Source: Octopus sinensis
Taxonomy: Eukaryota
Assembly: GCF_006345805.1 (NCBI RefSeq)
Contig: NW_021832463.1
Span: forward strand, 1 to 32,535
Direction of reading: 5' to 3'
Length of the DNA: 32,535 bases
Under the pieces are notes generated by a model. That model searched no databases, was not told where the DNA came from, and was given only the letters and a program-made list of their open reading frames with translations. The position numbers and the translations under genes were made by a program. Below are positions 1 to 32,535 of the stretch, piece by piece (the first letter of the stretch is position 1; each line of letters begins with the position of its first letter).

Positions 1-342
1 CATAGATATTTAGGTGACTGTGTAATTAATAGGTCACAGAAGAAATGAACCGTATTCCTTTACAAACCTATTTTGCATTATGAAGTCTCGGTATTCCCAT
101 ATTGAAATAGAGTCAGAAAATGCTGCTGAAGTCTTTTGTTCTCTTGGTAATTGAATATATATGCAAATATCAGGGAAAATTGCCAGGCATTAAACTGAAC
201 CCTTTTATTCAAATTTAAATGGTTACTTCATGGAAACTAAATATCTTTTACCTCATTATCTTCTCAGGAGAAGGTAGATATATTTCTCAATTGGGACACG
301 TCCATCCCTCCATCGAAATTCCAAATATATATCCATCCATCT

Positions 343-475
343 ATGCACGCACCCATCTACGCATTCACATTCTCGTGTTCGTATAGACACTCGCACTCAC
401 ATACACACAACACACAAACACACCTACACATACACAGTCACACGCACGTATATATTTGTATATATATATACGTAT

Positions 476-524
<49 letters not shown>

Positions 525-915
525 CGTATATATATATATATATATATCATTCAACACACATATTTACGTACGTATACATAATATATATGTATGTATGTAT
601 GGATGTATGGATGTATGCATATATATATATATATATATATACATATACACGCACAAACACATACATATATGTATGTATATATCTACTTACGTATGTGTAT
701 GTATATATGTATATATGTGTGTATACACACATATATGTATGAATGTGTGTGCGTTAACATATATATATATATATATATATGCGTGTGTGTGTGCATGGGT
801 GTATGGGTGTGTATACACACAGATATACGTGTATATGTACACATATGTATATATGCACGTCTCTATGCCTGCGCCTTACGAATATCCATCCGCCATCTTA
901 CACACATACATATAA
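343..915. repeat. Compound (TA)n/(CA)n/(TATG)n microsatellite
   Basis: Alternating purine-pyrimidine runs; the overlapping Y/I/H/T-rich ORFs are translations of these runs. Confidence 0.95.
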
Positions 916-1410
916 TCAAAAATACTTACGCGAATTTTCCTGCATCTTGTATAAGATTGTGAATGGCGAAAAATCGCATTTTTTCAAAACTTTGTATCAA
1001 ATTTGAAAATGCATGTCTTTATCATGCAAATATTTCATCAATGCTCGATTTTACGAAACTGCAATATTATTTTAATCATATGCAAATGCTTGAAAATATT
1101 TCCATTATAAAAAAAAAAAAAATACGTTTCGCATAAAATAGTATAATAAATCAAAAATACGTACGTAAATATGAAAGACAAACAAAAAAAACTTTGAATT
1201 TGAGAAATTTAATCAATATTTCTCCCAATAATAACCAATTGAATTTTTATTTTCGTTTAAGATTCTCACCGGAAAACTATGAGATATAGCGCTTGAATTC
1301 TATCTTCTACTGTTTAATAAACATCGCTGCATTAAAAAAAAACAATGAACCGTACGCAGTTATAACGGTGGAAATGAGTACATGCAAAGTATAATAAAGT
1401 ATAAAATATA

Positions 1411-1446
<36 letters not shown>

Positions 1447-1540
1447 CGTACATGCATATATACATAAATGCAGGTATACATATATATATGTATATTTATA
1501 TATATATATGAGTATATACATCTATCAATATATCTACATA

Positions 1541-1664
1541 GGCGCAGGAGTGGATGTTTTGTAAGTACCTGCTTACCAACCATATGGTTTCGGGTTCAAT
1601 CACACTTTGTGGCAGCAAATCATTGTGAGTGGATATGGTAGACGGAACTGAAAGAAGCCCGTCG

Positions 1665-1699
<35 letters not shown>

Positions 1700-1901
1700 A
1701 TATATATATATATATGTATGTATGTATGTATGTATATATATGTGTTTGTGTGTGTTTATTTCTGTGTGCGTTTGCGTCCCTGTAACTTAGCAGTACGGCA
1801 ATAAAAGACTCATAAGAATAAGTCTGGGGTTGATTTGTTCGACTGAAAGCGCTGCTCCAGCATGACCTCAGTCAAATGACTGAAACAAATAAAAGAATAA
1901 A
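1541..1901 (+). mobile_element. tRNA-derived SINE family B, diverged and internally deleted, with internal (TA)n/(TG)n
   Basis: Head ggcgcaggagtggatg...gggttcaatc and 3' end gctccagcatgacc..agtcaaatgactgaaacaa match the fuller copies at 13502 and 15839. Confidence 0.85.
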
Positions 1902-1905
1902 TGTG

Positions 1906-1936
<31 letters not shown>

Positions 1937-3001
1937 TTTTGATATATATTTTGATATAAATATATTTTGATATAAAATAGTTAATCCAATAGTAAATATA
2001 TTTATTGTTACGTTTTTTCCTTGCGGACGCTGTAAAAAATTATATTTTTCTTAATATAGAACAAAAAAGAAAAGAGTACCAAATTATTGCAGTGTAGTAC
2101 GAAAAGCATTGCCACAAACCAAAAATACCGAATTTGGTGCAAAAGTACCAGTTGCGGCAGTGTGACCTACAACCCGCAAAATCTGTTTTTTTTTTTTTTT
2201 GCAGCATGATAAACACTAGTGGTCCTGTGAAACTCTAGCTGTCGCATTACTTGGTCCTTATGCGAGATGAAATGAAGAAGACGGCATCTTTGGTATTATA
2301 CGGTGCCGCCTGGTAAGGTGTGAATTTTTTACATTGATTCTTTTCATTGGTACGAGTATCAATGGATTTCGATGGGAATGAAAGAGAAGAATGAAGTGGT
2401 TTCATTCTATCAGTGGTAGATTATATAATTTAACCTGGAACGGACGAACACTTAATCAAATCTCCAGAAAACATGAAAGGACGATACTTAAACCTCGCCA
2501 TATTGTATTGCACATCGTTCGACCATTTCCGCATTTAACCGCTATTTTTGTTTCAACCTGAGATTATATAGAGCGATATAAAATATAGCAAAGTATTTTC
2601 AGAACAGGAAACTTTGACGGGAACAGTTTTCATTTTCCTTTTCGAACGAGTTCATTATATTGGCACTATTTTATGATCTTAGGAAACGTTTAAATATTAC
2701 ACAATGATTTGGTTCCCTCATAAAGTGTTGGGTTCTGGTACTTCATGAGAAAGAAAAAAAGAAAGTAAAGTTAGAAAGTAATAGATATGTAAATAAAGGC
2801 ATAAAAAGAGAACGAAAGCAAGAGCGAGTATTCTATGACGGTTAACAAAGCAGCAGAGCGAATGCTCCACGAGGAGGTCCTGGGGGGATTGCAGAAGCTG
2901 TCACAGATTATTTGGCAGAGAAATGAAATACTGTGTCTTTGTATATTGTTTCATTTCATGGTTCTTTTGGCAAATTCCCTTGTGGAGCATAAATTTGTCT
3001 T

Positions 3002-3009
3002 TATCTATC

Positions 3010-3087
<78 letters not shown>

Positions 3088-3216
3088 GTCTATCTATCTG
3101 TCTGTCTGTCTGTCTGAATATGTCGATGTATGTATGTATGCATTTTTCTATCTGTCTATGTCTATATGTCTCTCTGTGTATTTATGTATGTATTTGTCTG
3201 TCTGTTTGTTTGTTTG

Positions 3217-3292
<76 letters not shown>

Positions 3293-3320
3293 CCTATCTA
3301 TCTATCTATCTATCTATCTC
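3002..3320. repeat. (TCTA)n tetranucleotide microsatellite, interrupted
   Basis: Direct reading; source of the LSIY-repeat ORFs. Confidence 0.95.
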
Positions 3321-3412
3321 AAACTCGATCTATAAACATGCATACATATAGTCATACATACTCACAGGCGCGCACTCAAACGCGCACTCAAACGCGCGCA
3401 CACACACAAAGA

Positions 3413-4248
3413 TATACAGGATATTCGGTCCAAATTTGAAAATTTGCATAAAACGAAAACAGTATTACGTACAAAAGAAATGTTTTTTGAAAGAAAGTCC
3501 AAAATCATCATGTAGGTAATGGTTGGCCGATAACAGTTTGCTGAAGTAGCCGCCAGGGCCTTAACCCCACTCCTGAATCCAGCGCATGTAATCAACAACA
3601 TCGGGAGAGATCTCCGAACACCTACTTTGATCTGAATCCCTAGCTGCGCGTTGGTGTTGCGGGTAGAGAGATTGGATGCTTTCTCAATCGTGTCCTACAC
3701 AGAAATCTATAGAATTACAATTTGGAGAATTAGCGAACCAGAAACTGAGGCTGGGCGGGGTGTAGCAATTCCCCAAAAGCATCACCTGATTCTTTCCAGA
3801 TGTATAACACGGAGCCGAGTCCTGCCGTTGCACTTATGATTTCCCCGCAGTAATCTTCTCCAGCCGGCTTTTGATCATAGTCTCCGTCAGCTTTACATAG
3901 TCGTCTGAAGTTAGTCAAAAACCCTTATTTAAAGATCTGAGGCGGCATAACGTTACCCTGTCTGGAAACGCATCCAAAGGTCATTACCGTTTTAAGGGAG
4001 CTTCGTCTTGCAGCTTTTACAATGGTTACAGAGAATTGGATGGCAGTATTTTCTCAGCCGGCACGAAACATCATGATGCAAGTGAACCTTTTCCGTTATT
4101 TAGATGGCTTTTAGTTCCTTATGTCAGCCAAATTTATCTCAACTACAATCTTGATCTTTATGCTCTCCAATGCTGTTGACCGTTTACCAATACAGCAAAG
4201 GTTTCTTGAAGAAACATGACATAACTATATCCAAATATACCCCGAATA
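3413..4248 (-). mobile_element. Decayed, internally deleted Tc1/mariner transposon of the maT (DD37D) family
   Basis: Manual minus-strand translation across stops and frameshifts gives KTKLP..TVMTFGCVSRQGNVMPPQIF / DDYVKLTETMIKSRLEKITAGKS*VQRQDSAPCYTSGKNQVMLLGNCYTPPSLSFWFANSPNCNSID / ..CAGFRSGVKAL..GGYF. Exactly 37 residues lie between D (3821-3819) and D (3707-3705). The outer boundaries rest on weak TIR similarity (tatacaggatattcgg at 3413 vs ccaaatataccccgaata ending 4248). Confidence 0.85.
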
Positions 4249-4550
4249 AGTTTATTCCCAAATGACATTTATTTTAGTGTTGTTGACTCCGCCAGATAGA
4301 ACGGTACTGTCCAAGTGACGAAACCATAAAACTACAGGGATATCCGTGGGGCAGCTGTTGATGGAGGTGTGTTGCATTGTTGATATGGCTGTTTATTGTA
4401 TGTGGGGAATGGTTTTATAAGACGCCCATTTGAAATATATATATATTTGATCTATATAAATGAAGATATTTCCTCCGTCTGGTTGCTTGTCTCACTACAC
4501 AACGGAAAGTTACATTACGGAACAGTCATGTTAACGAGTTGTGTCTATTT

Positions 4551-4653
4551 ATCACCTGACGAGACACATCTGCACCGCCGGATGCTCCCGAACCAGTTGT
4601 TGAGTGTCCCACACAAGAGGAGTCGATGCTAGATGTGTCGAAATACTTGTGAT
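4551..4653 (+). ncRNA. Type I hammerhead ribozyme motif with long helix II (degenerate helix III)
   Basis: atcac-CTGACGA-gacacatct...agatgtgtc-GAAA-tac-T-T-gtgat. Helix I is atcac/gtgat; helix II starts with a perfect 9-bp stem that extends by gca/tgc. Confidence 0.75.
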
Positions 4654-4719
4654 TAATATTAAATTCTCATATATTCCATGTTTTGTCTTTCATTTGCTAT
4701 ATATATATATATATATATA

Positions 4720-4902
4720 CATGAAAATACAAAGAGAAAACACAACAACGTGAGGACATGGAACAAATATAGTATTATTTGACGCTCAGGAAAGATGGAA
4801 AGAAGGAGGGTTTAACATTTCGAGCGGAGCTCTTCGTCGGAAACATAGGAGAAGGGAAGACAGAGGAAAAGAAATTGCCAACGGTACACACGAGGTCACA
4901 TT
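4720..4902 (-). mobile_element. Short non-coding HHR-bearing repeat (family H-A, Penelope pLTR-like); HHR at 4810-4844
   Basis: Its reverse complement aligns along its length with 19368-19578. Minus strand reads gttt-CCGACGA-A-gagc tcc gctc-GAAA-tgT-T-aaac. Confidence 0.8.
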
Positions 4903-4951
4903 ACATTTATTACTATTAAAGCTGCAAGAAATCACAAAAATATCACACTAA

Positions 4952-4991
4952 ACTGCAACTCAGAGTTTCACGTTCCCGTTCGTCGGACAGT
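4952..4991 (-). ncRNA. Type I hammerhead motif, U4C core variant
   Basis: Minus strand reads actgt-CCGACGA-acg GGAA cgt-GAA-ACTC t GAGT-T-gcagt. All three helices pair; helix II has a GNRA loop. Confidence 0.75.
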
Positions 4992-5115
4992 ATAGGTTGA
5001 CCATAATTCTCTACCACCGGTATTCGAGGACTATTTCCTTCCGTACATACCCACACACACACACATATACATATGTGCGTATGTGTGTGTCTGTGTGTGT
5101 ACATATATATATATA

Positions 5116-6074
5116 TATTTCTCTATTGCCCACAAGAGGCTAAACACAGAGGGGACAAACAAGGACAGACAAATGGATTAAATCGATTACATCGACCCCA
5201 GTGCGTAACTGGTACTTAATTTATCGACCCCGAAAGGATGAAAGGCAAAGTCGACCACGGCGGAATTTGAACTCAGTACGTAGCGACAAACGAAATACCT
5301 ATTTCTTTATTACCCACAAGGGGCTAAACACAGAGGGGACAAACAAGGACAGACAAATGGATTAAATCGATTACATCGACCCCAGTGCGTAACTGGTACT
5401 TAATTTATCGACCCCGAAAGGATGAAAGGCAAAGTCGACCACGGCGGAATTTGAACTCAGTACGTAGCGACAAACGAAATACCTATTTCTTTATTACCCA
5501 CAAGGGGCTAAACACAGAGGGGACAAACAAGGACAGACAAATGGATTAAATCGATTACATCGACCCCAGTGCGTAACTGGTACTTAATTTATCGACCCCG
5601 AAAGGATGAAAGGCAAAGTCGACCACGGCGGAATTTGAACTCAGTACGTAGCGACAAACGAAATACCTATTTCTTTATTACCCACAAGGGGCTAAACACA
5701 GAGGGGACAAACAAGACAGACAAATGGATTAAATCGATTACATCGACCCCAGTGCGTAACTGGTACTTAATTTATCGACCCCGAAAGGATGAAAGGCAAA
5801 GTCGACCACGGCGGAATTTGAACTCAGTACGTAGCGACAAACGAAATACCTATTTCTTTATTACCCACAAGGGGCTAAACACAGAGGGGACAAACAAGGA
5901 CAGACAAATGGATTAAATCGATTACATCGACCCCAGTGCGTAACTGGTACTTAATTTATCGACCCCGAAAGGATGAAAGGCAAAGTCGACCTCGGCGGAA
6001 TTTGAACTCGGAACGTAAGGGCAGACGAAATACGGCTGCGCGTTTCGCCCGGCGTGCTAACGTTTCTGCCAGCT
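5116..6074 (-). mobile_element. tRNA-derived SINE family A (Nin/Deu-like central domain): one head plus five tandem 184-bp units
   Basis: Units start at 5116, 5300, 5484, 5668 and 5851 (plus coordinates) and are nearly identical. The head, with A-box-like agctggcagaaacgttagc, lies at 6034-6074. Each unit has the B-box gagttcaaatt and the domain gcctttcatcctttcggggtcgataaattaagtaccag. Confidence 0.92.
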
Positions 6075-6589
6075 AACGTTTCTACACATATATATGTACA
6101 CATATATATGTGTACATATATATATGTGTACATATATATATATTTCCATGTGTGTGTGTGTGTGTTTGTATTTGTACGCATGTATGTATAAGTGTGTGTA
6201 TTCTACTTTGATGTTTAATCAATCTTTTACGATCATTTGAATACTCGTTTTTATCAAAAGTCATTAGTTTTACTACGATAAACCCTGGCGCGAGTCGTTG
6301 AGCAAAAAGTATGTTTATGTCCAAATATAACTCTGCCCCAGCTGTTAGTTATCATTCAGATGTCACGCGTGACTTCCTTTACGTGGCTAATGATTTGTGG
6401 AAAATCATAATAAATCAAAAGCGTTCGAATTTTCCCAATCCGGAGTTTTTTTTTAACTATAATTTTCTAAACAAGATTTCACGATTGAAGGTGTCCATGT
6501 TTTGAGTGTTAATAAAGTGTGGTTTATATAACAAGACAAATCGTAACGCATTGGCGTGGAGATATTACTAGTCTAACCATCACAACCGG

Positions 6590-7140
6590 CACTAGCAGTA
6601 GCATCTGTAGTAGTAGTAGTAGTAGTGGTGGTAGCAGTAGTAGTGGTAGTAGTAGTAGTAGTAGCGCCAGCAGCAGCACCAGTAGTAGTACAAGCTGCTG
6701 CAGCACCATCAGCACCAGCCTTTGTAGCAGCGGTAGCAGCTGTAGTAATAACAGCAGCAGCAGTGGTAGTAGTAGTAGTAGTAGTAGTAGTACTACTAGT
6801 AGTAGTAGTAGTAGTAGCACCATCAGCAGCAGCGCCAACAGCAGCTGTAGTAGTTGTACTAGTAGCACCAGCAGGACACCAGCATGGGCACCAGTAGTAG
6901 TTGTACTAGTAGTAAATGGTTGTAGTAGTAGTAGCAGTAGTAGTAATAGTAGAGAGCAGCAGCAGCACTTGTAGTGGCTACTCCTAGTATATGTACCACT
7001 AGTATTAGTAATAGTAGCAGTAGTCATACCGTTTTTATCAATCTTGTCGTCATTACTGTTTTTATCAACTTCTCCTCCTTCTACACCTCCTCCTCCTCTC
7101 CTCCTCATCATCATCATCATCATCATCATCCTCACCATCC
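6590..7140. repeat. Compound (TAG)n/(CAG)n/(CCT)n/(CAT)n trinucleotide low-complexity tract (duplicated at about 8180-8730)
   Basis: Direct reading; source of the poly-S/L/V/H ORFs. Confidence 0.9.
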
Positions 7141-7207
7141 CCATCATCAATCGGTTTCGTCATCAGCACACGCATCGTATTCGGAGACATTCTCTCCATG
7201 TTATCCT

Positions 7208-7680
7208 TTTTGCCTTTCATCCCTTCGCGTTCGATTAAATAAGTACCAGTTACGCACTGGGGTCGATATAATCGACTTAATCCGTTTGTCTGTCCTTGTT
7301 TGTCCTCTCTGTATTTAGCCCCTTGTGGGTAGTAAAGAAATAGGTATTTCGTCTGCCGCTGCGTCCCGAGTTCAAATTCCGCTGAGGTCGACTTTGCCTT
7401 TCTTCCTTTCGGGTTCGATTAAATAAGTACCAGTTACGCACTGGGGTCTATATAATCGACTTAATCCATGTGTCTGTCCTTGTTTGTCCTCTCTGTGTTT
7501 AGCCCCTTGTGGGTAGTAAAGAAATAAGTATTTCGTCTGCCGCTACGTTCTGAGTTAAAATTCCGCCGAGGTCGACTTTGCCTTCCATCCTTTCCAGGTC
7601 GAAACACTAAGTACCAGTTACGCACTGGGGTCGACGTAATCGACTCTGCCAATCTCACCAATTTCAGTAGAAAGGATTAT
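7208..7680 (+). mobile_element. SINE family A, 5'-truncated multimer (about 2.5 units)
   Basis: Same 184-bp unit, with junctions gaaataggtatttc near 7343 and 7526. Confidence 0.9.
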
Positions 7681-7834
7681 TTAATTGCGGTTGTTTTTGG
7701 TTTTATTACTCTTGTTGGTTCGCTCATGATAAAGTCTTGATCGAACAAACCTATCCCAATCCCAAACAATATCGGACCCTATCCCTAATCCTAAACTATC
7801 TTTCTTGCTTATTTAGGAGTACTACGTTTAATAT

Positions 7835-8143
7835 GGAGGCGCAATGGCCTAGTGGTTAGGGCAGCGGACTCGCGGTCGCAGGATCGCGGTTGCGATTCCA
7901 AGACCGGGCGTTGTGTGTGTTTATTGAGCGAAAACACCTAAAAGCTCCACGAGTCTCCGGCAGGGGATGGTGGTGATCCCTGCTGTACTCTTTCACCACT
8001 CTTTCTCCCACTCTTTCTTCTGTTGGCCTGCTCGCTTAGCCAGCGGGGGTGGCGTCATTCGAAAGCTAAAACAATGCAAACGCATTGTGACCAGCGATGT
8101 GTAACAACATCTGATGGTCTGGTCGGTCACGTGACGTGACGTG
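7835..8143 (+). mobile_element. tRNA-derived SINE family C (tRNA-Arg-like head; possibly octopus OR-type), full length with TSD
   Basis: A-box tggcctagtggttagg, B-box ggttgcgattcc, (GTGAC)n tail, and TSD acgtttaatat at 7824-7834 and 8144-8154. Confidence 0.9.
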
Positions 8144-8184
8144 ACGTTTAATATATCACCAGTATATCACCTTTTGTAGCAGCT

Positions 8185-8220
<36 letters not shown>

Positions 8221-8799
8221 TAGTATAGTATAGTAGTAGTAGTAGTAGCGCCAGCAGCAGCACCAGTAGTAGTACAAGCTGCTGCAGCACCATCAGCACC
8301 AGCCTTTGTAGCAGCGGTAGCAGCTGTAGTAATAACAGCAGCAGCAGTGGTAGTAGTAGTAGTAGTAGTAGTAGTAGTACTACTAGTAGTAGTAGTAGTA
8401 GTAGCACCATCAGCAGCAGCGCCAACAGCAGCTGTAGTAGTTGTACTAGTAGCACCAGCAGGACACCAGCATGGGCACCAGTAGTAGTTGTACTAGTAGT
8501 AATAGTTGTAGTAGTAGTAGCAGTAGTAGTAATAGTAGTAGTAGCAGCAGCAGCACTTGTAGTGGCTACTCCTAGTATATGTACCACTAGTATTAGTAAT
8601 AGTAGCAGTAGTCATTACCGTTTTTATCAATCTTGTCGTCATTACTGTTTTTATCAACTTCTCCTCCTTCTACACCTCCTCCTCCTCCTCCTCCTCATCA
8701 TCATCATCATCATCATCATCCTCACCATCCCCATCATCAATCGGTTTCGTCATCAGCACACGCATCGTATTCGGAGACATTCTCTCCATGTTATCCTCT

Positions 8800-9272
8800 T
8801 TTTGCCTTTCATCCCTTCGCGTTCGATTAAATAAGTACCAGTTACGCACTGGGGTCGATATAATCGACTTAATCCGTTTGTCTGTCCTTGTTTGTCCTCT
8901 CTGTATTTAGCCCCTTGTGGGTAGTAAAGAAATAGGTATTTCGTCTGCCGCTGCGTCCCGAGTTCAAATTCCGCTGAGGTCGACTTTGCCTTTCTTCCTT
9001 TCGGGTTCGATTAAATAAGTACCAGTTACGCACTGGGGTCTATATAATCGACTTAATCCATGTGTCTGTCCTTGTTTGTCCTCTCTGTGTTTAGCCCCTT
9101 GTGGGTAGTAAGAAATAGGTATTTCGTCTGCCGCTACGTTCTGAGTTAAAATTCCGCCGAGGTCGACTTTGCCTTCCATCCTTTCCAGGTCGAAACACTA
9201 AGTACCAGTTACGCACTGGGGTCGACGTAATCGACTCTGCCAATCTCACCAATTTCAGTAGAAAGGATTATT
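8800..9272 (+). mobile_element. SINE family A multimer (duplicate of 7208-7680)
   Basis: Part of the 1.59-kb duplication. Confidence 0.9.
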
Positions 9273-9427
9273 TAATTGCGGTTGTTTTTGGTTTTATTAC
9301 TCTTGTTGGTTCGCTCATGATAAAGTCTTGATCGAACAAACCCTATCCCAATCCCAAACAATATTCGGACCCTATCCCTAATCCTAAACTATCTTTCTTG
9401 CTTATTTAGGAGTACTACGTTTAATAT

Positions 9428-9736
9428 GGAGGCGCAATGGCCTAGTGGTTAGGGCAGCGGACTCGCGGTCGCAGGATCGCGGTTGCGATTCCAAGACCGG
9501 GCGTTGTGTGTGTTTATTGAGCGAAAACACCTAAAAGCTCCACGAGTCTCCGGCAGGGGATGGTGGTGATCCCTGCTGTACTCTTTCACCACTCTTTCTC
9601 CCACTCTTTCTTCTGTTGGCCTGCTCGCTTAGCCAGCGGGGGTGGCGTCATTCGAAAGCTAAAACAATGCAAACGCATTGTGACCAGCGATGTGTAACAA
9701 CATCTGATGGTCTGGTCGGTCACGTGACGTGACGTG
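9428..9736 (+). mobile_element. SINE family C (duplicate of 7835-8143)
   Basis: Part of the 1.59-kb duplication; same TSD. Confidence 0.9.
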
Positions 9737-9786
9737 ACGTTTAATATATCACCAGTATATCACCTTTTGTAGCAGCTGTAGTAGTA

Positions 9787-9840
<54 letters not shown>

Positions 9841-10390
9841 CAGCAGTTGTGGCTACTACTAGTATTTGTACCAGTAGTAGCCACTACCAGTACAAATGGT
9901 ACTGAGGTTTGAGGTCGATCTTGGCTGCTATTTCTAGCGGATTAACCAATTACGTCTATATTCCCCGCTCGGTTGCGTCTCATGTTCATTGGTCGAGTTT
10001 ATCATTGTATCATGAAGGACGTTACTCCCTCAACCATCTCATTTAAAATTCCATCTTGCAAAGTCTTCATTTTTTTCTTTGTTGTTCGAGGGTGATTTGT
10101 CTGCTATTTTTAGCGGGTCTAGTGAGCAGCTTTTATAATTTCCAATTCAGCGTACAATATTAAGTGCTCCATGGACTCCCTCAGATATCTTATTCCGATA
10201 ATGTTCCTGCTGTAGAGCCATAAATGGAACATTATCACTTTGCGTCATTTCTTCGAAAATCTCGGAATTTATGTCTGCCTAAGAAGCAATTATCTTCTGG
10301 ATGACATCATATACAATATGGAGGGCAGCAGAATGGTTGGAATTGTACAATGCCCTACTAAAAGCATAACCGTATCTTGTTACTCGCAAT

Positions 10391-10464
10391 TAAAACTGAA
10401 CTTAAATTTAAAACTGAGTTTGAATTTAAAACTGAGTTTAAATTTAAAACTGAGTTTAAATTTA
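10391..10464 (+). repeat. Minisatellite, 4 x 18 bp (taaaactgagtttaaatt)
   Basis: Four adjacent copies with 0-2 mismatches. Confidence 0.9.
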
Positions 10465-10732
10465 TGATTGTGTTTTATAAATCTTGTGACAATTCAAGAG
10501 CCGAGTATTAGTTTGACTGAATCGAAAAGGAGTTGGACAGAACGCTTTGGGGGTGCTTTTATCTCACTGATTGTGTTCTGAGTTCAAGTTTCACGGTAGC
10601 AAACATAGCGTTTCATGTCTCCGGGATAGAAAAACAATAAGTTATGATGGAAAACGTAACCATCTCACAATTGTCAGCCTTTTGCTTAGATTCGAAACAA
10701 CTATTGTTGTTAATAGTGTATAACCGCAAACC

Positions 10733-10821
10733 AAATAAAGTGTCTTGCTTAAGGACACAACACGTCGCCGGGAATTGAACTCACGACCTTACAATCGTGA
10801 GCCGAATGCCCCTAACCACTA
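10733..10821 (-). mobile_element. tRNA-derived SINE family D 5' fragment (CORE-like domain)
   Basis: Minus strand has tagtggttagggg...gagttcaattcc...tgtgtccttaagcaagacactttattt; same head as 16345-16660. Confidence 0.75.
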
Positions 10822-10910
10822 TACACGGGCAGTTGTGCAGGTATAATCGGCGAAGCGGATGTTGTGAGTGTGTGTAAAACCGAAACAACTGTACAATCAT
10901 TGTCATTGAA

Positions 10911-11586
10911 ATCAGAAATACTAAATTTCTAAATCTCTCGTAGAGACATGTACGGTGGTGGGGGCGATAGAATGGCTGTATACTGTCAATCTAACACGAA
11001 CGTGACAGTACACCACCGCTGTTTAGCCCTAGGAAGCATCGACGCCTCCTGATGGCTTTGACACATTTTTCCTGTGTCCTTATATACATTTACGAAGGGG
11101 AGACAAATACCCCCGGCCGCCCGGGCTGCATCTTGGGACACGTGTTTCAGAATGATTGTCCTTCGGCGGCCTACGTACCCCCTACTGTCACCTTCGTGTT
11201 AGATTGACAGTATACAACCATTCTATCGCCCCACCACCGTACATGTCTCTACGAGAGATTTAGAAATTTAGTATTTCTGATTTTGATAATCAGTGTATAG
11301 ACTTCACTGAAATTTAGATATATACATTGCGAGTCGAGACAAATATCGTCAGCTGACCGGTGTCTGCTACTCTAGGCCGACGAAGGACAATCATCCTGAA
11401 ACACGTGTCCCTAGATGCAGCCCGGGCGGCTGGGGGTATTTGTCTCCCCTTTGTAAATGTATATAAGGACACAGGAAAAATGCGTCAAAGCCATCAGGAG
11501 GCGTCGATGCTTCCTAGGGCTAAACAGCGGTGGTGTACCCCCCCCTACTGTCACGTTCACGTTAGATTGACAGTATACAACCGTTC
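10911..11586 (+). mobile_element. Retrozyme-like non-coding element: inverted partial copy (10911-11173) + 360-nt monomer (11175-11534) + terminal redundancy (11535-11586), with 13-bp TSD
   Basis: The reverse complement of 10911-11173 matches 11373-11534 followed by the monomer start. gtacccc..tactgtcac recurs at 11175 and 11535. Flanks are cattgtcattgaa (10898-10910) and cattgttattgaa (11587-11599). Confidence 0.85.
11371..11415 (+). ncRNA. Type I hammerhead ribozyme motif (U4C core, palindromic helix III)
   Basis: tctagg-CCGACGA-agga caatca tcct-GAA-ACACGTGT-C-cctaga; predicted cleavage after C11409. A second, more mutated copy lies on the minus strand at 11131-11173. Confidence 0.8.
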
Positions 11587-11861
11587 CATTGTTATTGAAT
11601 CAGGCTGAAACGTATAATGGGAATTAGGTTATAAACGGAGAGGAACTTCGTTATGGGAGCCATTAATTCAATTGCTTGCAACCCTGAGAATAATTTTCTG
11701 ACCTTACAATTAATGACCCTAGATTAATGAACAACACAACTGAATTCAGCTTAGCAAGATTTGACCACAACCACACAAAGAACAACTCAAATTCCTAAAG
11801 CACGTGACTCTGCTTCAGGATGTCCGATATATACATACAATTACATGAATAATCTTAATTA

Positions 11862-12262
11862 GGGCGATCGATCGATCCAGTCGGTAGCGTTGGACAAAAT
11901 TCCATGCGGTTTTTATACTTATTACATTCTCATTTCAAATCCTGCCCAGGTCAACTTTAACTTTCACCCTTCCCGGGTCTATGAAATAAATTCCAATCGC
12001 AGAGCAAAGAATTAGTAGAATTCGTACAATATTGTGAAAATTCCGGTAATTGTTACTCCTTTTTATGCTCTGAGTCCAGATTCAACCCTAATGAACTTCA
12101 CATTTGAGTCTTTTAAGGCCGATAAAAGATAACTCGATTTCAGAGTAGAGAACACTCAAATGGCTTTGCAAAACCCCGTCCAGCTTTTCACCTTTTGAGT
12201 TTAAATCCAACCCAGCTAACTTTGCTTTTGTCCTTCTGGACCCGATAACAAAAAATTCCAAT
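11862..12262 (+). mobile_element. Three consecutive, highly decayed family-A-like SINE copies
   Basis: Three recurrences of a degenerate B-box plus aactt..ctttca.cctt..gggtc.at.aaat domain, about 130 bp apart. Confidence 0.5.
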
Positions 12263-12303
12263 TCCAGTTTCAGAACGTAATGGCAGACAAATAGAAAGGA
12301 ACA

Positions 12304-12515
12304 TTCTTTTCTATTCTAGGCACAAGGCCCGAAATTTTGGAGGGGGCTAGTCGATTAGATCGATCCCAGTACATAACTAGTAGATAATTTATCGACCCCG
12401 AAAGAATGAAAGGCAAAGTCGACCTCGGCGGAATTTGAACTCAGAACGTAACGGCAGACGAAATACTGTTAAGCGTTTCGCCCGGCGTGCTAACGTTTCT
12501 GCCAGCTCAACGCCT
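12304..12515 (-). mobile_element. SINE family A monomer (alternative 3' tail ccttgtgcctagaatagaaaag)
   Basis: Full head and central domain match 5851-6074. Confidence 0.9.
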
Positions 12516-13501
12516 AGGACTTGTAGATATTATGGAAAGGAATATTATAAGGCTGCGAATGGGCAAAATGGTTATCACACGAGACAAAATTCTGAGCAGC
12601 ATTTCTGCTGACACATTAAGTCCTGCTCGGTTAAATTTGTCTTCTTGACTTTTGGGTCGATAAAATAAAAGACTAATCTTTCACCGTTCCTCCCCAATTC
12701 GCTGACCACGAATCTTTGACCAGTATTAATCTAATCTAAGCCTCGCGATGACGAAAATCCTTTCCGCTCTCTAATTATGAATTTTTACATCTTATAATCC
12801 AATCCCATCTATGGTACTTTAATCTATTTTTCCTTCCACAGTCAATAAATTACGTCACGTTAGATTACTATTCCATCAAACCGCTTATACCCATAATCTA
12901 AATTGCAGGAATTTTGCCAACGCTAAAAATTCCATACTGACCTTATCAGTGTTGAAATATGTATTCCACGCGATCTGGATTTGAACGTAAATTACAGGAC
13001 GAAGCGGTTTAATACAACGATCCCTTTAGTCCACCTCATTACTGTTTCTGCTATCTCGTTATCGCCCACAACGTGCAATTTATTGAATTAATCCCAATGT
13101 TGTACTAATTCAGACCAAGATGGCTGCACATGCCTAACATATCTGAATGACTCCTTTATCTCTCAGCGTGTTTAACAAGCGTTAAACGTTATACGACACG
13201 TCAATTTCAGATGTTTTGGACCGAGGTATCTTGTCAAGCTTATCTAATTAATACAGTGCACAACCATTTATGTTATTGCATAATAAAAATAATGTAATTC
13301 GATCGGATCTGGCACATATACAAATACATAATGAACATATTCATCTAAGCATGTCAGGAATGCATGTTGTTCAGACGTATATACTGACACAAACACACAC
13401 ATGTTTGTATGTATGTATGTATACTTAATATATGCATAATTGTATGTATTTGATATTTTCTTATATACAATATCAGCAAATATATTAGGAATAGATATTC
13501 A

Positions 13502-13669
13502 GCAGGAGTGGCTGTGTGGTAAGTTGCTTGCTACCCAACCACATGGTTCCGGGTTCAGTCCCACTGCGTGACATCTTGGGCAAGTGTCTTCTGCTATAGC
13601 CCCGGACCGACCAATGCCTTGTGAGTGGATTTGGTAGACGGAAACTGTAAGAAGCCTGTCGTATATATG

Positions 13670-13700
<31 letters not shown>

Positions 13701-13930
13701 GTGTGTGTGTGTTTGTGTGTCTGTGTTTGTCCCCCTAGCATTGCTTGACAACCGATGCTGGTGTGTTTGTGTACCCGTTACTTAGCGGTTCGGCAAAAGA
13801 AAACGATAGAATAAGTACTGGGCTTACAAAAGAATAAGTCCTGGAGTCGAGTTGCTCGATTAAAGGTGGTGCTCCAGCATGGCCGCAGTCAAATGACTGA
13901 AACAAGTAAAAGAGTAAAAGAGTAAAATAG
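13502..13930 (+). mobile_element. SINE family B, full length, with internal (TA)n(TG)n and (AGTAAAAG)n tail
   Basis: A-box tggctgtgtggtaag, B-box gggttcagtccc, CORE-like cttgggcaagtgtctt; possible short TSD (tattca). Confidence 0.92.
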
Positions 13931-14159
13931 AGTATTCAATACAGAATTCTACGAGAATTGAAAGTAATTAATGATTCTTCGTTATAAAATGTGATGTGTG
14001 GAATAGCTCAATAACAATTCGTTTTGAAGCATTTCTATTAAAATTAATATACGCTACACATCCAGGTCATAATTGTGTTTCCCCTAACGTTCTGGATTTG
14101 CATAAAAACAATCCGAAGCATTACCAATTCTGCTAACATATTTGAACCAATCTGTGTAT

Positions 14160-14304
14160 TTATTTATTGCCCACAGAGGGCTAAACTTAGAGGGGAAAAA
14201 GAACAGACAAAGGGATGGAATCGATTACGTTGACTCCAGTGCTTAACTGGTACTTATTTAATCGACCCCGAAAGGATGAAAGGCAAAGTCGATCTCGGCG
14301 GAAT
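14160..14304 (-). mobile_element. 5'-truncated SINE family A with 14-bp TSD
   Basis: atttgaaccaatct at 14140-14153 and 14306-14319. Confidence 0.85.
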
Positions 14305-14634
14305 AATTTGAACCAATCTATAATTTATAGATGAACACGACCGTATGAATCCCGTGTATGAAATGTCAGGAATTTAAATATTCCGAATATATTTTATAGA
14401 TTTAGTGTTGCAGAGTGTATCAATGTATTAATATTGAACCAAGTAACTATTTCTCAAAGTAAATGAAAAAAGCACCGGAAGCAGTGAAATAAAAACAGAA
14501 CGTTCAATAAAGCTGGGCTTTAACCCTTTTACTTCCGGTGTATCCGTTCGTCGTGTCTTTCAGTGTTAAACGTAACCTGTATAAAAATTATGTAGTGAAA
14601 TAGTTGGATATCTTACAACAGACAATTAACCATA

Positions 14635-14677
<43 letters not shown>

Positions 14678-14704
14678 GTTGTTGTTGTTGTTGTTGTTGT
14701 TGTT

Positions 14705-15236
14705 AGCAATACTTTTGTTAGCCGCTCTCCAGCCATCTATTTAAAACTGTATACAGCTATGGTACGACCACACTTGGAATTCGCATCATCAGTTTGGAAC
14801 CCCTATCTTGCTCAGAACATTGACCTCCTGGAATCTGCCCAGAGACGTGCAACCAAACGCATACCCTCCATCAGACACCTACCATATTCTGAGCGCCTTG
14901 TTTCCCTGGGCATGGATTCACTGAAGCTCCGGCGTCTGGCGACGGACTTGATAAACACCCACAAAGTTATCAACCACCTCACCAACAACAACACTGAACA
15001 CCTTTTTGATCTCCATGTGTCTAACACACGTGGACATGCCTACAAAGTCAGAAAACAACACAGCTCCCATGCCTTTCGGAAACATTTTTTCACGCTCAGA
15101 GTTGCTGAAGCATGGAATAAACTGCCTGCGTCAGTTCTTGACTGCCATGACACTGCATCCTTTAAGGCCCTCATGCTTTCCGAAATCCGCCGAAACTACA
15201 CCTGATTATATATACACTTTAGATGTACTGTACACA

Positions 15237-15237
<1 letters not shown>
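14705..15237 (+). mobile_element. 5'-truncated CR1-clade LINE: C-terminal part of ORF2 (stop ends at 15205), short 3' UTR, (ATT)n tail
   Basis: Open frame SNTFVSRSPAIYLKLYTAMVRPHLEFASSVWNPY...LESAQRRATK...YSERL..LG..SL..RR..DLI...TRGH..K...FFTLRV..AWNKLP; these are typical CR1 post-RT motifs. Confidence 0.9.
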
Positions 15238-15324
<87 letters not shown>

Positions 15325-15424
15325 TTATTATTGTCATTGTTATTATTATTAAAATTATTATTATTATTACTATTATTATTATTATTATTATTACTACTAC
15401 TACTATTATTATTATATATTATTA

Positions 15425-15467
<43 letters not shown>

Positions 15468-15484
15468 CATTATTATTATTATTA
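15238..15484. repeat. (ATT)n microsatellite; (TTA)n/(TTG)n also at 14636-14704
   Basis: Direct reading; these tracts flank the CR1 fragment. Confidence 0.95.
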
Positions 15485-15838
15485 AAATTCAGGCATATTC
15501 TAATTTCGTGGTTAATTGGTTCGAAGGCATGATAAGACTTAGCTCGAAATACGACGTAACGTGATAAAGCATTTCATAAAATTATTTGCTAATGTCAGTT
15601 TTGATAAATGATTTATAGTTTTTTCACATGTATTTTATTTGATGTTTCACTTCAATATTGGATTTTAAGTATTTTAAAGAAAAAATTGCACTTTTAAATA
15701 TATTAAATGGGAACGAACTGAAATTGAATAAATCGACGGAAAGTGAGGTTTATTTTCTTTACATTAATTTCTTTAAAAAAGGAAGCGAAGTTCATTCCAA
15801 CACGAACAACGTAACGCGAAACGACCCAATTTAAGATA

Positions 15839-16249
15839 TACTCTTACTCTTTACTCTTTTACTCTTTTACTTGTTTCAGTCATTTGACTGCGGCCATGCT
15901 GGAGCACCCCCTTTAATCGAGCAACTCGACCCCGGGACTTATTCTTTGTAAGCCCAGTACTTATTCTATCGGTCTCTTTTTGCCGAACTGCTAAGTGACG
16001 GGGACGTAAACACACCAGCGTCAGTTGTCAAGTAATGCTAGGGGGACAAATACAGACACACAAACACACACACACATACATATATACGACAGGCTTCTTT
16101 CAGTTTTCGTCTACCAAATCCACTCACAAGGCATTGGTCGGTCCGAGGCTATAGCAGAAGACACTTGCCCAAGATGCCACGCAGTGGGACTGAACCCGGA
16201 ACCATGTGGTTGGTTAGCAAGCTATTTACCACACAGCCACTCCTATGTC
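15839..16249 (-). mobile_element. SINE family B, full length
   Basis: Reverse complement of 13502-13930 with high similarity. Confidence 0.92.
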
Positions 16250-16344
16250 TATGATTTTAGTTTAATTAAATTATAAAAATCCTGATGGGGTCAACTTTGT
16301 CTTTCATCATTCCGGAGTCTGTGGAAACTTTAAACTGACACTCC

Positions 16345-16660
16345 GTTCGTTTGGTCGACGAGAGCTGCACTTAATCCAATGAACAGAACAGCATGCTCGA
16401 GACAATAAAATGCAAGTGGTGGAACGCTCAACGGACACCCGTGCTCTTAGCCTAATTCTTAGGCAGTTTCCACGTGACACAGAATATGACAAAGTTTTCC
16501 CTTTTGGATTACAGTCGCAACTCTTTATTTGCCACTTAAGTGGACTAGATCGCATGACAAATGAAGGTTCTTGCTCAAGGATACAGCGCGCCGCCAGGAA
16601 TCGAACTCATGGCATTATAACTGTGAGTTGAATATCCCTAACTACTAAGCCACGTGCCTT
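16345..16660 (-). mobile_element. SINE family D (tRNA head plus CORE-like domain), apparently inserted into an old family-A copy
   Basis: Minus strand ggcacgtggcttagtagttaggg...gagttcgattcc...tatccttgagcaag. Family-A-like remnants lie at 16278-16320 and about 16675-16700. The left (3') boundary is approximate. Confidence 0.7.
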
Positions 16661-17254
16661 CGTGATGAAGGACCAGTGAAATAAAGGACCAGTGAGATAC
16701 TACGTGCTCCAAATGTCTACTCTTATACCTTTGAAAAATTCCGTGTCGTTTAATCTGCGCTTACGTTTTTGCGCAGATGAACGAACTTAGCTTTTTTTAT
16801 GAAAAGTGACTCGATACTTGGTGAGTTCACAGAGGCAAACCTTTATATCATTCTCGATTGATAACCTCACATGAAATTTGTTTTGGCTATTAACGTTACT
16901 GACAACTTTGTTCACAATGATAAATGGACAGGAAGAGCTAAAGGTTCATCAGACGTTTTCTACAGACAGGAGTTGTTTTTAAGTTGGTTCTGATTACTTC
17001 AGAATTCCAATGTTTTTACAAACCTGACATCCCTCTCAGAAACAGTTCAAGGACGACAAATTCAAGCAAACAAACGCGTATTCTAACAAACCGATAATGA
17101 AAGCACAACGGATCGCCATAAAACTTCATTCACACGTGTCAGCTTATCTCAAAAGAAAGGCCGCCATATTAACTCTAGCTACACACGTTATCAGTAATGG
17201 ACGACCAAAAAAACAAGAACGTTATTACTATGAAGAGAACTGAAGAGAAACAGC

Positions 17255-17754
17255 AAAACACACAAACACACACACACACACAACCACACACACCAACACA
17301 CACACCCACACACACACACACACGGAGACACACACACGGAATCAATGAAAGCCTGAAATGAAAACTACAGGGAGACATAGTGGAAGATATGTAAATGTGA
17401 TACATATATATACACACACATACACGCATATACAAATATAGATATTTATACAAGCAGACATATATGTATACACGCACACAGATATGTAAATATGTATATG
17501 TAAATATATATATATATATGCATATTTATATATGTTCAAATGTATGTAAATATCTATGTATGTATGTATATATATGTATATATATATATAAATATTATAT
17601 ATATGCATATTTATATATGTTCAAATGTATGTAAATATCTATGTATGTATATATATGTATATATATGTATATATATATAATATGTATATATATATAGGCA
17701 TATAAATATGTATACATATATATATATATATATGTGTGTGTCTGTATATATATG

Positions 17755-17851
<97 letters not shown>

Positions 17852-17890
17852 GTGTGTGTGTGTGTATGTATGTATATGTGTGTGTGTGTA
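17255..17890. repeat. Compound (CA)n/(TA)n microsatellite region
   Basis: Direct reading. Confidence 0.9.
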
Positions 17891-18444
17891 CAAAATATAT
17901 AGCGAAATATAATCATCAAACAATTTCATGATGGAACATCGAAAACGTTTGGACGAAACGGAAATAACCTAACAAAAATATAATTTATGAAAACAAAACA
18001 ACCAGAAACACACTAGCCACAGGAACAAGAACAAGAACAAGGACAACAACAACAACGACAACAATACAACCACAACTAACACCACCAAAGCAACAACAAA
18101 AGCCAGAGGAATATCAGTTAAAATGTTCAGCAAGAACACTACAATAAGAACAACGAGGAAAGAAAGGAACGACAAGAATAATATAAACATTGAACAAGAT
18201 AACTATATCGCAAAATATATTGCTGTAAATATTATCTTTTAAGCGTTACTTGTTATACTGAATGGGCTATGGCCACGCTGAGACACCTCCTTTTAAGGAA
18301 AATGTACCTGTTACATTTTTATTTTTCGTCTGGTACTTATTCTATTGGTTTCCTTGCAGGAACTAATTCAGTTACAAAACAGACCAACAACAGTTGTCAA
18401 GCGGTGGCGGTGATCTAACAGAAACGTATACATAGTTGGAATTT

Positions 18445-18605
18445 ACAAAAAGAAAAAAAAATAGACGAAGACGGGTGTGTAAACAACAAACAGATGTATT
18501 AGTTTAACGCTCGGGAAATGAGAAAGTCGTTTACATTTCGAGCCTACGCTCTTCGACAGGAAGGAACACAGAAATAAACAAAGAGAAAAAAAACTCTGTA
18601 CGTGT
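18445..18605 (-). mobile_element. HHR-like repeat family H-B; motif at 18527-18564 (core CUGUCGA)
   Basis: Minus strand ccttc-CTGTCGA-A-gagc gtag gctc-GAAA-tgT-A-aacga; flanks align with 25503-25686. Confidence 0.7.
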
Positions 18606-18724
18606 CTATACCTCGTAGAATTCAAGCTGTAATTAGTGCCAGAGGCAGTCGTAGCCCTTACCAAAATAAATCTGTTTGAAATTTTAATCTATTACCGTTA
18701 TTCTGCCCAAACCCTGTATATGTG

Positions 18725-18821
<97 letters not shown>

Positions 18822-18861
18822 GTGTGTGTATATATAAAGGGCTTTGTATGATTGTGTATAG

Positions 18862-18903
<42 letters not shown>

Positions 18904-19367
18904 CAAAGAAATTCCAACTCTATTTTTTATGTTTTATTTATATTCTTTATAATATTAATGTAGAATATATAGTATAAATAACATATATATATAGTAAAAC
19001 GAAATGAAGTATTGATTGTCTTATTGAATAGATGAAATATTGAATATCAAATATTAAGGGACTAGTATACTTTCTTGTATTATAGCAGTCTTCAAGGTCC
19101 CATTGCTACAGGACGTCACCAACTGTGCAAACAACATGAAATGCGTAAACAACGAGAGTAAAACAGGAAACAGGACGACTAAACACAGAGAAAGGACCCT
19201 TCATCAGTTGTCGGCTGTCTATCTACTCCACATTCCGGGCGTTGAACGACAATATGAGCCTTCAAAGACAGTTGGTACCATAAATTCTACAAGAAAATTT
19301 TGGATTTATGGAAGGTCAAATTCGGAAACAAAAACAGGACAGTGGAGACATAAAGGATATATATATA

Positions 19368-19578
19368 AATGTGACCGCGTGTGTACCGTTGGCGATTTTT
19401 TCCCCTCTGTCTTCCCTTCTCTGCATCTTTCCTTTTCCTATGTTTCTGACGAAGAGCTACGCTCGAAACGTAAAACCCTCCTTCTTCCCTTCCTTCCTGA
19501 GCGTCCAATAATACTATATTTGCTCCACGTTCTCGCATTGTTGTGTTTCCTCTTGGTGTTTTCATGTTTGGATTAACT
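19368..19578 (+). mobile_element. HHR-bearing repeat family H-A (Penelope pLTR-like)
   Basis: Homologous to 4720-4902; flanked by (TA)n. Confidence 0.82.
19442..19476 (+). ncRNA. Minimal type I hammerhead with canonical core and palindromic ACGU helix III
   Basis: gttt-CTGACGA-A-gagc tac gctc-GAA-ACGT-A-aaac; predicted cleavage after A19472. Confidence 0.85.
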
Positions 19579-20207
19579 ATGTATATATATATATATATGT
19601 ATGTATATGTGTGTTGTGTGTGTGTGTGTGTGTGTTTATGTGTGTATGGATATACTTATATGGCTTTTCACATACATTCACTCTCGAAATATTGGTAGGC
19701 CCGGTGTTATAGCTGAAGGCCCTTGCCCTAGTTGCCACGCAGTGCGTTTGAAACCGAAACAGGGAAAGATTCACCAAATCTCCCTCAATTCACCCCCTAC
19801 CGTCTCCAAAATGGATCAAGACATGATGGATAATGTCGTCCTTTGTCTTGTGGATTTCGTAAAAATACATGATGGTCACGTTTGGAACGTTGCTCGATAT
19901 GATCACTGCTAGCATTGGGTTAATCAACAAGAACTCGACCAAATTAACAAAACCACATCAACGATAACGTCAATGCCAATAGGCATAATGCAAACAAAGA
20001 AAAGTTAACGACAATGACACTTGATATATTTAATTATATCTTAATTAAGTGTTGACTGGATAATTAGAAAATGTAAACAAAAAATAACCGAAAATAAATT
20101 TTTTAAAATGCGAAAAAAAAAATGAAAAACAAAAGGAAATTTGAAAAATATGATATTTAGTGTTTTCACTAAGAGAAAGAAAACAATTAAACTTAATAAC
20201 TGATTCG

Positions 20208-20284
<77 letters not shown>

Positions 20285-20336
20285 TGCTGTCTCTATTACT
20301 AACTACTAAAACTACTATTAATAATAATAATAATAA

Positions 20337-20552
20337 TCTACTATAGGTGCAATTGCTGAAATTTTGAGGATGCGGAGGTGGGGGCAGTCGTTTACATCAA
20401 TCACACTGTATCATTGGTACTTTATTTATCGACCCAGAAAGGAAAAAAGGCAAAGCCGAACTACGCGGAATTTGATCTCCGAATGTAAAGCAGGACGAAA
20501 TAGCGCTAAGTATTTTGCCCAGCGTGCTAACGATTCTGCAAGCTTGCCGTCT
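20337..20552 (-). mobile_element. SINE family A monomer, diverged
   Basis: Head, B-box and central domain are recognisable; lies between (TAA)n and (GAT)n. Confidence 0.85.
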
Positions 20553-20561
20553 TAATGATGG

Positions 20562-20598
<37 letters not shown>

Positions 20599-20602
20599 AA
20601 CG

Positions 20603-20654
<52 letters not shown>

Positions 20655-20670
20655 CAATAATAATTATGAT

Positions 20671-20828
20671 GGTAAGTGCGAGTAAAATGTATTCCATTGT
20701 TATATGTTATTTGGGAACCATCCCTAAAAATCTGAACAGATAGATAGAGGAAGTAAGCATAAAAGCCAGTTTAGTACAGTCGCGGAAAAATAATTTTATT
20801 AGGGGCAGCTAGGATACTATAAAAATGA
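20671..20828 (+). mobile_element. R4/Dong-like LINE C-terminal (RLE endonuclease) fragment
   Basis: YSIVICYLGTIPKNLNR*IEEVSIKASLVQSRK/IILLGAARIL resembles the PIVVGALG...LQK.VLLGTA.ILR ending of R4/Dong ORFs; it follows (AAT)n directly. Confidence 0.7.
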
Positions 20829-20829
20829 G

Positions 20830-21398
20830 AATAATCAAAGAACTTAAAATCGCAGATCTCAGAGTGGATCACCGATTATGCCCCCCTCCCCAAAATCAAA
20901 ATAGACAATAACACAACATCAAAAATAAATAGCATAAACCTGGCCGTCACGGAACTAATAGCCGCAGAAACAAATTTCAATATCACTGAGCTAAATGACA
21001 TATTACATGCAGCAGCCACTGCAGCCAGAAAATAATCTGGATAGTACCTCAGACCCATCCAAACAGGAGTACCACCACCCAAACAAACCATGTGGATAAA
21101 TGATATGGAAAAAAATAGAAAAAAAGAATACTATAGACGAGTTTGATCAATACTGAAAACAGAGGTCAATGCTAAAAACAAGATAATAGGTATCAACACT
21201 CTAGCTGTCCCAGTTATAAGTTATAGCTATAATATCCTTAACTGGACACTAAATGAACTTACCAAAATAGATAGGAAAACAAGAAAAATAATGATAGGAT
21301 CTAGGAGGCACCGCCCAAAATCTGACATAGAATGGCTATATATACAACGTATAGAAGGTGGTAGAGGCCTTATACTGATGGAAAACTATTATAAAATA
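20830..21398 (+). mobile_element. R4/Dong-like LINE ORF remnant with the RT core deleted
   Basis: One frame with a few stops: PLPKIK...ITELNDILHAAA...PPKQTMWI joined to KKEYYRRV*SILKTEVNAKNKIIGINTLAVPVISYSYNILNWTLNELTKIDRKTRKIM...HRPKSDIEWLYIQRIEGGRGL. Confidence 0.85.
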
Positions 21399-21593
21399 AA
21401 GGGGGCAGATGATAGTAAATTTACAGTGACAATGTAGATATTGGCCAAGTCTGTCATGTCTTGATTTGTATTCTACAGGTGCATCTCTGGATGTAATGTT
21501 TTAGCACCTGTAAATTACAAATGAAGACAAGATAGACTTGGCCAGTATCTACATTGTCGCTGTAAATTTACTTTCCCCACCCCTTTATTTTAT
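21391..21593. repeat. Long inverted repeat (about 90-bp arms, 21-nt loop); MITE or fold-back-like
   Basis: 21391-21482 is the reverse complement of 21504-21593 with few mismatches. Confidence 0.9.
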
Positions 21594-21870
21594 TTTATTT
21601 TTATCTTTTACTGGTTGCAGCCCAGAGCTGAGGTCATGCTGGAACACCACCTGTAGTTTGTCTACTAGCCTATTTTATTTATTTCTTTCCCCCTTTTCTC
21701 TATCACATGACTCTGTAAATGAACAATCTGCTGCGCTTGTTTTTAATGGCCTACAAATGTATGCAGTACGTTTCTCTGCCCTGGGTGTCAGGAAGACACT
21801 CGGCAAGAAATGGAAACAGAATTGAAAGAAGATATTAATGAAAACAATAACAACAACAACAACAACAACA

Positions 21871-21969
<99 letters not shown>

Positions 21970-22410
21970 GTTAAAATTGTAACACTAATAACTATAAATA
22001 TAACGGTTTCTTTTCCTCTACGATTGGTGAGGCCCAGCGTAAACTATATATTTCGGACGGTAAAGAGCGAAAATACTAAAACATGGAAGGATTTTCAAGG
22101 CGGCAAAAGACAAAAGACACCAAATAAATAAAACCAACAAAATCAAAGAGAAAGGAGAATTTAAAACGAGAAGCAAAAGTTAAAAAAAAAAAAAATAACA
22201 TAAAATAAAATAATTAAGAAATATCGATGAAAGTATTCTTTGAAAGTTGGAGACTGGGTTGGAGGGTGGGTGGGTGAGTTGGTGGGTGGGTGGGGTTAAA
22301 GAGAATCGGCTAATATATGACACTTGGCAACACCATCTGTTTCCATCGAAAGTTAATTGGCTTTCGTCACGCTAATCTAAGAATACGAAAGAGGCAAAAA
22401 AAATGAAACG

Positions 22411-22415
<5 letters not shown>

Positions 22416-22466
<51 letters not shown>

Positions 22467-22483
22467 AAGAGAGAGAGTGAGAA

Positions 22484-22530
<47 letters not shown>
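22416..22530. repeat. (GA)n microsatellite
   Basis: Direct reading. Confidence 0.95.
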
Positions 22531-22688
22531 AGGGAAGGGAGCGAGGTGGGGTGGAATGAAAGGAAGATGTAAAAATATAGAATGACTTTTTCATCACCTT
22601 TGAATGAAAACATGAAGAATTCAGTGTCGAAACACGAATGAAATATGATTTCTATTCATCGTCAGCCAGTTTTAAAAAACTACTACTA

Positions 22689-22726
<38 letters not shown>

Positions 22727-22982
22727 ACTACTACTACTGCTACTAATACTACTACTTCTAATAATAATAATACTACCAAGCACCAGCATCACAACCATCA
22801 CCATCACCACCACCATCACAATCTGCATAACCACCAACGGTATTGCTATCACTACGACTAAATACCACTTGTACTACCTCCAGCATAACCACTAATAACA
22901 ATAACATCATCATCATCATCATCATCATCACAACCATCATCACCAGGTATAACCAAGACTAACACCCTGAGATTCAGCACCG

Positions 22983-23422
22983 AAATGACATGAGCCACCC
23001 TTAGCCACCCCAAAAGCAGGTCTTAACCCTAAAAAAGTATTGCTTTGTGTCTGGTGGGATTGGAAAGGAATTCTGTACCATGAGCTTCTCCCAAGTAACC
23101 AGACAATTAATTCTGAGAAATACTGCACACGACTGGACGAGTTGAAAGCAGCAATTCAAGAGAAACGTCCAGAATTGGCCAACAGGAAGGGTGTTGTTTT
23201 TCAACAAGATAATGCAGGATCGCACGTTTCTTTGGGAACCAGACAAAAATTACTAGGATGTGTTACCCAACCCTCCATATTCACCAATATTGGTCCTTCG
23301 GATTTCCACTTGTTCAGGTCTCTGCAATAGACTTAATGATAAAAATTGCAATTGCTTGCATGACGTAAAAAGAAATCTTGATGAATTCTTTGCCATGAAA
23401 CTACCTCAATTCTGGAAAGAGG
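22983..23422 (+). mobile_element. mariner (DD34D) transposase fragment, frameshifted
   Basis: TPKAGLNPKKVLLCVWWDWKGILYHELLPSNQTINSEKYC..LDELKAAIQEKRPELANRKGVVFQQDNA..H...TRQKLL / DVLPNPPYSP / IGPSDFHLFRSLQ / ...FFAMK..QFWKE; no TIRs seen. Confidence 0.93.
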
Positions 23423-23714
23423 TCCATCATATATATATATATAGATAGATACTTAGTATGTCCTTTGACTAATTTCAATCCTACAGCTATTTAATGCTTT
23501 TTGAGGGGGCCTGCAATCGCCTATATTATTGATCCCGTTATTATCATTTTTAAATTGTTAGTAGATAATAACAGAGTTAATGATAACTTCACAAATTATG
23601 TTCTCGAGAATTATTTTTATTCTCGCGAATTATTTGATCCATATATATATGTGTGTGTGTGTATGTGCGTGTGTGTGCGAGTGTGTGTGCGAGAGTGTAT
23701 GCGTTTGTGTGTAC

Positions 23715-23747
<33 letters not shown>

Positions 23748-23770
23748 TTATATATCATATATATACATAT

Positions 23771-23801
<31 letters not shown>

Positions 23802-24357
23802 CATATATACATATATTTTCTATACATAATGTTGTCATAATATAATACTTTAATCAATGGATATGGCATAGCTGTGTCGTTTTTCACGATTAACCTATAA
23901 AATGGCAAGGGGAGACAAGTGGGTAATTCAGCAGAGGCACCTATGTCCTAATCTACATCTCTAGTGTTGCATATTTATTATATTCGTACTTACAAAGTCT
24001 AAGAATGGCAGAGAGACTATAAAGAGTTTGAAAGACAAGAAAAAGCAAAAAAGAAAACCATATGCTTATTAGTGAAGTATCGAGTGTACTACACTTCTAG
24101 AATGTCTGAGATGAAGAAAATAGATGGTTCTTACTTTTGGTTCGTGATATATTTCTTTGTGACTGTATGTAATATATGTGTCACTATGTTTTCTTTTTTA
24201 CTTCTTAAGACGAAAATTTTTCAAGAAAATCGTTGGTAAAAATGATGTGATTCAAACAGCCATTTATCTTTACTCGAATACAGCAAATTCTTGTTCAACT
24301 CTGGCAGGTCTTTCTTTAACTGGTAAACAGTAGATTGTTATAAATATGTTTCGCGAA

Positions 24358-24382
24358 GATAATAATAATAATAATGATGATG

Positions 24383-24422
<40 letters not shown>

Positions 24423-24805
24423 TGATGATGATGTTGATGCTAATAATAATAATAATAATAATAATAACAATAATAGTAATAATGATAATGATGGTGATGA
24501 TGATGATGATAAATAAAATAATAATAATAATAATAATGATGATAATGATGCTAATAATAATAATAATAACAATAATAATAATAATAGTAATAATGATAAT
24601 GATGGTGATGATGATGAAGATGATAATAATAATAATAATAATAAAAATAATGATGATGATGATGATGATGAGGATAATAATAATAATAATTATAATAATA
24701 ATAATAATAACAATAATAATAATAATGATGGTGATGATGATGATGATGATAATAATAATAATAATAATAATAAAAATAACGATGATGATGATGAGGATGA
24801 TGATG

Positions 24806-24842
<37 letters not shown>

Positions 24843-24868
24843 TAATAATAATAATAATAATAATAAAT

Positions 24869-24903
<35 letters not shown>

Positions 24904-24917
24904 AATAATAATAATAA
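24358..24917. repeat. Compound (AAT)n/(GAT)n microsatellite
   Basis: Direct reading; source of the poly-I/M ORFs. Confidence 0.97.
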
Positions 24918-25502
24918 CAACCAACATCACGGTATTGGATACTGTGCGATGTCTTAATAATAATAAGCAGAAGAAGAAGAAGAAGAAGAAATAAATAAAT
25001 AGAGAAAGAAAGAAAGAAAGAAAGAAAGAAAAGAAGAGATAAAAAGAAGACATTGTACAGTAGAGAGGTAATATGTTACAGTGGAACTAAAGTAGCAAAG
25101 TAATGAAGAAAAAAAAATTAAAAAGAATGAAAAAAAAAAAAAGAAATTTAACTAAATGACTTAATTTTACATTCCAATAAGTCATAATTATTATCGAATA
25201 TTTTAACAAAAGCCAGATGTGTTAAATTGAAATAAAGCTATTAAAATGGCATTGATATAAGAGATGGAATTAAAATGTATACGAAAAGAAATATGATCAG
25301 CTGCTTTTAGAAACGGTAGAAACGTGATTTGCAACTAACTTTATTTATTTTGTTACTGGAGATTCAAAATAGTCAAAGTTAGTTAACTCTGACCGTTAGA
25401 ATCAAGCACCGAATTTATCTGGTCCGGATTATTCTCTGTATAGTGTTTTAATTGAAGAGAAATAACATTTTCTTGTGTTCCTTTGTACAGTCGCTAGTTT
25501 CT

Positions 25503-25686
25503 GCACGCATTTTTTTTCTCTCCTTGTTTCTCTCCGTGTTTTTTTTCTGTGTATCTTTCTGTTGAAGAGCGTAGTGTCGAAACGTAAAAGACTTGTTTTA
25601 TTTATATTCCTGAGCGCCATACTAATACAATTGTTTGTTTGTATTCCACCTGCCTTCGTCTTTTGTTTATTTTCATAAAGCTTCCC
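25503..25686 (+). mobile_element. HHR-like repeat family H-B; motif at 25554-25591 (core CUGUUGA)
   Basis: tcttt-CTGTTGA-A-gagc gtag tgtc-GAA-ACGT-A-aaaga; helix I is perfect and helix II is damaged. Confidence 0.72.
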
Positions 25687-25706
25687 GTAATATATGTAGC
25701 ATATGC

Positions 25707-26315
25707 AAGGCGGCGAGCTGGCACAGACGTTAGCAAGCCGGGCGAAATGTCTTAGCGGTATTTCGTCTGCCGTTACGTTCTGAGTTCAAATTCTACCGAG
25801 GTCGACTTTGCCTTTAATCCTTTCAGGGTCGATTAAATAAGTACCAGTTACGCACTGGGGTCGATATAATCGATTTAATCTTTTTGTCTGTCCTTGTTTG
25901 TCCTCTATGTGTTTAGCCCCTTGTGGGTAGTAAAGAAATAGAAATAGGTATTTCGTTTGCCTTTAAGTTCTGACGTTCTGAGTTCAAATTCCGCCGAGGT
26001 TGACTTTGCCTTTCATCCTTTCGGGGTCGATTAAATAAGTACCAGTTACGCACTGGGGTCGATATAATCGACTTAATCCGTTTGTCTGTCCTTGTTTGTC
26101 CTCTCTGTGTTTATCCCCTTGTGGGTTGCAGAGAAATAGGTATTTCGCTTGCCTTTGTGTTCTGTGTTCAAATTCTGCCGCGGTCGACTTTGACTTTCTT
26201 CCTTTCGTGGTCGATAAAGTTGACTAATTAAGTACCAGTTTGCGTACTGCTGTCGGTCTAAGAGACTGGCCCTTCACCTAAAATTGCGACCCTTGTGCCT
26301 AGAGAAGAAACGAAT
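25707..26315 (+). mobile_element. SINE family A: head plus three tandem units, the last with the alternative 3' tail
   Basis: Head aaggcggcgagctggc; junction gaaataggtatttcg near 25947 and 26139. Confidence 0.92.
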
Positions 26316-26819
26316 ATATAACATATATATTTGTGCATGTGTGTATGTGTGTGTGTGTCTGTCTATATATATATATAAATATATATAAGGAAAAACAAGA
26401 ACACAAAGAAAATCCTTTAACTCATCTTTAGTTATAAGGTACATGTGTTTCCGTATCATCTCCATTTGCAACACCAGATTGAAAAAATCATGTAATATTT
26501 TCGGTTTTAGACATTGGAGAGGCACTTCGTCAGACTTACATCAATAGTGTGCTCTGGAAATACCCGAACTTCACGCCCAACCTGACCATAGCCATTTGCT
26601 ATATATATATATATATATATATTATAGATAGATACATATATTACCGTGAAAGCGCACCTCGTGGGGGACATTGGGGCTAGCTCCTACGAAAGGATAGTTG
26701 GGCCTGGAATCAAAAGCTAAAGAGAGCTAAATAGTATGACTATAATACATCTATAATGACTATAATGCCCTGGTGGTGCTTGAATCAGAGGTTAAGGACA
26801 GATTGGTATTAATTCTCTA

Positions 26820-27075
26820 CTACAACCATTTTATTCTGCCAGTCCCAAGTGGAATTGCAACTCTTGGCCAATTTTTCCATAAGCTCTTATCTCTTATTTC
26901 GACCTGATGTTTGCAATCTTTGTTAAGGTCATGCCCCAAGACTTGACCTGAAGCGGACTGGACAATGGTATTCGGCGTCTTAAAAGCCTGATACAAAGAG
27001 AATAATGCTTCTTCGGTGTTTGAGACCGAGAAGACCTTACGATGCTTGGTTGCCGCCCAGTTGCAACACAAAGAT
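26820..27075 (-). mobile_element. Possible decayed RTE-type LINE 3' end
   Basis: Across frames, NWA...TPK.ALFSL..GF.RRR...SW...LNKDCK...RDKSLWKNW loosely resembles RTE C-termini. Confidence 0.35.
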
Positions 27076-27867
27076 GAAACACATCTCATCATACTTACAT
27101 ACACAACACACACACATACACATACACACACACACACGCACGCACGTACGCACAAACAAATGCACACACATACACATATCACGTAATATCAGCCCGGGGT
27201 CAGAATAAATATTCTCCTGTCGCTAGAAATGTATCTGCCTTTATAGATGCCAGTATCAAACAGAGCTGCTGTAGTCTCGGACCTCTTAAATCAGCCATTA
27301 AAATGCACATACCGTAGTAGACTCCATTGGTGAATTATTACTTAGAAACACTATGCGGGCGTGTGTTTAGAATACATCGGCTGTTTTTCCCTTTTTGATA
27401 ACCTTACATCTTATACCTACAACACACACACACAGAAAGAAAGAAAGAAAGAAAGAAGGAGAAAGAAAGAGAGGAAAAGAGAGAGAGAGAGAGAGTGAGT
27501 CATGCTTTTTAAATATATTACGTTCACGTAAACTCACCATATTCGTATGTCTCGTAAGAGTTTAGAATTCATTTACAGAATGTTTCAGACGCTGATTAGT
27601 ACGCAAGACGTGTTTACCATTTTCCGGATTGAACTAATCGTATTATCTAATTTCAATAATTCTTTACAGGATGGCATGAACGTTCAACAGTCTTATTTCC
27701 TTCTACTATAAACATGGGTATTTTCGGTTATATAAGCAACCGATAGAAGTGACAATAGTTTGAAAGGCAAATATTGAAAGGAGCAAATGTGAGATAGAGT
27801 TTTTAGGGATTCTCATTTTGCGTTTGCGGCTTCTAGAGTTTGAGAGTTTAAAGACACAACCTCAGAT

Positions 27868-27889
27868 TTATCTGTCTATCTATCGATCC

Positions 27890-27969
<80 letters not shown>

Positions 27970-28108
27970 GTCTCTTTATATATGTATCTATCTATCTATC
28001 TTTCTATCTCTCTGCTCACCTGTCTGTCTAAGTGCCTGTGTATATATACATATATATATACATATATTTGTATATTATATAATATATATTATATAATATA
28101 TATATATA

Positions 28109-28145
<37 letters not shown>

Positions 28146-28339
28146 TGTGTATATATTATATATATTTATGTATAGTCGTAGGAGTGGCTGTGTAGTAAGA
28201 AGTTTGCTTCCACCACATGGCTACGGTTTCAGTCCGCACTGCGTGGCATCTTAGATATCTTCTACTGTATCCTTGGAGCTACCAAAACCTTGTGAGTCGA
28301 TTTGGTAAAGGAAGCTGAAAGACGTCCGTCGTATAATAT

Positions 28340-28381
<42 letters not shown>

Positions 28382-28396
28382 TATATATATACATAC

Positions 28397-28442
<46 letters not shown>

Positions 28443-28473
28443 TATATGTATATATATATATATATATATATAA

Positions 28474-28531
<58 letters not shown>

Positions 28532-28610
28532 TGTATATATATGTATAAGTTATATATATACACATACACATACCCACATGTATATTGTATGCATGCATGT
28601 ATGTATGTGT
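27868..28610. repeat. (TCTA)n and (TA)n microsatellites containing a decayed family-B SINE 5' half (28175-28333, +)
   Basis: ggagtggctgtgtagtaag...gagtcgatttggtaaagg. Another decayed family-B half lies on the minus strand at about 28620-28760. Confidence 0.85.
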
Positions 28611-28875
28611 ACAACATTTTCCATTCAGTTTCCGTCTTGAAAATCTCAATACTGTCTTCGTCTGCGGTTAAAATAATTCCAAAGTGCCAGGCAGCGGGAC
28701 CGAACTCGGAACAATGTTGTTTGCAAGCGAACTTCACTCGGCACAGCTAAGTCTACGCCTAAAATCTTAAGTTCCACTTAGTTTGGAACCCACGACAATT
28801 TTCGTCTTACGCAGAGGTGATTAACACAATACACATGCATACGCACAGACGCATATATATACATATACATATATA

Positions 28876-29177
28876 TCACCGTGATCACCGTGACGACCAG
28901 GCTATCAGATGTTGTTACACATCGCTGGTCACAATGCGTTCGCATTGTTTTAGCCTTCGAATGACGCCACTCCGCTGGCTAAGCGAGCAGGCCAACAGAA
29001 GAAAGAGTGAGAGAAAGAGTGGTGAAAGAGTACAGCAGGGATCACCACCCCCTTCCGGAGCCTCGTGGAGCTTTTAGGTGTTTTCGCTCAATAAACACCA
29101 CAACGCCCGGTCTGGGAATCGAAACCGCAATCCTACGACCGCGAGTCCGCTGCCCTAACCACCGGCCATTGCGCCCC
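28876..29177 (-). mobile_element. SINE family C, full length
   Basis: Reverse complement of 7835-8143 with scattered substitutions. Confidence 0.92.
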
Positions 29178-29220
29178 CCCCCAAATGTTATATATAATAT
29201 ATATATATATATATACATAC

Positions 29221-29288
<68 letters not shown>

Positions 29289-29976
29289 TGTATATCACAT
29301 ACACTCACGTATTTGTATGCGCGTGTCCGTGTCTGTGTGTGCGAATTTAGAGGCGTGTATTCCGGTTAAACCGCGTTGAGTACTTAATGTTCAGTGAATA
29401 TGGTCATTAAAGACAAAGCGCAGGACGTTATGCGCTGCCATCTTGATTAATTTGGAACATTATGAATTCTGGCACAGATTGCCAGATATCGATAATGATA
29501 TACTGATAATTATAATAATCAATAATATAGTTAGTTAATGCGACAAAATTGTCAGAATCTGGTACAATTATTAGCTGTCTGACCATTAAATATACATAAG
29601 CTACCTGGTAGTGCTTTTATTTATAAAGTTGGTGTGTGTTGCTCCACGTATATTAGGTCAGACTTCATAATCATCGTCATGGCTGTCAACACAGCAAATA
29701 CACGTCACTATCAAGAGTCGGACCTCTCTCTCTTTCTTTCTCTTTCTTTCTCTTTCTCTCCCTTTCTCCCCCTTTCTCTACCAAATCCATTCACAAGACG
29801 TTGAGCAGCTAAGGTTATAGTAGACGACAGCTGCTCAAGACGCCATGTAGGTTGAAGCATACTTCATACCACTCAGCCATACCTGCGAATTGGTATCTAT
29901 CTGTCTATACTTATTAATAACCGTAAATACATTATTTACATTTGACAGATATTTGTCCTCATCTTGTTTGTTGTTA

Positions 29977-30020
29977 ACACAACGTTTCGACTGATGTACC
30001 CTCCAGCCTTCATTAGGTGT
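29977..30020 (-). ncRNA. Type I hammerhead motif (G5A-damaged); sister copy at 30717-30760 (+, G8A-damaged)
   Basis: acac-CTAATGA-A-ggctg gagggtacat cagtc-GAA-ACGT-T-gtgt; the two copies together give a CTGATGA consensus. Confidence 0.75.
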
Positions 30021-30068
30021 ATTGGGGAAATTTCGAACCCTGGTTCTCATTCCTAAGGTATTTTTCGA

Positions 30069-30140
<72 letters not shown>

Positions 30141-30257
30141 AATTGTTACTATTATTAAGGTCACTGCCTGGAATCGGACTGGGAATCTTGCCACATGCAT
30201 GTAGTTAAGAGCCCAAGCTACGAACCCCAAGATTCCGAGTTCGATTCCAGATAGTGA

Positions 30258-30324
<67 letters not shown>

Positions 30325-30328
30325 AATA

Positions 30329-30609
30329 AGGATACCAGGAAACCCCAAAAGGGCAGAAATTCAAAAGATAGTGCTCATGGGAACTGCTCATATCCTACGC
30401 AAACTACTCTCTATGTAATCCCAAGGTTTAAAACAAACTTTTTTTTTATTTATTTATTTTTTTTTAAGTATTAGACATTCACTAGTACAACACCAAAAAA
30501 AAAAAAAAACCCAAATATATGGCACAGAACTTCCAACCTGTTGTCTCTTGAGGTCTCTGGGTGAGACTTGGAGCCAACTTGTACAGACATTAAGCAAAAG
30601 TCAAACATA

Positions 30610-30610
<1 letters not shown>
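30329..30610 (+). mobile_element. 5'-truncated R4/Dong-like LINE 3' end inserted in (TAA)n
   Basis: IPGNPKRAEIQKIVLMGTAHILRKLLSM* (30332-30418) plus a 3' UTR; (AAT)n on both sides. Confidence 0.82.
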
Positions 30611-30663
<53 letters not shown>

Positions 30664-31320
30664 CAACATCGAAACATACCTTAGAGATTATAACCCAGGT
30701 TCGAAATTTCCCCAAGAAACCTGATAATGCCTGGAGGGTACATCAGCCGAAATGTTGTATTAACAATAAACATGATGAGGACAAATATATGTCAAATGTA
30801 AATAATATAAATAATGTACATAATTCTTCATCTCTTAAATATAGAACCGTAAATTCATTTTACGCTTTTTCTATATAATCGAAACTGGTGATTTCAACTT
30901 TGTTTCGGAAGTTGAGTGACTACACGACATTGATGAACAACAAACTGTTCGAAAGGACTTTGTCTGTCGCTCGCGTTCACTTCCGGGTCTGGGTTGGTTT
31001 CGTTTCGCCAAGGTTTAAAGTAGGGTCCGTATTTTTCTTCTTTAAGTTTATATCACTCCAATGATACTCATCGTGGTGAAAATATCTCATCTATTTGCGC
31101 TCAACAACACTCATACATTAAGCGCATGCAATTGATAATGTTTATATTACTGAGCTACTCTTAACAAAACATTTGTACACACACACACACCTATGAAAAT
31201 CGGAGTTTTATTACGGCAACCAAATTATTGTCGCATATTATATTACAGATAAATTCCTCTTTTCACATAATATCGAGGTCTCATTCATTCTTTTGCTGTC
31301 ATTCCATTACTATTGATATA

Positions 31321-31363
<43 letters not shown>

Positions 31364-31398
31364 CTATATATAATCTGTAAGTATAATATGGGACAATT

Positions 31399-31587
31399 TA
31401 TCGGTAGTCATGATAAAACGCCGAGTTTCGGATGTCGGGGCGGAAATCCATGCCGGCATCTCTTCAGTTATCGGGCAATAGAAAAAGAGAAACCAGTTTT
31501 TTTTTGATGGCCCAGTAACTGAAGAGATATCGGCGTGGGTTTCCGCCCCGACATCCGAAACAAGGAGTTTTATCATGACTACCGATA
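31399..31587. mobile_element. Inverted pair of HHR-bearing fragments (HHR at 31412-31472 minus and 31514-31574 plus)
   Basis: The arms are reverse complements. Consensus gataa-CTGAAGA-gatgtcgg...ccgacatc c-GAA-actcggagT-T-ttatc. Confidence 0.75.
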
Positions 31588-31910
31588 TATATTTATTTAT
31601 TTATTTATTTATGAGTATATATACGTCATTTATGGATGAACCAGGCTACCATTGCTTTCATGTTAAGCGAGGTAGATTTCCTTACGTTTATCAAGCCAAT
31701 CGAATCGGACGTTGATGTTTTTCCCCGTCTTCGATGAAAATAAATTACAGATGGAGACGGATATCAGCTTCTTTTGCAATAGGCTTGATAGATAATTGTA
31801 AAGACATGTAACTCTTTCAGCATGAACCCAATGGTAGTCTCCTAAACGCACAGATGATATTTGTCCACCAATGCGGTGTACAGTACTCACCCTTAAAACT
31901 AGCTATTAAC

Positions 31911-31925
31911 GTATGTGTGTATATA

Positions 31926-31961
<36 letters not shown>

Positions 31962-32110
31962 TAGATAGATAGATATATGTATATATATGTATGTGTAGAT
32001 GTAATAGATGTAATGTATATATATACATATATATATACATATATATATACACTTATGTATATATATATATATATATATATACATACATATATATATATGC
32101 ACACACACAC
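31911..32110. repeat. (TA)n/(GATA)n microsatellite
   Basis: Direct reading. Confidence 0.95.
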
Positions 32111-32535
32111 GTATTGATTTATTTGTATTTATATTTGTTTATGTTTACAAGAGCCTCGGAGGTAAAATTTTGCATCGAGCAGCTGCGCTTATAAAGCAAT
32201 ATTTTAGGACGAAAGAAAGACACGCTCGCTAAAAAGACGTTATAACAAAAGAACATATTGATATATTCGTAATGTCTTCGTCAACACATTTTTTGCTTAA
32301 CGTTGATTAATTACAAGGCATTATATCGCAAAATGCAAAATTGTGCATCTCGTAGCTTCTTGTTTCTGCCTCAAATTTGTATTTCTTAAGTATCTAATTA
32401 TATAACATGCAGCTAGCAAATTTAAAGGCGCCATTCTGTTCCCTTGGCAACGGGAAATACCACATTTCCAGAAAATTCATTGTCATATGAACCATTGTTT
32501 TTATAGTTATACTTTTTATCTTCAATCTGTTATTT

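Follow-up and report, generated by a model that had tools for sequence, protein, structure and literature searches.

What is the two-armed insert of ~0.7 kb found at positions 10898–11599 (flanking direct repeats included) of this DNA, and how did it enter the genome? We analyzed it within the window, which is the whole 32,535-nt stretch of Octopus sinensis DNA. A sequence-only reading of the window had proposed a retrozyme that was inserted in one reverse-transcription event, with its 5' part inverted. Much of this proposal stood: the unit is non-coding, multi-copy and hammerhead-bearing, and a single retrotransposition event with a PLE-like inversion and a TSD was supported. The 5' inversion of one cDNA did not stand, as the inverted part behaves as a second, separately primed cDNA. 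With considerable confidence in the two parts of the reading taken together, we interpret the insert as one inserted copy of an animal non-LTR retrozyme, here a non-coding hammerhead repeat with 360-nt units that is dispersed in the genome; a PLE priming at two sites likely mobilized it in trans. The features of the insert are listed in Table 1.

Table 1. Features of the insert in window coordinates; m denotes the position in the unit, with m1 at window position 11175.
Feature	Position	Strand	Remarks
TSD, left copy	10898–10910	+	12/13 nt identical to right copy
Inverted arm	10911–11173	-	m199 to m107; terminus is family end site B; tail-bearing
55-nt tail, sites A to B	10911–10966	-	at inverted-arm end only; 100% to 11229–11283
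Damaged second hammerhead copy	11131–11173	-	helix I truncated; core and helices altered
Forward arm	11175–11586	+	one full unit plus ~50 nt; terminus is family end site A
360-nt unit	11175–11534	+	46% GC; 64% paired in predicted circle
Internal tail copy	11227–11281	+	site A at 11226 (m52); site B at 11281 (m107)
Predicted rod, hammerhead at tip	11319–11465	+	11319–11376 with 11410–11465; compensatory changes in sister families
Type I hammerhead	11371–11415	+	U4C core, minimal palindromic helix III; predicted cut 11409/11410
Terminal redundancy (start of second unit)	11535–11586	+	
TSD, right copy	11587–11599	+	

The restart of the unit at 11535 was confirmed by self-comparison, and the inverted copy indeed begins within helix I of the hammerhead and crosses the unit junction, as had been described. 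The unit period is either 360 or 363 nt and is set by a C-run. The two arms differ at 6 of 165 sites. Both TSD copies directly abut family end sites; the 13-bp repeat reported earlier was present, but its identity was not perfect because of one mismatch. By eye, the window copy consists of one B-ending and one A-ending arm (its BLAST match overran into the flank), and both insertion flanks were single-copy in genome G000. The unit had been said to hold no credible ORF, and the longest ATG ORFs on the circularized unit were only 47 aa (+) and 56 aa (-). No frame for an RT plus GIY-YIG protein was detected in the unit or the window, either among ORFs or by tblastn with PLE proteins. The segment at 25429–25785 was considered as a PLE ORF1 and rejected, as tblastn gave no PLE match anywhere in the window. 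Because it has only one intact hammerhead and long inverted arms, the window copy is most likely inert; unable to release a monomer alone, it is probably a dead end.

The type I hammerhead had been recognized from the sequence, and we confirmed it and added two details, a U4C core (CCGACGA) and an A-U pair at 10.1–11.1. Helix I is formed by 11371–11376 with 11410–11415 and helix II by 11384–11387 with 11394–11397, and helix III is a single C-G pair with a palindromic tetraloop. These helix sizes are those of the common type I form in animals, for which PMC4209133 gives a helix I of 6 bp, a helix II of 4 bp and a tiny palindromic helix III. An Rfam scan gave no match at the gathering score; it missed the plus-strand motif itself and returned one irrelevant match (E 5.7). 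The exact 35-nt hammerhead pattern had 104 matches in G000 and a control pattern had none, showing that the hammerhead repeat is not due to chance. The covariation suggested as a check was found in helices I and II, which had been left free in the search pattern: among 25 related motifs, pairing was 71.7%, versus 54.4% in shuffled sets (0/500), which exceeded all slid controls, kinship among the motifs being uncorrected in these values. Rod pairs were compensated in sister families as well.

U4C was present in 96 of the 100 matches listed for the 35-nt pattern and in 133/137 aligned rows of subfamilies A and B. It also occurs in further relatives of the unit, and subfamily C and sister family D have the canonical core instead. 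A viroid hammerhead with the same core change was reported to be considerably slower in vitro, yet sufficient in vivo (PMC3088659). Compared with that viroid variant, U4C is nearly fixed here in genomic subfamilies A and B, and must therefore have been present while those subfamilies spread. We infer that the hammerhead cuts slowly, probably as a dimer. Natural U4C and canonical copies provide material for testing whether cleavage matters to spread.

The rod, the side hairpins and the helix closing the end of the unit on its start, all of which had been proposed previously, appeared in the MFE fold (z -7.6 for the linear form). Circular folding, another suggested check, gave -125.8 kcal/mol and z -7.1, and the predicted circle has z -6 to -7 overall. 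In comparison with sister families, 12 native pairs of the rod and hammerhead were compensated, plus one non-native pair (13 in total), and 23 pairs of the window fold were broken in at least two relatives. In the predicted fold preferred by the monomer, core positions 6–8 pair with loop III, and this fold lies ~5 kcal/mol below the one-pair active fold. Core position 7 changes together with its partner among subfamilies (C-G, U-G, U-A). Judging from this one site, such pairing of the modeled core with loop III could stop the monomer from cutting itself.

A search of genome G000 yielded 2,014 candidates, and all 40 that were scored (window copy included) were near full length at 92–100%. The exact 17-nt end motif had 3,110 matches, compared with one for a control. 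The genome thus contains thousands of pieces, among them head-to-tail units, which excluded a single-copy sequence. Insertions in our sample are mostly dispersed and 0.2–1 kb long, and most copies are short 3' pieces. Once 15 overlapping loci and one duplicate had been removed, 102 loci remained, in which we mapped 108 insertions. Two subfamilies were represented by 57 and 50 insertions (1 was unassigned), and both are young, since they diverge from their majority by only 2.7% and 1.9%. Sister families are overall 72–90% identical to the unit. One of them, family D, has 227 exact junction matches, 353–360-nt units, 72–80% identity and a canonical core. The canonical-core pattern identified 64 further motifs, mostly in more diverged related families. 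Additional diverged hammerhead families, with other palindromic helix III loops and U3-A8 variants, were noted at L173–L198, L280, L290, L302, L306, L308 and L312. The unit was also matched by contigs of a second organism. Four contig sets of presumed RNA origin covered 28/28 unit bins (X1, X11 and X15) or 24/28 (X9), and are uninformative regarding a circle. The deep X11 contigs were rejected as an autonomous partner: they matched the unit only in part and continued into other sequence, and the letters at their junctions proved to belong to a sister family of retrozymes.

Permuted copies with different start points had been expected. The 5' ends of arms are indeed variable, but the 3' ends are not free and fall at two fixed sites. 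Among 156 outer 3' ends, 69 were located at m43–53 (site A), 61 at m98–118 (site B) and 26 elsewhere, so that 130/156 were in one of the two zones, with peaks at m52 (48 ends) and m107 (37 ends). The sites are 55 nt apart, and it is the B-ending arm that carries the tail. Two head-to-head arms were found in 48 of the 108 insertions. Whenever both ends of a two-arm insertion were at A or B, one was A and the other B (34/34, p 6e-11); the remaining 14/48, with the window copy counted among them because of its BLAST overrun, had at least one end elsewhere. The same arrangement was observed in all 16 clean cases of a sample picked only by paired end motifs (four complex cases, L236, L260, L265 and L273, were omitted), and in 8/8 insertions of sister family D, a count that omits two cases with read-through and three others for which the second arm was unavailable. 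The family, whose ribozyme unit is non-coding, carries a PLE insertion signature and follows it almost without exception: one arm ends at A, its partner at B.

A (TA)n flank was present in 62/105 insertions, and sites A and B both terminate with a short AT motif, which corresponds to TA targets. TSDs of the family are 10–15 nt long; at non-TA sites, 10 of 44 were at least 11 nt, versus 6/300 shuffled pairs. Both sites lie just 3' of a predicted hairpin, and A is within an unpaired AC-rich stretch.

Several properties of these insertions are shared with those of EN+ PLEs. Inserted PLEs often have an inverted 5'-truncated copy and a 30–40-bp tail at one end (PMC8557442), an anatomy also described in PMC3846280. 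Mobilization in trans by terminal sequences is likewise described for EN+ PLEs in this literature. In vitro, a purified PLE protein initiated reverse transcription within the RNA at two sites, which mark the limits of the tail; it cut both strands at AT-rich DNA and was predicted to be a dimer (PMC11167929). The retrozyme insertions likewise have two 3' end sites with a tail at one end, an arm that is inverted and 5'-truncated, targets that are AT-rich or (TA)n, and TSDs within the 8–15 nt described for these elements in the three papers. The unit differs from EN+ PLEs in that it has no RT-EN frame and that its hammerhead is full-size, with a long rod, rather than minimal. Its tail is also longer (55 nt), compared with 30–40 nt in PLEs (PMC8557442) and ~40 nt in the commonest PLE of G000. 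On this basis, a PLE reverse transcriptase-endonuclease would copy the unit into the genome in trans. The enzyme would nick both target strands 10–15 nt apart, and each nick would prime its own cDNA, one starting at RNA site A, the other at site B. These cDNAs would be extended for variable lengths on an uncut template and then be joined head to head via microhomology. The strict division between A and B is not accounted for by the in vitro data, in which the RT start sites were identical whichever target strand was used (PMC11167929). A 360-nt substrate with exact predicted start sites is now available for testing strand-specific double priming in vitro. The unit acts like a SINE-type parasite of PLEs, and is neither an autonomous PLE nor a viroid.

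What RNA served as the template? The cleavage site was spanned by 128/163 arms, and two or more such sites by 12/163, in loci that had been chosen because they were full length or had an intact hammerhead, a choice that inflates these read-through counts. Arms started at the cleavage site in only 4/163 cases, with no pile-up of 5' ends. An excess of 5' ends at m194–202 (17/163) is probably due to the picking of loci by the hammerhead pattern together with TA microhomology. Judged from these arms, the template was likely not cut at the ribozyme site and was possibly circular. Diagnostic sites differed between arms of the same insertion at 19 of 463 positions, versus 44% between insertions. This sharing of subfamily alleles fits one RNA or one source, and gene conversion could add to it. 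Rare alleles were shared at 22% within the same arm, 11% with the other arm and 0.7% between insertions. In L022, L027, L090, L117 and L118, some tandem rounds share rare alleles that are absent from other rounds of the same insertion, and part of the tandem structure is likely a later duplication. Shared rare alleles were rejected as proof of a rolling circle, as they are confounded by such duplication.

A serious competitor, to which we assign a little below an even chance, keeps the same family and enzyme but has as the template a linear RNA transcribed straight through tandem genomic copies; the hammerhead would be weak or vestigial in U4C subfamilies, and a circle would not be needed. The near-fixation of U4C (133/137 rows) and the longest arm observed, only about three units, agree with it, as do the reports that PLE insertion in vitro did not require cleavage (PMC11167929) and that 8/9 Xenopus retrozyme dimers did not cleave (10.64898/2026.07.22.740005). 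In contrast, a circular form would agree well with the rod and the closing helix (z -6 to -7), rare alleles are shared more within insertions than between them, and retrozymes of similar size from mussel, coral and axolotl are reported to form circles (PMC7229834). Between a ligated monomer circle and an uncleaved multimer as the template, we see about equal chances.

Another explanation would derive the inverted arm from one priming event, by snap-back of the growing cDNA, by self-priming on antisense RNA (proposed in PMC3846280) or by L1-style twin priming. The shared subfamily alleles of the arms and the short junction overlaps (1–5 nt in 17/33 clean two-arm cases) could be accommodated by this explanation. 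The anatomy of the arms speaks against it. Snap-back requires that the tail-bearing arm contain the other arm, and this was not so in 17/33 cases, the window copy included. In these 33 cases the arm reaching further 5' was the A arm 17 times and the B arm 16 times, arm lengths were uncorrelated, and a symmetric hairpin was never observed (0/33). Twin priming yields adjacent, non-overlapping segments, whereas the arms of retrozyme insertions overlap. We therefore consider a single priming event quite improbable and retain two separately primed cDNAs.

Genome G000 contains intact-looking RT plus GIY-YIG PLE frames (775–781 aa), and in the commonest of the PLE families sampled, 3' ends lie at two sites ~40 nt apart and the targets are (TA)n. 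To find a partner of the unit, we scanned for the GIY-YIG family, examined 20 longer regions, and used blastn as well as local alignment with shuffles. No convincing DNA similarity of the unit to PLE regions was detected in 50 loci around GIY-YIG matches, with 150 of 5,029 candidates scored. A few alignments, in AT-rich stretches, scored 1–7 points over the shuffle maximum and were not accepted. One abundant PLE family (L153–L156) has an upstream ORF (479 aa in L153 and L156) that overlaps a 781-aa RT-GIY-YIG frame; close to the end of this PLE is a minimal hammerhead-like motif of the U3-A8 type, and its 3' ends are of two kinds, ~40 nt apart. In a second PLE family (L151 and L157), a minimal hammerhead-like motif was seen by eye downstream of the ORF, with C at core position 4 in one copy and T in the other. 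A small inverted-repeat insertion with a helix III-like palindrome was noted ~650–1100 nt downstream of the GIY-YIG match in L133/L168; by alignment it is unrelated to the unit.

It is very unlikely that the copies are merely 5'-truncated pLTR ends of an autonomous PLE rather than an independent non-coding unit. Fixed ends, a tail and inversion are PLE traits, and most copies are short 3' pieces, as such ends would be. However, in subfamilies A and B, and likewise in sister family D, arms continue beyond site B through m108–198 into the hammerhead that follows, head to tail, and the rod spans both sides of the hammerhead, with compensatory changes. In addition, tblastn with PLE proteins matched only 1/179 records, with ~900 nt between match and insertion. 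Hence the insert is not simply a coding PLE's pLTR, which had been named earlier as a case that would refute the retrozyme.

The independent retrozyme unit can be compared with the animal non-LTR retrozymes of Cervera and de la Pena 2020 (PMC7229834). Its size of 360–363 nt is close to the 350–390 nt described in mussel and falls within the 150–450 bp of retrozyme units with a type I hammerhead. Shared properties include a type I hammerhead with a 6-bp helix I and a 4-bp helix II, GC content below 50%, strong self-pairing (here in the predicted circle), absence of an ORF and a TSD longer than 4 nt. Consecutive head-to-tail hammerheads occur in the family (12/163 arms), and are absent from the window copy. 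Unlike the retrozymes of that study, the family forms mostly dispersed insertions (up to about three units in our sample) rather than long arrays and has a U4C core. Fixed A/B ends and two-arm insertions did not appear in the account given in PMC7229834, the main text of which contains the word "inverted" 0 times. Viroids are defined by having no genomic DNA counterpart; here, thousands of genomic pieces are present.

Li, Clavereau and Pollet 2026 (10.64898/2026.07.22.740005) described retrozymes as non-autonomous PLE derivatives whose insertion mechanism was still to be elucidated. The dependence on PLE enzymes proposed there is the same as ours. Their evidence, as given in that source, is co-occurrence and pLTR homology, mainly in vertebrates, whereas ours is insertion anatomy, and no pLTR homolog was found in the 50 sampled loci. 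The entry of animal retrozymes into genomes is an open question, and insertion anatomy addresses it. In our search of the open-access literature we found neither a cephalopod retrozyme nor any account of a retrozyme with PLE-type ends; a repeat catalogue such as Repbase or Dfam may already include the family.

Some retrozyme copies contain an additional element, which is absent from the window copy. At three loci found by the end motif, an element of 1.6–1.8 kb interrupts the unit at m177–193 in sense orientation, with 9–15-nt duplications. The three copies are ~70% identical and have a frame of 380–465 aa with a weak zinc-knuckle match, whose Atlas neighbors were CCHC or ZCCHC3-like clusters (0.90–0.92). 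No ORF2 was detected in seven longer regions around this ORF1-only element. Its 3' end had 141 exact matches in G000; of 40 sampled, 20 ran into the unit within 60 nt (BLAST) and about six more, by eye, into hammerheads of other sister families. Junctions between the element and retrozymes are of several types, some of them multi-copy. Loci with the element (L259, L260, L261, L319 and L321–L325) place it just upstream of the hammerhead. Two-armed insertions whose arms extend through the hammerhead into the element were found in L321–L323 and tandem runs of it in L259, L319 and L325, and since both elements are contained in these two-armed and tandem copies, the composite must have moved as a unit.

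We moderately favor repeated targeting of retrozymes by the ORF1-only element, which may be a retrozyme-targeting parasite; an old, co-evolving retrozyme/ORF1 composite is a less probable, though still plausible, origin. A more elaborate scheme, which we offer tentatively and consider doubtful, is that an ORF1 parasite of ~1.7 kb targets the 5' strand of the rod across retrozyme families, that the composite is moved by the two-site PLE mechanism, and that tandem 2.1-kb units bounded by hammerheads are coding circular RNAs. If true, PLE, retrozyme and ORF1 element would be three levels of one system, of which we found no description in the literature searched. That a LINE enzyme, for example that of a partner of the ORF1-only element, moves the unit is also very improbable: the ORF1-like element is tightly associated with the family and 10–15-nt TSDs are a LINE trait too, but the insertions have no poly(A) or repeat tail, they end at two internal sites of a repeating unit, and their two-arm, one-tail anatomy is that described for PLEs (PMC8557442, PMC3846280).

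Other repeats were observed elsewhere in the window. A SINE-like unit of 184–198 nt forms tandem arrays at 5116–6033, 7209–7645, 8801–9236 and 25757–26215, and a block near 6500–8020 recurs near 8100–9610. The frame at 14630–15205 (+) resembles what we take to be a LINE 3' end, and that at 22989–23330 (+) is presumably a piece of a mariner transposase. An 18-nt AT-rich tandem repeat (4.2 copies) is located at 10390–10464, ~430 nt upstream of the insertion.
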